A DNA stretch of 64,000 nucleotides from a virus (Duplodnaviria > Caudoviricetes), in IMG/VR virus record IMGVR_UViG_3300033075_001817, positions 853 to 64,852 of that record. The stretch is one strand, 5' to 3'. The notes under the pieces are model-generated. The model was not told where the DNA came from. It worked only from the letters and a program-made list of their open reading frames with translations, and made no database searches. The position numbers and the translations under genes are program-made. Each line of letters begins with the position of its first letter. The first letter of the stretch is position 1. Of the stretch, positions 1-64,000 are shown in pieces.

Positions 1-1050
1 GTTGCCGGGGCGCTCGGTCATCGCGACGCGCGGATCGGAGACGCTCGGGCCGCCGTTCGCCGGACCCTCCTTGCCGATCACGGTGAGCGCCGGATCGTTC
101 CAGTCGCGCACGTCGAGCTTCGCCCAGTGGCGCGCGTCGCTCGGCGGCATCGCGACGCGCGGATCGTTCACCGCCTCGACGCTGTGCCCGCCCGGGCCCG
201 TGACCGCGGGGATCGGCTCGCGCCAGTCCGCGACCGCGTGCCGGCGGAACACCTCGCGTCGCGCGCGCTCCTCGAGCACGCCAGCGAGGTCCCGCCAGTC
301 ACCGCCGGCCGGGATCAGCGCGAGCCGCAGCCAGTTGCGCCAGCTGAGGCGCGGCATCGTGTGCAGCTCGCCCCACGCGCTCGCCGCGACCGTCGCCGGC
401 ATGGGCAGCGTCGAGAGCACCTCGCCGATCCCGCGCACGCGCTTCTTCGGCGGCTGGTAGAGCAGCGGCGGGCAGCGGCGCGGATGACGAGCGACGAGCA
501 GGTAGCGCGTGCGGTGCTGAGCGAGCCCGCCGATCTCGCCGCAGTCGTGCGTCGACGCGTGGAAGACGTAGCCCGCGGCCTTGAGCATCGTGCGCAGCTC
601 GCGGAGCATCCCCGCCGCGCGCGTCGGAAGGCCCGGCACGTTCTCGAGCAGCACGAGCGCCGGAGGCTCCGGCCACGCATCGAGCATCCGGCGTGTCCAC
701 TCCACCGCGAGCCGGTTCATCGCCTGGTACTTCTCGGTCTTCGCCTTCGCGGCCGAGAGGAGCCGAGACGAGCCCTTGCACGGCGGGCTCATGAACACGA
801 CGTCGGGAGCGCGCTCGCCGTACCTCGAGCGAAGCTGCTCGGGCGTGATCGCGAGCACGTCCGTGCACCACGACTCCGCGCCGGTGAGGTAGCGGAAGTC
901 GGCGCACGCGCCCGCGTCGAAGTCGATCCCGCCGAGGCAGCGGAAGCGCCCCGCCGAGCCCATGAGCTGCACCTGCGCGTCGATGAAGCCGCGCGCGCCG
1001 GCACCGAGACCGCCGAAGGGGAAGAGGGCGGTGAAGACGTGCTCGCTCAC
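1..1050 (-). CDS. DNA (cytosine-5)-methyltransferase, 3'-partial (runs off left end)
   Basis: Not in the ORF track. Translated from GTG at 1050: motif I-like LFPFGGLGAG, catalytic SPPCKG, motif VI LLENVPG, then repeated xDPRV segments. Confidence 0.9.
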   Translation of the reverse strand, partial: MSEHVFTALFPFGGLGAGARGFIDAQVQLMGSAGRFRCLGGIDFDAGACADFRYLTGAESWCTDVLAITPEQLRSRYGERAPDVVFMSPPCKGSSRLLSAAKAKTEKYQAMNRLAVEWTRRMLDAWPEPPALVLLENVPGLPTRAAGMLRELRTMLKAAGYVFHASTHDCGEIGGLAQHRTRYLLVARHPRRCPPLLYQPPKKRVRGIGEVLSTLPMPATVAASAWGELHTMPRLSWRNWLRLALIPAGGDWRDLAGVLEERARREVFRRHAVADWREPIPAVTGPGGHSVEAVNDPRVAMPPSDARHWAKLDVRDWNDPALTVIGKEGPANGGPSVSDPRVAMTERPGN

Positions 1051-1472
1051 CGCGCACCCGCCTCGCTCTCGGACTTCCACGCGCGCACGAGCTCCGCGAC
1101 GGCACCGATCGCCCGCTCGTCGCTCGCGTGCTGCGTCGTCGCGATCAGCCGCAGCCACGGGTGGAGCGTCAGATCGCCCGCGGAGTGCACCTCGATGAGC
1201 AGCCCCCACGCGGCCCCGAGCTCCACCCAAACGCCCGTGCTCGGCGTGCGGGGAGCGAGGACGAGCACGAGATCAGCGCCCTTCACGCCCTCGATGAGGT
1301 CGCGCTCGAGCTCGGGGAGGAGCACGTCGTCCTCGAGCTCCGAATCGGGCGGATGCTTCCGCATGACCGCGGTCCAGTCGTGCGTGATCTCGACGCCGAG
1401 CTTGCGCAGCTCCGCGATCACCTGCTCGGCCCGAGCGATCTCCTTCGACGACGCGGCGACATAGACCTTCAC
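1047..1472 (-). CDS. Nucleoside 2-deoxyribosyltransferase / N-glycosidase-like protein
   Basis: N-terminal KVYVA and the GVKGADLVLVL...STGVWVELGAA signature. Start moved to GTG 1472. Confidence 0.7.
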   Translation of the reverse strand: MKVYVAASSKEIARAEQVIAELRKLGVEITHDWTAVMRKHPPDSELEDDVLLPELERDLIEGVKGADLVLVLAPRTPSTGVWVELGAAWGLLIEVHSAGDLTLHPWLRLIATTQHASDERAIGAVAELVRAWKSESEAGAR

Positions 1473-1607
1473 GATGACCTCCGAGGAACAAGAAGAAGAG
1501 GAGCGCGAGCGGCGAGAGACGAAGCGCGCCGAGTGGGCAGCGCGCGAGCGACTCGACCTGGCGAGGGGTCCGCCCGCGCTCCCGCACCTCACATCCGCCA
1601 GCCACCG

Positions 1608-1650
1608 GGTGGGCCCTGAGGGAGTCGAACCCTCGCTCAGCGGATGCAAG
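1608..1650 (-). other. tRNA-like 3'-half / T-arm hairpin (not a full tRNA)
   Basis: Minus strand CTTGCATCCGCTGAGCGAGGG-TTCGACT-CCCTC-AGGGCCC-ACC. T-arm is present; no D-arm or matching 5' acceptor strand. Confidence 0.45.
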
Positions 1651-1660
1651 GTGCGCGGGC

Positions 1661-1679
1661 GCGGGATGCTCCCGCGCGG
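1661..1679. other. GC-rich hairpin just after recT stop (possible terminator or processing site)
   Basis: Minus strand GCGCGGG-AGCAT-CCCGCGC (about 1659-1677); no U-tract. Confidence 0.35.
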
Positions 1680-1683
1680 TCGT

Positions 1684-2679
1684 TCAGCCGACGGGCGGCT
1701 CGTCCTTCTCGGCGACCTCGCCGCTCAGCGGGTCGTGATCGGCGGCGCGCGCGCGCCCGCGCTTGGCCGGCTCCTTCGCGCCCGTCTCGATCTCCTGCGC
1801 GTGCTTCGCCGTCTCGGGAACGTCCTCGGTCGCGAGCGTCTCGGGCTGCGTGTCCTCCGGCAGCGTCAGCCCCGCACCGCGCTTGAGCGCTTCCTCGACC
1901 TCGGGATCGAACGCGCTCGCCTTGCCGAGCTCCTGGCCCTCGTCGACCTCCGCGGCGCGCGCCATCTCGCTCGACTTCGGGAGCCAGCGGTAGAGGCGGC
2001 GCACGCCCGTCTTGAGCGACATCGCCTCGTAGTCGGTGTCCCACGGCGTCGAGGCGCCCGCGCCGCTCGCGCCGCGCTTGCGGTACGCCTCGATCTCGGC
2101 CTTCGTGAGCACGACGAAGACGGGATCCTCGTTGTCGGTCAGCTTCGCCGCCGCGTAGACGTAGAGCAGCGTCTCCTTCGTACGCGGCAGATCGAAGCGC
2201 GGCTCGTGCTCCACTGTCGGCTTGAGGCCGTAGCTCACCTTGAAGTGGTCGCCCTGGTAGACGGGGAACGCCCAGAGGCCGCGCACCTGGCCCGAGCGAC
2301 GCGCGAGATCGATCAGGCCCTGGTAGCCGATGATCAGCGTGCACTCGATCGTGTTGTGCTTCCGGTTCTTGCGCGGGATGAGGTACGCGTGCCCGAGCGG
2401 CGTGTTGACCTCGAGCCCGAGCTGCGAGGCCTGCATGATGCACGCGAGGAAGCTCTCGGGCGTGCACGAGAGAAGGTCCTTCGTGGTGCGCAGCGCGGTC
2501 AGCGCGACGCGCGCCATGCGCTCCGCAGTGACGTGCTTCGGGAGCGCGCGCGCGATCTCCTGCTTCATCCCGTTGCCGGTGAGCATGCGGATCAGCGGGT
2601 GCGGCTGGTTATCCTGTCCGTTCTGCGGACGGGACTGGATCTGACCGTTGGGAGCCGTGTTCGGGGGAGCCATGTTCAT
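1684..2679 (-). CDS. recT: RecT-family single-strand annealing protein
   Basis: ALPKHVTAERMARVALTALR, ASQLGLEVN..LGHAYLIP, IIGYQGLIDLARRSG, PW.TDYEAMSLKT.VRRLYRWLPKS. Start at MNMAPP with RBS. Confidence 0.95.
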   Translation of the reverse strand: MNMAPPNTAPNGQIQSRPQNGQDNQPHPLIRMLTGNGMKQEIARALPKHVTAERMARVALTALRTTKDLLSCTPESFLACIMQASQLGLEVNTPLGHAYLIPRKNRKHNTIECTLIIGYQGLIDLARRSGQVRGLWAFPVYQGDHFKVSYGLKPTVEHEPRFDLPRTKETLLYVYAAAKLTDNEDPVFVVLTKAEIEAYRKRGASGAGASTPWDTDYEAMSLKTGVRRLYRWLPKSSEMARAAEVDEGQELGKASAFDPEVEEALKRGAGLTLPEDTQPETLATEDVPETAKHAQEIETGAKEPAKRGRARAADHDPLSGEVAEKDEPPVG

Positions 2680-3632
2680 GCACTCTCTTTCTTCTCGATT
2701 CGTCGGAGCTGCCTGTAGGTGGTTGCGGCGACCGCGTAGGCCTTGCGGCTCACGGTCTTCAGCGAGTAGGTGGTGCGGCCGTTCGGAACGATCGCGGTCG
2801 ACGCCTGGCGCATCTCGGCGAGGATCTCGGCGCTGATCTCCTCGATGCGCGCGTCGGCTCTCTTGCGAGCGGCCATGAGCTCCTCGCGCTCTTCGTCGAG
2901 ACGAATGAAGCGCTCGTCGAGCTCGATCGCGCTGCCGTCGTCGGTCGGCCAGAGCGCGCGGAAGGTGTCGCGATCGTAGGGCCCTGGCGGATCGTCGCCG
3001 CTCGCGATGAGCCGCATCACCTCGGGCCCGCGCACGAGCAGACGGCGGATCGCCGCCTCGTCGCGCGGCACGTCCTCCCAGACGAGCTTGTGCGGACCGA
3101 GCATGCACGCGACCGAGACCATCGGCGCGCCGGTCACGAGCGCCTGGTGCTGCGCCTGCCACCAGTAGTCGGGCGGCGTCCCGTACTCCCACGCATCGCG
3201 CGCCCAGTCGGTCGACTTGAGCTCGAGCGGGATCCACCCGTGCTCCGGATGGAGCGTCCATCCGTCGAGCGTCGCGAGTGCCCACGGGTGCTCGATGGAG
3301 CGGAGCAGCCTGCCCGCGCGCTGCGCAGCGCGGCCCGCGTAGCGCGCCGAGGAGTAGGCCTCGATGATGACGGGCTCGAGCCGGAGCCCCCATTCGAGGA
3401 ACTCGGTCGTCGCGTCGTCGTCGCCGAGCATGCCCCGCTTCTCGGTCACGAGGCGCGCGAGCGTCAGGCGCGAGTGCTCCCCGACGAGGACGGCGGCCTC
3501 GCTCGCGCCGATGCCGCTGCGGCGCATCGCGAGCCAGCGCGGGCGATCGGTCGAGTCGCAGAGCGCGTCGTATCCGCGGAGCTCGCGCGGAAGCGCGTCC
3601 GGGATCGTCGCGAGCTTCTTCCATTCGCTCAT
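2676..3632 (-). CDS. YqaJ-like (lambda-exonuclease family) recombination nuclease
   Basis: WLAMRRSGIGASEAA, EWGLRLEP, ATLDG, LELKST, YWWQAQHQ; adjacent to recT. Confidence 0.93.
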   Translation of the reverse strand: MSEWKKLATIPDALPRELRGYDALCDSTDRPRWLAMRRSGIGASEAAVLVGEHSRLTLARLVTEKRGMLGDDDATTEFLEWGLRLEPVIIEAYSSARYAGRAAQRAGRLLRSIEHPWALATLDGWTLHPEHGWIPLELKSTDWARDAWEYGTPPDYWWQAQHQALVTGAPMVSVACMLGPHKLVWEDVPRDEAAIRRLLVRGPEVMRLIASGDDPPGPYDRDTFRALWPTDDGSAIELDERFIRLDEEREELMAARKRADARIEEISAEILAEMRQASTAIVPNGRTTYSLKTVSRKAYAVAATTYRQLRRIEKKESA

Positions 3633-3976
3633 GCGAAGCCCAATCCCTTCCGGACAAGCACCCACACGCCGTCGCCCTGGCGCTGGTACTCGGCCTCCCA
3701 GAGAGGCGCGTAGAAGGAAATGCGCCAGTCGTGATCGGGGTCGGCCTTCGCGAGGTCCTCGACCTGCTGGACAGACCAGAAGCGCTCGTCTTCGACGTCT
3801 CGCTCGGAGTAGACGCCGATGTCGTCGCACGATGCCGTGACCGACCCGAAGCCGACCGCGAGCATCCGATCCATCGTGAGATCGGAGAGCGCGCCGGCCG
3901 CGTGCACGGTGTCAGGACCGACGACGAGGCAGGCGACGGACCCTTGGACAGGAGGGAGCTTCGTCCAGGTGCTCAC
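3629..3976 (-). CDS. Hypothetical phage protein
   Basis: Coupled GTGA/ATGA overlaps and phage-like codon usage. Confidence 0.6.
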   Translation of the reverse strand: MSTWTKLPPVQGSVACLVVGPDTVHAAGALSDLTMDRMLAVGFGSVTASCDDIGVYSERDVEDERFWSVQQVEDLAKADPDHDWRISFYAPLWEAEYQRQGDGVWVLVRKGLGFA

Positions 3977-4761
3977 GCGGCACCAGCCTTTCGGTCTGCC
4001 ATCCGAGCTTGGTGGTCCTGGTCGCTGGTCCCAGCGATGACTCGCGACGCGCTGCGCGGCTTGAGCCCGCAGCTCTCGAGCCATTCATCGAACCGCATCC
4101 GGAGTGCGCGCTGCGCCTCGATCACGGCGGTGTACGTGCCGCCGTCAGCGACGCGACGGATCGCGTTCTCGTAGCGGAGCCAGATAGCAGCTGTCGCCTC
4201 TGCGTCGGCCGCTGCACTGTGAGCATTCGTCAGCGGCACGCCGTTGCGCGAGCACACGGCGCCGAGCTTGTGGTTGCCTCGGCCCCACGTCGTAACCGGA
4301 TCGATCACGTCGTGTCGAGACCAGAGGCAGACGTCGATCCAGTCCTTTGCCGCGAGCGCTTCGGGGCGCTCCTGGCTGGTGAACGTGCCGGCGGCGCGAG
4401 CTCGACGCACCATCGCATTCAGGTGGTCGTGATCGAATCCGCCGTTGAACGCGACGGTGCAATGCACCTGCCCATCGCTGTAGAGATCGACGATGCGCGG
4501 CCAGACGTCGTGGAACTCCGGCGCTCCCACGAGCTTGTTCGCGTCGATGCCGTGGATCTTCGTGGACTCGTGCGGGATCTGGATGTCGCACGCGATGAGC
4601 GAATGAACGCGCGCGACCTCGATGCCCATGTCGAAGCGAAGCGCGGCCACCTCGACCACGCGCCCCTTCTTCGGATCGAGGCCGGTTGTTTCGGTGTCGA
4701 TAGCGACGAAAGATCGCCACGGCGGCGCGAGATCGGTGCGTGAGTAGTCGGGCTCCGTCAT
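3973..4761 (-). CDS. DEDDh 3'-5' exonuclease (DnaQ/epsilon-like)
   Basis: ExoI DTETTG, ExoII FNGGFD, ExoIII AHSAAADAEAT. Confidence 0.92.
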   Translation of the reverse strand: MTEPDYSRTDLAPPWRSFVAIDTETTGLDPKKGRVVEVAALRFDMGIEVARVHSLIACDIQIPHESTKIHGIDANKLVGAPEFHDVWPRIVDLYSDGQVHCTVAFNGGFDHDHLNAMVRRARAAGTFTSQERPEALAAKDWIDVCLWSRHDVIDPVTTWGRGNHKLGAVCSRNGVPLTNAHSAAADAEATAAIWLRYENAIRRVADGGTYTAVIEAQRALRMRFDEWLESCGLKPRSASRVIAGTSDQDHQARMADRKAGAA

Positions 4762-4967
4762 CAGTAGTCTCCGTCGGTGAGCAGAAGAACGCGCGGCTCG
4801 TCGTCGGCGAGGCGCAACTCGGTGAGGTGGATGGGCGTGATGTCGTTGGTCGGGCCGCACGGGCTCAGCTGCACGAGGAGATCGCGCGCGTGCGCCTCGT
4901 CGCGCGCGGCAACGACCGCGTAGCCGTTGATGTAGTGACCGGAGAACTTCGCTCCGAAGACGCGCAT
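4761..4967 (-). CDS. Small hypothetical protein
   Basis: MRVFGAKFSGHYING...; coupled to the exonuclease start. Confidence 0.5.
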   Translation of the reverse strand: MRVFGAKFSGHYINGYAVVAARDEAHARDLLVQLSPCGPTNDITPIHLTELRLADDEPRVLLLTDGDY

Positions 4968-5191
4968 CACGGCGCCTCCGGCCGGTAGACGTTGTCGACG
5001 CGCAGCGTCAGCTCCGTCTCGACCTCGACGATCCAGCGCTTGTAGCGAGCGCGCATAGACACGTCTCGGCAAGCGAGCGTGCGGCTCTCGGGAGGCGTCG
5101 CGATCGATCTCGTCACGGGCGATTGCGCGCACAAGAGCGATCGTCGTCATCTTCGCGGCGCGCTCGAGCGGGAACTCTGTGGGCATGTTCG

Positions 5192-5422
5192 TCACGCCTC
5201 GACCTCACTGCGCGCGATGAGGCTCGCCTCGCTCATCTCCCCGTCGGTCACCGAGAGCGGCGCCCCCGTCCGACGGATCCGATCGCTCGCGAGCGCGGCC
5301 GCAACGGTCACGACGCGGGCGAGGTTGCTCGGTCCCGGCGAGGGACGCGGCCGAGGGCACGCGCACGGGGCGAAGAGCTCGCGCCACGTGTCACACGCCG
5401 AGCAGTACGACTGACCCATCAC
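5192..5422 (-). CDS. Small hypothetical protein with CxxC motif
   Basis: YCSACD; coupled overlap. Confidence 0.4.
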   Translation of the reverse strand: MMGQSYCSACDTWRELFAPCACPRPRPSPGPSNLARVVTVAAALASDRIRRTGAPLSVTDGEMSEASLIARSEVEA

Positions 5423-6255
5423 GAAGCTCGGCGGTGCTTGGCAGAGGGTCTCGCCGACGTGATGCGCGGAAACGACTCCGAGTCGCGAAACTGGAGCTTC
5501 GAGATTGAACTGCCGGAGACGTACGCGTTCCAGGTCTTGATCACCATCGCCGCGTAGATGGTGACCGGCAATGCCCCGCTGCGCGTCTGCTCCATGATGA
5601 GCCGATTTCGCAGCGTCAGCTCCGGGCTCTCCGGAGCGAGGCCTACCCCACTGAGCACTCGTTGGATGAAATCGTCTGCGGCAGCTTCGTCGGACTCGCG
5701 AATCAGCGCGAAGCCGGCCAGCACTCCGGACACTGCACGCATGATGGACTTCGTCTTGACGAGGTAGCGTTCGCAGGTCTCCGCGATCGACGGATGCGCC
5801 TCATAGGCGATCAGCGCTTCGTCGTTGCACACCATCCCCTGGCTGCGCGTGTAGAGCTCGTTTCGGTGGTAGTTGAAGACGATGTTCGTCATCGCCGTCT
5901 TCACGGACTGATTCGGACCCGGAAGCAGATCCTTGGCCTTGCGCGGAGATCCTGTGTCCATCACTGCATAGGCGTCCTCGTCCGCTCCGTAGAGAACGAG
6001 CACCTCGATGGGCTTGCCGGACTCCACGCACGCGAAGAGACGATGCTGCCCATTCAGCACGCGCCCCGGGCTCGCGAACGAGTCTCCGGTCATGGCGATC
6101 GCGTCGTTCGTGAGCTTCCAGCGGCCTTCCGAGTTCGCACGCGACAACAGCTCCACCTTGGTGTCGCGGATCGGGCGATTGCCCTGGTTGTAGTTCAGGA
6201 TCATTTCCGCCTGAGCCGGAGTGATGATCTCGATCTTGGCCTTCTTCATTTGCAC
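5419..6255 (-). CDS. ParB/Srx-like N-terminal domain protein
   Basis: ITPAQAEMIL..N..NRP and LNGQHRL (DGQHRL-type) motif; visibly lower GC than neighbours. Confidence 0.7.
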   Translation of the reverse strand: MQMKKAKIEIITPAQAEMILNYNQGNRPIRDTKVELLSRANSEGRWKLTNDAIAMTGDSFASPGRVLNGQHRLFACVESGKPIEVLVLYGADEDAYAVMDTGSPRKAKDLLPGPNQSVKTAMTNIVFNYHRNELYTRSQGMVCNDEALIAYEAHPSIAETCERYLVKTKSIMRAVSGVLAGFALIRESDEAAADDFIQRVLSGVGLAPESPELTLRNRLIMEQTRSGALPVTIYAAMVIKTWNAYVSGSSISKLQFRDSESFPRITSARPSAKHRRAS

Positions 6256-6291
6256 GCAGCTCCTGTTCGTTGTCTTGTCGAAGCACTGCGC

Positions 6292-6432
6292 CTATCGGGC
6301 GCAGTCCAACTCTGCGGTTAGCGCCACGACGGGCGCGGAAGGGGACGCGAGCGCGGCCGCGCCGAGCGCGAGCACGCAGACCCAGAGGAGGCGGCGCGCG
6401 ACGGCGCCGAGCATGCGGGGAGGGCGCGTCAC
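6292..6432 (-). CDS. Small membrane/secreted peptide
   Basis: Hydrophobic RRLLWVCVLALGAAALA stretch. Confidence 0.35.
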   Translation of the reverse strand: MTRPPRMLGAVARRLLWVCVLALGAAALASPSAPVVALTAELDCAR

Positions 6433-6929
6433 GAGCGCACCGCCGCGGCGAGAGGGAACGCGTCGAGTAGGATGCCGCTGTCGCGAACGTCGACAATCCA
6501 CAGCTCCGGATGCGCACGGCGCACGTCGGAGAGCGAGTCGAAGCGAAGGCCGAAGCCGCGCTCCTGGGCGATCGGATCGAGGAGCCACACGTCGCCGCCC
6601 CACTTCCCGGGCAACGCCGGCTTGCAGAGCACCGGACCGCTGAAGCGCCGGTGCCCGGAGATCGCGGACGCGTGCAGCTCGCGCGCAACGTCGCGCTGGC
6701 GCGAGACGTTCTCCAGCTTGCGGCGGAGATCCGCGTTCTCGCGCTCGAGGGCACGTAGCGCTGACTGGTGAGCTGCCGTCGCCGCGCTCGCGTCGGCCAC
6801 CATGAGCGCGACGGAGATCGCGCGCGCGTCGTCCTCGGGGCCGCTGGAGTTGATGACGGCGCCGTCGACGCCAACGTTGTGACCGCCGCTGCCGTTCTTG
6901 GCGAAGATCGTGATACGCGGGTCGGTCAT
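6429..6929 (-). CDS. Hypothetical protein with coiled coil
   Basis: Coupled gene string; LRALERENADLRRKLE. Confidence 0.6.
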   Translation of the reverse strand: MTDPRITIFAKNGSGGHNVGVDGAVINSSGPEDDARAISVALMVADASAATAAHQSALRALERENADLRRKLENVSRQRDVARELHASAISGHRRFSGPVLCKPALPGKWGGDVWLLDPIAQERGFGLRFDSLSDVRRAHPELWIVDVRDSGILLDAFPLAAAVRS

Positions 6930-7177
6930 GACGCGTTCTCCGAGGTGAGGTCGGCCGGCGGCGGCAGCGTGTCGGCGGTGCACGCGCGGGAGTAGGCAGC
7001 GGTGAACGCGTCCTCGTGCTCGCAGTTCTCGACGGAGGGCGGCGGCGCGGGCGCGGGCTTCGCGCCACCGAAGCGGCGGCGCATCTGGCGCATCAGCGCC
7101 GCGGCGAGCGCGTGGTCGCCGTAGTGGAGCGCGCGGTTCGCCGCGCGAAGCGTCTCTTCGATCGTCGGGCGCTTCAT
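6926..7177 (-). CDS. Hypothetical protein
   Basis: ATGA-coupled early gene. Confidence 0.5.
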   Translation of the reverse strand: MKRPTIEETLRAANRALHYGDHALAAALMRQMRRRFGGAKPAPAPPPSVENCEHEDAFTAAYSRACTADTLPPPADLTSENAS

Positions 7178-7407
7178 CGCGCACCAGCCGGACGGAGGTT
7201 GCGGACGATCGAGCGGCAAAGCGGGAGGAGCCCGATCTCGCCCACGACGCGACGGAGCGCGCTCGAGTAGACCGTGTGGTGGTGCGTGCCCGGCGCGGGA
7301 GCGGCGCTCCACATGCCGGTGAAGTGCGCATGGGCGATGAAGAGCCGGCTTCGCTCGCCCTCGGCGGTACGCGCCGCGAGGTGCCGCTCGTACGTGGTCG
7401 CGGTCAT
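7174..7407 (-). CDS. Hypothetical protein
   Basis: ATGA-coupled early gene. Confidence 0.5.
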   Translation of the reverse strand: MTATTYERHLAARTAEGERSRLFIAHAHFTGMWSAAPAPGTHHHTVYSSALRRVVGEIGLLPLCRSIVRNLRPAGAR

Positions 7408-7730
7408 TCGGCACGCTCCCGAGCGATGCAGTTCGCGCACGTGCCGCACGGGCCGTAGTGGCCTTCGGGGCGCAGCCCCCAGTCCGGGCACGAGAGATCC
7501 GCGCTGAGCCCCGCGGCTTGGACGGCCGCGCGCGCGGTCGTGATGCAGCGATCGCGATGCTCGGCGGCGCGCGCCCACCTCGCGTTCGCGGTCGTGACGC
7601 GCGCTCGAGACGAGCCGGGCGGGAGCGCCGACCGTGCAGCGGCGGCGCGCTGCGATGCGTCCTCGGCACGGGCGAGCGCACGAAGCGCATCGGCGGCCGC
7701 GTAGTAGCGATCCGACGTCGGCGCGCTCAT
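7404..7730 (-). CDS. Hypothetical protein with C-terminal Cys cluster
   Basis: PCGTCANC; RBS GGAGG upstream. Confidence 0.55.
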   Translation of the reverse strand: MSAPTSDRYYAAADALRALARAEDASQRAAAARSALPPGSSRARVTTANARWARAAEHRDRCITTARAAVQAAGLSADLSCPDWGLRPEGHYGPCGTCANCIARERAE

Positions 7731-7942
7731 GCCGCCCTCGCAGTCTCGGCGGCCCGATCCGCCTCGTCCTCGGCGAGGAGGAGGGCCTCCATCCGCACGT
7801 CGTGGTCGCGCACGACGATCCACAGCTCGTCGCCGTAGCCGTTGCGCTCGACGTAGAGCAGCTCTTCGACCGTCTGCTCGTCGAGGTGCACGCGGCAGGG
7901 CGTGCCGTCCGAGAGCACCACGTAGCGGACCGCGGACGTCAC
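7727..7942 (-). CDS. Hypothetical protein
   Basis: Coupled early gene. Confidence 0.5.
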   Translation of the reverse strand: MTSAVRYVVLSDGTPCRVHLDEQTVEELLYVERNGYGDELWIVVRDHDVRMEALLLAEDEADRAAETARAA

Positions 7943-8223
7943 GACGCCACCGCCGTGATGGAGCGACGGATCTCGTCGCACGCGTCGTCGAGGTCGAGCG
8001 CGATGGCCGTCTCGGTGATGCCCGGGGCGAGCAGGCACACGCACCAGCTCACCGTGCCGTCGTGGTGAGTGAACGGGATCGCCGTGACCGACCGGCCATC
8101 AGCCGTGCCGGTGTAGCGGTGCGTCGGCGTGAACGTGCACGCGACGCCGAGGAGCGTGCGGGTCTCGCCCACGACCGGGGCGAGCGCGACGTCAGCGGCG
8201 GGCTGGTACGCGAAGCCGCGCAT
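7939..8223 (-). CDS. Hypothetical protein
   Basis: Coupled early gene. Confidence 0.5.
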   Translation of the reverse strand: MRGFAYQPAADVALAPVVGETRTLLGVACTFTPTHRYTGTADGRSVTAIPFTHHDGTVSWCVCLLAPGITETAIALDLDDACDEIRRSITAVAS

Positions 8224-8555
8224 CAGTGCACCACTCCCACGTGCTCGAGCACCGAGAGGATCGTCGAGCGCGGCGCGTTGCGGCCCACGACGCACTCGGT
8301 CGCAGCGTGGCCGCCCGCGACCATCGCCTTGCCGAGGTACTCGCCGCAGAGCGCGTAGACGAGGAAGTCCTGCCACGCGCTGCCGCCGCCCAGGGCGTAG
8401 ACCTCGACGCGGTAGCCGGCGTCACCGATGCGCGTCTCGAAGACGCCGCCGAACGTGGTCGGCACCGCACGCTCGACCTGCAGCTCGTCGCAGCCGCAGT
8501 CACCGAAGGTCTCGCCGCACTCCTCGCACCAGTCGGTCCGCTCGTAGGGGTCCAT
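8223..8555 (-). CDS. Hypothetical protein, first gene after the pL-like promoter
   Basis: WCEECG..DCGC motif; RBS GAGAGG. Confidence 0.6.
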   Translation of the reverse strand: MDPYERTDWCEECGETFGDCGCDELQVERAVPTTFGGVFETRIGDAGYRVEVYALGGGSAWQDFLVYALCGEYLGKAMVAGGHAATECVVGRNAPRSTILSVLEHVGVVH

Positions 8556-8600
8556 CGCTGCCTGCCTCTCGTCGTCCCTCGCCAGAAGGTCGATGAGTGG

Positions 8601-8629
8601 AAGATGAGACGTAAGCGGCTGGCTGTCAA
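8601..8629 (-). promoter_or_regulatory. Sigma70-type leftward early promoter (pL-like)
   Basis: Minus strand TTGACA (8629-8624), 17 nt spacer, CATCTT (8606-8601), upstream of the early-left operon. Confidence 0.7.
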
Positions 8630-8683
8630 CGTCTAGCTGGGCACGTTATGTCGATTTTCCGTAAGCCCGCGTAAACCCATCGG

Positions 8684-9430
8684 ATGCGGACGTGGAAATC
8701 AGCGCCGTTGCTCGTTCTCGCGGCGCTTGGATGTGGACGGGAGCGGCCTGCCGAGCCTCCGGCGCCGCCCGAGCCCGCGCTCTCCCCGATGCAGATGCGT
8801 GCGCCGCATCTCTCCGCCGAGGACGCGCGTGCTCTGACGTGGCTCGTGGACGCGTGGCCCACGTACGTCCTGCCGATGCACAACGCGCTGCGCCCGGGCT
8901 GCGACGAGGGCGCCCCTGCCGAGGCGGCCCGTTGCTACGGGGGCGCGGCTTCCAGCGCGCGTGCGCAGCTCGATCTGTTCCGCGCGGGCACCGTCGATGC
9001 GCCCCGTCAGCTCTGGCCTCGGATCCTCGAGATGAGCAGCGGAGCGGAGCGCGAGATCTGCGACCTCGAGCACCGCGCGGCGCTCGCAGAAGCCCACGCG
9101 CGCGACCGTCCGCGGCGCGATGAGGTCGCGTGGGAATGGCTCGATCGCGTCGGCACGCGCGAAGAATGGGAGTTCGGGTGCGACGGCGAAGGGTGGTACC
9201 TAGGGACGCTCGGAACCGATGCCGTGCGCGAGCTCGTCAGCTGCCCCGCGACGCCGCGCACGCTCGACATTCGAGAGGGAGCTGCCGCGTGCTGCGACGT
9301 CGCGCGCGTGACCGAAGCCATCGCCCTCGACAGGCACCTCGGGCCGCCAGAGTGGTGCCCGTCGTTCAGGCCGCGCCCAGCACCAGCACCCGGCGCCAGT
9401 GCCCCGACAACATCGGCCACGCCCCAGTGA
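8684..9430 (+). CDS. Cys-rich lipoprotein in the immunity region
   Basis: Signal peptide with lipobox LAALG-C, Pro-rich linker, several further Cys; opposite orientation to its neighbours. Confidence 0.7.
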   Translation: MRTWKSAPLLVLAALGCGRERPAEPPAPPEPALSPMQMRAPHLSAEDARALTWLVDAWPTYVLPMHNALRPGCDEGAPAEAARCYGGAASSARAQLDLFRAGTVDAPRQLWPRILEMSSGAEREICDLEHRAALAEAHARDRPRRDEVAWEWLDRVGTREEWEFGCDGEGWYLGTLGTDAVRELVSCPATPRTLDIREGAAACCDVARVTEAIALDRHLGPPEWCPSFRPRPAPAPGASAPTTSATPQ

Positions 9431-9950
9431 GATCGTCGACGCGGACCGGCCGCTCGGTGGCGAGCGCTTCGTCGACGAGCGCGCGCTCCTCTCGCAGCGG
9501 CCCCCCGATGCGGTAGCGAAGCCGCCCCGCGTCGTAGATGGCGAGGCGGGCAGCCCGGATCTCCGTGATGCGACGGGCGAGCAGCTCCGCCGACGCGTTC
9601 ACGTGGAACGCCATCAGCCCGTGCAGGTCCCAGCCCGCGCGCAGCTGCCGATCGAGCACGCGGCGCGGCACGAGCAGCATCGCCGCGAGCCTGCGCGCGT
9701 TCCGCTCGGTGTTTGCTGGGCCGAAGCGCGCGAGCATTTCGTGGGCGCATTCGTGCGCGATCACGCTGTGAAGGCGCCGGCCCACGTTCGTCCCGACGTA
9801 GATCCTCCCGCCCGCGCGACGGCCGCCGCTCCCCGGCTCGTAGACGAGCGGCACGTCGAGCGCGTCGAGAAGATCGAACGCGTCGATCGGCCCAGCGCCA
9901 CCAATCTCGCCGTGTGCCCACGCGGCGAGCCCCTCCAACTCTTCATCCAT
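9366..9950 (-). CDS. ImmA/IrrE-family metallopeptidase (anti-repressor)
   Basis: HExxH motif (IAHECAH) and ERNARRLAAMLLVP; directly downstream of the repressor. Confidence 0.88.
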   Translation of the reverse strand: MDEELEGLAAWAHGEIGGAGPIDAFDLLDALDVPLVYEPGSGGRRAGGRIYVGTNVGRRLHSVIAHECAHEMLARFGPANTERNARRLAAMLLVPRRVLDRQLRAGWDLHGLMAFHVNASAELLARRITEIRAARLAIYDAGRLRYRIGGPLREERALVDEALATERPVRVDDLTGAWPMLSGHWRRVLVLGAA

Positions 9951-9976
9951 GCCGGGACGACGCGCGCCCGCGGTTG

Positions 9977-10456
9977 TTACTGACGCCCGACGAGCTTCGG
10001 GCCGTCGGAGCGCGGGGCGCGGACCTCGCCCTTCGCCTCGGACCGGCCCAGGAAATCCTCGAGACTCTTCCACATCTCACGATCCGAGGCGCTCTCGCCG
10101 CGAAGCGAGTTCGTGGTCGTGACGAAGGCGCCGAGCTGCGCGCGGGGGAGATCGCCGCTCTCGACCGCCCGCCATGCGAACGCGAGCACGCGCGGAGAAA
10201 CGGCGTCCAGATCGAAGAGCTGGCGCTCGCCACCCATGCTGCGGCCGAGCAGCGAATCCGTGCTCACCTCGTAGAGGTCGGCGAGCTTGCCAAGGATCTC
10301 GACGCCCATCCCGAGATCGCCCGTCTCGTACTTCGACAGCGTGCCGCTCGCGATGCCGATCTTCTCGGCTGCGGCCTGCTGAGTGAGGCCCTTCCGTTTG
10401 CGTGCGTCCGCGAGCTTCTTCCCGAACGCCTTCCCGACGTAGAGGTCATCCGCCAT
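9977..10456 (-). CDS. XRE-family phage repressor (CI/ImmR-like)
   Basis: KLADARKRKGLTQQAAAEKIGIASGTLSKYETG...LADLYEVSTDSLLG; divergent from cro. Alternative start at 10507. Confidence 0.9.
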   Translation of the reverse strand: MADDLYVGKAFGKKLADARKRKGLTQQAAAEKIGIASGTLSKYETGDLGMGVEILGKLADLYEVSTDSLLGRSMGGERQLFDLDAVSPRVLAFAWRAVESGDLPRAQLGAFVTTTNSLRGESASDREMWKSLEDFLGRSEAKGEVRAPRSDGPKLVGRQ

Positions 10457-10493
10457 CGACGGATCACCCCACGAAAAGCGGGCGCCAACAATG

Positions 10494-10542
10494 GACGCAT
10501 ACGTCATGTCGAGCGCCCCTTGACGCGCTGGACGTATACGTC
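10494..10542. promoter_or_regulatory. Two candidate operator palindromes
   Basis: GACGTATACGTC (10531-10542, perfect palindrome) and GACGCATACGTC (10494-10505, one mismatch). Confidence 0.65.
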
Positions 10543-10548
10543 TAGCTT
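10520..10548 (+). promoter_or_regulatory. Sigma70-type rightward promoter (pR-like)
   Basis: TTGACG, 17 nt spacer, TAGCTT; ATG of cro lies 9 nt after the -10 box. Confidence 0.72.
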
Positions 10549-10557
10549 CCGAGAGCC

Positions 10558-10800
10558 ATGGCAACTCTCGACGGTTTCGGAGCACGTCTCGCTGCGGTGC
10601 GCAGGCACCGCGGTCTCTCGCAGGAGGCCCTCGCCCGCAAGGCCGAGATGGCCAGCGGCACCATCTCCAAGTACGAGACGGGCGGGCTCGATCCGACGCT
10701 CAGCTCGTTGACGGCGCTCGCGCGCTCGCTCGACACCTCCATCGGGTGGCTCGGTGCCGCCGAGGGCGCTTCGCCGCTGCGCTCGAAGCGGGCGGCGTAG
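10558..10800 (+). CDS. Cro-like XRE HTH regulator
   Basis: RLAAVRRHRGLSQEALARKAEMASGTISKYETG. Confidence 0.88.
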   Translation: MATLDGFGARLAAVRRHRGLSQEALARKAEMASGTISKYETGGLDPTLSSLTALARSLDTSIGWLGAAEGASPLRSKRAA

Positions 10801-11238
10801 ATGGACGCCGTCGCCCTGAAGGCTCACCGCGAGGTGAGGAAGGCCATCCGTCGGGGGCAGCTCGAGCGCCCGGCGAAGTGCTCCGTCTGCCGCGTGTTCC
10901 GGCCGCTCGCGCACCACGACGACTACTCGAAGCCGCTCGACGTGATCTGGCTCTGCCACGGATGCCACGTGCGCCGGCACGAGCAACTCGGGTGGGGATG
11001 CCCCGGGCGTCGCGTGGAGCTTGGTCGCGTGCACGGCCCGCTCACGCGCGAGGCGTCGGAGCTGCGCGATCTCTTGCTCTCGTGGCGGCAAGCGAAGCCA
11101 GGGCGACGGCTCGGCCAACTTCGGCGCCGCCTCGGGGTTCGCGCTGTCCGGTTCTCCCTCTGGTCCACCGGGCGCGCCGCTCCGAGCGCTTACGAGCGCG
11201 CCCGCCTGATCGCTCTGCTCGAGAAGGAAGCCGCCTGA
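10801..11238 (+). CDS. HNH-like Zn-finger fused to a putative HTH
   Basis: CSVC...AHHDDYSKPLDVIWLCHGCH; C-terminal LRRRLGV...FSLWSTGRAAPS. Confidence 0.7.
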   Translation: MDAVALKAHREVRKAIRRGQLERPAKCSVCRVFRPLAHHDDYSKPLDVIWLCHGCHVRRHEQLGWGCPGRRVELGRVHGPLTREASELRDLLLSWRQAKPGRRLGQLRRRLGVRAVRFSLWSTGRAAPSAYERARLIALLEKEAA

Positions 11239-11520
11239 ATGTTCCCCTGGCTCATCGTGACCGCGCTCGCCGCGGTCGTGGCCGCTCTCTCCCTCGCGCT
11301 CGCCATGCAGCGCGACCTCCACGCGATCCGCGGCAAGCGCGTCGAGCGCATGCAGAAGCGCGAGGACGCCCTCTACGACCTCTCGCGCCGCTGGCTCGAC
11401 GAGGCAGCCGCGCACCGGACCGTGCACGGCATCGAGCACGACGGCGCGGACTACGCGGGTGGGCTCATCGACGCGGCGGCAGAGCTCGAGCTCGCCCTCG
11501 ACGATGGGGAGGACGCGTAG
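11239..11520 (+). CDS. Hypothetical protein with N-terminal TM helix
   Basis: Hydrophobic N-terminus; RBS AAGGAAG. Confidence 0.55.
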   Translation: MFPWLIVTALAAVVAALSLALAMQRDLHAIRGKRVERMQKREDALYDLSRRWLDEAAAHRTVHGIEHDGADYAGGLIDAAAELELALDDGEDA

Positions 11521-12093
11521 ATGCGTCGCGCCTCGATCGTCGCGCTGATCCTCGCGCTCGCATGCGCGGTCGTGCCGGCCGTGCTCGCGACCCTCGCGCG
11601 CGGCCAGGAACGCGACGAGCTGCAGGTCCCCGACGACACGCTCCGCGATCTCGTCCGCATCGGCGCGCACGAAGCCGGCCTCGACTCGCCCGCCGACCTC
11701 GATGGGATCTGGGCGGTCTGGGTGCGCGGCGCCGAGCGCGAGGAGATGAGCATCGACGCGTTCGCCCGCGCCTACTCGCGCCGCGCCTTCGCCGGCACCG
11801 ACCGCGCGATCAACCAGTGGGCCATGGAGCTCGAGCTCGACTGCGGCGCGCCGCCGAGCCTCCATCTGCCGTGGGATCGCGCGCGAGTCGGTGGCGAGCA
11901 GCCACGCCGCGATGCGTGCCTCGCCCTCGTCGCTCACGCGCGTGAGGTCGTCTCCTCGCCGCTCGTCTGCGAGGCCGACGACTGGGGCAGCGCGGCCGAC
12001 TTCCGGCTGATGCGCGCGCGCGGCGGTCATCCCGTGATGGTCGCGTGCGGTCCCGGCGCGCGGAACCTCTTCTCCCGTCGCGGAGGGCGCTGA
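11521..12093 (+). CDS. Secreted/membrane-anchored hypothetical protein
   Basis: Signal-like N-terminus; RBS GGGAGG. Confidence 0.6.
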   Translation: MRRASIVALILALACAVVPAVLATLARGQERDELQVPDDTLRDLVRIGAHEAGLDSPADLDGIWAVWVRGAEREEMSIDAFARAYSRRAFAGTDRAINQWAMELELDCGAPPSLHLPWDRARVGGEQPRRDACLALVAHAREVVSSPLVCEADDWGSAADFRLMRARGGHPVMVACGPGARNLFSRRGGR

Positions 12094-12094
12094 G

Positions 12095-12244
12095 ATGGAC
12101 GCGCTCTTCGCCCTCGCGCTGCTCGCGTGCGTGCTGGGCCTCGTGCTCGCGCCCGTGACGCGCTCGCTCCGCATCGAGCTGGGTGTCCTGGATTCCACGA
12201 TCGAGAAGCTGGATCCGCGCAAGGGCGGACGGGAGGGGTCATGA
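12095..12244 (+). CDS. Small membrane peptide
   Basis: Not in the ORF track; MDALFALALLACVLGLVLAP. Confidence 0.4.
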   Translation: MDALFALALLACVLGLVLAPVTRSLRIELGVLDSTIEKLDPRKGGREGS

Positions 12245-12738
12245 CGGAAGCATCGCTACCCGCGCAGGCGCTCAGTGCCGAAGCGCGACGCAAGGAGGTC
12301 GAGCAGGGCTTCGGAGAGCGTCTCCGCAGCTGGATCGGCTCGACCAAGCTCGTCACCGTTGAGCGCGCGCTCGGGCTGAAGGGCAACGACCTCTACGACG
12401 TGCTCACGTCGGCCAAGCACGCGCGCGCCGCGTGGCTCGAACTGCTCCCGCCCGCCGTCGAGCTCGCCTACCTCGCCGAGCGCGCGGCGGCCCACGCGCT
12501 CCGCCTCGCCCCGGTCGCCACCGAGGAATCGACGATGGGCGACATCATCGCGCACGTCGGCCACGTGCTCACGCTCTGCGCCCAGAGCGAGCAGGACGGC
12601 TGGGTGTCGCCCGAGGAAGCGACGGCCGACCTCAAGGCGCTCCGGGCCCTCGCGCGAAAGCTCGAGGAGGTCATCGGCCATCGCGAGCGCGCGATCCGTG
12701 AGCGCGGCGCGCCCGTCGTGAAGCTGGGGCGGCGGTGA
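12241..12738 (+). CDS. CII-like phage regulatory protein
   Basis: Position after cro; C-terminal ..QDGWVSPEE..DL..L pattern typical of CP76/CII family as recalled. Confidence 0.5.
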   Translation: MTEASLPAQALSAEARRKEVEQGFGERLRSWIGSTKLVTVERALGLKGNDLYDVLTSAKHARAAWLELLPPAVELAYLAERAAAHALRLAPVATEESTMGDIIAHVGHVLTLCAQSEQDGWVSPEEATADLKALRALARKLEEVIGHRERAIRERGAPVVKLGRR

Positions 12739-12998
12739 GCGCGGTGGCCGAAGAGATCGACGACGAGACGCGCATCACGAGCGTCGGTCGTCGCACGCCG
12801 ATCGCGTCATGCAACATCGGCCCCGAGCCGGTCGGCGTCACCGGCGACGACGGCAAGCCGAGCGGCGTGCGCGCGTTCACGCCCGACTCGCTCGTGATGA
12901 GCGACGACACGCGTCGCCTCTTCGACGCGCTCGACGAGGTGATCGCGGTCGGCGCGCTCGTCTCCCTCGCGGCCCGCCACGCGTCGGAGGATCCGTGA
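12735..12998 (+). CDS. Hypothetical protein
   Basis: Coupled overlap. Confidence 0.5.
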   Translation: MSAVAEEIDDETRITSVGRRTPIASCNIGPEPVGVTGDDGKPSGVRAFTPDSLVMSDDTRRLFDALDEVIAVGALVSLAARHASEDP

Positions 12999-13399
12999 GC
13001 AGCTGCGGCCCCGACTGCACGTGCGATGCGTGCATGGCCTCGACGTGGCTCGACCGCGGCAAGCGGCTCGCGGCGGTGCTCGAGCAGCTGAACGCGCAGC
13101 ACCTCGGCTCGATCGCGCGCGCGTACCTGCCGCCCTTCGAGCGCTTCCTCTTCGACGCGCAGATCGCGCGCCGTCAGCGCGTCGCCGCATCGGTCGTCAC
13201 GTGGCGTGACCCGGTGCTGCGGCCCTGGGAGCGCATCTCCGCCGACGACGCGGCCGTGCTGCTCGTCGGCGTCTTCTTCGATGCGCCCGAGCGCGTGCTG
13301 TTTCTGCTGACCCTCCGCGCCGAGCGGCAGCGCGCAGCACAGCAGCGAGAAGTCCAAGCGGCGCACGAGCGCCAGCAGATGGGAGCGATCCGAGCATGA
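12995..13399 (+). CDS. Hypothetical protein
   Basis: CGPDCTCDAC N-terminus; coupled overlap. Confidence 0.5.
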   Translation: MSSCGPDCTCDACMASTWLDRGKRLAAVLEQLNAQHLGSIARAYLPPFERFLFDAQIARRQRVAASVVTWRDPVLRPWERISADDAAVLLVGVFFDAPERVLFLLTLRAERQRAAQQREVQAAHERQQMGAIRA

Positions 13400-14070
13400 C
13401 GAGCACGACCACGAGCAAGCCGCGGATCGTCCGCGGTGTCGCGAGGAGGCACGAGGTGCACACGCCGGGCGGCGACGTGTCGCAGTGGGTGACCGACCTC
13501 GACTACGCCGCGCACGTCGTGCGGTGGGGCGGGATCGGCGCCGGCACGCGCGTCCTGGATCTCGGCGCGGGGAAGGGCAACCTCTCCCTCGCGTGCCTCG
13601 GCGTCGGCGCGAGCGTCACCGCCGTCGAGATCGATCCGCACTTCCGCCGGCCGCTGCTCGAGCGCCTCGGTGCGCGCGCGCGTGTGGTGATCGCCGACGC
13701 GTTCGATCCGGAGCTGCTCGCGAAGATCGGCGGCGACGCGGAGTTCGACGTCGTGCTGAGCAATCCCGCGTGGGAGCAGGACTACGAGGTCCGCTTCCTT
13801 CGGCGCGGGCTCGAGCTTGCGCCGCGCGTCCTCGGGATCATCTCGCTCGATGGCACCGTGAGCGGCGGGCGCTGGGAGCACTGGCGCTGGATGCGGAAGA
13901 CGCGGCAGCTCCTCACCCCGAAGCGGCTCAGCTTCTCCGAGAACGGGCGCGCCGGGCAGGAGTACCCCATCGCCGTCGAGGTCGTGGCCCGCCGCGTACC
14001 GCGCGCGAACGACGAGGCCGAGGTCGTCGCCGAGTCCTACTACACGCCGCCCGCGCGGGTGCGGCGGTGA
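13396..14070 (+). CDS. Class I SAM-dependent methyltransferase (amino-MTase-like)
   Basis: VLDLGAGKG, AVEID and SNPAW (NPPW/NPPY-like motif IV variant). Confidence 0.8.
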   Translation: MTSTTTSKPRIVRGVARRHEVHTPGGDVSQWVTDLDYAAHVVRWGGIGAGTRVLDLGAGKGNLSLACLGVGASVTAVEIDPHFRRPLLERLGARARVVIADAFDPELLAKIGGDAEFDVVLSNPAWEQDYEVRFLRRGLELAPRVLGIISLDGTVSGGRWEHWRWMRKTRQLLTPKRLSFSENGRAGQEYPIAVEVVARRVPRANDEAEVVAESYYTPPARVRR

Positions 14071-14444
14071 GCGCGCTCGTGTCCATCCCGACCGTGCGCG
14101 ACATGGTCGACGCGATCCCGTCCGCGTGGGTTCCGGTCCCGATGCCGGCGCCGTCGCTGCGCGGCTGGGAGGTCGGGCAGCTGCGCGTGATCGTCTCCGT
14201 CGACGACTGCGGCGACGAGGGCGTCTGGCTGCACACGTCGGTGAGCCGTCGCGAGCGCGGGCGCATCGTGCTCCCGAGCTGGGCCGATCTCTCGATGGTG
14301 AAGGGCGTCGTGCACGGCGATCGGCTCGTCGTCCAGATCCTCCCGCCCAAGCGCGAGTACGTGAACATCACCGAGGCGCTGCACCTCTGGGAGCGCCTCG
14401 ATCAGCCGACGCTCCCGCGCTCGCTCGCGTCGAGGTCGCGGTGA
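14067..14444 (+). CDS. Conserved phage hypothetical protein (DUF7694-like)
   Basis: WLHTSVS...PSWADLSMVK...VQILPPKREYVNI.E.LHLW. Confidence 0.65.
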   Translation: MSALVSIPTVRDMVDAIPSAWVPVPMPAPSLRGWEVGQLRVIVSVDDCGDEGVWLHTSVSRRERGRIVLPSWADLSMVKGVVHGDRLVVQILPPKREYVNITEALHLWERLDQPTLPRSLASRSR

Positions 14445-15256
14445 CGCGCTCGCTCCCCGTCCTCTTCGCGTGCGTCCCGCTCGGCACGCGGCTGACGCGC
14501 CGCGCGTGCGGCATGCGGCACCTCGAAGCGAAGATCGCGAGCAAGGGCAACAAGCTCGTCGTGCGCGACGAGACGTGCCGCACCTGCGTCGTCGGCGAGA
14601 AGCACGCGTCGGGGCTCGAGCCCTCGTCGTGGCCCAACGGCGCGCCGATCACGACCGCGGCGCCGAGCGTCGCTCAGCCGCCGGGCAAGCCCGAAGCGAA
14701 GCCGATCAACCTCGACGCGCCCGTGCGAGCGAAGCGCGTCGGCCCCGTTCCCGCACCGATCACGAAGGAGACCAGCATGTCGAGGCCGCCGAAGCTCTTC
14801 ACCCACGCAGGCAAGACCCAGTCGCTCTTCGGCTGGACGAAGCAGCTCGGCATCGGCGACAAGGTGCTGCGCAAGCGCATCTACAAGCTCACCTCCGCGG
14901 GCGTGAGCGAGTCCGAGGCGGTCTCGCGCGCGATCGAGCAGGGCGGGCTCAAGTCGTTCGCCGCCGCGAAGGCCTCGGAGCAGATCGAGCGGGGGCTCAC
15001 CGCGAAGCGCGAGAAGGCGGCGGCGAAGATCCTCGGCGTCGATCCGAGCGCTGTCGAGCGTCTTCACAAGGAGGTCGTCGCCTCGACGATCAAGAAGGCC
15101 TACGAGCCGAAGACGAGCGCCGCGCTCTCGGAGTCGCTCCCTCCCGCCGGCACCGATGTGCAGTCGCCCGAAGCGGCCCTCATCGCCCTCGGCTACCGCG
15201 TCACCTCCATCCGCGTCCCGGCCGGGCTCGCGCTGATCGTGAGCGTGCCGTCGTGA
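14441..15256 (+). CDS. Zn-finger plus DNA-binding domain protein
   Basis: C..C motifs; FTHAGKTQSLFGWTKQLGI...LRKRI resembles the DNA-binding module found on phage HNH proteins. Confidence 0.55.
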   Translation: MTRSLPVLFACVPLGTRLTRRACGMRHLEAKIASKGNKLVVRDETCRTCVVGEKHASGLEPSSWPNGAPITTAAPSVAQPPGKPEAKPINLDAPVRAKRVGPVPAPITKETSMSRPPKLFTHAGKTQSLFGWTKQLGIGDKVLRKRIYKLTSAGVSESEAVSRAIEQGGLKSFAAAKASEQIERGLTAKREKAAAKILGVDPSAVERLHKEVVASTIKKAYEPKTSAALSESLPPAGTDVQSPEAALIALGYRVTSIRVPAGLALIVSVPS

Positions 15257-15447
15257 GCAAGCCCATCGACGGCCTCGAGCCACTCCCGCCCCCGCCGCCC
15301 TCGTGGCGCCCCGGTCAGCTCGTGCGCGCCGACGAGTCGCGCCTCGAGCGCGCCGTCATCGAGCGCGTGCACCGCGTCGCGCGCGCCAAGGGGATCCGGC
15401 TCGAAGAGGCCGCGAAGATCGTCGTCACCTGGCTCGAGGCGCCATGA
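15253..15447 (+). CDS. Small hypothetical protein
   Basis: Coupled overlap. Confidence 0.45.
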   Translation: MSKPIDGLEPLPPPPPSWRPGQLVRADESRLERAVIERVHRVARAKGIRLEEAAKIVVTWLEAP

Positions 15448-15677
15448 GGACGGCCATCGCATCGTTCCCGCGCTCGCCCGGAGAGCTGCGCGTCGAGCTC
15501 GACGTAGAGCGCCGTGGCGTCGTCCTCGCGTTCTACGTGCCGCAGCTCGGGGCGAAGCCGCACCTCGAGAAGAGCATCACGATCCCCGTGCGCGAGATCG
15601 ACGAGATCGTCCGCGCGCTCCACGACGGCAAGGGCCAGATCATCGCGCTGCGGATGCGCGAAGGGAGCGGCGCGTGA
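15444..15677 (+). CDS. PC4/p15-like ssDNA-binding protein (putative)
   Basis: IASFPRS..ELRVELD...KSITIPV.EIDEIVRAL pattern. Confidence 0.45.
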   Translation: MRTAIASFPRSPGELRVELDVERRGVVLAFYVPQLGAKPHLEKSITIPVREIDEIVRALHDGKGQIIALRMREGSGA

Positions 15678-15907
15678 GCAAGACCGCTCCGCGCACCCGC
15701 TGGGAGGACGAGGCGCTCGCCGCGGGCCGACCCATCGCCATCGCGACCGGCACGCGCGAAGAGCTGCTCGCGGGCGGCGGCACCGTGCGCGTCGTCTATG
15801 ACGAGGCCGGGCTCGAGCCGCTCCGCGTCGAGCGGCTCACACGCCAGGACTTCGCGGTCGCGGCGAAGATCATGGCCGCGTACCCGCAGCGCCGGAGGGT
15901 CGCCTGA
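15674..15907 (+). CDS. Hypothetical protein
   Basis: Coupled overlap. Confidence 0.45.
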   Translation: MSKTAPRTRWEDEALAAGRPIAIATGTREELLAGGGTVRVVYDEAGLEPLRVERLTRQDFAVAAKIMAAYPQRRRVA

Positions 15908-16485
15908 TGCTGCCGGACCTCGGCTCAGCGCCGACCACCTCCCTGCGCGCCGCGCGTTCGGCGCCGGCGATCGTGATCGGCCTCGACCCGTCGCTCGCCG
16001 CCTACGGCTGGGCCGTGCTCGACGTGACCGCTCCCCGCCCTCGCGTGCTCGATGCGGGCTGCGTCATCACGAAGAAGACCGCCGACCTTCGCGGCTACGT
16101 GTTCGAGGACGATGCCGAGCGTGTCGAGCGGATCGCGCGCGAGCTGTTCCGCGTGATCGACGGCGCCGTCACGCGCGGGTCGGTGCAGATCGTCCACGAG
16201 GCGCCCGGAGGCTCGAAGTCGAGCGCCGCGATGAAGGCGCTCTCGTTCGCCTTCTCCGTCACGCGAATCGTCTGCTACGCGCGCGGCATCCGCCCCCTCG
16301 GCGTCACCGCGGGCGACGTGAAGCGCACGCTCTGCGGCGTGGCCGATGCCGAGAAGGATCGGGTCGCCGATGCCGTCGCCGCGCGCACCGGGTGGCGCTC
16401 CAAGGCCACGACGCAGCCCGAGGTCGAGGCCGAGTCGGACGCGGTCGCCGTGGCGATCACGGGAGCGGGGAGGGCGCCTCGATGA
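15907..16485 (+). CDS. RuvC-like Holliday junction resolvase
   Basis: VIGLDPSLAAYGWAVL, IVHE, VKRTLCG...AEK, ESDAVAVA. Confidence 0.85.
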   Translation: MLPDLGSAPTTSLRAARSAPAIVIGLDPSLAAYGWAVLDVTAPRPRVLDAGCVITKKTADLRGYVFEDDAERVERIARELFRVIDGAVTRGSVQIVHEAPGGSKSSAAMKALSFAFSVTRIVCYARGIRPLGVTAGDVKRTLCGVADAEKDRVADAVAARTGWRSKATTQPEVEAESDAVAVAITGAGRAPR

Positions 16486-16748
16486 CCGAGCAGCTCCGTC
16501 TCGACGGCCAGAAGGGCCCGCGCAGCCGCGTGGAGAGCACCGTCGACTGCGGCACGGCCGGGCCCGTCCGCATCGTCCTGCACCTCGACGAGCGCCCCGA
16601 CGGCACCGACGTCGAGACCGTGCGCATCGTCGCGGTCGGCCACGTCTCGCACGTGCCGATCGCTGAGCTCGAGACGCTGCTCCGCGCGCTGTCTCGGGCC
16701 CGCGACGTCTCGAGCATGCGCCGTGTGCGCAGGGGCCAGGAACCGTGA
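16482..16748 (+). CDS. Hypothetical protein
   Basis: Coupled overlap. Confidence 0.45.
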   Translation: MTEQLRLDGQKGPRSRVESTVDCGTAGPVRIVLHLDERPDGTDVETVRIVAVGHVSHVPIAELETLLRALSRARDVSSMRRVRRGQEP

Positions 16749-18463
16749 TGGCGAGCCACGACAACCGTCGACAGGGCCCGAACGCCCACGAGCTCGAGGT
16801 CCGCTACCTCGCGGGCGTGCTCACGCTCGGGGCCAAGGAGCTGAACTTCGCGCCGCCCCCGCACGCCATCGAGGACGGCTTCATCCGGACCGTGCTCGAG
16901 ACGGCCATCGAGATGCGCGGCACCGGCGTCGACGTGAGCATCTCGAGCCTCTACGAGCACTTCGGGCGCGACGCGAAGATCTTCGGCAGGCTCACCGAGA
17001 TCGCGGGCGAGTACCGCACGACGGACAGCGCGCTCGCGCTCCGCGACTCCATCGTGGCGAACTACCGTCGCCGCTCGCTGCGGGTCCTCGCCGGGCTCGT
17101 CGCGGCCGCGGGCGACAACGAGGGCGTCGATCTCGAAGAGGTCGCCCAGCGCGTCCAGGCGCTCAAGGAGCCCACGAAGGCGCCCGGCAAGACCGAGCGC
17201 AAGATCACGCCGCCGGACATCCGGGCGATCTGCCAAGCGCAGCCCGGCAAGCACCTGCGCATCCCGACGCAGTGCGCGCCGCTCGACCGCTTCACGGGCG
17301 GCGGACTGCAGACGGGCCGCTTCATCACCATCGGCGGCGCTCCGGGCGCGCGCAAGACCTCCTACGTGCTCTCGATGGTGCACGCGATCGCCATGGCCTC
17401 ATCGCCGCGCGCGCTCTGCGTGTTCATCGCTGGCGACGAGCCGCGCGACGGCCTGCTCTCGCGCATCGGGCAGATGGCGGGCATGGCGCGCCGATCCCTC
17501 GACGACGAGGACCTCGCCAACAGCGTGCCGAGCTGGTCGTTCGTCGCCGACCACATGGCGCAGATCCCGAACCTCGTTCTCTTCGATCCCGACAGCGACA
17601 ACGTCACCGTCGAGGAAGTCGCCGCGTGGGCCGGCGCAGAAGCGCGCGCGCAGAACCTCCGGCTCGTGCTCGTGATCGACTCGCTTCAGACGGCGCCGTT
17701 CACGTGCGATGCGAACGGTGAGCGCGAGAAGAGCACGCGGCAGCTCATCAACGACCGGGTGAAGGCGCTCAAGCGGATCAAGAACCGCGAGCGCGCGTGC
17801 GTCATCGTCATCTCGGAGCTCAACCGCGATGGCTACAAGACCGGGCAGAAGGCGGACCTCTCGAGCTTCAAGGAGTCGAGCGACATCGAGTACGGCGCCG
17901 ACGTCGCGATGTCGGTCGTGGGCATCAAGGGCGAGGACGGGCAGCCCTCGACCCTCGTCGAGATCACCATCCTGAAGAACCGCCTCGGCCCCAACGACGT
18001 GAGCTTCAAGCTGCGCCGCACCGACCGCTGCACCTTCGAGACCGAAGAGCAGCTCGAGGTCGAGGCAGCGAACGCCAGGAGCATCCGCGCGGAGAAGGAG
18101 CGGCAGGAGGCGGCGGAGTTCGACCGACGCGCCAAGGCCTGCGCCGAGCGCCTGCTCCACTCCCTCTCCCTCGTGAAGGGCCAGGTGAAGACCCGCGAGG
18201 ACCTCGGCGCCCTCGTGAAGGAGCAGAAGCGGGTGGTCGTACGGGCCATCTCGACGCTCCTCGCAGACGGCCGGATCGCGAAGGACAAGGGCGGCAGCTA
18301 CCGGATCGCGAGTGGCACAGCTCGCGCCATCGAGCAGCTCCCGACACTCGTCGGAGCGGCCGGACAGGCGCCCAGCCAGCCGACCCAGGACGAGCCTCCG
18401 CACACAGATGCCGACATGCCCGACAGGGGTGGAGAGGAGGGGGTGGATGGTCTCGATTTTTGA
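16748..18463 (+). CDS. DnaB-like replicative helicase with C-terminal winged-helix-like extension
   Basis: LDRFTGGGLQTG, Walker A GGAPGARKTS, Walker B LVIDSLQ, ISELNR, FKESSDIEYGADV, ILKNRLG. Confidence 0.85.
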   Translation: MASHDNRRQGPNAHELEVRYLAGVLTLGAKELNFAPPPHAIEDGFIRTVLETAIEMRGTGVDVSISSLYEHFGRDAKIFGRLTEIAGEYRTTDSALALRDSIVANYRRRSLRVLAGLVAAAGDNEGVDLEEVAQRVQALKEPTKAPGKTERKITPPDIRAICQAQPGKHLRIPTQCAPLDRFTGGGLQTGRFITIGGAPGARKTSYVLSMVHAIAMASSPRALCVFIAGDEPRDGLLSRIGQMAGMARRSLDDEDLANSVPSWSFVADHMAQIPNLVLFDPDSDNVTVEEVAAWAGAEARAQNLRLVLVIDSLQTAPFTCDANGEREKSTRQLINDRVKALKRIKNRERACVIVISELNRDGYKTGQKADLSSFKESSDIEYGADVAMSVVGIKGEDGQPSTLVEITILKNRLGPNDVSFKLRRTDRCTFETEEQLEVEAANARSIRAEKERQEAAEFDRRAKACAERLLHSLSLVKGQVKTREDLGALVKEQKRVVVRAISTLLADGRIAKDKGGSYRIASGTARAIEQLPTLVGAAGQAPSQPTQDEPPHTDADMPDRGGEEGVDGLDF

Positions 18464-18466
18464 GAT

Positions 18467-18616
18467 CGGTTCCGACCGGTTCCCGATCGGTTCCAGACCG
18501 GTTCCGGGAACCGCGCCGGTTCACCGGTTCCGGAGGTTCCCTCCCCCCGTAGGGGGGAACCATCCGAATCGGGAACCGATCACCGAGCACGATCAGGCCG
18601 ATCGGTTCCCGGTTCC
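18467..18616. repeat. Iteron-like array of GGTTCC/GGAACC repeats with a central inverted repeat
   Basis: About a dozen (C)GGTTCC or GGAACC(G) copies, plus GGTTCCCTCCCCCC-GTA-GGGGGGAACC (18535-18561). Confidence 0.85.
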
Positions 18617-18733
18617 CGAGCATGAAAGATTGATCAAGCTCGAGGCATGCAGCGGCCCCCTCACCAGCATCGTCGCGGGCAGGTGGTCGCCAACCGTGAT
18701 GCCTCGGTGCGAGACCGGGAGCCGTAGTTGGGT

Positions 18734-18767
18734 TGTGCCATCACGTGGTGTGCCAGAGGGTGTGCCA
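18734..18767 (+). repeat. Three TGTGCCA direct repeats upstream of terS
   Basis: Copies at 18734, 18749 and 18761. Confidence 0.75.
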
Positions 18768-18783
18768 CGCAGCGAGGTGATCC

Positions 18784-19347
18784 ATGGCTGACGAGGTAGT
18801 CGCGGGTGGGTCTAACGGCGACGGCAGCGGACGTCGTCCGAAGCGTGGCAAGCGCTCACCCGGATCCACAAAGGGTCACCGCGCGCGGCCCGTCTCAGTC
18901 GAGATCCGTCGCGACAAGGTCGTCGCCCTCGCGGTGCTCGGCACTCCCGTCGGCGTGATCGCGAAGGAGCTCGATCTCGCGCGCGAGACCGTCTCGAGGA
19001 TCATCCACGAGCCGGAGGTGCGGGCTCGCATCGAGGCGGCGCGGCAGACGGCGATCATGGACGGCCGCGCCGACCTGCAGGCGTCCACGCGGTGGCTCAC
19101 TGGGCGACTGCTCGAGCTCGCCGCGTCACGCAACCAGGCGGTCGCGGTGCGCGCGATCGTCGAGGCGCTGAGCAAGGTCGGATTCGACGCGCCGAAGCGG
19201 ATCGACCTCGGCCTACTCGCGGGCAGCACCGACGAGGAGCTCTGGGCGAAGCTGCGCGACCTCGAACGGCGCGTGAGTGATCAGGCGAAGCTTGAGGAGC
19301 TGCCGGCCGAGACGTCGAGCGACGACGAGGAGCCGAGCGATGGTTGA
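18784..19347 (+). CDS. Terminase small subunit (putative)
   Basis: HTH (VIAKELDLARETVSRII) and helical body; overlaps the terL start. Confidence 0.75.
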   Translation: MADEVVAGGSNGDGSGRRPKRGKRSPGSTKGHRARPVSVEIRRDKVVALAVLGTPVGVIAKELDLARETVSRIIHEPEVRARIEAARQTAIMDGRADLQASTRWLTGRLLELAASRNQAVAVRAIVEALSKVGFDAPKRIDLGLLAGSTDEELWAKLRDLERRVSDQAKLEELPAETSSDDEEPSDG

Positions 19348-20845
19348 GCGCGCGCTCGTCGGCCCGCTCGACGCGCTCGACGCGCTCCCGCCCGATGACG
19401 CGCAGCGCATGCTCCGCGACGAGCTGCTCCGTCGCGACGCGGCCAAGCGCAACGTGGCGCCGTTCGCGAAGTACCTGCACGACCCCGTCGGCTTCGCGCG
19501 GCACGAGCTCGCGCAGCGGCTCTGGTGGCGCCAGGAGGAGCTACTCACCGCGGTCGATCAGCACCAGCTCGTGATGGTCGCGAGCGGCCAGAAGACGGGC
19601 AAGACGCGCGCGTTCGGCGGGATCTTGCCGCTCTGGTGGATGGCGACGCGCGTGCGCGGGAAGGTGCTGCTCACGAGCGGCAACGCCGATCAGGTGAAGC
19701 TGCAGCTCTGGGCCGAGCTGAGCGACGTGTGCGCGAGCACGGGGATCCTCGACCGCATCGGAGGTCACCTGAACCGCGATCCGAGCCGCGGTCTCATCCT
19801 CGCCGATGGCCGGATGATCGTCGGCCTGACCGCGCGCGACAAGGAGCGCATGGCCGGCTACTCGGGCGACGAGCTGCTCGTGATCGTCGACGAGGCGAGC
19901 GGCTTCGACGACGACCTGTGGAAGGCCATCCGCGGCAACCTGCTCGGTGGCGCCCACGCCGTCGCGGGAGGCAACCCGACGCGCACGACGGGCTGGCATT
20001 ACGGCTACTTCACGACGTCGAAGAGCGAGGCCTACACGATTCGGATGAGCTCGCGCGAGACGCCGAACTACGTCGAGGGCCGCAAGGTGATCCCGGGCCT
20101 CGCCGAGCGCTCCGCGGTCGACAAGATCATCCGCGAGTACGGCGAGGGCAGCGCCGAAGTGCAGATCCGCGTCGACGGCCAGCACGCGACGCAGAGCAGC
20201 AACTCCGTCGTGCACGTCGGACCGCTAGAGGCGGCGGTGAAGCGATGGAGCGAGCAGCTCTGGCGCGAGGCGCCTGGACGCTTGACGATTGGCGTCGACG
20301 TCGCGCGCTTCGGCGATGACGACTCGGTCGCGCAGCCGCGCCGCGGTCTGGTCGCGGGCCCGAACGTCGTGGTGCACGGCATCGACACCGTGGACCTCAC
20401 TGGGCGCGTGCTGACGATGGCGCGCGAGCTGCGGCGCATGGAGCGCACGAGCTGGGAGCTCCCGCTCGTCAACGTCGATGTGAGCGGACTCGGCGCCGGC
20501 GTGTTCGATCAGCTCGCTCGGCACCGTGACCTCGTCGAGGTGTGCGCGGCCGACTCGAGCGTGAATGCGAACGAGCGCGACAAGCACCACCGCTACCGCG
20601 ACGAGATGTGGTGGTCGATTCGTGAGTGGCTCGCCGAGGGCGCCGCGCTCCCGCCCGATCCGAAGCGCGACGAAGAGCTGCTCGCGCCCACGTACGGCTT
20701 CGACGCGGAGGGCCGCACGCTCGTCGAATCGAAGGACGCCGTGAAGAAGCGGCTGAAGCGCTCGCCGGATCGTGGCGACGCGCTCGGGCTCAGCATCGCA
20801 CGCGGGCAGAGCGCTCCTCGCGCCATCCACATCCGGGGGCTCTGA
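19340..20845 (+). CDS. terL: Terminase large subunit
   Basis: Walker A SGQKTGKT, Walker B VIVDEAS, GNPT, nuclease IGVDVARFGDD and SPDRGDAL. Confidence 0.95.
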   Translation: MVERALVGPLDALDALPPDDAQRMLRDELLRRDAAKRNVAPFAKYLHDPVGFARHELAQRLWWRQEELLTAVDQHQLVMVASGQKTGKTRAFGGILPLWWMATRVRGKVLLTSGNADQVKLQLWAELSDVCASTGILDRIGGHLNRDPSRGLILADGRMIVGLTARDKERMAGYSGDELLVIVDEASGFDDDLWKAIRGNLLGGAHAVAGGNPTRTTGWHYGYFTTSKSEAYTIRMSSRETPNYVEGRKVIPGLAERSAVDKIIREYGEGSAEVQIRVDGQHATQSSNSVVHVGPLEAAVKRWSEQLWREAPGRLTIGVDVARFGDDDSVAQPRRGLVAGPNVVVHGIDTVDLTGRVLTMARELRRMERTSWELPLVNVDVSGLGAGVFDQLARHRDLVEVCAADSSVNANERDKHHRYRDEMWWSIREWLAEGAALPPDPKRDEELLAPTYGFDAEGRTLVESKDAVKKRLKRSPDRGDALGLSIARGQSAPRAIHIRGL

Positions 20846-21159
20846 TGCACCAGCAGGGATGGTTCAGCTGCCGCTCGAAAGCGCGCTTCGCGACCGAGCA
20901 CGAGGCCGAGCGACGCGCGCGCAAGTTCGGTCAGCGCGTCTACGAGTGCGGCCGCTGCGGCGGGTGGCACTGCTCGGCGGAGGCGTTCGCTCCGAAGCGC
21001 ATCGTGACGGCGCGCGTGCATCCGAACGTGGAGCTCGACCGAGCGCGCAAGGGCCTCGCCGAGCTCGAACGCAAGCACATCACCGGCCCGCTGCGTGACG
21101 CGGCTGAGCAGCGGGTCCGGGAGCTCGAGGGACAGGCGCGAGGAGGCGAGAGGCGATGA
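20845..21159 (+). CDS. Small Zn-finger protein
   Basis: C..K..F.TE..A...VYEC.RCGGWH. Confidence 0.6.
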   Translation: MHQQGWFSCRSKARFATEHEAERRARKFGQRVYECGRCGGWHCSAEAFAPKRIVTARVHPNVELDRARKGLAELERKHITGPLRDAAEQRVRELEGQARGGERR

Positions 21160-21299
21160 CGATCATGGTCGATTGGGTGTGGTGGGAGGGCGTGATCGCG
21201 GGGCTCGGCTGGGGGCTCGTGATCGGGGGCGTGCTCGGCGTGCGGTGGCTCGAGCAGCGGATCGTCACCGAACACGACGAGGCGGGCGGCGATCGATGA
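21156..21299 (+). CDS. Small membrane peptide
   Basis: WWEGVIAGLGWGLVIGGVLG; coupled overlaps. Confidence 0.4.
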   Translation: MTIMVDWVWWEGVIAGLGWGLVIGGVLGVRWLEQRIVTEHDEAGGDR

Positions 21300-22255
21300 G
21301 CCGCACCCGCCTGCACCTGCGCCGTGAGCGCTACGACGGCGAGGGCCTCGACATCGCGTTCGGGCTCTGCGGCATCCAGACGCAGGACGTCACCGAGGAT
21401 CCGGGCCTCGTGCGCTGCAAGCTCTGCCGGCGCCGCATGGACGAGCTCGATCGCGCGGCGTCACCGGCCGCACCAGCCCTCGAGCAGCCGTTCGCTCCCG
21501 GGCCGGCGCGCCCCGTCGCCGAGCTGGGCGGCACGAGCACCGTCGACGCGCGCATCGAGCGGATCGCATCGCGAGCCTACGCGGTGCTCACCGGCCGCGA
21601 GGATGCTCCGCGCTGGCGGTCGCTCGACGCAGCGCTCGCGATGTGGCGGCGCGTGCGCATCGACCACACGCCGATCCGGAGCGGCTGGAAGGCCGAGCAG
21701 GAGAGCCGCAGCGAGGGCGCGGTCCGGACCACGCACGGGCGCGACGAGTTCATCGAGGTCGATCGGCTCTTCGCGCTCGCCTTCACCGAGGACGTGCTCA
21801 TCCGGAGCGGCACGCACATCCTCAGGCTCACGCGCGCCGAGGCCTCCGCGATCCTGCGATCGGTGAGCGCCGAGGAGAGCGACGCGACGGGCTGGGCCGA
21901 GCGGCTCGTGGCGAACGATCGCTACGCGACGCGCGAGCTGGTGGGGCAGGTCATCCAGCGCGGCCGGGCAGCGATGCGGGCCGCGCTCGAGCGCAAGGGT
22001 CTCGTCGAGAAGCGGGTGCGAAGGGCGGCGGCGATCGCGCCGCAGGAGGATCTCATGGCGGCAGGCTGGGACATCGAGACGTGGAGCCAGATCTCGCTCG
22101 TGGTCGGCCGCAGCGAGGCGGCGTGCAAGCGCTACTCGGAGCGGCCCGAGGATCCGCTGCCCGTCCACGAGCAGCTCGGGCGGGTCGTCGCCAAGCGCGA
22201 AGAGCTGCTCGCGTGGGTGACGCGCCAGACCCGGAGGCGCGGGGCGGCCGCGTGA
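21296..22255 (+). CDS. Putative late-gene regulator (N-terminal Cys motif, C-terminal HTH)
   Basis: LCG...RCKLC; C-terminal TWSQISLVVGRSEAACKRY...LPV...GRVVAKREELLAW (AlpA/Xis-like HTH); last gene before a 408-bp gap and the head genes. Confidence 0.5.
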   Translation: MSRTRLHLRRERYDGEGLDIAFGLCGIQTQDVTEDPGLVRCKLCRRRMDELDRAASPAAPALEQPFAPGPARPVAELGGTSTVDARIERIASRAYAVLTGREDAPRWRSLDAALAMWRRVRIDHTPIRSGWKAEQESRSEGAVRTTHGRDEFIEVDRLFALAFTEDVLIRSGTHILRLTRAEASAILRSVSAEESDATGWAERLVANDRYATRELVGQVIQRGRAAMRAALERKGLVEKRVRRAAAIAPQEDLMAAGWDIETWSQISLVVGRSEAACKRYSERPEDPLPVHEQLGRVVAKREELLAWVTRQTRRRGAAA

Positions 22256-22663
22256 CAGCCCGATTGCCGAGACAGGCAATCACCGGAGCGGGGCGAGGAC
22301 AGCCCAGGACCGGCCGACCGTCGCCAAGGTAGGGGGGTGGCGGCCGATCCGTTCGCGCGCGCGAGAGAGAGGCACAGGAGCGGGAATCGGGCATTTCTGC
22401 TCGACCGACCGAACCGACGTTAGCCGAAGTGAGCGAACATGGGCTGTGAGCACCCCTGGGCAGGGGGGTCGAAATCGGGCATCACCACATCACGCTCGAC
22501 GAGCACCCGATGATGACCCGGCGACGTTGGCTGCTCGATGAGGGCCAGGCGTTCGTGGGTTGAGACTCGGGCGCTGCGTCGAAAACGCTGACCCACAGCG
22601 CTGCACCCTCAGGCCCCGTCGGCTCACCCCCGGCGGGGCCGCCCCTATCCCCGGTGGTGCTCG

Positions 22664-24244
22664 ATGGCCGACTCGCTCATCGACCAGCTCCGGCGCGAGC
22701 GGCCGGAGTACCGGCGCGAGTGCGAGTGGCTGGCGTTCCTGGCCGACGCGTACACGGGCGGGGGCGGCTTCCAGGGCAAGGTCCGTCAGCCTGAGAGCGG
22801 CTACTGGGGCGCGGCCGCCGAGCAGTACGCGAGCAGCTCTTCGGTGCTCGCCGATGCTTCGCGTGCGAGCCTCTCGAACGGCAGCTACCTCGACCGGTTC
22901 CACCGCGAGGATCAGCCGAAGTACGACGCGCGCCGGGACCTCGCCCACTACCTGAACTACGTCGAGCCGCTGACCGACCTCAAGGTCAGCTACATGCTCC
23001 GCAAGCCCTTCACGCGCGTGGAGGAGCCGGCCGAGATCGAGGCGTGGCGCGCCGACATCGACGGCGAGGGCACGAGCTACGACGACCTTCGCCCGCAGCT
23101 CGCCACGAACGCCGCGGTGCTCGGCTGGACGCCGCTCCTCATCGACCGTCCGGTGGCTCCGCCGGGCCTCTCCGCCGCGCAGGCGAGGGACATCGGCGCC
23201 GATCGCTTCCTCGTCCACCAGCTCTCGCCCGCGAACATCCTCGAGTGGAGCGAGCGCGGCGGCAAGCTGCTCTGGGCGAAGACCCGCGTGTGCTCGGTCG
23301 ACGTCGCCGGCTGGAACATGCCGCCGATCAAAGTCGAGGAGATCTCGGTCTGGTACCCGGACCACGTCGAGCGCTGGGTCATCCGCGCGCCCGAGAAGGG
23401 CGATCCGGTCGTCGAGTCGCTCGGCAGCTTCACGCATCCGTTCAAGCGCGTGCCGCTCGCGATCTTCCGGCACAAGCGCGTCCCGAGCAAAGCCTCGTGC
23501 GTGGTCGGCCTGCCGATGCACGCGCAGGTGAGCCTCGTCGCGCGGCGCTTGTTCAACCTCACCTCGGAATTCGACGAGCACATCCGCCAGCAGGTCTTCG
23601 CCATACTCGTGCTCCCGCGCATGCCGGGGCAGGCCGGAGACGTCTCGGTCGGCAGCACGAACGGGCTCGAGTGCGGCCCCGAGCAGAAGAACGTCCCCTA
23701 CTACCTCGCGCCTCCCGCGACGGTCGCCGACACGCTGGAGAAGCGCGTCGAATCGACGGTCAAAGAGATCTACCGGATGGCGCGCGTCGAGTTCTCGCGG
23801 CCCACCGGCGGATCGACGGCGAGCGGCGTCGCGCTGGCCTACGAGTTCGCGCAGACGAACCGCGCGATCGGTGACTTCGCCGCCGAGTTCGCGCGCGGCG
23901 AGACCGACGTGATCCAGATCGTCGGCACCGCGCTCGGCATCTCCGAGGACCGCCTCAAGAAGGCGCACGTCGTCGCTCCGAGCGACTTCAGCATCGACGA
24001 TCTCGCCGCGGACCTGAAGGCCGCCGCCGACGCCGTCTCGCTCGGCATCGGCCCGACGGCGACCGTCGAGGTGAAGTACCGCGCGATCGAGCAGCTGCTC
24101 CCGCACGCACCCGCCGAGACGATGGCGAAGATCCGCCGCGAGCTCGACGAGGCCGCGAAGCAGCCGCCCCCGGCGCCTCCGCCCGCACCCCCCGCTCCGC
24201 CCGGCAACAAGCCGCCGCAGCCCCCCGCACCTCCCGCAGCCTGA
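22664..24244 (+). CDS. Portal protein
   Basis: 526 aa first head gene; Y.GGGG, AHYLNYVEP, SGVALAYEF motifs (SPP1 gp6/DUF4055-like); Pro-rich tail. Confidence 0.88.
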   Translation: MADSLIDQLRRERPEYRRECEWLAFLADAYTGGGGFQGKVRQPESGYWGAAAEQYASSSSVLADASRASLSNGSYLDRFHREDQPKYDARRDLAHYLNYVEPLTDLKVSYMLRKPFTRVEEPAEIEAWRADIDGEGTSYDDLRPQLATNAAVLGWTPLLIDRPVAPPGLSAAQARDIGADRFLVHQLSPANILEWSERGGKLLWAKTRVCSVDVAGWNMPPIKVEEISVWYPDHVERWVIRAPEKGDPVVESLGSFTHPFKRVPLAIFRHKRVPSKASCVVGLPMHAQVSLVARRLFNLTSEFDEHIRQQVFAILVLPRMPGQAGDVSVGSTNGLECGPEQKNVPYYLAPPATVADTLEKRVESTVKEIYRMARVEFSRPTGGSTASGVALAYEFAQTNRAIGDFAAEFARGETDVIQIVGTALGISEDRLKKAHVVAPSDFSIDDLAADLKAAADAVSLGIGPTATVEVKYRAIEQLLPHAPAETMAKIRRELDEAAKQPPPAPPPAPPAPPGNKPPQPPAPPAA

Positions 24245-24257
24245 CGAGGACACGACC

Positions 24258-24767
24258 ATGGTCACGACCCGCACCGCGATCGATCTGGTGCATCTCCGCG
24301 ACGACGCGCTCCTCGCGGCGTTCAACGAGCTGAACGCGGCCCTCGCCGCGCAGGGGCTCCTCCCGCACCACGCGCCGACGACCGTCGTCCCCGACACGGG
24401 CACGGCCGATCTCGCCGCGGTGCAGGTGATCGCGAACGCGCTCAAGGCCGCGTACAACGCGCACATCGCCGACACGGGCGCGCACGTCGCGGCCGATGCG
24501 ACGAACGTCACGACCGCTGCGGCCGCGACCGATCAGACCTCGAGCAACACGCTCCTCAACGAGCTGAAGGCCGACTTCAACGCGCACATCGCGCTCGTCG
24601 CGTCGCACCGCACGGTGCTCGGCGCGGGCGTCGCCACGCTGCTCACCGTCTCGACCTCGGACGCGTCGGACCTCGCGACCTCGAAGGCGCTCGCGGCCGC
24701 GCTCCTGCTCGCGATGAACCGCCACTTCGGCGCCGGCTCGTCGCTGATCGCGCTCAAGAGCGCCTGA
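24258..24767 (+). CDS. Virion-associated protein with repeated helical motif (head decoration/fibre candidate)
   Basis: ANALKAAYNAHIA / LNELKADFNAHIA repeat. Confidence 0.55.
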   Translation: MVTTRTAIDLVHLRDDALLAAFNELNAALAAQGLLPHHAPTTVVPDTGTADLAAVQVIANALKAAYNAHIADTGAHVAADATNVTTAAAATDQTSSNTLLNELKADFNAHIALVASHRTVLGAGVATLLTVSTSDASDLATSKALAAALLLAMNRHFGAGSSLIALKSA

Positions 24768-24902
24768 CGATCACGCTCGCTTCGGCGAGCACCCGCGTTG
24801 CTCACGAGCGGCGCGTACCGGCACGCGGACTCGCACGCGTGAACGCCCGGGTCTGCGAGGTGAGGCGGTACCCGGACGCCGAAGTCCCCGGGGTGGTGCG
24901 CC

Positions 24903-25676
24903 ATGAACGCTCGCGCTCGCTCGCTCGTCTCCACGATCTGCTTCATCGGCCTCGGCGGCCTCCCGCACGAGCGATCCGTCTTCTGGGACGAGAACAAGGA
25001 CGGCGGGGGCGGAGGTGGAGGCACCGGCACCGGCGGCGGCACCACCGAGAAGAAGCTCGAGCTGACGCAGGCGCAGCTAGACGCGATGATCACCGATCGC
25101 CTGAAGAAGGCGTCGGCCGAGAGCGCAGATCTGAAGACGAAGCTCGAGGCCACGAACAAGACCCTCGCCGAGATCCAGGCCAAGGCCGACGAGCTCGAGC
25201 TGAAGGGCAAGAGCGCCGACGAGAAGGCGCGCATCGCCGCGCAGAAGGCCGCCGAGAAGCTCGAGGCCGATCGCGTGGCGCTCGCGAAGGAACGCGACGA
25301 GGCCAAGGCGATCGCCGACGCCGCGCAGAAGTCGCTCCGCGCGCACATCGTCGGCTCGCAGGTGAGCGAGGCGCTCATCACCGCGAAGGCCCTGCCGGCG
25401 TCGCTTCGGCACGCCGCGCCCGCGTTCCTCGCCGAGGTCGAGATCGACACCGACGACGCGCACAAGATCACCGCGATCCGCCTCGGCGGCGTCGCGCAGA
25501 AGGACCTCGCCACCGCTGCGGCGGAGTGGCTGAAGGCGAACACGCACTTCGCCGCCGCCGCTCAGGGCGGCAGCGGTTCCTCGGGGCAGGGCGGCCGGTT
25601 CGATACCGGCGGGCGCCCGCTCCACGAGCTCTCCACCTCGGAGCTCCTGCAGATGGACGCGGACTCGCGCCGCTGA
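24903..25676 (+). CDS. Capsid scaffolding protein
   Basis: LTQAQLDAMITDRL, long coiled coil, Gly-rich C-terminus; directly before the capsid gene. Confidence 0.8.
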   Translation: MNARARSLVSTICFIGLGGLPHERSVFWDENKDGGGGGGGTGTGGGTTEKKLELTQAQLDAMITDRLKKASAESADLKTKLEATNKTLAEIQAKADELELKGKSADEKARIAAQKAAEKLEADRVALAKERDEAKAIADAAQKSLRAHIVGSQVSEALITAKALPASLRHAAPAFLAEVEIDTDDAHKITAIRLGGVAQKDLATAAAEWLKANTHFAAAAQGGSGSSGQGGRFDTGGRPLHELSTSELLQMDADSRR

Positions 25677-25740
25677 ACGTCGACCGCGTGGTGCGGGCCG
25701 ACACCGATCGATTCGACCGACTGAAAGGAGTCGAACCACC

Positions 25741-26976
25741 ATGGCCCTCACTCTCATCGAGGCGCTCCGCAGCTCGCGCGCGCCGTATCTCACCGGCGTC
25801 ATCAAGCAGATCGCGACCGTGGACGAGATGTTCGCGGTCCTTCCGTTCGAGCCGATCTCGGCGGAGAGCTACAGCTTCGAGCGCGAGCTGAGCCTCGGCT
25901 CGTTCGCGGCGATCGCCCCGGGCGGCGCGGTCGCGGAGAGCACCGCGAAGACCGAGCGCGTGACCATCGCGAACCGCGAGTTCGCGGCGGACCTCACCGT
26001 GCCGAACTTCGCGCAGGAGGGCATGGCCGACATCGTCGATCCGCTCGAGCAGCAGACGATGATGAAGATGAAGCAGGCGGGCCTCACGCTCGCCGGCAAG
26101 TGCATCACGGGCGGCTCGATCTCGGGCATCAGCCCGCAGCTCCCGGGCGGCACGCCCTACATCGACGCGCTCGTCGCGTACTCGCCGTTCCTGCGCGACT
26201 CGGGTCGCGGTGGTTGGGCGGCGTTCCGGTACACGCACACCGGCACCTTCCTCGCGTTCCGCGCGCCGGACGACACGGACTACGGCGCCAACGTCGCGTG
26301 CGCCGCGGACGGGAGCTACACGCTCTACTCGCGCGACACGTCGAAGTGGGTGACGGTGACGCTCGACGTCTCGGACCTCGCGGCCGACACGCAGTTCCTC
26401 GCGCAGTTCACGTCGAGCAACGAGTTCGACGGCCTGCAGAACCAGGTCGCCCCCGGGCAGGTCTACGACGAGGCGCCCACGACCGGCGCCGCGCTCAGCT
26501 TCGGCATGCTCGAGACGCTGCGCGACAGCGTGAAGGCGCGCGGCGGCCGCATGGCCTTCGTGCTCAACGCGGCCGCGCGCCGCAAGTACAACGCGCTCGT
26601 CCGCGCGACGAACGCGGCCGGCCCGGGCAAGGTCGAGCTCGCGGGGATGGAGTTCCCCACGTTCGACGGCATCCCGATCCTCCGCAACGACAACATCCCG
26701 TCGACGGAGACGGGCACGTCGAGCGGCACGAACCTCACGAGCATCTACCTCGCGAACTTCGGCTTCGACGACGGCGTCTTCATGGCGGCGTTCGGCGGCC
26801 CGCGGTTCGACGTCAACGCGGACCCGCGCCGCGTGTCGGTGCTCGGCTTCCGCATCAAGGACATCGGCCAGATCGAGGGCAACTCGAAGATCGGCCGGCG
26901 CGTCCTGTGGTTCGGCGGCATGGGCTGCCGCAGCGATCTCGCGCTCGCCCGCGCGCGTCGCGTCAACGTCGCGTGA
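25741..26976 (+). CDS. Major capsid protein (HK97 fold) with internal insertion
   Basis: MALTLIEA...LPFEPI..YSFERE, NEFDGL, PTFDGIPILRNDNI, TSIYLANFG; strong RBS AAAGGAG. Confidence 0.88.
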   Translation: MALTLIEALRSSRAPYLTGVIKQIATVDEMFAVLPFEPISAESYSFERELSLGSFAAIAPGGAVAESTAKTERVTIANREFAADLTVPNFAQEGMADIVDPLEQQTMMKMKQAGLTLAGKCITGGSISGISPQLPGGTPYIDALVAYSPFLRDSGRGGWAAFRYTHTGTFLAFRAPDDTDYGANVACAADGSYTLYSRDTSKWVTVTLDVSDLAADTQFLAQFTSSNEFDGLQNQVAPGQVYDEAPTTGAALSFGMLETLRDSVKARGGRMAFVLNAAARRKYNALVRATNAAGPGKVELAGMEFPTFDGIPILRNDNIPSTETGTSSGTNLTSIYLANFGFDDGVFMAAFGGPRFDVNADPRRVSVLGFRIKDIGQIEGNSKIGRRVLWFGGMGCRSDLALARARRVNVA

Positions 26977-27010
26977 TCGAAGCGGGCCTCGCGCCCGCAT
27001 CGCTCGCGCC

Positions 27011-27664
27011 GTGGAGGATCTCGTGATCAAGTATTCCGATCTCCCGGTCGACTCGAACGGGATCCTTCACGGCGTGTGGCGTCTCGTGCACGCCGATCAG
27101 ACCTTCAACGGCGACGTCGGTCCCGTCCGCATGCGCGACGGGCTCGGCCTCGACCCCATCGCGGGCCGGCAGGTCCGCTACGTCGTGGCCGAGTACGGTC
27201 ACAAGCTCTTCCTCGAGCCCTGGACCGAGCCGCTCCCGAAGCACTTCGCGGTGCCGGAGCTCGCCCGCGTGCAGGTGAGCGACGAGGAGTGGTCCAAGCT
27301 CGAGATCGCACCGTGGCGCCGCAAGGAGCTCGACGCGATGGCGCCGCTCACCGAGGAGATCGAGCGCTGGGCCGAGGCACAGGGCCGCTCGGCGGCGGAC
27401 GTCACCGAGAGCGTGGCCGCGATGGTGCGCGAAGCGCCGACCGTCACGGCCGACATCGCACGCGCGATGCGGATCGAGATGAGCAAGTCGGCCGAGCACC
27501 TGCGCGGCAACGGCTACGTCGAGATCCCGAAGGTCATCGCGAGCTGCATCGAGCAGCTCGACGCGATCATCGCCGCCGACGCGGCGCAGCGCCCCTCGGC
27601 CGACCCGGGCGGGCTCTCGCTCGACCCGCCGGCGCCGAGCAAGAAGAGCAAGCGCGGGAGCTGA
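27011..27664 (+). CDS. Hypothetical head-region protein
   Basis: Position after the capsid gene; basic C-terminus. Confidence 0.6.
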   Translation: MEDLVIKYSDLPVDSNGILHGVWRLVHADQTFNGDVGPVRMRDGLGLDPIAGRQVRYVVAEYGHKLFLEPWTEPLPKHFAVPELARVQVSDEEWSKLEIAPWRRKELDAMAPLTEEIERWAEAQGRSAADVTESVAAMVREAPTVTADIARAMRIEMSKSAEHLRGNGYVEIPKVIASCIEQLDAIIAADAAQRPSADPGGLSLDPPAPSKKSKRGS

Positions 27665-27666
27665 CC

Positions 27667-28137
27667 ATGCCGACCGAGATCGAGATCGACCCCTCCGATC
27701 TCGAGGCCGGCATCGGCGAGCTCACCGCAGCGCTCGACGACGAGCTCCACCGCTCGCTCGCCATCTCCGCCGACATGGTGGAGCGCGAGGCGAAGCTGAT
27801 CGCACCGCGCCGCACGGGCGCGCTGCACGACTCCATCCGCGCGACGCCGCCCACGGGGAGCTTCGCGTCGGGCACGCTCGAGAGCGGCGTGCAAGCCGAT
27901 GCGCCGCACGCATCACCGGTGCACGACGGCTCTCGGCCGCACGTCATCCGGCCCATCTACGGCCGCGCGCTCGCGTTCCCCGTCGGCGGGCAGATGGTCT
28001 TCGCGCGCCGCGTGAACCACCCCGGCAACGCGCCGCAGCCGTTCCTCGACCACGCGCTCGAGTCGCGTGCCGAGGACGTGCTCGGCGAACTGGGCGACGC
28101 GCACGACCGAGCGCTCGAGCGAACGGGCTTCCAGTAA
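27667..28137 (+). CDS. HK97 gp10-like head-tail component
   Basis: APRRTGALHDSI, VHDGSRPHVIRP, VNHPG..PQPFL. Confidence 0.85.
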   Translation: MPTEIEIDPSDLEAGIGELTAALDDELHRSLAISADMVEREAKLIAPRRTGALHDSIRATPPTGSFASGTLESGVQADAPHASPVHDGSRPHVIRPIYGRALAFPVGGQMVFARRVNHPGNAPQPFLDHALESRAEDVLGELGDAHDRALERTGFQ

Positions 28138-28148
28138 CGGGGTGTCCG

Positions 28149-28541
28149 ATGGACGTCGAGACGGTCTGCACCGAAGCGCAGTTCGCCGACTACCTCCGCG
28201 GGCAGCTCACAAGCGGGACGAAGCTCGCGTCTCCGAACACCGACTCTTCGGGCCCGCGCCAGCAGGCGCTCGACGACATCCTCGCCGCGCTCGCGCGCCG
28301 CACGCCTCCGATCCGTGAGAGCGATCTCGCGACGCCATCGGAGCTGAAGCGCGCGGTGCAGTTCGGCGCCGAGATGTGGCTCCTCTACGCGGGCCTCACG
28401 ACTGCGGGCCCCGAGTCGATGCTCGCGTTCAAGTACTCCGAGGCCCGCAAGCGCTTCACCCAGGAGATCGACGGCCTCACGCCGACGCTCGTCGGTGGGC
28501 TGCGCGGCTCGACCTACTCGTTCGGGATCTCGCGACGGTGA
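28149..28541 (+). CDS. Head-tail adaptor (putative)
   Basis: 130 aa helical protein in the neck position. Confidence 0.6.
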   Translation: MDVETVCTEAQFADYLRGQLTSGTKLASPNTDSSGPRQQALDDILAALARRTPPIRESDLATPSELKRAVQFGAEMWLLYAGLTTAGPESMLAFKYSEARKRFTQEIDGLTPTLVGGLRGSTYSFGISRR

Positions 28542-29206
28542 GCGACCCGGCCGACTTCGATGCGCTGATCGACCCGCAGGTCGGCGCGCTCCTCACGCTG
28601 TGCCACGGCGCGGTGATCGCGAACGTGCCGCTCGACGCGGGCTCGCCGGACGTGATGATCAAGAGCGTCGCGGGCTGGCCCATGCCGCGCGCGCAGCTCT
28701 CCGCGGAGATGCTCCCGATCCTGATGATCTACCGGCGCGAGGAATCGCCGGTGCAGCGCACGACGGTGCACTCCGACTCGCGCGTCACGTTCGTCTTCGA
28801 GTACGTGATGCCGACCGCGACGGACCAGCGCGCGGAGCTGCGATGGCCCGCGCTGCAAGCCGTCTGGCACGAGCTCTCGCGCGTCGTCGCCGCTGGCCAC
28901 GATCCGAGCGTCGCGGCCGACGCGCTCATCCTGCGCGCCGCGGGCTTCATCGACATCGACCTCACCGACCGCGGGCGTCGCGTGCTCTACACGCAGCCCG
29001 ATCCGGCGCGCGACATCATGCCGTCCTTCGTCGGGACGATGGTGCTCACGACGCGCGACGTCCCCGACCTCTCCGCGCTGCAAGACCTCGTGGACCTCGA
29101 CGCGCAGCTGCGGCTCGAGCGTCCCGATGCGGCGACCGCGCCGACCGACGAGCTGCTCGGCGAGCCCGAGCAACCGCTCGTCGAACAGATCCTCCCCGCC
29201 ACCTGA
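28538..29206 (+). CDS. Tail terminator/completion protein (putative)
   Basis: Position before the DUF2635-like and sheath genes. Confidence 0.55.
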   Translation: MSDPADFDALIDPQVGALLTLCHGAVIANVPLDAGSPDVMIKSVAGWPMPRAQLSAEMLPILMIYRREESPVQRTTVHSDSRVTFVFEYVMPTATDQRAELRWPALQAVWHELSRVVAAGHDPSVAADALILRAAGFIDIDLTDRGRRVLYTQPDPARDIMPSFVGTMVLTTRDVPDLSALQDLVDLDAQLRLERPDAATAPTDELLGEPEQPLVEQILPAT

Positions 29207-29215
29207 GGTGCCTCC

Positions 29216-29458
29216 ATGGCCGACTCTCTGCTCGTCCGCCCCTCTCCGGGGCTGCTCGTGCCGTTCTCCCCGCATCGCCCGGGGCAGTACATCGGCGTCA
29301 AGCGCGCGCCGGCCGACGCGAAGCCGGAGGACATCTTCGCGCGCGTCGACGGCGGGCACAGCTACGTCGAGGCCGATGGCCCCGTGAGCGTGCCGGCGAC
29401 CGCCTACTACGTCCGCTGCGTCCAGCGCGGTGATCTCGTCGAGGAGGAGCGCACGTGA
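29216..29458 (+). CDS. Mu gp38-like (DUF2635) protein
   Basis: VRPSPGLLVP...VPATAYYVRCVQRGDLV, immediately before the sheath gene. Confidence 0.75.
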   Translation: MADSLLVRPSPGLLVPFSPHRPGQYIGVKRAPADAKPEDIFARVDGGHSYVEADGPVSVPATAYYVRCVQRGDLVEEERT

Positions 29459-30909
29459 CCATCCCGAGCGGCTACAAGATCCCGGGGATCTTCCTCGACA
29501 TCATCTTCGGCGCGGGCCCCGCGTCGGCCGGTGATGCCCCGCGTCTCGTCTGCGTCGTCGGGCATCTGCTCGGCGGCAGCGGCACGGTCGACACGCCGGT
29601 GCTCGTCCCGAGCGACGCCGACGCGATCACGATCTTCGGCCAGGGCTCCGAGGGTCACCTCTCGTGCCGCGCGGCGCTCACCGCCGATCCCGCGTGCAAC
29701 CTCTACGGCGTGCCCCTCACGCCCCCGAGCGGCGGTACGCAGGCGGGCTCGAACCTCGTGTTCAGCGGCACGGCGAGCGCGGACGGCACCGTCACGCTCG
29801 AGATCGCCGGCACGACGCTCGATGTCGCGATCCCGAACACGACGACGGCGGCCGCTGCGGCGCAGCTCGTCATCGACGCGATCCTGGACCTGCCGGACCT
29901 GCCCGTCACCGCGACGCTCAGCACCGCGACGGTGCAGATCAAGCACAAGAGCAAGGGCACGCGCGGCAACCAGATCACCGCGAACAGCAGCGGATCGGTC
30001 ACGGGCCTGACGATCACGCACGTCTCCGGGCGGCTCACGTCCGGCGCCGGCGCCGACACGCTCACGACCGCGCTCGCCAACATGGCGCCGTCGCGCTTCC
30101 ACCTCATCGCGGTCCCGCACGACACGAGCACGCTCATCCAGAGCTGGCGCGATCACGTGAACGCGCAGGCCGCACCGCTCGAGGGCCGTCGTCAGCAGGT
30201 CGTCGCCGCGACGATCGACACGCTCGCCAACGCCATCACGCTCGCGACGGCGATCAACGCCCCGCGCGTGCAGGTCGTCTGGCACTACAACGGCTACGAC
30301 ACGACCGGCCAGATCGCCGCGTGCGTCGCGGCCCGCCGCGCGTACCTCGAAGGGATCGACCCGGCCGCGCCGATGAGCGCGCAGCACGGCACGACGCTCC
30401 CGGGCCTCCGACCGCAGCCCGTCCTCGCCGATCGTCCGCTCAACAGCGAGACGGCGAGCGCGCTCAGCAACGGCCTCTCGCCCGTCGTCCCGCTCGCGGA
30501 CGGCACGTGCTCGCTCGCGCGCAGCATCACGTCGCGCTCGCAGGACAGCACCACGGCGCCGAACTACTCGGTGCTCGACACCTCGAAGGTCACGGTGCCC
30601 GACTTCTTCGCGGACACCCTCCAAGCGAACTGGAGCGGCTTCGTGCTGCGCAACCCGAAGCTCGCGCCTGACCCGCTCGACGGCGAGGACCCGATCCCAG
30701 GCGTCGCCACGCCCTCGTCGATCCGCACCTGGATCTACGAGCTCGAGAAGCAGGTCGAGAACGAGCTGCTCGTCAACGTCGACGCGCTCCTGCCGAACCT
30801 CTCGGTGACGATCGCGGGGAGCCCGGCCGGGCGCGCGATCGCGAAGATCCCGCTCGACGTGATCGAGGGCAACTACCAGCTCGACACGACCGTCCAGCAG
30901 GTCGGCTGA
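29455..30909 (+). CDS. Tail sheath protein (Mu gpL-like)
   Basis: IPSGYKIPGIF, FGQGS, IKHKSKGTRGNQI, LSNGLSP, SLARSIT. Confidence 0.93.
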   Translation: MTIPSGYKIPGIFLDIIFGAGPASAGDAPRLVCVVGHLLGGSGTVDTPVLVPSDADAITIFGQGSEGHLSCRAALTADPACNLYGVPLTPPSGGTQAGSNLVFSGTASADGTVTLEIAGTTLDVAIPNTTTAAAAAQLVIDAILDLPDLPVTATLSTATVQIKHKSKGTRGNQITANSSGSVTGLTITHVSGRLTSGAGADTLTTALANMAPSRFHLIAVPHDTSTLIQSWRDHVNAQAAPLEGRRQQVVAATIDTLANAITLATAINAPRVQVVWHYNGYDTTGQIAACVAARRAYLEGIDPAAPMSAQHGTTLPGLRPQPVLADRPLNSETASALSNGLSPVVPLADGTCSLARSITSRSQDSTTAPNYSVLDTSKVTVPDFFADTLQANWSGFVLRNPKLAPDPLDGEDPIPGVATPSSIRTWIYELEKQVENELLVNVDALLPNLSVTIAGSPAGRAIAKIPLDVIEGNYQLDTTVQQVG

Positions 30910-30953
30910 CGAACCACCCCACCGCCGCGTGATGCGGCGAGGAGACGACGACG

Positions 30954-31334
30954 ATGGCCGGCCTCAAGTTCTACGAGTCGGGCGGGAAGATCTACGTGGA
31001 CAACCGGCTGCTCGCCGAGTGCACGAAGATCACCGTCAAGGACGCGGGCAACCTGTCGAAGGTCTACACGACCATCCTCGGTCTCGCCGGCTTCGCGGCC
31101 GGACCCATCGAGGCCGAGATGACCATCGAGCAGGCGATGCCCAAGGCGGGCGCCGAGTTCGCCTGGGCGAGCGCGCTCACGACGCGGAAGATCCTCACCG
31201 TCCGCATCGAGAGCGAGGGCGTGCGCGAGTCGTACCAGATGGTGAACGGCGACCTCGAGCGCACCTTCTCGCCGAGCGATTCGGCGACGAAGATGCTTCA
31301 GCTCCTCGGCAAGAAGATCGGCACGTCGACCTGA
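30954..31334 (+). CDS. Tail tube protein
   Basis: 126 aa after the sheath; VYTTILGLAGFAAG; strong RBS AGGAG. Confidence 0.82.
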   Translation: MAGLKFYESGGKIYVDNRLLAECTKITVKDAGNLSKVYTTILGLAGFAAGPIEAEMTIEQAMPKAGAEFAWASALTTRKILTVRIESEGVRESYQMVNGDLERTFSPSDSATKMLQLLGKKIGTST

Positions 31335-31337
31335 CGC

Positions 31338-31895
31338 GTGGACGTCGCCGACATCATCGCCGGCACGCGCTGCATCGAGGTCGCGACCGTCGCGGGGCTG
31401 CGGATCCCGGTCCGGGCTCTCTCCGAGCTCGAGCGTGACGATGCCCGGCGTGTCGCCCGTGACGTGATCGAGATGATGCTGCCCGGCGCCGCGCCGCCGG
31501 ACGGGCTCCTCGACAGGATGTGGTGCCGCTTCATCATCGCGCGCTCGGCGCTCGATCCGGAGGCCTTCCTCGACGGTGAGCGGCGGCCGCTCTTCACGCC
31601 ATCGCGTGTCGGGCAGCTCTCGGCCGACGATGGCAGCGAGCTCCTCCGAGCGCAGATGGCGGCGCAGGCACGCGCGTTCGGCGCGGACCCCAGCGAGGTG
31701 CGTTCAGCGCTGCTCATCGAAGCGCGCGAGGTTCGACAGTGCGCGAGCGGGGAGCGAGAGACGTCGGACCGCCTGCACGAGCTCGTGCTCCGCTTCCTGC
31801 ATCCGACGCACAGCTCGCCCTCGAGCTTCTTCGGCGCTCCGGAGCGCGAGCTGACCTTCCACCAGCTGTTCTTCCACATGGAGCTGCATCGATGA
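31338..31895 (+). CDS. Tail assembly chaperone paralogue 1
   Basis: Between tube and tape measure; similar to the next gene. Confidence 0.65.
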   Translation: MDVADIIAGTRCIEVATVAGLRIPVRALSELERDDARRVARDVIEMMLPGAAPPDGLLDRMWCRFIIARSALDPEAFLDGERRPLFTPSRVGQLSADDGSELLRAQMAAQARAFGADPSEVRSALLIEAREVRQCASGERETSDRLHELVLRFLHPTHSSPSSFFGAPERELTFHQLFFHMELHR

Positions 31896-32407
31896 GCACC
31901 GCCCTCGACGCCATCAGCGCGCACACGCGCGAGCAGCTGAAGCCCCGCCCGGCGAAGTACCCGGGCACCGATGCGCCGATCTTCGTCCGCCTCCTCACCG
32001 ATCAGGAGATCGACGACGCGAAGCTCGAGGCCCAGCGCTACATCGCCAAGCGCAAGGCGAACGTCGACATCGACCCCGAGTACTACGACCGCGAGGTGCA
32101 GCGTCAGATCATCTGGCACGCTGTCCTGCACGGCGAGCCGGACGACAAGGGCGAGCGCGCGCCGGTCTTCGCGGCCGACAGCGACGTCCGGAAGCTCAGC
32201 TCGGTCGAGATCGACGGCCTCTGGCGCCTCTACCTCGAGAACCAGGAGCGCAACTCGGTCCTCCGCGACCTCACCGACGATCAGGTGCGCGATCTCGTCG
32301 AGTCGGTCGCCAGGAACGAGCGCGAGGTGACGAACGAGCTCGGGCTCCTCGATCCCGCATCGCTCGTGCGCCTGCTCGTCGCCGTCCTGAAGCGCCTCGG
32401 AGGCTGA
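31892..32407 (+). CDS. Tail assembly chaperone paralogue 2
   Basis: IFVRLLTDQEIDDAK; has its own RBS and ATGA overlap. Confidence 0.7.
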   Translation: MSTALDAISAHTREQLKPRPAKYPGTDAPIFVRLLTDQEIDDAKLEAQRYIAKRKANVDIDPEYYDREVQRQIIWHAVLHGEPDDKGERAPVFAADSDVRKLSSVEIDGLWRLYLENQERNSVLRDLTDDQVRDLVESVARNEREVTNELGLLDPASLVRLLVAVLKRLGG

Positions 32408-32411
32408 ACCA

Positions 32412-34373
32412 GTGTCCGATCGTCTTCTGCGCGTCCGGATCCGCACGGTCGGGCAAGAGTCGGTCACGCGCGCGGTCCGCGGCATCACGCAGGGCGCGCG
32501 GCGTGCCCAGCAGGAGCAGCAGCGATCCTCGCGGGCGACCCGCGACGCGCTCGTGCGGTCCGAGCGGGAGGCGACCCGAGAGGCCCAGCGCTCCGCCCGC
32601 GCCCGCGAGAGCATGGCTCGGCGCGAGGCCCAGCAGCGCACGAGGCTGGCCCAGCAGGCGGCCCGAGAGTCCGCCCGCGCCGATGCCCAGGCCGCTCGAG
32701 AGGAGCAGCGGAACGCGAACGAGGTGTTCCGGATGCGCATGCGCCTGCACCAGCAGCGCATCCGTGCCGAGCGTCGCGCCGATCAGGAGCGGCAGCGCTC
32801 GCAGCGCATGCGTGACGGCGCCGTCGCCGCCGGGAGTGTGGCGGCCGTCGCGACCGTGATCGCGGGCGTCAGCTCGACGCTCGACGCCATCACCGCCCGG
32901 ATCGAGACGATCACCGCCGCGATCGGTGCGCGTGCCGGCGTCCAAGACGTGGGGCAGCGCACCGCGAGCGCGCAGGACTTCGAGCTGCAGCTCGCGCGCT
33001 CGAGCGGCGAGTTCTTCCAGGGCGTCTCGCCCGAAGAGCGCGCTCGGCAGATGGCGGACCTCGCGAACGAGATCAACCAGGTCGCGCTCGCATCCGGCCA
33101 GAGCCCGACCGAACTGCTCAACACGCTCTCGGGGATGCAGGAGCAGTTCTCGGCGTTCGAGTACGGGCGCGCGAACCTCCGCGCGATCGCCGACGAGGCG
33201 CAGCGAACGGGCGCGAGCATGGAGACGCTCGGGCAGTTCGTCGGCGTGATGAACCAGCAGCTCGGCGAGACCGCTCCCACCGCCGATCGCGCCTTCAGCA
33301 TCATGGCCGAGGGCGGGCTTCAGGGCGCGATCACGCCCGAGTCGTTCGCGCAGAACTTCGGCGGGATGCTCGGCCAGTTCCAGGTGAGCAGCGGCACGAG
33401 CGGCGAGGACTCGCTTCGCCAGTTCATGGCGCTCGCAAACGTGATCCGGCCGGGCGCGCAGACCGACGCCGAGGCGGCGACGCAGATGCACGGCCTCATC
33501 GCCGCGATGCAGTCGCCGCGCGCGCGCTCGTCCATCCAGGAGGCGATGGGCGGGCACCGCGTCGGCCGAGGACGCGACTCGCACTTCGTCGGCGGCACCA
33601 CCGCTTTCCGAGCGGACGGGACGGTAGATTACGCGCAGCTCATCCAGGACATGAGCACGATCGAGAACACCTCGCGTGGCTCTGGCGTGGCCGCAGCGCT
33701 CCACGCCGCCGGCGCTCGCGACGCGATGACCTCGCTCACGCGCGCCCAGCGCGGCGAGGTGAGCGGACCGACCTTCTCCGAGATGATGTCGGTCTCGGCG
33801 GAGAGCGCCGACCGGCGCCGGGCGGAGGACCTCGCGCGCGTGCACGCGACGACCGCGTACCAGTCGCGTCAGATGGCGGTGCAGGGCGAGGTCGAGGGCA
33901 TTCGGCAGCTTCCTGGCCGGGCGAAGGCCGGGAACACCATGATCGCCTACAACGAGGCGCTCACGCAGACGGGGATGGATCAGTACCTCGGCGAGCAGAG
34001 CACGCTCGGTCGGTGGGCGCCGTCGTGGGTCACGCAGATGGCAATGCCGGCGATCGCCGGGCAGCTCTCGCAGCTCTCTGGAGATCAGCGCGCGAGCATC
34101 ACGCGGTGGGGCGGAGCGCTCTTTGGGGCGCAGGGCATGGACGTTGGAAACGCGATCTCGTCGGTGGCCGCGGTCGGCGATCGTGCGGGTGCGGTCCAGA
34201 AGCAAAGCCTGATGCGCATCCAGGACGGTGCGCGGATGGAGCTCGGCGACGACACGGTGCGGAGGCTCGCGAGCGCCATCGCTCCGACCGGGCCGACGCC
34301 CCCGTCGACGCCGAGCGCTCCGCTCGCATCCGCGGGCACGAGCTCGCGCCGCATCGCGGCCGACAGGAGGTGA
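32412..34373 (+). CDS. Tape measure protein
   Basis: 653 aa, Ala/Gln-rich and helical, N-terminal coiled coil, canonical position. Confidence 0.85.
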   Translation: MSDRLLRVRIRTVGQESVTRAVRGITQGARRAQQEQQRSSRATRDALVRSEREATREAQRSARARESMARREAQQRTRLAQQAARESARADAQAAREEQRNANEVFRMRMRLHQQRIRAERRADQERQRSQRMRDGAVAAGSVAAVATVIAGVSSTLDAITARIETITAAIGARAGVQDVGQRTASAQDFELQLARSSGEFFQGVSPEERARQMADLANEINQVALASGQSPTELLNTLSGMQEQFSAFEYGRANLRAIADEAQRTGASMETLGQFVGVMNQQLGETAPTADRAFSIMAEGGLQGAITPESFAQNFGGMLGQFQVSSGTSGEDSLRQFMALANVIRPGAQTDAEAATQMHGLIAAMQSPRARSSIQEAMGGHRVGRGRDSHFVGGTTAFRADGTVDYAQLIQDMSTIENTSRGSGVAAALHAAGARDAMTSLTRAQRGEVSGPTFSEMMSVSAESADRRRAEDLARVHATTAYQSRQMAVQGEVEGIRQLPGRAKAGNTMIAYNEALTQTGMDQYLGEQSTLGRWAPSWVTQMAMPAIAGQLSQLSGDQRASITRWGGALFGAQGMDVGNAISSVAAVGDRAGAVQKQSLMRIQDGARMELGDDTVRRLASAIAPTGPTPPSTPSAPLASAGTSSRRIAADRR

Positions 34374-34376
34374 CGC

Positions 34377-35318
34377 ATGAGCGTGTTCGACGACGAGATG
34401 CCGTCGATCAAGCTCGGCGACCTCGATGATCTGCCGTGCTCGTCGCGCAAGGTGACCGGCGGTCGGGCGCGTGTCCCGTACAAGTACCCGAGCCGAGACG
34501 GCCAGATCGCCGAGGAGATGGGGCGCGAGCCGTACACGTTCGAGCTCGAGATCCCGCTCTTCGCGGGCGTGAACCCGGACCACTACCCGAGCCTCGCCGA
34601 TTCGCTCCGCTCGCTCCTCGACGATCCGCCCGAGCCGCTCGAGTACCAGGACCACGAGCTCGGCACGATGAACGTTAGCATCGGGCCCTACTCGTCGGAG
34701 ATGGACCCGATGAAGCGGGACGGCGTGATCTTCCGCTTCACCGTCACCGAGGACGAGCTCGATCAGGGCGCGGCGTTCCGCGTCCTGAATCCGCAGCCGA
34801 ACGTCGAGAGCGCTGGCGAGGCCCTCGACTCCGAGCTCGAGGAGGCCGGCGTCACCGAGCCGAACGTCGTCACGGCGATGGACAAGAAGGGCGTCGGGCT
34901 GAAGGCCGACGAGAGGGACTACGAGGGCGGCACCCTCTGGACGAGCCAGGCAGCGCGCGTGACCGACGCGATCAACGACGGGGCCGCCACGGCCGAGCAG
35001 ATCGCGACGACGGTCGACACGCTCCGCGGCCGCGTCGACGCGCTGCTCAGCCTCCCGGAGATGCAGGTCGCGAGCGCCGGATCGGCGATGACCGCGGCGA
35101 TCCTCTACCTCGACGCGATCACGCAGCTCGGCGACCGCGCGCTCGCCACCGTGGCCATCGAGGTCGAGGAGAGAATCCTCGACACGGTGAGCCTGCTCGA
35201 CGTGGCCGCGCGCCTCTACGGCGACGAGCAGCGCGTCGTCGAACTCATGGCCCGCAACCCGGGCGTGAACCCCCTCTTCGTGCCCGCGGGCACCGTCCTG
35301 ATCGTGCCGTCGCGATGA
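34377..35318 (+). CDS. Mu gp43-like DNA circularisation/tube-initiator protein with C-terminal LysM-like domain
   Basis: YKYPSRDG..AEEMGREP; SLLDVAARLYGD...NP.VNPLFVPAGTVL. Confidence 0.85.
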   Translation: MSVFDDEMPSIKLGDLDDLPCSSRKVTGGRARVPYKYPSRDGQIAEEMGREPYTFELEIPLFAGVNPDHYPSLADSLRSLLDDPPEPLEYQDHELGTMNVSIGPYSSEMDPMKRDGVIFRFTVTEDELDQGAAFRVLNPQPNVESAGEALDSELEEAGVTEPNVVTAMDKKGVGLKADERDYEGGTLWTSQAARVTDAINDGAATAEQIATTVDTLRGRVDALLSLPEMQVASAGSAMTAAILYLDAITQLGDRALATVAIEVEERILDTVSLLDVAARLYGDEQRVVELMARNPGVNPLFVPAGTVLIVPSR

Positions 35319-36625
35319 GCCAGCGCTCCGACTACGTCTCGATCGAGGTGGGCGGTCAGCGCATCGACACGTGGACGGAGTATCGCGTCGAGAGCGATCT
35401 CCTCGTCCCCGCGGACGGGTTCGATCTCACGATCTCGTTGCCGGCGGGACGAGGAGCGAGCAGCTCGCGGGAGTTCGATCGCGTCCGCGAACTCTGCGCC
35501 AAGTACGCCGAGGTCCAGCTCTACATCGGCGCCGACGTGACGGGAGGGTCGCGCCGGCGCGCCCTGCAGCTCACCGGCCGCATCGACGACCGGGAGATCG
35601 ACGTCTCGCGGGAGCGTGGGTCGGTGATCCACGTCTCCGGGCGCGACCTGGCCGGCTACCTCACGGATTCGGACGCGCCGCCGAACCTCCTTCGCGAGCT
35701 CGGCGACGACGCGACGTTCTTCGACCTCGTGCGCGCCGCGGTGGCGCCGTGGGGTCTCTCGGTGATCAGCGATCAGACCGCGTCGCGCAACCTGCGGACG
35801 GGCGCGGCCGGGCTCACTCCGGGGCAGCGCCTCGACGTCGAGGCAGCGGTCGCCCAGGGCATCCCGAGGGCCTTCGCAACGCAGGCGATCGTCCGGCGCG
35901 CGGCGCGCGAGCAGAAGCCCGTCGCGGATGTCGTCGGGGTCGAGCCGAGCGCGCGAGCGCGGGCCCGCAGCTCGAGCGGGATGACCCCGAGCGACGTAGA
36001 GCGCCAGACCGTCGCCGAGGCCTCGCCGCACGTGGGGGAGTCGGTGTGGAGCTACCTAGAGCGCCACGCGCAGCGGCTCGGGTGCATGATGTGGATGAGC
36101 CCTCGCGGCGAGCTCGTTGTCGCGGCTCCGAACTACGGCAGCGACCCGCTCTACACGTTCATCCAGCGCAAGCGGAGCACGGCGGAGAGCCCCACGAACG
36201 TGCTTCACATGGGGCGGCGCGAGAGCGGCGGGGGCCAGTACTCGAAGGTGACGGTCTACGGGCGCGCGCACGGATCGGACGTCAGCCGTTCCCGCATCCA
36301 CGCGACCGTAGAGGACACGTCGGTCCCGTTTCGTCGCGAAAAGGTCGAGCACCGCGCCGACTGCACGACGGTCGATGCGGCCCGGCGCGCCGCAAAGCGG
36401 ATCATGCGGGAGGAACTCGCGGGCGCAGACGTGCTCACCGTCACCGCGCCAGATCACGGCATGGGCCGGTACCTCTACGCGATCGACACGGTGGCGAACG
36501 TCATCCACGAGCACTCGGGCCTCGACGATCGCCGCTACATCACGTCCAGGACGTTCACGCGATCGCGCGACGCAGGCACGCGCACCGAGCTCCGACTCAT
36601 CCCTCTGAACAGCCTGGCTCTGTAG
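35315..36625 (+). CDS. Baseplate hub (Mu gp44/gpP-like)
   Basis: WTEYRVESDLLVPADGFDL, VSGRDLAG.L.D, GESVWSYLER.A, YSKVTVYG. Confidence 0.9.
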   Translation: MSQRSDYVSIEVGGQRIDTWTEYRVESDLLVPADGFDLTISLPAGRGASSSREFDRVRELCAKYAEVQLYIGADVTGGSRRRALQLTGRIDDREIDVSRERGSVIHVSGRDLAGYLTDSDAPPNLLRELGDDATFFDLVRAAVAPWGLSVISDQTASRNLRTGAAGLTPGQRLDVEAAVAQGIPRAFATQAIVRRAAREQKPVADVVGVEPSARARARSSSGMTPSDVERQTVAEASPHVGESVWSYLERHAQRLGCMMWMSPRGELVVAAPNYGSDPLYTFIQRKRSTAESPTNVLHMGRRESGGGQYSKVTVYGRAHGSDVSRSRIHATVEDTSVPFRREKVEHRADCTTVDAARRAAKRIMREELAGADVLTVTAPDHGMGRYLYAIDTVANVIHEHSGLDDRRYITSRTFTRSRDAGTRTELRLIPLNSLAL

Positions 36626-36631
36626 GTCACG

Positions 36632-37360
36632 ATGCCGCTGCGACCGCACTTCCTCCACGCTGTCGACGGCGTTCTCGACTTCGCGATCGTGATGTCGACG
36701 ACGATCCTTCAGCGCGCCTCGAGCGTGCAGGCCCGCATCCGTGGGGCGGGGCCAGAGGACGACGAGAGCGACGACCCGAACGGCTACGAGGAGGCGAACG
36801 CGGAGCTCTGGGGGCTTGCCTCGGTCCTCTACCGGCCACAGGACGGCGCCGAAGTGGTGATGCACCGCCGCGGCGACGAGCGGGTGGTACTCGCGACGAA
36901 GGATCGCCGCTGGCAGAGCGAGCACACGCTCGAGAAGGGCGACGTTGTCCTGCGGTGGTGCGGGGACACGGGCGGCAGCGGCCCCGCGCAGCGCCCGTAT
37001 GTGCACCTGAAGGCGAACGGCGACGTCCTGATCAACGGCGTGAAGGTGCGGGTCGCGACGAGCGGCGACGTGGAGATCGACGCGGACGCGACGGTCACGA
37101 TCACGGGCAACAAGATCGTCGCGGCGAGCAACGACATCCGGCTGACCGGCGACGGCGCGACCGATGCGCTCGCGCTCGCCTCGAAGTGCAACGCGCGCCT
37201 CGACGCGATCAGCGCGGCGCTCGATGCGTTCGCGGCGGCCACACCGGTGCCGAATGACGGCGGCGCGTTCATCCAGACGCAGCTCAAGGTCGCTGGCGGG
37301 TGGGGCACCGGCCCGCACGCCCCCGCGAACACGGGCTCGTCGAAGGTGAAGGCGACGTAG
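36632..37360 (+). CDS. Baseplate spike (Mu gp45-like)
   Basis: RPQDGAEVV...GD.RVVLATKDRR, LEKGDVVL, beta-repeat C-terminus, TGSSKVKA. Confidence 0.85.
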   Translation: MPLRPHFLHAVDGVLDFAIVMSTTILQRASSVQARIRGAGPEDDESDDPNGYEEANAELWGLASVLYRPQDGAEVVMHRRGDERVVLATKDRRWQSEHTLEKGDVVLRWCGDTGGSGPAQRPYVHLKANGDVLINGVKVRVATSGDVEIDADATVTITGNKIVAASNDIRLTGDGATDALALASKCNARLDAISAALDAFAAATPVPNDGGAFIQTQLKVAGGWGTGPHAPANTGSSKVKAT

Positions 37361-37876
37361 CTACTCGAGCACGAGCCGGACGGTCGTGTAGTGCGACTCG
37401 GCCGACTGCTCGTAGGGCGGCGTCGGGTTGTTGTGCGTGAGGGTCGCGGTCCCGCAGTTCACGACGACGTGCCCCGCCTCGATGAAGGCGGTGCCGGAGA
37501 TCAGACAATCGGGCCGCGGGGGCAGCGTCGATGAGCACTCGGGCGCGTCGCACGCGGGCGGCGGGTCGACGACGTTGCCACACGAGATGGTGGTGATGCG
37601 GCGGACGGTCGCCGGATCGATCGACGCGTCGCGGAAGTCGGCCGCGTAGGTGACCTGCTCGCCGCGCGACCCGTTCGCGTAGAGGTAGTCGAGCGAGCCG
37701 ATCGGTTGGCACGGCGCCGTCATGTCGACCTGCGCGGCCGCGGAGTCGCTCGCCGCATCGCGCATCGACTCGCCGACATCGATCCAAGCGTCCGCGAAAT
37801 AGACGGCCGCGGGCGAGCTGCACGCCCACGCCCCCAACGCGATCCCCAGCACCAAGAGCGCCCGCTTCGTCGTCAT
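37361..37876 (-). CDS. Antisense-oriented Cys-rich lipoprotein (moron-like)
   Basis: MTTKRALLVLGIALGAWA-C lipobox; six further Cys; exactly fills the gap between spike and wedge genes. Confidence 0.7.
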   Translation of the reverse strand: MTTKRALLVLGIALGAWACSSPAAVYFADAWIDVGESMRDAASDSAAAQVDMTAPCQPIGSLDYLYANGSRGEQVTYAADFRDASIDPATVRRITTISCGNVVDPPPACDAPECSSTLPPRPDCLISGTAFIEAGHVVVNCGTATLTHNNPTPPYEQSAESHYTTVRLVLE

Positions 37877-37928
37877 GCCCTCATGACGCCACGAGGCGCC
37901 CCGCTCGTCCAGTCGACCCGGAGGGTGG

Positions 37929-38300
37929 ATGGCCTGCCGAGCCCCGAAGATCGACGCGCAGACCGGGGAGTACGCTCTCCAGTCGGGCGGGCTCGTCGAG
38001 GACACGACGGTCGCGAGCGAGGTGATCCTCGCGCTCCGCTCGAAGCGCGGATCGGGCGCCGCCGCGCCGTGGTTCGGCTCGCGCCTCCACACGCTCCGCA
38101 AGCTCACGAAGGCCACGCCCGCGCTCGCCCGCGCCTACGGGCGTGAGGCCGTCCAGCACATCGTCGATCGCGGCGACATGCGCGACCTCGAGGTCACCGC
38201 CGAGATCGTCGGCGGCACGCGCCTGACCGTCACGCTCGGCTACACGGACCGCCTCGGGCAGCGCCGTTCCCTTTCCTACACGCACGCGGTGAGCGCATGA
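37929..38300 (+). CDS. Baseplate wedge (Mu gp46-like)
   Basis: SEVILALRSKRG...WFGSRLHTL...A..Y..EA.Q. Confidence 0.85.
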   Translation: MACRAPKIDAQTGEYALQSGGLVEDTTVASEVILALRSKRGSGAAAPWFGSRLHTLRKLTKATPALARAYGREAVQHIVDRGDMRDLEVTAEIVGGTRLTVTLGYTDRLGQRRSLSYTHAVSA

Positions 38301-39907
38301 GCTTCAAGAGCAAGACGCTGGACGAGCTGCACGAGCTCGCCCTTGCGCACCTGCGCGGTCGCGTCCCTGCGGCGAGCCTCGCGCCCGGATCGGACTACTG
38401 GCTCCGGTCGCGCTCGGTCGCCGCCGTCGCGTTCCTCCTTCAGCAACCGATCCTCGACGAGCAGAAGGAGATCCTGCCGAGCACCGCGTCGCCCGCGTTC
38501 CTCCCCGAGCACGCCGCGGTGCGCATGGGCGCGGAGAGCGCGCTCCTTCCCGCTGCGCCCGCGCGCGGCCTCGCGATGATCACTGGCACGGTGCCCGGGA
38601 TCGGGCTTCTCGTGGGCGCGACGCTCACGCACGCGAACGGCTCGAAGTACAAGGTCACGAGTGCCGCGGTGATGACCGAGCCCGTGTGGGCCGCCAAGAC
38701 CATCGCGGTCGGGTCGCGTGGCGATCGCGTGCTCGTCGCCGAGGGCGCGTCGGACATCGCGCTCGGCGACATCATGAGCGTGGGCGCGGACGAGGTGGTG
38801 CGGGCCGTGCGGGACCGGATCCCGGACGTCGGCACTCCCTACGGCGTCGACCTCTACACGCCCGTCGAGACGCTCGAGGTGGGCACGGCGGTCAGTCCCC
38901 TGATCGGCGCGGTGGTCGAGCTCGAGGCTGTCGTAGCTGGCTCCGCGGGCAACCTCCTCGCGGGCGACACGCTCACGATCGACTCGCCGCCCTCTCCGCC
39001 CCCCGACATGGCCGCGACCGCGACCGTGCTGGAGATGACGGGAGGTGGCGACGAGGAGACGACCGAGCAGCTCCGCGCGCGGATCCTCGCGTGGATGGCC
39101 GAGCGGCCAGGTTCTGGGAACCGGAGCGACTATCGCGAGTGGGTGCGCGCGACGCCCGGCGTGCGGCTCGACGACGCGTGCATCTACTTCGGCTACCGCG
39201 GCGTCGGGACGATCGACATCGTGCCGATCGGCGTGAGCGGCGCTCGGCAGACCGGCGACACGGCGAACGCGAAGATCCTCGCCTACCTCGGCACGCAGGC
39301 ATCGATGCACGACGACGTCCAGGTCCGGCAGCTCATCGACGGCACGAGCCAGGACGTCGTCGTCTCGATCTCGACGGGCACGGACTACATCTCGGACTGG
39401 GACGGCTCCTACGAGATCGCGCTCGGGTCGACCACGACGCGGATCAACGTGAGCGTCACCGACGTCACCATCCCGCTCGGCGCGCGCGTGCTCATCCAGG
39501 TCACGACGGGGCTGCTCCCCGCGACCTACCAGCGCACGTGCATCGCGCGCGGCATCGGCTACTTCGACATCGACGAGCCGCTCCCCTCCGCGCCCGACGA
39601 GCTCTACAGCGTCACGCCCGGCGGCCCGACGACGCAGGGCGTGCTCGACGCGATCTACGGCCTCTTCGATCGGCTCGGCCCCGGCGATCCCGACAACGCG
39701 CACCGCTGGCCCGACGGCGCGGACGCGTGGGAGTGGATCCTGCGCCCCGAGCAGATCTCGCACGCGGTGCTCGCGGTCGAGGGCATCGACGGCTGCGACG
39801 TCACGACGCCGGGCGCGAACGTCACGCCCGCGCAGTTCGCCCGCGTGCGCCCTGGCATCGTCCTGATCACCCACGCGGCCGGCTCGACACCGGCCACGAG
39901 CGTCTGA
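38297..39907 (+). CDS. Baseplate J-like protein (Mu gp47-like), extended
   Basis: AVVAGSAGNL, GGGDEETTEQLRARIL, GSGN.SDYREW, RGVGTIDI. Confidence 0.9.
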   Translation: MSFKSKTLDELHELALAHLRGRVPAASLAPGSDYWLRSRSVAAVAFLLQQPILDEQKEILPSTASPAFLPEHAAVRMGAESALLPAAPARGLAMITGTVPGIGLLVGATLTHANGSKYKVTSAAVMTEPVWAAKTIAVGSRGDRVLVAEGASDIALGDIMSVGADEVVRAVRDRIPDVGTPYGVDLYTPVETLEVGTAVSPLIGAVVELEAVVAGSAGNLLAGDTLTIDSPPSPPPDMAATATVLEMTGGGDEETTEQLRARILAWMAERPGSGNRSDYREWVRATPGVRLDDACIYFGYRGVGTIDIVPIGVSGARQTGDTANAKILAYLGTQASMHDDVQVRQLIDGTSQDVVVSISTGTDYISDWDGSYEIALGSTTTRINVSVTDVTIPLGARVLIQVTTGLLPATYQRTCIARGIGYFDIDEPLPSAPDELYSVTPGGPTTQGVLDAIYGLFDRLGPGDPDNAHRWPDGADAWEWILRPEQISHAVLAVEGIDGCDVTTPGANVTPAQFARVRPGIVLITHAAGSTPATSV

Positions 39908-39914
39908 GGAGCAC

Positions 39915-41402
39915 ATGACGATCCCGACCATCCTGACGCTCCCCGCGCGCATCGACTCGGACCTCGGCCGGCCGAAGATCGAAGAGCCGAGCGCCGATCG
40001 CGAGCGCGACCTCTCCGGCGCGGAGCTGAATCGGATCCAGTACTGGATCGCGACGCTCGGCGCGCTCATCGGCAAGACGGACGGGTCCGACGCGGGCTCG
40101 ATGATCGCGCGCATCGTGGAGCTCGAGACGACCGCGGCCGATCCGGACGCGACGGTGGTCGAGCGCTTCGACGATCTCGACGACACGAGCGCCTGGATGC
40201 TCGTCAAGAGCGGCACCGGGTCGGCCGGCATGAGCGAGTCGATCTCGCCCGGCGCGCTCTCGACGCCGTTCCCCTCGCGCGGCGTCTTCTCGCTCCAGAT
40301 CGGCGCGGGCGCGGGCCTCGTCAGCCTCTACCGGCCGCTCGCCGGCATGATGCACTCGGCGACGCAGCCGATCGTCGTGACCTGGCGGACCACGAAGGTC
40401 ATCGACAACAGCCTCGTCACCGATCCGACGACCTCGCCGTGCGCCGCGGTCTGGGGCATGGCGGGCGGCTTCTCGCTCGGCGTCCCGACCTACGGCGTCT
40501 TCCTCGCCGCGACGATCGATGGATCGACCCATCGCGTCTGGAAGCTTGCGATCTACTCGGGCGGCGTCCCGACGTACACGGCGCTGACCACGCCGATGCC
40601 CTCGTGCACGTGGTTCGAGGTCCGCATCACGGCGGACGCGGCGCACGTGAAGATCGAGGTCTCGCCCGAGGGCGGCGCATGGGTGACGCTCATCGACTCG
40701 AGCTCCGTGTCGGCGCCGGACGGCGTCTACGTGCCCTACGCCAACGCCGACTATTCGACGGGCGTCGGCAACGCGAAGGTGTTCCTCGACTCGGTGCGCT
40801 GGCGCGCGTCGCGCGAGGTGGCGCACGCGGGCAGCACCGTGCCCGGCACGGACTTCCTGTCCATCAACTACACGGCCGGCACGGGCATCAGCCTGACCGG
40901 ATCGACGGTCTCTTCCGATCTCGGGTACGTCGCGACGAGCGGCCACGCCGGCTACATGGCGGCCGCGGACAAGACGTTCATCGATCGCGCTGATCTGCTC
41001 GATCAGTGGTGGAAGTTCTCCGGCGTGCTCGATGGCGCGGCGGCCGTGACGGGCGTCTACCTCGGCGACGGCGGCGGGATGAAGTACACGCCGGCGGGCG
41101 CGTCCGCGCAGGCCGCGAACGTGCTCGAGTACACCGTGCCGGCCGCGTGCACGCTGCGCGATCTGCGGATCTACGCGCCGACGAACACGCTCAACCAGGC
41201 CGTCGTCGTCACCGTCTACAAGAACGGCGTCGCGACGACGATCACCACCACCGTCACCGCGAGCACGACCGGCGCCTACAGCGACACGACGCACACGGCC
41301 AGCTTCGCCGCTGGCGACCGCGTCTCGATCTTCTGCGCTGCGGCGTCGAACGGCACTGGCGCGGCCGTCTACACGGCGTCGCTCGTCCTGCGCCGCAGCT
41401 GA
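39915..41402 (+). CDS. Tail fibre / receptor-binding protein (putative)
   Basis: LSGAELNRIQ anchor, beta-sandwich-like middle, trimer-type C-terminus. Confidence 0.65.
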   Translation: MTIPTILTLPARIDSDLGRPKIEEPSADRERDLSGAELNRIQYWIATLGALIGKTDGSDAGSMIARIVELETTAADPDATVVERFDDLDDTSAWMLVKSGTGSAGMSESISPGALSTPFPSRGVFSLQIGAGAGLVSLYRPLAGMMHSATQPIVVTWRTTKVIDNSLVTDPTTSPCAAVWGMAGGFSLGVPTYGVFLAATIDGSTHRVWKLAIYSGGVPTYTALTTPMPSCTWFEVRITADAAHVKIEVSPEGGAWVTLIDSSSVSAPDGVYVPYANADYSTGVGNAKVFLDSVRWRASREVAHAGSTVPGTDFLSINYTAGTGISLTGSTVSSDLGYVATSGHAGYMAAADKTFIDRADLLDQWWKFSGVLDGAAAVTGVYLGDGGGMKYTPAGASAQAANVLEYTVPAACTLRDLRIYAPTNTLNQAVVVTVYKNGVATTITTTVTASTTGAYSDTTHTASFAAGDRVSIFCAAASNGTGAAVYTASLVLRRS

Positions 41403-41434
41403 TCTCTCTCTCACCCAACGAGGAGCGCACCACC

Positions 41435-41794
41435 ATGTCTCTCGACCTCGCACGCATCGGCGGGATCGTCCGCACGATCCCCAACGCGCGCTACGGCATG
41501 TCCGTGGACGGCACCGGCCAGACGCTCGACCTGAAGAGCGTCACCGGCACCGAGGGCGACACCACGCCGACGAACCTCGTCGGGAAGTGGATCTTCCTCG
41601 CGGCCCGCACCGCCGACATCACGATCCTCCGCAACGTCGCGCCCGGGACGGCCGGCGTCGGGCTCGTGCTGAAGGCGGGCGACGCGCCGCAGGAGTTCTT
41701 CGTCGAGCAGGGGCAGACCAGCGTGCTCGGCGCGAAGGCCGGCGCGGCCGCAACGCTCGACATCCTCTACGACACGCAGCCGGTCGCGCTGTGA
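41435..41794 (+). CDS. Hypothetical structural protein
   Basis: Strong RBS AGGAG; position among the fibre genes. Confidence 0.65.
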   Translation: MSLDLARIGGIVRTIPNARYGMSVDGTGQTLDLKSVTGTEGDTTPTNLVGKWIFLAARTADITILRNVAPGTAGVGLVLKAGDAPQEFFVEQGQTSVLGAKAGAAATLDILYDTQPVAL

Positions 41795-43425
41795 GGGGAA
41801 GGGCGCGCGGACGCGGGGCTCTGATCCCCGCGCGGATGAAGAGCGGCGGTCCTGCGCCCGGGCTCGCGACCGTCGCGGCGATGGGCTGGAAGCTCCTCTA
41901 CGACGGCAACCGCGCGACCTACTCGGGTGGCTACTGCACCGGGCTCCCCGCGCGCATCGCTCCGTCCGGCGTCAATGCGACGCTCGCGCCCACGGGCGGA
42001 GACACGACGAAGCCGATCGCGCCGCTCCTGCGCATGGGCGAGCTGACCGGGCCTTTCTTCCGCACGTCGCTCGCCGCGCTCACGCCGACGTGGGGCAAGG
42101 GCGGCTATCTCGAGGCGCCTGTCACGGTCGACGGCTCTTCGCTGACCGAGATGACGCGGATCGTCGTCGGCTACGCGAACCTCGATCTCCCGACCGGCTA
42201 CAGCGAGCGACAGGAGTTGTTCGGCTGCAACGTCTCGGGCGGCGGCGCGGAGCCGACGAACCTGCTCGGCTACCCCGGCACGCTTCAGACGAAGATCAGC
42301 GAGTACAACGGCGGGGCCGTCGCGTGGAAGCCGAGCACGACGGCGCCCGAGTCGCGCCTCTTCTGCGTCGTCTCCGTCTTCAAGAGCAGTGGGGACGTCT
42401 GGCTCTACTTCAACGGCCAGCTCGTCGACGTGATCACGGCCGGCTGGACGCCCGGCGTGCAGCTCGTGAACGTCTTCATGGGCGCGGCCTGGCACGCGGG
42501 CACGACGTCGATGTCCGCGCCCTACGACGGGCACCTGTTCCTCGCCGGCTACGCGACGCGCGCGTTCTCTCCTGCGGAGGTGAGCAAGACGATCGCGAAC
42601 GTCTTCATCGCCGCGGGCCGCGACGTCACCGCCGATTGGTGGCCGAACGACGATGCGAGCGTCGTCGAGTTCCTCGATCTCGGCGGCCGCCAGCTCCAGG
42701 AGTACAGCGGCGATTCTGGCGCGACACAGCGCGTGCGTGCGTGGCAGGGCAGAGACTCGAATACGCGCGTGCACTCGACGGCGAGCGAAGCGGCGAGCCC
42801 CGCGCGCGGCATGCTCGCGGCCGATCTGCTGAACTTCCGCGAGACGACGGTCTTCGACGGCGTCGACGACAAGCTCACCGCTGGCGACCTCGCGCACCTG
42901 CTCGATGCCTCAAAGCGCTTCATCGGGCACTTCGCGCTCCTCATCGGCACCGGCGCGGTCACGGTCGACACGAGCGTGCACCGCGCCGGGTGGCTCGGGC
43001 ACGTGATCGCAGGCGACACCGGCGGCACGTACAACCTCTCGCTCGTGAAAGACACGGCGAACGAGTACGGCTTCGGCGTGAACGCGATCGTCCTGCGCTG
43101 GATGATCTACTCGACGACCGAGCGAACGATCGCGGTGCGCGTCTACGAGAACACGCCGATGATCATCGAGCACGGCGTCGACGCGAGCGACAATCTCCAG
43201 CTCCGCGTGTGCGACGCGAACGGCAAGCGCAGCGCGACCCCGACCGCGCGCGGCACGTACGCGCCGAGCGCGGCGAACATCATCCTCTTCGGCACCGCCT
43301 ATCTCGGTTCGAGCTACCTCGCCGGCAAGCTCTCTCGATGGACCCACCGCGCAGGCTGGGACACGACCTACCAGGGCAACGCGCGCGCGTGGGCGCTGCG
43401 CGAGTACGCGATCGACTGCTCGTGA
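41791..43425 (+). CDS. Tail-associated protein with LamG/ConA-like domains
   Basis: GDVWLYFNGQLV, FDGVDDKL and related LamG-type motifs. Start GTG 41791 or ATG 41836. Confidence 0.65.
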   Translation: MRGRARGRGALIPARMKSGGPAPGLATVAAMGWKLLYDGNRATYSGGYCTGLPARIAPSGVNATLAPTGGDTTKPIAPLLRMGELTGPFFRTSLAALTPTWGKGGYLEAPVTVDGSSLTEMTRIVVGYANLDLPTGYSERQELFGCNVSGGGAEPTNLLGYPGTLQTKISEYNGGAVAWKPSTTAPESRLFCVVSVFKSSGDVWLYFNGQLVDVITAGWTPGVQLVNVFMGAAWHAGTTSMSAPYDGHLFLAGYATRAFSPAEVSKTIANVFIAAGRDVTADWWPNDDASVVEFLDLGGRQLQEYSGDSGATQRVRAWQGRDSNTRVHSTASEAASPARGMLAADLLNFRETTVFDGVDDKLTAGDLAHLLDASKRFIGHFALLIGTGAVTVDTSVHRAGWLGHVIAGDTGGTYNLSLVKDTANEYGFGVNAIVLRWMIYSTTERTIAVRVYENTPMIIEHGVDASDNLQLRVCDANGKRSATPTARGTYAPSAANIILFGTAYLGSSYLAGKLSRWTHRAGWDTTYQGNARAWALREYAIDCS

Positions 43426-43436
43426 TGGAGGAAGCG

Positions 43437-43649
43437 ATGCCGAACGTTGGTGATGTGATCCGAGTCGTCCGCAAGGATCGAGCTCCGATGGATTCGATCC
43501 TGCTCGAGGTCTCCGTGCTCGAGCCGGACGGCCTCATCGACGGCATCGGCTCGGACGGCGAGCGCTACAGCGGCCTCCGCCACGTCGATGCCGCGCCGGT
43601 CGTCGGCGAGAACCCGGTGCACTGCTGGGCCGCCGTCGAGCAGGCCTGA
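43437..43649 (+). CDS. Small hypothetical protein
   Basis: RBS GGAGG. Confidence 0.55.
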   Translation: MPNVGDVIRVVRKDRAPMDSILLEVSVLEPDGLIDGIGSDGERYSGLRHVDAAPVVGENPVHCWAAVEQA

Positions 43650-43661
43650 TCGCGAGGACAC

Positions 43662-46082
43662 ATGCCCCTCCCGTACACGCTCGGCTCGGGTCTCGCCGAG
43701 CCCAACGCCGCGGACTTCGCGCGCCGCATCCGCGCGATGCTCCCCGACGGCTACACGCGCGACGAGGACGGGCTCTTCTTCTACGAGCTCGAGGCGTGGG
43801 GCAAGGTCTTCGAGTACGTCCACAACATGCGTCGGCGCCTCCGCTCGAACATGAGCGCGCGGATGACGACCGAGCTGCTCGATGAGTGGGAGCGCGCGTT
43901 CTCGCTCGCGAGCGATGCGGTGCGCGACGACATCGCTCGTCAGCAACGGCTCGTCGCAGCGGAGAGCGCGCGCGGCGGAGCATCGGCCGATCGGATCGCG
44001 ACGGCGCTCGTGCAGATCGCGACGAGCGCACCGGTCGACATCGTGCCGATCACGCGCGCCGACGTCGTGCTCGCGGGGATGACCGCGACGAGCGAGGGCG
44101 CGCCGCTGATCTTCCAGCTGCTCGCGACGCTCAGCGAGTCGGACTGGAACGACAACGCGATCCGCCGCGCGCTCGCCACCATCATCGGCCGCATGGTCCC
44201 CGCGCGCGCGTGGGGTCAGGACGGCGCGAGCGTGCTCGACTCGATGGGCACCGCAGAGGCCCTGTGGGCGGGCACCGCGTTCCTCGGCCGCGCGTACATC
44301 GCGAGCGACGCAGCGGACGGCGCGAGCGATGCGCACGAGCTCCCTCCGTGCCGCTTGCGGTGGTACGGGCCCGGCTCGGTCCTGCGCGCGCGCGATCTGA
44401 ACGCGATCCAGGACGCCGTGCTGCGCTCCGCATGCCCCGCGACCGGGCCGACGCTCGTCGACATGGGCCAGAGCGGCCCCGGGCAGATCACGTGCGCGTT
44501 CTCTGCGCAGATCACGACCGGCACGAGCGCGGTCATCGACAACCGCGACTGGCGCGAGCGGCTCGGGCTCGTCGTGATCCGCTCGGTCGCGAGCGCGACG
44601 TTCGACATCCGCCCGGGCCAGAGCGGAGACAACAACTTCGCCGCGAGCGCGGTCCCGCTCTACGTGCGCCAGGTCTACTGGGGCCTCGGCGCGAACGCTC
44701 CGATCGCCTCGAACGACTACGTCTACACGCCGGTCGCGAACGTCTCGATCTACGCCGACTCTTCCAACGGCCGCCTCCGCATCGAGAACCAGACCGGCGC
44801 GACGATCTCGATCGCGGGCGTGATCAGCGCGATGGCCGATCAGTACGACGCGGTGACGAACACGCGCCGTGATGGCCGGCTCGTCTCGTTCACGGACGGT
44901 GACGACCTCACCGCTCTCTCGGCCGCCTTCTCCGCCACGCTCCGCGACCGCACGACGTGCGCGAAGGCGACCGGCGCGGACGCGGACGGCTGGGGCAACT
45001 ACGAGGGCGAGGGGCTGCGGCGCCTCATCGGCTACGTGACGAACGTCGCGCCGGGCACCTCGCGCCTCGTAGACGACTCGATGGACTGGCGCGATCGGAT
45101 GATCGTCGCGACGCACAGCGCGATCGATCTCGACGTCTGGACGTCCATCCCCTACACGGCCGCGGGCCCGATCGGCGCGACACCGATCGATCCCTCGACT
45201 GATCCGACGCCCGATCAGCTCACCGCGCCGCACAACACGAAGCTCCCCGCGGGGCTCGCCGTCTCGCTCGGCTACTCCGGCGTCGGATCGACCGCGACGA
45301 CCGTGGGCCCCTCGGTGCCGCTCTCTCCGAAGGCGCGGCTCTGGGTCGACGACTCGAACGGCTACCTCTGGATCACGCGCGACGCCGAGGCAGCGATCAA
45401 GCCGTGCACGTTCCTCCTGATGCTCGAGGCGACCGCAGCGCTCGGGCAGCGCACCACGCCCGATGCGTGGTCGAGCGCGGCGGGGAGCGACGGCACGAAG
45501 GTCGCGCCGTGGAAGCTCAACCGCGCGCAGGACCGCGCGATGATGGGCGTCGCATCCGCCTCGCATCCGATCGGCAAGAGCCGGCACGAGCACACGCGCC
45601 TCTCGCAACTGCGTGTCCCCGCGGCGCTCGCGCACCACGGGCTCGCGCTCACGCAGCAGCGCAGCTCCGTGGGCGACGTGCGCAGGGAGTTCGCGGTCTC
45701 GGTCGCGACGGGCGTGACGACCACGCTCGATGCGACCGTCGACTGGCGCGACCGCTACGCGCGGCTCTGCGCGTCCTACTCCACCGCGCACGACATCCGC
45801 CCCGGCAAGACCGACGACGAGCAGGCGAACTGGACCACGGGCGTCAGCTCCGTCGCGGTCGCGCGCTACACGGGCGGGAACGTCCTCATCGCATCGACCG
45901 GGGACAAGGACGTCGGCTACCGGCTCGTCGTGATCGTCGAAGGAACGGCGGGGCTCGACAACGGCCTGACCGTCTTCGCCGATCCGATCACCGGTGCGCT
46001 CAAGATCAAGAACGGCACGGCCTCGACCTACTACGTCAACGGCTGGATCGACGCGTCGGTGCAGCTCGGCATCCGCAGCTGA
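43662..46082 (+). CDS. Mu gp48/YmfQ-like wedge domain fused to three repeated modules
   Basis: RAMLPDGY...TTELLDEWER...RQQRL at the N-terminus; three DWR[DE]R-containing modules. Confidence 0.72.
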   Translation: MPLPYTLGSGLAEPNAADFARRIRAMLPDGYTRDEDGLFFYELEAWGKVFEYVHNMRRRLRSNMSARMTTELLDEWERAFSLASDAVRDDIARQQRLVAAESARGGASADRIATALVQIATSAPVDIVPITRADVVLAGMTATSEGAPLIFQLLATLSESDWNDNAIRRALATIIGRMVPARAWGQDGASVLDSMGTAEALWAGTAFLGRAYIASDAADGASDAHELPPCRLRWYGPGSVLRARDLNAIQDAVLRSACPATGPTLVDMGQSGPGQITCAFSAQITTGTSAVIDNRDWRERLGLVVIRSVASATFDIRPGQSGDNNFAASAVPLYVRQVYWGLGANAPIASNDYVYTPVANVSIYADSSNGRLRIENQTGATISIAGVISAMADQYDAVTNTRRDGRLVSFTDGDDLTALSAAFSATLRDRTTCAKATGADADGWGNYEGEGLRRLIGYVTNVAPGTSRLVDDSMDWRDRMIVATHSAIDLDVWTSIPYTAAGPIGATPIDPSTDPTPDQLTAPHNTKLPAGLAVSLGYSGVGSTATTVGPSVPLSPKARLWVDDSNGYLWITRDAEAAIKPCTFLLMLEATAALGQRTTPDAWSSAAGSDGTKVAPWKLNRAQDRAMMGVASASHPIGKSRHEHTRLSQLRVPAALAHHGLALTQQRSSVGDVRREFAVSVATGVTTTLDATVDWRDRYARLCASYSTAHDIRPGKTDDEQANWTTGVSSVAVARYTGGNVLIASTGDKDVGYRLVVIVEGTAGLDNGLTVFADPITGALKIKNGTASTYYVNGWIDASVQLGIRS

Positions 46083-46134
46083 TCGTCATGCAGTATGGCG
46101 GCGCGGGGGCGCGCGCTCCCAGAAAGGCGCTCCC

Positions 46135-46518
46135 GTGGTCCAGCTGATCCTCTCTCAGCCGGTCGCGTTCGCGGCTGTGCTTGGCGCGCTCGCGCTCATC
46201 CTCAACCGCGTCGCCGAGCTACTCAAGGTCGTCGCCGATCGCTTCGGCCCGCTGCTCGCCGCCGTCACCGACGCGATCCGCGCGTGGGCTCGGAAGACGA
46301 CCGACGAGCGCGAGTGCGCTGCGAAGCTCGCCGAGGCGATGCACCAGATCGAGGCGCTCCGCGCAGAGCTGCGCGAGCTGCGCGCCGAGGTGGAGAGCGG
46401 CGTCGCGCCCATCTCGAGCCCGACGCACGTCGTCGAGGTGAGCGCCGAGGAGCCCACCGGCGAGCAGCGACTTCCCGCGGGGGTCCCGCCCCTGCCGCAG
46501 AGGAGAACGAACCGATGA
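46135..46518 (+). CDS. TM plus coiled-coil protein (i-spanin- or holin-like)
   Basis: N-terminal hydrophobic helix, then LAEAMHQIEALRAELRELRAEVE; RBS AGAAAGG. Confidence 0.55.
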   Translation: MVQLILSQPVAFAAVLGALALILNRVAELLKVVADRFGPLLAAVTDAIRAWARKTTDERECAAKLAEAMHQIEALRAELRELRAEVESGVAPISSPTHVVEVSAEEPTGEQRLPAGVPPLPQRRTNR

Positions 46519-47267
46519 AGAAGTGGATCGAGAGCTGGACCATCCCGCAGGCGGTCATCGCCGGCATCTCGCTCGTGTGCGTCACGGCGCTCGCGATCGT
46601 CATCACGCTCGAGGACGACTGGGGGAAGCTGGTGCGCTGGCTCAGCTCCGGCGAGGCCATCGCGCTCGTGGGCTCTCTCGCGACACTGCTCGCCGTCATC
46701 TACGACCGCGCCCGCAAGCTCCCTCCGCCTCCGAAGCGGTCCGAGAGCACCACGCCTCCCCGCTCCTCGGAGGGCGGCTACGCGCTCGTCGAGGTGATGC
46801 TGGCGATCTGCTTCGTCGGCGCGGCCGTGCTGCTCCTGCACGGATGCGGGCAGACCACGCCCGTCGCGCAGCAGGCCGCCGCGGTGGACGTGGCCGCGAC
46901 CTTCGTCTCCGGCGTCGGCGATGGCGTGAGCCAGGCCGCCGCGTACGACGCGCAGCGCACGTGCCCGCACGGCTCCGATCCGGCCTGCCTCGATCCCGTC
47001 TTCGCGCGCTGGGCCCCCGTCGACGCGGCGCTCTCCGCTGCGCGCTCGGCTCTCCAGCTCTGGCTCACCGCCGACCGCATCGCCGCCGCTGCGAACGAAG
47101 ATCCGATCGCCGCGTGCCTCGACGAGATCGACGACTTCGCGCGCGCGCTGCTCGATGCGCTCCACGCCGCTCGGCTGCTCGGCGCCGCGGTGCCCGACGT
47201 CCCGCCGCTGATCTGCGCCCTGCCGGGCGTGCCCGCGGATCTCTGCACCTCCGGAGGTGAGTCGTGA
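46515..47267 (+). CDS. Holin-like membrane protein with internal prepilin-cleavage motif and lipobox
   Basis: Two TM helices, basic Pro-rich linker, G88|YALVE93VMLAICFVG, LLHG-C111, helical C-terminal domain. Confidence 0.65.
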   Translation: MKKWIESWTIPQAVIAGISLVCVTALAIVITLEDDWGKLVRWLSSGEAIALVGSLATLLAVIYDRARKLPPPPKRSESTTPPRSSEGGYALVEVMLAICFVGAAVLLLHGCGQTTPVAQQAAAVDVAATFVSGVGDGVSQAAAYDAQRTCPHGSDPACLDPVFARWAPVDAALSAARSALQLWLTADRIAAAANEDPIAACLDEIDDFARALLDALHAARLLGAAVPDVPPLICALPGVPADLCTSGGES

Positions 47268-47632
47268 TCGGCGACGAGAAGATCGTCGAAGCGTGCGCGC
47301 GCGCCGCTCACGAAGCGAACCGCGCCTACTGCATCGCGCTCGGAGACCTCTCGCAGCCGTCGTGGGATGACGCGCCCGAGTGGCAGCGATCGAGCGCGCG
47401 CAACGGCGTCCGCGGTGCTCTCGCCGGCAACACGCCCGAGCAGTCGCACGAGTCGTGGATCGCCGAGAAGGCCGCGACGGGCTGGAAGTTCGGGCCCGTG
47501 AAGGACCCGGAGAAGAAGGAACACCCGTGCTTCGTGCCGTACGCCGACCTCCCGCCGGCGCAGAGGGCGAAGGACGGAATCTTCATCAGCGTCGTCCGAG
47601 CGATCGGCGCCGCGCTCGGAGGTGAGTCGTGA
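47264..47632 (+). CDS. RyR-domain protein
   Basis: TPEQSHESWIAEKAATGWKFGPVKDPEKKEHPCFVPYADLP..QRAKD. Confidence 0.88.
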   Translation: MIGDEKIVEACARAAHEANRAYCIALGDLSQPSWDDAPEWQRSSARNGVRGALAGNTPEQSHESWIAEKAATGWKFGPVKDPEKKEHPCFVPYADLPPAQRAKDGIFISVVRAIGAALGGES

Positions 47633-47826
47633 TCGGCACCATCGTCGTCCAGGCCCTCAACATCATCGCCGCGATCGCCCCCGGGCTGCTCGCCGCGATG
47701 ACCAACCACACGAGCGACGCGGACGCCATCGCTCACGCCCAGCGCACGATCGACGAGATCCCGCACGACCCGGCGCGGACCGCGATCGAGAAGTGGAAGC
47801 ACGCGCTCGAGCAGTCGCGGCGATGA
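47629..47826 (+). CDS. Small amphipathic/membrane protein
   Basis: Hydrophobic N-terminus; coupled overlap. Confidence 0.55.
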   Translation: MIGTIVVQALNIIAAIAPGLLAAMTNHTSDADAIAHAQRTIDEIPHDPARTAIEKWKHALEQSRR

Positions 47827-48152
47827 TCCGGAACTACCCGTGCGCCTGCCGGTGGTGCGCCGGCACGACCGCGGTCACGTACCGGAACGGATCGACCGTC
47901 TCGACTTCGGCCTACGCGAACTGCATCACGATCGGTGCCGCACCGTCGCCCGCGCCCGAGCCGCTCCGCTACTTCCGCGACGCGCTCCCCGTCTCGCATC
48001 TGCTCGCCGAGCAGGCCGAGCGCGAGCGCGCCGATCAGGCGAAGGCGCGCAGCAACGCTCAGCGCGCGCTCCGGCTCGTCTCGGGCCGCCGCGTGGCCGA
48101 GCAGCGCGCCGCGCTCTCCGTGCGGGCCTCGGCGCTCCGGAGGGCGGCGTGA
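47823..48152 (+). CDS. Hypothetical protein
   Basis: CACRWC; coupled overlap. Confidence 0.45.
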   Translation: MIRNYPCACRWCAGTTAVTYRNGSTVSTSAYANCITIGAAPSPAPEPLRYFRDALPVSHLLAEQAERERADQAKARSNAQRALRLVSGRRVAEQRAALSVRASALRRAA

Positions 48153-48490
48153 AGCCGCAGCGCGCGCAGCGGCTCGAGCGGCTCGTCGACGCGGCCCCGA
48201 AGTACGTCTACGAGGCAGGCGCCTCGGCGCGCGCGGGGATCTCCTTCGACTGCCCGATCCACGGCGACGGGTGCCGTGTCGCCGTCCCGTTCGCGAACCC
48301 GCCAGACGGGCCGCCCGGAGCATGGGCCGCGAGCCGCGAAGGAGGCTGGCATCGCGACGGCGACTCGTTCGAGGCGATGACGCTCTCACCGTCGATCCAC
48401 GTGACCGGCGAGAAGCACGGTCCCGATCGCTGCGAGTGGCACGGCTTCATCCGCGCCGGCCGCTTCGAGCACTGCGACGACTCGCGCTGA
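48149..48490 (+). CDS. DUF6527-like protein
   Basis: FDCP...TLSPSIH...CEWHGFIRAG. Confidence 0.65.
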   Translation: MKPQRAQRLERLVDAAPKYVYEAGASARAGISFDCPIHGDGCRVAVPFANPPDGPPGAWAASREGGWHRDGDSFEAMTLSPSIHVTGEKHGPDRCEWHGFIRAGRFEHCDDSR

Positions 48491-48539
48491 GCACCGCTCG
48501 CGCCCCACACCGTTTCCCGATCTCGAAAGGACGTGACCG

Positions 48540-48935
48540 ATGGCTCTTCTCGTGCCCGACAAGGGGGAGCGCGCGCTCCTCGATATGATGCTCTCGGACG
48601 CGTCGCCGAACGCGCAGGTGCTCCGCCTCTACACGGCGCTCGCGTCGCTCACCGAGTCGACCGTCGAGAGCGACTTCACCGAGGCGACCTTCACGGGCTA
48701 CAGCACGAAGGCCCTCGCGCGCGCGACGTGGAACGCGGCGAGCACGAGCACGGGCACCACGACGAAGACCTACCCGGGTCAGACGTGGTCGCCGACGAGC
48801 TCTCAGACCGTGCTCGGCTACTACGTCACCGAGGCGACCGCGGGCGACATCCTCTGGGCGGAGGCGTTCGCGTCGAGCCGCGCCTTGGTCAGCGGCGACA
48901 CGCTCACCGTGAACCTCTCGATCGAGCTCCAGTGA
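48540..48935 (+). CDS. Virion appendage/fibre base protein (putative)
   Basis: VPDKGERALL...LRLY...EATFTGY...LGYYV...ILWAE..ASSRAL..GD.L.V; RBS GAAAGG. Confidence 0.65.
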   Translation: MALLVPDKGERALLDMMLSDASPNAQVLRLYTALASLTESTVESDFTEATFTGYSTKALARATWNAASTSTGTTTKTYPGQTWSPTSSQTVLGYYVTEATAGDILWAEAFASSRALVSGDTLTVNLSIELQ

Positions 48936-49177
48936 GCGGGCTCTCTCGGCTCCTCGCGCAGGCCACGATCCTGCACGTCGAGCAGTGGCGCACGTGCCCG
49001 GACTGCTCCGGGCGCGGCGAGCACCACAAGCCCCTGCCCGTGCCCGGCGGCGCGATCGCTCCTCGCACCGTCGTGGCGCGCATCCAGTGCGGCCGGTGCA
49101 AGGGCGCGGGCCGACTTCTCATCGGCGAAGAGCACCGCGAGCGCGGCAAGCACTTCGCGCGCGACTACTCCCGCTGA
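48932..49177 (+). CDS. Small Zn-finger protein
   Basis: CPDCSGRG and CGRCKGAG. Confidence 0.55.
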   Translation: MSGLSRLLAQATILHVEQWRTCPDCSGRGEHHKPLPVPGGAIAPRTVVARIQCGRCKGAGRLLIGEEHRERGKHFARDYSR

Positions 49178-49186
49178 GGTCTATCG

Positions 49187-50533
49187 ATGCTGAATCTCGC
49201 AGCGAGCACGAGCGCGAACGTCTCCGTCGTCACGTCCGCGTCCGGCACCGTCAAGGTCGCGTGTTCCTACGTCGACTTCGCCTCGGGGACCGTGACGCCC
49301 GGCGCTGCGGCGAATCTCTCGATCTCGACTAACACCACGACGCAGATCGTCGCGGGCGCGACGTCGACCACGCGCAACGTCAAGACGCTCTCGATCCGCA
49401 ACGACCACGCGAGTGTCTCGAACACGATCGAAGTGACGATGACGGACGGATCCGTCCCCGTCACGCTGTGGAAGGGGACGCTGCTCCCCGGTGAGTCGGT
49501 CGTCTACCTCGACGGCGTCGGCTGGACGCAGCTCACCGCGGGCGGCATCCCCTACGTGTCGTCGACGACGGGGCAGGTCGACGCCCAGACGTTCACCGGA
49601 AACGGGACGTGGACGAAGCCGACCGCGTTCGCCCCGAAGGTCGTCTTCGTGAAGATGTGGGGCGCTGGCGGTGGTGGCGGCGCTGGCGCATCGCTCGCGA
49701 CTGCCGTCGTCGCGAAGGGCGGGGCAGGAGGCGGCGGCGGCGCCTTCCTGCGCGAGACGTACCTCGCGAGCGACCTGCCTTCGACCGTCTCCGTCACGGT
49801 CGGCACCGGCGGCGCCGCGGGCGCTCCGGGAGCGGCTGGTGCGGCCGGCGGCGCGGGCGGCATCGGCGGCTCGTCATCGTTCGGCACGTTCGCCGTCGCG
49901 TACGGTGGCGGCGGCGGAGCGGGCGGAGCGATCTCGGCCGCCGCGAGCGGTGGTGGCGGCGGTGGCGGCACGGGCGGAGCGGGGACGTCTGGCACGACGG
50001 CGGTGGGCCAGGGCGGCAACCCGGGTGTCAACGGAGCGAAGGGCGTCACCGGTGTCGGCGGCGGCACCGGTAGCGACGGGCCGATCACGGTCGTCACCAC
50101 GCACAACGCCGAATTCGGCGGCGGCGGCGGAGGCGGATCGACCGCGACGCCCACGAGCTGCGTAGGCGGCGGCTCGCTCTACGGTGGCGGTGGCGGTGGC
50201 ACGGGCGGGCACCACAACGCGACGCCCGCGATCGTCGCGGGCACGGCCGCGGGCGTGAGCGGCACGTACGCAGCGGGCACCGGCGCAGCGAAGGGCACCG
50301 ACGGCGCGAGCCCGACCGCGGGATCGAACGGCGCGGACGGCAACAGCACGGCCGGCGGCGGCGGTGGTGGCGGTGGTGGCACGACCGTCACGGCGAGCAC
50401 CGCGGGCGCGGCAGGCGGGGCCGGCGGCGCGCAGGGTGGTGGCGGCGGCGGCGGTGGCTGCGGCATGAACCCGGGCCTCGGCGGGGCGGGCGGGGCGGGC
50501 GGGCGCGGGCACGTGATCGTCATCAGCTGGTGA
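49187..50533 (+). CDS. Glycine-rich fibre-like protein
   Basis: QTFTGNGTWTKP...VKMWGAGGGGG...GGAGGRGHVIVISW. Confidence 0.8.
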   Translation: MLNLAASTSANVSVVTSASGTVKVACSYVDFASGTVTPGAAANLSISTNTTTQIVAGATSTTRNVKTLSIRNDHASVSNTIEVTMTDGSVPVTLWKGTLLPGESVVYLDGVGWTQLTAGGIPYVSSTTGQVDAQTFTGNGTWTKPTAFAPKVVFVKMWGAGGGGGAGASLATAVVAKGGAGGGGGAFLRETYLASDLPSTVSVTVGTGGAAGAPGAAGAAGGAGGIGGSSSFGTFAVAYGGGGGAGGAISAAASGGGGGGGTGGAGTSGTTAVGQGGNPGVNGAKGVTGVGGGTGSDGPITVVTTHNAEFGGGGGGGSTATPTSCVGGGSLYGGGGGGTGGHHNATPAIVAGTAAGVSGTYAAGTGAAKGTDGASPTAGSNGADGNSTAGGGGGGGGGTTVTASTAGAAGGAGGAQGGGGGGGGCGMNPGLGGAGGAGGRGHVIVISW

Positions 50534-50541
50534 GGTGAGCC

Positions 50542-51669
50542 GTGGCGAAGCTCGGCCTCTTCGACCGCGACCTGCCGGCGCGCGGTCTCTTCGATGCCGA
50601 TCTCGCCGATCGCGGCCTGTTCGATCCGGATCTCGCGACCGAATCGAGCGGCAACGCATACACCGAGACCGCGTCCGGATCTGTCACCGCGACCGGCACC
50701 GCATCGCAGACGCTCGCGAGCACGCGGACGAGCAGCGGGGCGATCGTCTCGGCCGGCGCCGCAACGCACACGCAAGCCGAGCTGCAGGCCGGGTCGGGCG
50801 GCGCAGCGCTCACGGGCTCCGGCGCTCCCGTCCTCGCGATCACCGTCACGAGCAGCGGCGCCGCGGTCATCGCCGGCACGGCAACGTCGTCGCTCGGCGT
50901 CACGGGCTCGGGCGCCACGGTCGTCACGGGCACGGGTAGCAGCGCCCAGCTCCACACGCAGACGGGGAGCGGCGCAGCGGCCCTCACCGGCAGCGCGACC
51001 GTCACGAAGGCCTCGAGCCTCACCGCATCGGGCGCGGCGGTCGTTGCCGGCACGGGAGCGGTCAGCCGGGCGCAGACCGAGACGGCAGCGGGCGCCGCCG
51101 CTCTGGCGGGCTCCGCGTCGGTCTCGAAGGCCTCGGCGATCACCGCGAGCGGCGCAGCGACGACCGCGGGCGCAGCGACGCAGACGGTCGCCAGCAGCCG
51201 CGCGGGCACGGGCGCGGCGGCCCTCGCAGGAAGCGCTACGGCGCCCCTCTCCGCCTCCATCTCGGGAGCGGGCAGCGTCGCCACGTCCGGGTCGGCCGGC
51301 GCCTCCCTGGGCATCGTCGCGACGTCCTCGGGCGGGATGCTCGTTGCCGGCGCTGCGACGGACGTCCACGGGCACGGGGTCGAGTACGTCGAGACGGGGA
51401 GCGGCGTCGCCGCCCTCCTCGGCTCGGGCACGGTCTCGCGCGGTCAGGTCGAGACGTCCTCGGGGCGGATCGTGCTCACCGGCGGCTGGCCGTACTCCAC
51501 GGGCCCGGGCGTCGATCACAGCACCACGATCGCCGCGGAGCTGCGCACCGTCACCATCGAGGGCGAGGAGCGCACCGTCGCGATCGCCATCGAGTCGCGC
51601 ACCGCGACCATCCGCGCAGAAGCGCGCTCGACCGTCATCGCCGTCGAGGAGAGGAGCGTCACCGTATGA
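50542..51669 (+). CDS. Thr/Ala/Ser/Gly-rich repeat structural protein
   Basis: Three GLFDxDL repeats followed by quasi-periodic SG.A...G.A segments. Confidence 0.7.
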   Translation: MAKLGLFDRDLPARGLFDADLADRGLFDPDLATESSGNAYTETASGSVTATGTASQTLASTRTSSGAIVSAGAATHTQAELQAGSGGAALTGSGAPVLAITVTSSGAAVIAGTATSSLGVTGSGATVVTGTGSSAQLHTQTGSGAAALTGSATVTKASSLTASGAAVVAGTGAVSRAQTETAAGAAALAGSASVSKASAITASGAATTAGAATQTVASSRAGTGAAALAGSATAPLSASISGAGSVATSGSAGASLGIVATSSGGMLVAGAATDVHGHGVEYVETGSGVAALLGSGTVSRGQVETSSGRIVLTGGWPYSTGPGVDHSTTIAAELRTVTIEGEERTVAIAIESRTATIRAEARSTVIAVEERSVTV

Positions 51670-51944
51670 GGCACGTCGCGTCGTGGCCCCACACCCCCGG
51701 GGCGAGCCGGACCTACGAGCTCGTCTGGACCGAGGCTGCCACCGATCCGATCGTCTCCGAGACGTTCGAGGTGGTCGATGGCTCGGGCGTCACCGTCGCC
51801 GCCGCGCTGCCCGATGGTACGAAGCGCCGCTTCCGGGCCGATGGCGGGACGGACGGGACGCAGATCTACGTGCGGCACTCCGTTGTCTTCACGAGCGGCG
51901 ACGAGGATTCCCGCGTCGTGCGGCTCGTCGTCGGCGACCGATGA
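51666..51944 (+). CDS. Small fibre-adaptor-like protein
   Basis: P.ASRTYELVW...GGTDG..YVRHSVVFTSG.EDSR. Confidence 0.55.
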   Translation: MRHVASWPHTPGASRTYELVWTEAATDPIVSETFEVVDGSGVTVAAALPDGTKRRFRADGGTDGTQIYVRHSVVFTSGDEDSRVVRLVVGDR

Positions 51945-52225
51945 CCAGCTCGGACGAGCTGCGGGCCGCGATCGCCATCGTCGATCGCTACCTCGCCGAG
52001 CACGATCCGGGCGGCGCTGCCCAGACCGCGTGGACGCTCTGCCGCGGTGAGCTGCGGCGCCGTCGATCGCAGAGCGAGCGCTCGCTCCCCGCCGCTGCCC
52101 GAGCCGCACAGCTCGCCGCTCAGCTCGCCGAGAAGGGCAGCACCGAGGATGTCCGCGCGATCGGCCAGTCGATCCTCGACTCGCTCCGCACGGTCGCAGT
52201 CGCACCACCGGAGGACACGAGATGA
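51941..52225 (+). CDS. Hypothetical protein
   Basis: Coupled overlap. Confidence 0.5.
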   Translation: MTSSDELRAAIAIVDRYLAEHDPGGAAQTAWTLCRGELRRRRSQSERSLPAAARAAQLAAQLAEKGSTEDVRAIGQSILDSLRTVAVAPPEDTR

Positions 52226-52977
52226 GCAACGCCGCGATCACCGCACGCTACCCCGCACAGCTGCCCGCAGGCTTCTCGGGGGCTGGCTTCTTCCTCGGCG
52301 CCGGCGACATGGTGGGCGACCATCAGCACGGCGTGAAGCGGCTGCTCGACGCGGGCGCCACGACGAGCTTCGTCCTGATCGAGAGCGTCGAGGGAACGCG
52401 TCAGCCCGCCACGCGCGTGCGGGACGTCTGCATCGCGCACCGCGAGCGCGACATCGAGCCGTGGCTCTTCACGTTCCCCACGTGCGCGCGGATCGACTCG
52501 GCCGTCGATCACCTGATCGAGTGCGGGCAGCTCGCGAACGTGCGGAAGGTGGTGCTCGACCTCGAGCCCTACCGCGATCCGAAGAGCGGTCGCCTCTACG
52601 ACTGGACCGAGCGCGACATCGCCGACCTCGTCACGAAGGTGCGCGCGGCCGGCTTCGAGATCGCGATCACCGTCTTCACCAGGAAGGCGTGGTCGCGCAT
52701 CGCGTGGGACCGCATCGCGCCGGGCGTGCCGATCCTTCTGCAGGTCTACGAGCGCGTCGCCGACGAGGACGAGCTCGCCGCCGCGATCGCGCAGTGGCCC
52801 GGCCGGACGGTCGTGCTCTGCCTCGCGACGTACCTCGGCCCCATCGAGCGGCTCCGGCACGACCTCGCGAACGCGCGGGCCCATTCGCAGAAGGTCGGGG
52901 CGGCCGCGTTCTGGAAGCTCGGGTCGACCGACCTCGCCGAGGCCCGCACGGTGTGCTCGTGGATCGTCTCGATCTGA
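52222..52977 (+). CDS. Putative endolysin, GH25-like TIM-barrel glycoside hydrolase
   Basis: beta/alpha periodicity, VVLDLEP (DxE), ILLQVY; no other lysin candidate in the late arm. Confidence 0.5.
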   Translation: MSNAAITARYPAQLPAGFSGAGFFLGAGDMVGDHQHGVKRLLDAGATTSFVLIESVEGTRQPATRVRDVCIAHRERDIEPWLFTFPTCARIDSAVDHLIECGQLANVRKVVLDLEPYRDPKSGRLYDWTERDIADLVTKVRAAGFEIAITVFTRKAWSRIAWDRIAPGVPILLQVYERVADEDELAAAIAQWPGRTVVLCLATYLGPIERLRHDLANARAHSQKVGAAAFWKLGSTDLAEARTVCSWIVSI

Positions 52978-53108
52978 CGACCGTCGACGAGTACGCGCTC
53001 CTCTACGGGGCGCGCGGCCGTCGCACGGAGATCGCGCTCGTGCTCGACGCTGCCCGAGGGACGCGCCTGCGCTGGTGGGTGATGGTCGTCGGGATCCCGC
53101 GCGCCTGA
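52959..53108 (+). CDS. Small hypothetical protein
   Basis: 49-codon ORF with typical codon usage. Confidence 0.3.
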   Translation: MDRLDLTTVDEYALLYGARGRRTEIALVLDAARGTRLRWWVMVVGIPRA

Positions 53109-53144
53109 CGCAACGCTGCCATCCGCGTCGCCGATACCCGTGGC

Positions 53145-53297
53145 ATGGACTGGATCGCCATCGACGCCACCGCCCCGGGCTCCCTCGTCGTCATCCTCAC
53201 CCACGGCCTCGATCTGCACGTGCACCGGCGCGTCGCGGAGCTGATCGAGCGGCGCACGGGGAGGTGCATCGCTGCGTGGATCCTGCCTACCGCGTGA
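53145..53297 (+). CDS. Small hypothetical protein, last plus-strand gene
   Basis: 50-codon ORF converging on the minus-strand arm. Confidence 0.3.
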   Translation: MDWIAIDATAPGSLVVILTHGLDLHVHRRVAELIERRTGRCIAAWILPTA

Positions 53298-53685
53298 CGG
53301 CGCGGCCGTCCTCGCCGAGCACGACGATCGGACGGCCCAACTTCGCCGCCTCCCTCACCGCGTGCCACGTGCCGCGTGACGACGCGCGCGGGCAGGCGAT
53401 GAGCGCGAGCCCGAGCGCGACGATGCGCTTGTTCCGGTCGAGCGGAGGCGCCGGCGGCGCGAGCAGCACGCAGCCGCGCAGGGTCGCGCGCATCGCGTCG
53501 ATGTTGCTAGGGTACCCGCGACGCGCGATCCCGTAGTGCTCTGCGATGCGATCGGCCTCTGCATCGGCGCCAACGCAGCATCCGTGCACGAGCGTGGTCG
53601 CTCCCCACAGCCGCAGGAGACGACCGACGGCGACTTGCTGCGCACGCGTCATACCCTCGCGGGAGCCGGAGAAGGCGACGATCAC
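53287..53685 (-). CDS. SLOG-superfamily protein (DUF2493/YAcAr-like)
   Basis: VAFSGSR, LVHGCCVGAD, PLDRNKRIV, SRGTWHAVREA.K.G.PI. Confidence 0.78.
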   Translation of the reverse strand: MIVAFSGSREGMTRAQQVAVGRLLRLWGATTLVHGCCVGADAEADRIAEHYGIARRGYPSNIDAMRATLRGCVLLAPPAPPLDRNKRIVALGLALIACPRASSRGTWHAVREAAKLGRPIVVLGEDGRAVTR

Positions 53686-53879
53686 GTACCCATCCGCGAC
53701 GACCGCAGCCGGTCGAGCCTCTTCGTGCACCACTTGCACGTGGCGCTCTTGCTCAGCGCGTAGATCGCGAGGCCGCATTCTTCGCATCGCGTCTCGTAGA
53801 CGGCCACGCGCAGGACGGTGCCGGCTGTCGGCGGTGGGAACACGATGCGACGCACCCCCTCTTCTGGGTACCAGCCCAT
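53682..53879 (-). CDS. Small Zn-ribbon protein
   Basis: RCEECG...TCKWC. Confidence 0.5.
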   Translation of the reverse strand: MGWYPEEGVRRIVFPPPTAGTVLRVAVYETRCEECGLAIYALSKSATCKWCTKRLDRLRSSRMGT

Positions 53880-54163
53880 CACGTCCCCATCCGCGCGGCC
53901 CGCATCCGCGCACTGTACCCCGGCGCCGCCCCCTGCTCGATCAGCTCGCCGATCGTCTCGTCGCGGTCGCCGCCGTAGGGCAGGCAGTCCAGGTCGTAGC
54001 CGCCAGGGAGGTAGGACAGCTCGGCCGCGTCGGTCGGCTCGGGCTCCTCCATGCACTCGCCGCTCGTCACGACGTCGAGCGCCACGCGCTGCGCGTCGGC
54101 CTCGGTCTCCGCGATGACGACGAGCTCGAGCGAGAGGGTGACGGTGTAGAGGCGGCGGGTCAC
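53879..54163 (-). CDS. Hypothetical acidic protein
   Basis: Coupled overlap. Confidence 0.55.
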   Translation of the reverse strand: MTRRLYTVTLSLELVVIAETEADAQRVALDVVTSGECMEEPEPTDAAELSYLPGGYDLDCLPYGGDRDETIGELIEQGAAPGYSARMRAARMGT

Positions 54164-54348
54164 GAGGCGGCTCCCTTCGGCGGGCGCCAGCCGAACGCGC
54201 GCGCGTGCTGTCGGTGCGCATTGCGCTCGTCGGCGTCGTCCCACTGCGGAGCGTCCGGCGGCGTCTTCGTGCCGTAGTACGCGTCGAGGAACGCCAGCGC
54301 GGACAGGAATTCCGCGCTCCGCTCCGTACCTGTGTCTCGTCGGCTCAT
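54160..54348 (-). CDS. Small hypothetical protein
   Basis: Strong RBS GAAGGAGGAG. Confidence 0.55.
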   Translation of the reverse strand: MSRRDTGTERSAEFLSALAFLDAYYGTKTPPDAPQWDDADERNAHRQHARAFGWRPPKGAAS

Positions 54349-54377
54349 CACTCCTCCTTCGCCGCTCGCGCGGCCCC

Positions 54378-54592
54378 GGAGCACAGCCCGTGTGCTCCTC
54401 TGCCGCTCGGCACCATGCCTGCGGCCGATTCTTCGCCAGCGCTCGCTCGCGAGACCGGGCCGGATTCGTCCAGAATCACGACCGGCCTCCGCGCGTCCGG
54501 GGCTTCAAGTCCCGTCCACCCCGCTCGTTCCACGCCTGCATTCTGGGCACCTCCGCGATCCGGTCCGCCTCGTGTGCTCCGGATTGTGCTCC
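54378..54592. other. attP site: tRNA-like core plus four arm-type repeats
   Basis: Core TTCAAGTCCCGTCCACCCCGC (54504-54524) has the register of a tRNA T-loop, T-stem and acceptor. TGTGCTCC occurs at 54391, 54573 and 54585, and inverted (GGAGCACA) at 54378. Confidence 0.8.
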
Positions 54593-55672
54593 TACCGGTA
54601 GGCGCACGACCGCCTCGCAGAGCGTCGCCCACGGCCAGGTGGTGTAGAGGTCGAGGACGGCGCGCGGCGCACCGTGCGTCACGCACCGCAGCACCTCACC
54701 GCGCGCGCCGCCCGCGCGAGCGAGGGAGATCATGGTGCGCCGAAGGTCGTGCTGACGACGCGGCCGCATCCCGTGGCGCTCGCAGTCCTCTACGAGCCGC
54801 GTGTGTCCGTGCCTCACGCTGCGGATCGCGCCGCGTCGCGACGGGACAATGAGATCGCCGGGCAGCGGGTCGCGTCCGTACATCGCCGGCCAGCCCGCAG
54901 AGCGCCACTCCTCGAGCAGCGCGCCGAGCACGGGATGCACCGGCACCTCCCGCGGCGTGTCGGTCTTCAGCCGCTCGCCGTCGTACTGCGTCGCGACGAT
55001 CATCCGCGCGAGAGGGAGGGCCGCGTCGATGTCGCGCCAGCGCCGGCCGGCAGCCTCGCCGAACCGCAGCCCGGCGAGCCCCATCAGCCCGTACATGACC
55101 CGGCGATCGGGCGGCACGCGCGGCGACGAGATCAGCGTCTCGACCTCGAGCGCGGTGAAGAGCGCGGTCATGCGCCACGCCGGATCGGCATCGCGCGCGG
55201 CGGGGAGGGTGCCGGGCGAGAGCACGCACGGCGTCGCGGCGATAACGTCCTCGATCACGGCATCGCGGCACATCGACCGAAGGCAGTCGTAGATGTGCCG
55301 GACGGTGCGGGGCGCGAGCCCGCGCGTGGTGAGCGCGAGCACGAACGCCGCCACGTCGCGCGGGCGCAGCGACGAGACGAGCCGCTCGCCGATGAGAGGG
55401 AGCACGTGGTCTCGTGTCCGCTGCTCGTAGTCGTCCACCGTCCGCACGCCGCGAGCTCGCATGCGCTCAAGCCAGCGCGCAGAGTACGCGCGCACCGTCT
55501 GTGCGTCGCTCGCATCGCGCGGGCGCCACGTGCCCATGGCCACCTCGCGCTTGCGGTCGCGGAGCATCCGCTCCGCCACACGCGGATCGCTCTGCCCCGT
55601 CGTCTCGCGCACCTGGCCGCCCGGTCCCTCGTACCGGATCCACATCGTCGAGCCTCGCCGATAGATTCCCAC
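54476..55672 (-). CDS. int: Tyrosine integrase
   Basis: N-terminal arm-binding-like domain, GLRFGEAAG, HDLRRT, HG....LDLY. Confidence 0.95.
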   Translation of the reverse strand: MGIYRRGSTMWIRYEGPGGQVRETTGQSDPRVAERMLRDRKREVAMGTWRPRDASDAQTVRAYSARWLERMRARGVRTVDDYEQRTRDHVLPLIGERLVSSLRPRDVAAFVLALTTRGLAPRTVRHIYDCLRSMCRDAVIEDVIAATPCVLSPGTLPAARDADPAWRMTALFTALEVETLISSPRVPPDRRVMYGLMGLAGLRFGEAAGRRWRDIDAALPLARMIVATQYDGERLKTDTPREVPVHPVLGALLEEWRSAGWPAMYGRDPLPGDLIVPSRRGAIRSVRHGHTRLVEDCERHGMRPRRQHDLRRTMISLARAGGARGEVLRCVTHGAPRAVLDLYTTWPWATLCEAVVRLPVGAQSGAHEADRIAEVPRMQAWNERGGRDLKPRTRGGRS

Positions 55673-55675
55673 CGC

Positions 55676-56008
55676 TCACCTCCTCGTCAGGCTGAGCAGC
55701 TTCGCGCCGTGCTTGCGCGCGTGTCCACCGGGGCGCGCGATGCGCTCCTCGAGCCAGGCCACGACCTCCTTGCGGCGGAAGCGGTAGCCGCGCGCGACGC
55801 GGGCCGCAGGCAGGCCATCGCGAGCGACGAGGCTCGGCACCGTCGAGCGCGCGACGCCGAGCATGGCGGCCACCTCGTCGGGGCCGATCCAGTCGTCGGC
55901 CTTCGCGTCGAGCGCCGCGCGCACGGCCTCGGTGAGCATGTCGCGCAGCTCGCCGCGCGTGAGCGTGACGAGCATGTCGGCGTCGGAGTACGAGCGGGCT
56001 GCGGTCAT
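55676..56008 (-). CDS. xis: Excisionase-like HTH protein
   Basis: IGPDEVAAMLGVARSTV...GLPAARV..GYRFRRKEVVAWL; directly upstream of int. Confidence 0.8.
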   Translation of the reverse strand: MTAARSYSDADMLVTLTRGELRDMLTEAVRAALDAKADDWIGPDEVAAMLGVARSTVPSLVARDGLPAARVARGYRFRRKEVVAWLEERIARPGGHARKHGAKLLSLTRR

Positions 56009-56265
56009 CGCGCGAGCACCCCGCGGTTCCGGCACACGTGTTCGAGGTATCCGATCCAGTCCGGGTCTGCGCTCTCGTTCTCGAACCGGATCGCCCACCA
56101 GACGCAGCCGGCGAGCGTCTTCTCCACGCCGGGTCGCCACGACCGTTGGATGACGTGCATGTACCAGCGGCCGTCGCGCGTCTCATCGTAGTGCCAGAAC
56201 GCGAAGAGGTACATGAGGCATGCGGCGGTCCGCTGCTCTTCGGTGAGGTGTTCCGCCTTCGTCAC
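56005..56265 (-). CDS. Hypothetical protein
   Basis: Coupled overlap. Confidence 0.5.
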   Translation of the reverse strand: MTKAEHLTEEQRTAACLMYLFAFWHYDETRDGRWYMHVIQRSWRPGVEKTLAGCVWWAIRFENESADPDWIGYLEHVCRNRGVLAR

Positions 56266-56522
56266 GTTCCCGCCTCCTCTGCCTCAACCGGCGCCGCAAG
56301 CTCGATCTTCGCTTCGAGCAGCTCGCGCGCCGTCTTCTTCGTGGCCCCGTGCTGCACGCCGACCCCTGTCGTCCCTCGCCAGAAGGTGCAGACCGACGCC
56401 GGCCCGAGGATCGACTCTGCCGGCACGAGCTTCGCGCACCACCGCTCCCCGCGCGCCATGATGACGAGCGAGTAGACGTGTCCGCCGCTGATCGTGTGGC
56501 GTCTCCAGTGTGCCTTCGTCAC
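56262..56522 (-). CDS. Hypothetical protein
   Basis: Coupled overlap. Confidence 0.45.
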   Translation of the reverse strand: MTKAHWRRHTISGGHVYSLVIMARGERWCAKLVPAESILGPASVCTFWRGTTGVGVQHGATKKTARELLEAKIELAAPVEAEEAGT

Positions 56523-56746
56523 GTCCCCATCTCCCGGCGCCGCAGCGCCTCTTCGGCCCAGAGGCCTTTCACCACGCAGAGCGACCACGAGAAAAGCGCG
56601 CGCTCGCGCCATATGCGGCGCTGCCGCATGGCGCTCAGAAATCGATCGCGCGCCATCTCGCGCCATTCGTCGACCATCCAGCCGACGAACGCGTCGTGGT
56701 GTTCGGTCAGCTCCTGAGTCAACGGCCCCACCAACGGCCCGGTCAC
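56519..56746 (-). CDS. Hypothetical protein with C-terminal hydrophobic segment
   Basis: GTGA overlap with the DUF5131 stop. Confidence 0.45.
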   Translation of the reverse strand: MTGPLVGPLTQELTEHHDAFVGWMVDEWREMARDRFLSAMRQRRIWRERALFSWSLCVVKGLWAEEALRRREMGT

Positions 56747-57804
56747 CTCGGGAACTCCCTCACGCGGAGGTCCGCTGGCCACTCGCTCGGGTCGGCGCCC
56801 TTGCGGTGCTTGAGCCCGTCACACGAAAGCCCGTCGTGCTCGCACGTTCCGTCGTTGTCCGCGCAGTCGCGGCACCGTCGGCGCTCGACGTTTGCCCCGA
56901 GCTGCTTCACGAACACCGGCACGCCCGCCGCGCGGCACTGCGCGACGGCGCTCCTGGCCCACGCGAGATCGAACGGCCGCGCGCCCGGGCCGCTCTCGCC
57001 GCCGACGATCACCCAATCGAGCTTCGCGTGCGTGCGGATGACGCGAGGCGGCTCCGTGAAGCGGACGCTCCAGGTGAGCCCGGCGAGCGGGAGCATCATC
57101 TCGTCGCGCGCGCTCGCGATGTTCTTGAAGTCGACCGGACCGAGCGCGGGTTCGTACGACACGAAGCGGACGGCCGCGGGCGTGTCGAGCAGGAGCGGGA
57201 TCCGCTCGTCGGCGCGCTGCTGGTCCTCGGCCGTGACGCCGAGCCAGACGTTCGGCAGCGGCCACGCGGCGCTATCGCCCGAGCGCTGGTGTCGCAGCAC
57301 CTCGCCGGCTTCGACTGCACCGAGACGCACCGCGTGACGCACGCACTCCCATCGCTCCCAACCGCGACGCCCGCTCGCGCTGGCGTTCGGTTCGTCGCCC
57401 TCGGGGGCGAACCCGTCGAGCCACGCGAACCACTCGCGCATCCGCGCCGGACGCTTCGTGAGCACCTGGAGCGTCAGGTGCGGGCACGCGGCCATCACGC
57501 CGAACACCGCGGCGATCTGCTCGTTCGTGAGCGCGTCGTGGAAGAGGTCCGAGAGGCTGTTCACGAAGACGCGCTTCGGCTTTCGCCAGCGCAGCGGCTC
57601 CCCGAGCCGGCTCTCGACGAGGCGCACCTCGCCGGTCCAGCGCGGGCCCTTCTCGCCCTTGCCGAGCACCGTCAGCCCGCGATGCTGGGGCGCGAGCTCG
57701 CGATGCACGAAGCGCTCGGCGTAGCAGTGCTCGCAGCCCGGCGAGACGCGCGAGCATCCGACAATCGGGTTCCACGTCGCGTCGGTCCATTCGATGTCGC
57801 TCAC
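56743..57804 (-). CDS. Phage Gp37/Gp68 (DUF5131) radical-SAM-like protein
   Basis: SDIEWTDATWNPIVGCSRVSPGCEHCYAE, FVNSLSDLFH, LTKRP, WVIVGGESG, VFVKQLG. Confidence 0.93.
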   Translation of the reverse strand: MSDIEWTDATWNPIVGCSRVSPGCEHCYAERFVHRELAPQHRGLTVLGKGEKGPRWTGEVRLVESRLGEPLRWRKPKRVFVNSLSDLFHDALTNEQIAAVFGVMAACPHLTLQVLTKRPARMREWFAWLDGFAPEGDEPNASASGRRGWERWECVRHAVRLGAVEAGEVLRHQRSGDSAAWPLPNVWLGVTAEDQQRADERIPLLLDTPAAVRFVSYEPALGPVDFKNIASARDEMMLPLAGLTWSVRFTEPPRVIRTHAKLDWVIVGGESGPGARPFDLAWARSAVAQCRAAGVPVFVKQLGANVERRRCRDCADNDGTCEHDGLSCDGLKHRKGADPSEWPADLRVREFPR

Positions 57805-58991
57805 TGCCCACGCTCCCGGCTGGCGAGGGCGCGGATGCTCTTCGCGAGAGTCGTCGCCGCGCACTTCGCCGCGTAGTGGTAGTCATCGCCGTCAGGGTCC
57901 GAGCTGGACATCGCCGCGGCCGTCTTCGCGAACTCGCCGCACACCTTCGCGGCGTCCTTCACCGCGTCGTCGTAGCCATCGGCCAGCACCCGCGCGTCGT
58001 GCTTCTCGTCGCTCTCGCGCCGCTGCTCGACGTACGCGCCCCACTCCTCGCGCGTGAGCCCGAGCCACTCGTGCAGCGGCGGGCGCGGCGTCTCGCTCGC
58101 GTGCCATGCGTCGATCGCCTCTTCGAGCGTCGGCCGCCTCGCAGCGATCTCCGCCTCGACCTTGGCCCGCACCTCCGCGTCGTGCGCCTCGGCGGCTGCT
58201 CGGGTGTCGGCGAGGGCGGTCCGGAGGGCGCGCCACTGCGAGGCGCTGATCGCGTACTCCTCGCGGCCGTCGCCGTGCGAGCCGAACACCGTGCGCGCGT
58301 CGATTCGCTCGGCAGAGGTGAGGACCTGCTCGGGCATCTCGAACGGTGACGCGGCCAGCCTCAACGCTGCGAGCTCGCCGGCCAGGGAGGCGCGGGCCGC
58401 CTCGGACGCGTCACGCTCGTTCTCCGCGGCGTAGCGCTGCCGCGTCTGCGTCGTGACGCATCCCCACGCGTGCGCGCGGTCCGACTCGATCGCATCGATG
58501 CGCGCGTTTTGGCGCGCGACGTGGTCCGCCCACTCCTTCGGCGTGCTGACGCTCTCGGTCTCGACGTCCAGGATCGAATGGATCGCCAGGTGCACCGCGC
58601 CTTCGTCCCGCACCGCGTCTTGCGCCTTGCCCGGCGTCTGCATCGCCTCCCAGACGGCAGCGTGCGCAGCGAGGGCGCGAAGCTTCATCGCCGCAACTTG
58701 CACCTCGGCCTTCTCGGCGCAGGCGCGCTCGAACGCGAGCAGACGCTCCAACTCGGCGCGCGCCGCGTACTCGTTGAGCGCCTCTTCGCTCACGCGGTCG
58801 ATGGTGTCGAGCAGCTCGGGGAGGGCATTGACGGCAGCAACCGAAAGCGCCCCCGCGCAGGCACCGATCTCCATCGCGATCCACTGACCGTCTCCGCCGA
58901 CGATGATGCCCCACCCGGACCGCTCCCACGGCAGAGGACTCTCGTGCGCCGCGTCGAGCAGCGCCCGCAGTTCGTTCGCGTCGTAGGTCAT
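57801..58991 (-). CDS. Hypothetical coiled-coil protein
   Basis: 396 aa coupled gene. Confidence 0.6.
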   Translation of the reverse strand: MTYDANELRALLDAAHESPLPWERSGWGIIVGGDGQWIAMEIGACAGALSVAAVNALPELLDTIDRVSEEALNEYAARAELERLLAFERACAEKAEVQVAAMKLRALAAHAAVWEAMQTPGKAQDAVRDEGAVHLAIHSILDVETESVSTPKEWADHVARQNARIDAIESDRAHAWGCVTTQTRQRYAAENERDASEAARASLAGELAALRLAASPFEMPEQVLTSAERIDARTVFGSHGDGREEYAISASQWRALRTALADTRAAAEAHDAEVRAKVEAEIAARRPTLEEAIDAWHASETPRPPLHEWLGLTREEWGAYVEQRRESDEKHDARVLADGYDDAVKDAAKVCGEFAKTAAAMSSSDPDGDDYHYAAKCAATTLAKSIRALASRERGQ

Positions 58992-59293
58992 GACTGCTTC
59001 TCTGCGGCGATGCGGAGATGCTCCGGCGTGGCGTCCACCCCGTCAGACGCGACCGTCATCGCAACGAGCACGGGGCGGCTCACGACGCGAAGCGCGATGC
59101 CGGCCTTGCGGCACGCTCGCTCGATCTCGCCGAACTTTGCGTTCGCGGAATCGATCGCCTGCGTATCCACCTGCGCCAACGTGGTATCGCGCGACCACGC
59201 CCCGCTTGCTGCGATCTCCAGATCGACGCGCACCGTGACGGTCGCAGTGGCCGTGCCGCGCCGCTCGCGCTTGGCGAAGATGTCGAGGCTCAC
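58988..59293 (-). CDS. Hypothetical protein
   Basis: Coupled overlap. Confidence 0.5.
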   Translation of the reverse strand: MSLDIFAKRERRGTATATVTVRVDLEIAASGAWSRDTTLAQVDTQAIDSANAKFGEIERACRKAGIALRVVSRPVLVAMTVASDGVDATPEHLRIAAEKQS

Positions 59294-60051
59294 GACCGCA
59301 CCGCCTCTCGGATCGCGTCGCAGTCGGCGTCGGAGAGCGCCTCGAAGAACACCGATCCCTTCCTTCGCACCAGCGCCCGCTCGTGCTCCGCGACGGCCGC
59401 GGCGGCGTCGGCCAGGTGCCGCCGGACGATGGCGGCGAGGTCGCTGTCGAGCACGGCGCGCGTGTCGGCCAGCGCACGCCACTCCTTCGCGATCGCCAGC
59501 GCCACCGTCTCGGACGGCGCGGGCTGCGGGGCGGGGCCGGCGGCTGCGAGCGCCGCAGACACCAGCTCGTCAGGGTGCTTCTTCGGATACATCGCCGTCA
59601 GCGAGACCGCGAGATGCGCCACCCGCTCACCCCACGCCCGCACGTCTCCCGGCTGCGACGGCGCGGGCTGCGGAGCCTCGGCGCGCGGGGCGGGGCCGAG
59701 GGCGCGGATGCGGTTCTCGACGTCGCTAAGAGCACGCATCACGCGCTCGGAAGCAGCAAGCGCCGCTTCGTCCTCGTCCGTGGCCTGGCCCATTGCCATG
59801 TCTGCGGCCCACCCTGCGGCGGCTCCGGCGTGCGCCCGCTTGGCGCGCAGCACCTCGTTCGCGCACCGCTCGCGCTCATCGGCGAGACGCTGCCCCACGT
59901 CCGTGAGCGCGACCTCGATCGCATCGGCGAAGCGCGCGTCGATGATCAGCACCTCCGTCCCGTGCTCCGATGGCTCGCGCTCGGCGGCAGCGATCAGCGG
60001 AGCGAGGTCGCGGCCCACGTACTCGGCGGGCATCTTCTTCGGCTTGCTCAT
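59290..60051 (-). CDS. Hypothetical protein
   Basis: Start moved to MSKPKK (ATGA overlap). Confidence 0.55.
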   Translation of the reverse strand: MSKPKKMPAEYVGRDLAPLIAAAEREPSEHGTEVLIIDARFADAIEVALTDVGQRLADERERCANEVLRAKRAHAGAAAGWAADMAMGQATDEDEAALAASERVMRALSDVENRIRALGPAPRAEAPQPAPSQPGDVRAWGERVAHLAVSLTAMYPKKHPDELVSAALAAAGPAPQPAPSETVALAIAKEWRALADTRAVLDSDLAAIVRRHLADAAAAVAEHERALVRRKGSVFFEALSDADCDAIREAVRS

Positions 60052-60224
60052 CGGGGCGTCCCTTCCGTGCCGCGCAGCTCTTCCGCAGCGAAACGAAGTA
60101 CGTCGGCCTTCAGGAGCGCGCGTCCGGCTCGCTCGCGTTCCTGGTTGGAAAACCACGCGAGATCGGCGAACGCCGCCGCCGATGCCTTCGCGCGCTCTGC
60201 GGTGATTGTCTCGGTCGTCGCCAT
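60048..60224 (-). CDS. Small hypothetical protein
   Basis: 58-aa ORF not in the track; fills the gap and ends in an ATGA overlap. Confidence 0.4.
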   Translation of the reverse strand: MATTETITAERAKASAAAFADLAWFSNQERERAGRALLKADVLRFAAEELRGTEGTPR

Positions 60225-60254
60225 CGCGTCGAGACGATTGGCGCAGAGCTTCCG

Positions 60255-60866
60255 TTAGTCGGATCGGACCGCGGCGGAGGACATCGCGAGCGCGCGGGCC
60301 TCGTCGCGCTCCTTGATCAGGTCGAGACGCTCGGCCGCGAGCGCCTCGGTTCGCCTCCGCAGTTCGTCCTCTGCCCTTGTGATCGCGTCGAGCAGCGCGA
60401 GCACCGATGCGCCCACCGCGATCGCATACGCGCTCGGCCCCTCGCTCGACGGAGAGACCCGGTAGCGCTCCGGGATGATGCCGAGCGTCGAGCGATCCGC
60501 GTGCATCCGACCCGTCCGGTACGCGGGGCCTCGGAAGCGCAGGACCTCGCTCGCGCGCGACAAGATCGAGAGCCGCCGAGCGCAGTTCGCGCAGACGCCT
60601 CCCATCGCCTCGTGCGTGGCCGGCGCGCACATCCACCGGGCGAACTCGGCCTCGACGTCGCGGAGCAGCTCGGACGCGTCGCCCTCGGTCGGGGCGTCGC
60701 GCTCGATCGTCGGCGCACCGTCCTCTTCGAGCGCCTGGCGCACGATCTTCGCGAAGGTGCGGCCGATCGACCCGTGCCGATCGAAGGCGTCGAGGACCTC
60801 GGCGACCTTCCGCGGGATCGGCGTGGAGCGGGTGGTGATGCGGACGCGAAGGACGCGATCGGTCAC
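60255..60866 (-). CDS. Hypothetical protein
   Basis: GTGA overlap; VCANC motif. Confidence 0.5.
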   Translation of the reverse strand: MTDRVLRVRITTRSTPIPRKVAEVLDAFDRHGSIGRTFAKIVRQALEEDGAPTIERDAPTEGDASELLRDVEAEFARWMCAPATHEAMGGVCANCARRLSILSRASEVLRFRGPAYRTGRMHADRSTLGIIPERYRVSPSSEGPSAYAIAVGASVLALLDAITRAEDELRRRTEALAAERLDLIKERDEARALAMSSAAVRSD

Positions 60867-61513
60867 GACGCGCTCGCCTTCTCGTTCGCGCGCCAGTCGG
60901 CGATGGTGCGATCGATGAGGGGCCGCAGATCGATGAGCTGGTGGTAGCGGAAGCGATCCTCGTCGCCGTCCTCCTCGTGCTCCGAGATGAGGAGGATCGT
61001 GCTGCCGATGGACGCGCAGAAGCGCTCGGCCGCTTCCTCCGGATTCAGGCACGTCGGATCGGTGGAGAGGGTCCCGCATACGCCCTCGCCGCTGTTGTTC
61101 ACGCCGGAGAGCGTGACCGTCAGCGAGTAGCAGGTGCCGACGCCGTGCCAGAGCTTCGCCTCGATCGCCGCCGTGATCTCCCAGACGCCCCAGCCGAGCG
61201 ACGGCTCTCCGTCGTCGCTGACGATCAGCTCCGGCGCCTCCTTGCTCTGGCGCGTGTCTGGCGGGCGCGGGATCGAGATCGACTGCTCCCGATCGAGGCT
61301 CTCCGCGCACTTCGCGCAGAGCGGCACGCCGTCCACGTCGCTCGTCGTCGCCGGCTCGGGGCAGCCCTCGCACAGATCTGGCGCGCCCTCGTCGTCGGCC
61401 ACCCCCTTCAGTCCGCGCGCGATCGCGTGCTCTCCGCGCTCGTCCATGATGCGCGCGGCGCGGCGGATCGTGAGGGCCTGCTCGGGGGTCAGCTCTTCGC
61501 TCTTCTCGGTCAT
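60863..61513 (-). CDS. Hypothetical protein with Zn-ribbon
   Basis: LCEGC...LCAKC; RBS GAGGAG. Confidence 0.6.
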   Translation of the reverse strand: MTEKSEELTPEQALTIRRAARIMDERGEHAIARGLKGVADDEGAPDLCEGCPEPATTSDVDGVPLCAKCAESLDREQSISIPRPPDTRQSKEAPELIVSDDGEPSLGWGVWEITAAIEAKLWHGVGTCYSLTVTLSGVNNSGEGVCGTLSTDPTCLNPEEAAERFCASIGSTILLISEHEEDGDEDRFRYHQLIDLRPLIDRTIADWRANEKASAS

Positions 61514-61552
61514 GATCGTCTCCTCGGTGGTCGGTGTGTCGCTGCTCGCTCG

Positions 61553-63178
61553 CTACGCCTCGGCGCTCTCGTCCTCGCCGCCCCGCTTCGATCGCGTCTT
61601 CACGTTCCGCTTCGAGCGCGCCAGCTCCTTGCGGAGCTTCGAGAGGTTGATCTCGTAGGTCGCGAGGATGCCGCTCACCTGCGTGTCGGGAAGGCGCGCA
61701 TCGGTGAGCGCGGCGAACACGAGCACCTCGATGAGGAGCGCCGTGAGCTTGCCCCGGTCCATCTCGGACGCCGCGCGCACGATCGCCTCTCTCGGGCTCA
61801 CGTCGGCGCCGCTCGGCTCCTCGGTGGGGTAGCCGCGACGCTTCACCACCGCCGAGACGACGCTTGCGCCGGCGATGTCCGCGGCGATGACGACGAGGTG
61901 CTTGAGCGTCTTCTCGAAGCGCTCCTCGTCGCGCTCGGCCAGACCCTCCATCAGCGCCGCGACGGCAGCGGCATGGAGCTCCGCGTCCGCGGCCTTCCGT
62001 TCCTTCTCCCTCTTGCGCTCCTCCTTGTCGGCCAGCACGCCCGGGGGCGGCTCGCCGCGCAGCTCACGCGCGCGCTCGGGGTAGTTCTGCGCGATGTAGC
62101 CCGCGGCGTACTCGGCATCGAGCAGCATCACGAACCGATCGCCCGAGCGCGCCAGTGCGCACCGCGCCATGTCGTAGCCCTGGCCGTCGACGCTCGACTC
62201 GCCCAGCTCCCGCTCGAGCTCGCGCCAGGTCATCGGCGTCTCGTGCGAGATCGGCTCGGCCACATCGACCCAGCGCGCCCCGGGCCGGACGCGCGAGCCG
62301 TCGAGCACCATGAGCGCCTCGTGATCGGCGAGGACCGGCAGGTGCACCTTCTCCGCCTTCGCGACCCGATCCGACCACGCCACGTCGACCTTCTCTGCCC
62401 AGCACTGCGCCGAGAGGCAGAGCGCGGACGCGGGCGGCTCGTCGTACAAGCCCCGCTGCGCCGCCGTGTTGTCCGGGCAGCGCTCGCACGATCCGCGCGC
62501 GGTCAGATCGTCGCTCGCACGATCGAAGGGCGCATCGGCGAGGCGCCGCGTGAAGCGGTCGAGCGCCTGCTCCACCTGCGCCTGCGTGATCGGCCCCGAC
62601 GACCCATCGGCGCGGACCGCGGGGTAGAGGCGCGCGAGCTCCTCGGCCACCTCGTCCTGCACCGCGTCGAGCTGCGACGCGATGAGCTGCGCGCCGCCGA
62701 TCTTGATCCGCCCGGCCGCGAGCAGCGCGCGCACCGAGTCGGTCAGGTGCGCGAGGCGGCTGCGCGTCTGCACGTGCTCGACCGTCACGCCCAGCTTCGC
62801 CGCGACCTCCGCCGGCGTCATCCGGTAGTCGCGCATGAGCCGGTCGTAGCCGAGGCCCTGCTCGAGAGCGGTCAGGGGCTTGCGCGTCCCCGGATCGCCC
62901 GAGGCGAGCTGCGCGCGCAGGACCTCGGCGTCGCTCATCTCGCGCACCTCGGCGAGCAGCTCCGTCCATCCGAGCGACTCGGCCGCGAGCTTGCGGCGCG
63001 CGCCGTCGACGCACTCGTAGCGGCCCTTCTTCCTCGGGTGCGGGCGGAGCAGCACTTCGCGCTCCTGCCCGATCGCAGCGAGGCGCGAGGCCAGCTCGGA
63101 GATGTCGCCAAAGTCCGTGCGCGGCTGCGTGGGGCTCGGGTCGATGAGGGAGAGCGAGATCTTCTGGGTCGTCGTCAT
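61553..63178 (-). CDS. parB: ParB/RepB/Spo0J-family protein with C-terminal Cys cluster
   Basis: IDPSPTQPRTDF..ISELA, ECVDGARR (GxxR variant), LTALEQ, HTH EVAAKLGVTVEHV; SCERCP...CL...CW. Confidence 0.9.
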   Translation of the reverse strand: MTTTQKISLSLIDPSPTQPRTDFGDISELASRLAAIGQEREVLLRPHPRKKGRYECVDGARRKLAAESLGWTELLAEVREMSDAEVLRAQLASGDPGTRKPLTALEQGLGYDRLMRDYRMTPAEVAAKLGVTVEHVQTRSRLAHLTDSVRALLAAGRIKIGGAQLIASQLDAVQDEVAEELARLYPAVRADGSSGPITQAQVEQALDRFTRRLADAPFDRASDDLTARGSCERCPDNTAAQRGLYDEPPASALCLSAQCWAEKVDVAWSDRVAKAEKVHLPVLADHEALMVLDGSRVRPGARWVDVAEPISHETPMTWRELERELGESSVDGQGYDMARCALARSGDRFVMLLDAEYAAGYIAQNYPERARELRGEPPPGVLADKEERKREKERKAADAELHAAAVAALMEGLAERDEERFEKTLKHLVVIAADIAGASVVSAVVKRRGYPTEEPSGADVSPREAIVRAASEMDRGKLTALLIEVLVFAALTDARLPDTQVSGILATYEINLSKLRKELARSKRNVKTRSKRGGEDESAEA

Positions 63179-63193
63179 GGGCAGCTCCGGTGA

Positions 63194-63919
63194 TCAGGGG
63201 ACGAGGGCGAGCGAGTCCTGGACGCGCTCGTAGACGGTGAAGGCGCGAATGCGGTACCCACAGCCCTGTGTGACGCCGCGGACCGCGACGATGCGGCAGC
63301 CGGGCGGAGGGCTCGGAACGAGGAAGTGCAGGATGCCGATGCGCCCGCAGGGGCGAACGACGCGCGCAGCTTCGGCGAGCAGATGTGAGGGCCTCGGGTA
63401 CTCGGTTCCGTAGAGGTCGCGCGCGTACTCGACCGAGTAGGGAGGATCGATGAGCGCTCCGCGAAACGACGCGTCGGGCAGCGGCAACTTCCGTCCGTCG
63501 GCGACGACGTCTGGCGCGGCCGCGGGACGGATGTCGACGCGCAGGCCTCCGCGCACGTCCTCGCGCGTGAGCGCGCCGGAGCACACGTGCACGACCTCAA
63601 TAGGCGTCCGCTCGCACATGAGCAGCCGGAGCGCCCAGTCGATGAAGCGGACCGGGAAGGCACCGTAGACGGGCTCCGGAGAATGCATCGTCTCGACGTC
63701 GGCCCACACCGCAGGACGCTTCGGGCCGTCGCGATTCGGTCGCGTCTGTTCGTGATCGGCCGCGCGCTGGTGGTGCGGGTCGTTGGTGAGCACCTCCTTG
63801 TCGCGACGAGCAGCGCGGCCGCGCCGATCCTTCGGCGGCATTCCGCTCGCGAGCTTGTCCGGCGCCGTCTCGATGACGTCCTCGCGGTCAGACACGCGAC
63901 GCCTCGCGGGGAGGCGCAC
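63194..63919 (-). CDS. DNA amino-methyltransferase-like protein (start uncertain; frame open to window end)
   Basis: VHVCSG, VDI, DVVADG..LP, LIDPPY. Confidence 0.75.
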   Translation of the reverse strand: MRLPARRRVSDREDVIETAPDKLASGMPPKDRRGRAARRDKEVLTNDPHHQRAADHEQTRPNRDGPKRPAVWADVETMHSPEPVYGAFPVRFIDWALRLLMCERTPIEVVHVCSGALTREDVRGGLRVDIRPAAAPDVVADGRKLPLPDASFRGALIDPPYSVEYARDLYGTEYPRPSHLLAEAARVVRPCGRIGILHFLVPSPPPGCRIVAVRGVTQGCGYRIRAFTVYERVQDSLALVP

Positions 63920-63978
63920 CGAAGTGCGAGCGTCGTCGCGGCTCGCGGTCGTCGTGATGACGTCCTCGAGATCCGTGA

Positions 63979-63999
63979 GGGGGGGGGGGGGGGGGGGGG
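63979..63999 (+). repeat. G21 homopolymer at the window end
   Basis: Directly visible. Confidence 0.9.
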
Positions 64000-64000
64000 C

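Follow-up and report, generated by a model that had tools for sequence, protein, structure and literature searches.

The window, i.e., the 64,000-nucleotide stretch of DNA that we analysed, covers nearly all of a 64,852-bp IMG/VR virus record that is rated complete by CheckV. The phage has a G+C content of 71%, and comparisons with Pfam and PHROGs identified a head scaffold, a Mu gp48-like baseplate protein and GP4-type fibre proteins in the window. The phage is probably temperate, to judge from an ORF of integrase length and a candidate ImmA-type switch in the window. A diderm envelope is assumed throughout, on the basis of the capsid protein, whose matches are to proteobacterial phages only and are distant (31–36% identity).

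Six genes on the plus strand, spanning 46135 to 48490, are linked one to the next through 4-nt overlaps of start and stop codons. This cassette has the gene for the gp48-like baseplate/fibre protein on one side and more fibre genes on the other. The gene at 46135..46518 encodes a protein of 127 aa (P0002) with an N-terminal hydrophobic helix, a coiled-coil region containing one Cys, and a Pro-rich C-terminus; Pfam and PHROGs gave weak coiled-coil matches only. The gene ends in a 4-nt overlap (ATGA) with the beginning of P0001 (46515..47267, 250 aa), the focal gene, and the ATG of P0001 that lies within this overlap has GAGGAG 6–11 nt upstream. Following P0001 are a gene with an RyR domain (47264..47632; PF02026, E 3e-11) and g64 (47629..47826), which specifies 65 aa comprising an Ala/Gly-rich N-terminal hydrophobic helix and a short soluble tail.

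The P0001 product can be divided into a two-TM module, a cytoplasmic linker, a putative internal lipoprotein signal and a predicted periplasmic helical domain. The N-terminal module (aa 1–67, 46515..46715) carries TM helices at aa 9–34 and 47–64 and is holin-like in size and topology. It is followed by a basic, Pro-rich loop, predicted to be cytoplasmic (aa 65–88, 46707..46778), that ends in E-G-G; in close relatives the first half of this linker is variable and the P-P-R-S-x-E-G-G part is kept. A third helix (aa 89–110, 46779..46844) begins with the pilin-like residues Y-A-L-V-E and would form the h-region of the internal signal, which closes in the lipobox L108-H-G-C111 (46836..46847). The remainder (aa 111–250, 46845..47264) is the predicted mature lipoprotein domain, with three long helices and a Pro-rich tail.

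Hydropathy places TM segments at aa 9–34, 47–64 and 87–112, and the AlphaFold2 model (pLDDT 78) has helices at 2–32, 46–67 and 86–109, with those of the C-terminal domain at 116–149, 156–192 and 197–221 (pLDDT 87–97 over aa 120–190). The charges are K2 and K3 at the N-terminus, a net negative loop 1, and six K/R in loop 2, a distribution that fits the in-out-in-out topology (N-in, loop 1 out, loop 2 in, C-out) proposed in an earlier note on this DNA. The features listed in that note for the ORF at 46515–47267, i.e., two TM helices, a basic Pro-rich linker, GG-YALVE and LHGC111, are all present in the sequence, the hydropathy profile and the AlphaFold2 model, and its codon positions are right: read directly, Y89 is the TAC at 46779 and C111 the TGC at 46845. 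P0001 is coding in a single frame over its full length (GC3 = 0.92), and a GC3 scan found no frame switch at the proposed cleavage site, the values on either side being 0.94 and 0.91.

Searches of Pfam, PHROGs and NCBIfam returned no family match for P0001, a PDB sequence profile search gave none, and its model had no Foldseek match at E<=0.001 among viral structures; in the ESM Atlas it matched unnamed clusters only, below 0.9. An exhaustive phmmer search against 1.8 billion cluster representatives recovered 68 relatives, all metagenomic and none named, and none of the related loci came from IMG/VR or from species genomes.

When the relatives are anchored on the homologous Cys, 31 are stand-alone lipoproteins and 36 are N-extended. 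In the stand-alone proteins (100–192 aa), the Cys falls at positions 10–63, as the last residue of an N-terminal lipoprotein signal of the ordinary kind, in which basic residues (at least one K/R in 29 of the 31) precede a hydrophobic stretch and x-x-[GAS]-C; Gly usually comes next. The Cys of the N-extended proteins is at residue 71–248 and that of P0001 at 111, rather than within about the first 15–35 residues as is usual for lipoproteins. All 67 relatives scored have x-x-[GAS]-C, and in an alignment of 43 sequences C111 is the sole invariant column, with G110 at least 90% conserved. The lipobox lies far beyond chance because the Cys is the only column to be invariant in these 43 relatives, and the comparison strongly supports the third helix as a lipoprotein signal with C111 as its lipid-accepting Cys, in agreement with the lipobox proposed earlier at this residue. 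One feature is atypical, the His at -2 of P0001, but the stand-alone and the N-extended groups each have further cases of LHGC or xHGC. With this His, P0001 falls outside the core pattern of PROSITE PS51257, which only 39 of 67 relatives match, 20 of the 36 N-extended and 19 of the 31 stand-alone ones.

An internal lipobox with His at -2 might also mean that P0001 stays uncut in the inner membrane, with three TM helices, a helical domain facing the periplasm and a Cys that serves, for instance, in a disulfide or in lipidation without cleavage, and the presence of other conserved Cys in the domain could be taken in the same sense. We regard this as improbable. The stand-alone relatives have the same Cys closing ordinary N-terminal lipoprotein signals, it is the single invariant residue, and because four other Cys (C150, C158, C234 and C244) are conserved in close relatives, C111 would be left unpaired. 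Other residues conserved in the mature domain are R165-W166-x-P168-x-D170.

A further argument against an uncut protein comes from relatives in which the two halves are separate polypeptides. At one locus (L021), the N-terminal module occurs as a protein of 79 aa with two TM helices (P0020), followed with a 4-nt overlap by a gene for a 75-aa lipoprotein that has its own N-terminal signal; this split form indicates that the halves can work apart, and by correspondence with it helix 3 of the fused forms would be the signal peptide of the separate lipoprotein. The module is also found on its own in P0014 (100 aa), and in P0008, P0012 and P0015–17 it is fused to a different small lipoprotein domain (about 60 aa, two-Cys), the C-part to which the 75-aa lipoprotein of the split form is homologous. 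In yet another arrangement, P0007, a PF11860 muramidase is fused ahead of a TM segment, lipobox and large C-domain like those of P0001. These distributions support the view that P0001 is a fusion of two modules that are also found as separate genes.

The lipoprotein might instead be translated separately, as a nested product from an internal start (GTG at 46794 or ATG at 46797); the earlier note had named a start near 46794 as an alternative. P0001 does have in-frame GTG and ATG codons at aa 94–95 with GAGG just upstream. However, this GAGG stands just 2 nt before the ATG, a relative with 86% identity (L012) no longer has it (GAA-GTG), and no ribosome-binding site precedes the candidate internal starts in L002, L007, L009 or L010. 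Across six loci, there is no conserved start or ribosome-binding site before the signal. The resulting signal of 16–17 aa would moreover have no basic n-region, unlike those of 29 of 31 stand-alone relatives. Separate initiation is therefore very improbable as the source of the lipoprotein.

The earlier note had also proposed that the host prepilin peptidase cuts P0001 at a class III (type IV prepilin) site, G88/Y89, and so gates maturation or the timing of lysis. The resemblance to type IV prepilins is real in that there is a Gly, the main requirement for prepilin cleavage when at -1, an aromatic residue next, an acidic residue at +5 and a stretch of about 20 hydrophobic residues, and this G-Y-A-L-V-E sequence is predicted to be on the cytoplasmic face; a looser motif, [ED]-G-[GS]-[FYS]-x-x-[ILV]-[DE], precedes helix 3 in about a third of the N-extended relatives. 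Yet the site is internal, 88 residues in and behind two TM helices, and its -2 and -3 residues are Gly and Glu, not basic. At a threshold of E<=10, P0001, nine relatives and a six-frame translation of the phage record were all without a match to either of the pilin profiles TIGR02532 and PF07963, for which positive controls respond in 11 of 14 genomes.

Nor is the motif a property of the family. Among the 36 extended representatives, the strict form G-[FYMLIV]-x3-E is confined to three, P0001 and its two closest relatives (>=77% identity); G-x4-E is found in five, G-x4-[DE] in 12 (one of them spurious) and neither in 24. At +1 the residue is often Ser, and at +5 it is more often Asp, with some Arg, His or Thr, and P0015–17, which have the same N-domain and a minimal linker, lack the motif altogether. 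Conservation of G(-1), E(+5) and the Cys had been suggested as a check on the proposal: the Cys is invariant, but G(-1) and E(+5) are kept in a close clade only, an outcome that the note itself had listed as refuting it. The hexamer alone is not beyond chance, since G[FY]xLxE occurs once in 88 predicted proteins and shuffles give an expectation of 0.33 per proteome. A second cut 22 residues upstream would also have no evident purpose, because cleavage by LspA alone would release the lipoprotein. Prepilin-peptidase processing is thus refuted at the comparative level, and we give it hardly any credence; what remains of the G-Y-A-L-V-E region is a semi-conserved juxtamembrane motif.

The surroundings of P0001 are best read with those of its relatives. 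Genes for a helix and coiled coil lie upstream of N-domain members in the window and in six related loci (L002, L009, L010, L020, L021 and L022) and are absent ahead of the stand-alone lipoproteins in L008 and L015. Sequence similarity among these upstream genes is undetectable, and the L021 analogue of P0002 has its TM segment at the C-terminus. With regard to the suggestion that the upstream gene is the i-spanin, a hydrophobic helix with a coiled coil recurs at this position; P0002 itself is i-spanin-like in layout only.

On the downstream side, in L002, L009, L012 and L015, homologues of g64, which has 21 relatives, all unnamed, come directly 3' of the C-domain lipoproteins, and L013 has one close by. 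In the window, the RyR-domain gene is an insertion between P0001 and this usual partner: it is missing in the 86%-identical relative, where a g64-type gene follows directly, and a 20-nt junction, GGAGGTGAGTCGTGATCGGC, is duplicated around it (47253–47272 and 47618–47637). The partner pattern is modular, with g64-like genes after large-C-domain members, whether stand-alone or fused, and a different small gene downstream of small-C-domain members (L010, L022). As part of a lysis cassette, the genes would most likely form two co-varying pairs, a coiled-coil protein with the two-TM module and a lipoprotein with its small partner.

That the cassette is a lysis cassette, which we consider most likely, follows from the company that the relatives keep. 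In L002 the order is coiled-coil gene, P0005, g64-like gene and the N-terminus of a muramidase; in L022 it is coiled-coil gene, P0015, a 102-aa gene and a PF11860 muramidase; and in L006 a muramidase is fused to the relative. Because a muramidase lies one or two genes from these relatives, or is fused to one, a role in lysis is likely.

No recognisable endolysin adjoins P0001 or occurs elsewhere in the phage record. Pfam and PHROGs revealed none among 27 ORFs of the phage, PF00959, PF01464, PF01510, PF01183 and PF00182 were absent from the six frames of the whole record, and a tblastn search of the phage with the muramidase of the relatives matched the C-domain only. The ORF 52222–52977, with which the late operon closes, has a predicted TIM barrel fold with mixed glycosidase and generic matches and is only a candidate endolysin; hhalign gave no significant match between it and the 264-aa gene downstream of the g64-like gene of L009. 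No PHROG or Pfam holin or spanin family matched P0001, P0002 or ten relatives. The earlier idea of one gene encoding both a holin and a lipoprotein is supported as to the fusion, the lipoprotein and the lysis-type context, by the split and fused relatives and their muramidase neighbours; the N-terminal part is a putative holin, by its architecture.

The position of the cassette in the window could suggest a different function, in which the lipoprotein modifies the envelope or excludes superinfecting phages, in the manner of T5 Llp and the Cor protein of lambdoid phages, and is encoded beside receptor-binding genes. Consistent with this, the cassette is flanked by the gp48-like protein and fibre genes, no endolysin adjoins it, in L008 and L010 the relatives are placed after fibre-like genes, and the phage is probably temperate. 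Against it, a muramidase is adjacent or fused at three of the loci described above (L002, L022 and L006), and the gene is tightly coupled in a late operon, unlike a moron with expression of its own; lysis cassettes, moreover, often come after fibre genes. A role outside lysis is in our view unlikely, though its probability is appreciable.

The balance of the evidence tips us towards reading P0001 as a natural fusion of a holin-like two-TM module with a periplasm-facing lipoprotein, whose signal is internal and which would be cut into two products as part of a lysis-type cassette. The first module would reside in the inner membrane with both termini in the cytoplasm, and the third helix, as a lipoprotein signal peptide moved to the interior of the polypeptide, would insert N-in/C-out. 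Once the protein is in the membrane with its C-terminus outside, lipidation of C111 by host Lgt would be followed by an LspA cut between G110 and C111, yielding a three-helix inner-membrane protein of 110 residues and a helical lipoprotein of 140 residues with Gly at +2, presumably sorted to the outer membrane. The lipoprotein probably works with the downstream g64 product and the two-TM module with the upstream helix/coiled-coil protein, and the two products may act as holin and spanin or serve another envelope function. The set would represent a late, translationally coupled membrane-protein cassette that serves as the lysis cassette in related phages. In the equivalent processing of P0007, the spent signal peptide would keep the muramidase anchored at the cytoplasmic face of the membrane.

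Several observations count against this account: the His at -2 of the lipobox, the location of the cassette among baseplate and fibre genes, an endolysin that is not adjacent, a helical domain of 140 aa that differs from known o-spanins, and no match of any part to a PHROG holin or spanin family.

Taken more broadly, and only tentatively, we suggest that a group of uncultivated phages uses LspA at an internal lipobox to derive, from one polypeptide, a lipoprotein and a holin-like protein that keeps the signal as its third helix or, from P0007, a tethered muramidase and the same lipoprotein. If so, the LspA cut would fix a 1:1 ratio and the co-localisation of two lysis components, and the split form, the fused form and the fusion with an enzyme would show one system at different points of its evolution. 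If the internal lipobox is used, P0001 and its relatives would, in addition, make up a lipoprotein family that is as yet uncharacterised and has a small conserved partner, in phages whose hosts are high-GC and in which profiles recognise no lysis genes. Lipoprotein predictors that need an N-terminal signal will miss such proteins.

Among described proteins, the precursors of ordinary lipoproteins (Sec/SPII) share with P0001 a basic region, an h-region and x-x-G-C with a small +2 residue, and the 31 stand-alone relatives are ordinary versions of this type; P0001 differs in having an n-region of 88 residues that includes a helical hairpin, and in its -2 His. In our survey of the literature, we came across no report of LspA acting in nature downstream of two TM helices, nor of a holin/o-spanin fusion, an internal lipobox or phage lysis that depends on a prepilin peptidase. 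The division of one membrane polypeptide into two proteins at an internal export signal has a parallel in FbcH of Bradyrhizobium (cytochrome b/c1), a polyprotein that is cut at an internal signal; FbcH uses signal peptidase I, as opposed to the LspA proposed for P0001, and is not from a phage. If its internal lipobox is used, P0001 would be a natural case of LspA serving a phage as a polyprotein-processing enzyme.

The class II holins (two TMDs, N-in/C-in) resemble the N-terminal module in their two TM helices, short periplasmic loop and charged cytoplasmic tail, and the module also occurs as a stand-alone protein of 79–100 aa (P0020, P0014) near a muramidase in relatives. It differs from them in matching no holin profile and in that the third helix would be kept after the proposed cleavage; the g64-like proteins and the 102-aa protein of L022 are equally good holin candidates.

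To the two-component spanins (lambda Rz/Rz1), the likeness is that P0001 directly follows a gene for a coiled-coil protein with a predicted membrane anchor and has relatives in lysis cassettes. Deviant lipoboxes (LNGC, FVGC, AWAC) have been recorded among spanins and are functional (SpaninDB, PMC6139136), and the lipobox of P0001 is likewise non-canonical. Known o-spanins are small and Pro-rich (PMC6139136), roughly 40–60-aa peptides, whereas the mature part of P0001 is a 140-aa three-helix domain, and its signal is internal, behind a two-TM module. Compared by sequence or by profile, P0001 resembles no spanin family, and no endolysin is adjacent in the window. The nearest known system is the combination of a two-component spanin and a class II holin, from which P0001 departs in sequence, in the size and composition of its lipoprotein and, here, in endolysin adjacency. 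With the internal lipobox in use, a membrane protein and a lipoprotein would arise from one reading frame, adding a fused form to the embedded, overlapped, separated and unimolecular layouts of spanins.

Many members of the family of P0001, the protein that joins a two-TM module to an internal lipobox and a lipoprotein domain, terminate in G-G-E(-S), irrespective of whether the domain is of the large or the small type. Because the corresponding codons in the window (GGA GGT GAG, within 47250-47267) double as the Shine-Dalgarno sequence for the next, overlapping gene, this 'conserved C-terminal motif' is probably the protein readout of a signal for translational coupling. Overlaps of 4 nt (ATGA/GTGA) join six consecutive genes over 46135-48490 into a tightly coupled block, whose contents are small membrane proteins and unknown proteins, with a DUF6527 protein encoded at 48149-48490.

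The RyR-domain gene at 47264-47632 is flanked on both sides by a 20-nt junction, GGAGGTGAGTCGTGATCGGC (47253-47272 and 47618-47637), comprising a ribosome-binding site, a stop and a start. Since the junction is duplicated and the gene is absent from L012, the locus of a related phage with an 86%-identical relative, the RyR-domain gene looks like a cassette that was gained or lost via recombination between duplicated gene junctions.

In the related phage locus L006 (4416-6158), a PF11860 muramidase is preceded by an esterase of the SGNH/GDSL type that carries a TM anchor at its C-terminus. The lipobox and lipoprotein domain are joined to this muramidase via a Gly-rich linker and a hydrophobic anchor that resembles the anchor of the esterase. 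The cassette is likewise preceded by large GDSL-lipase proteins in two further loci, L009 and L022.

No endolysin was recognised in the record of the phage studied here; the late operon ends with a gene (52222-52977, plus strand) whose product is a candidate for this missing enzyme or, alternatively, a candidate depolymerase. This ORF has no family match and only five relatives; its predicted fold is a (beta/alpha)8 barrel (pLDDT 81, pTM 0.83), and the top PDB matches of the model are GH20, GH5/26/113 and GH18 enzymes, but generic TIM barrels as well.

Three small early-region ORFs (11239-12244, plus strand), none with a family match, have N-terminal hydrophobic helices, and one of them begins like a signal peptide. 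Inside the plus-strand tail module, a minus-strand ORF (37361-37876) has a clear lipoprotein signal when read from the internal Met at residue 81 (long-ORF numbering). The signal ends in the lipobox A-W-A-C, and the ORF may be a moron or may encode an exclusion lipoprotein. Lipoboxes of this unusual type have been tested in the u-spanins of PB1-like phages (PMC6139136).
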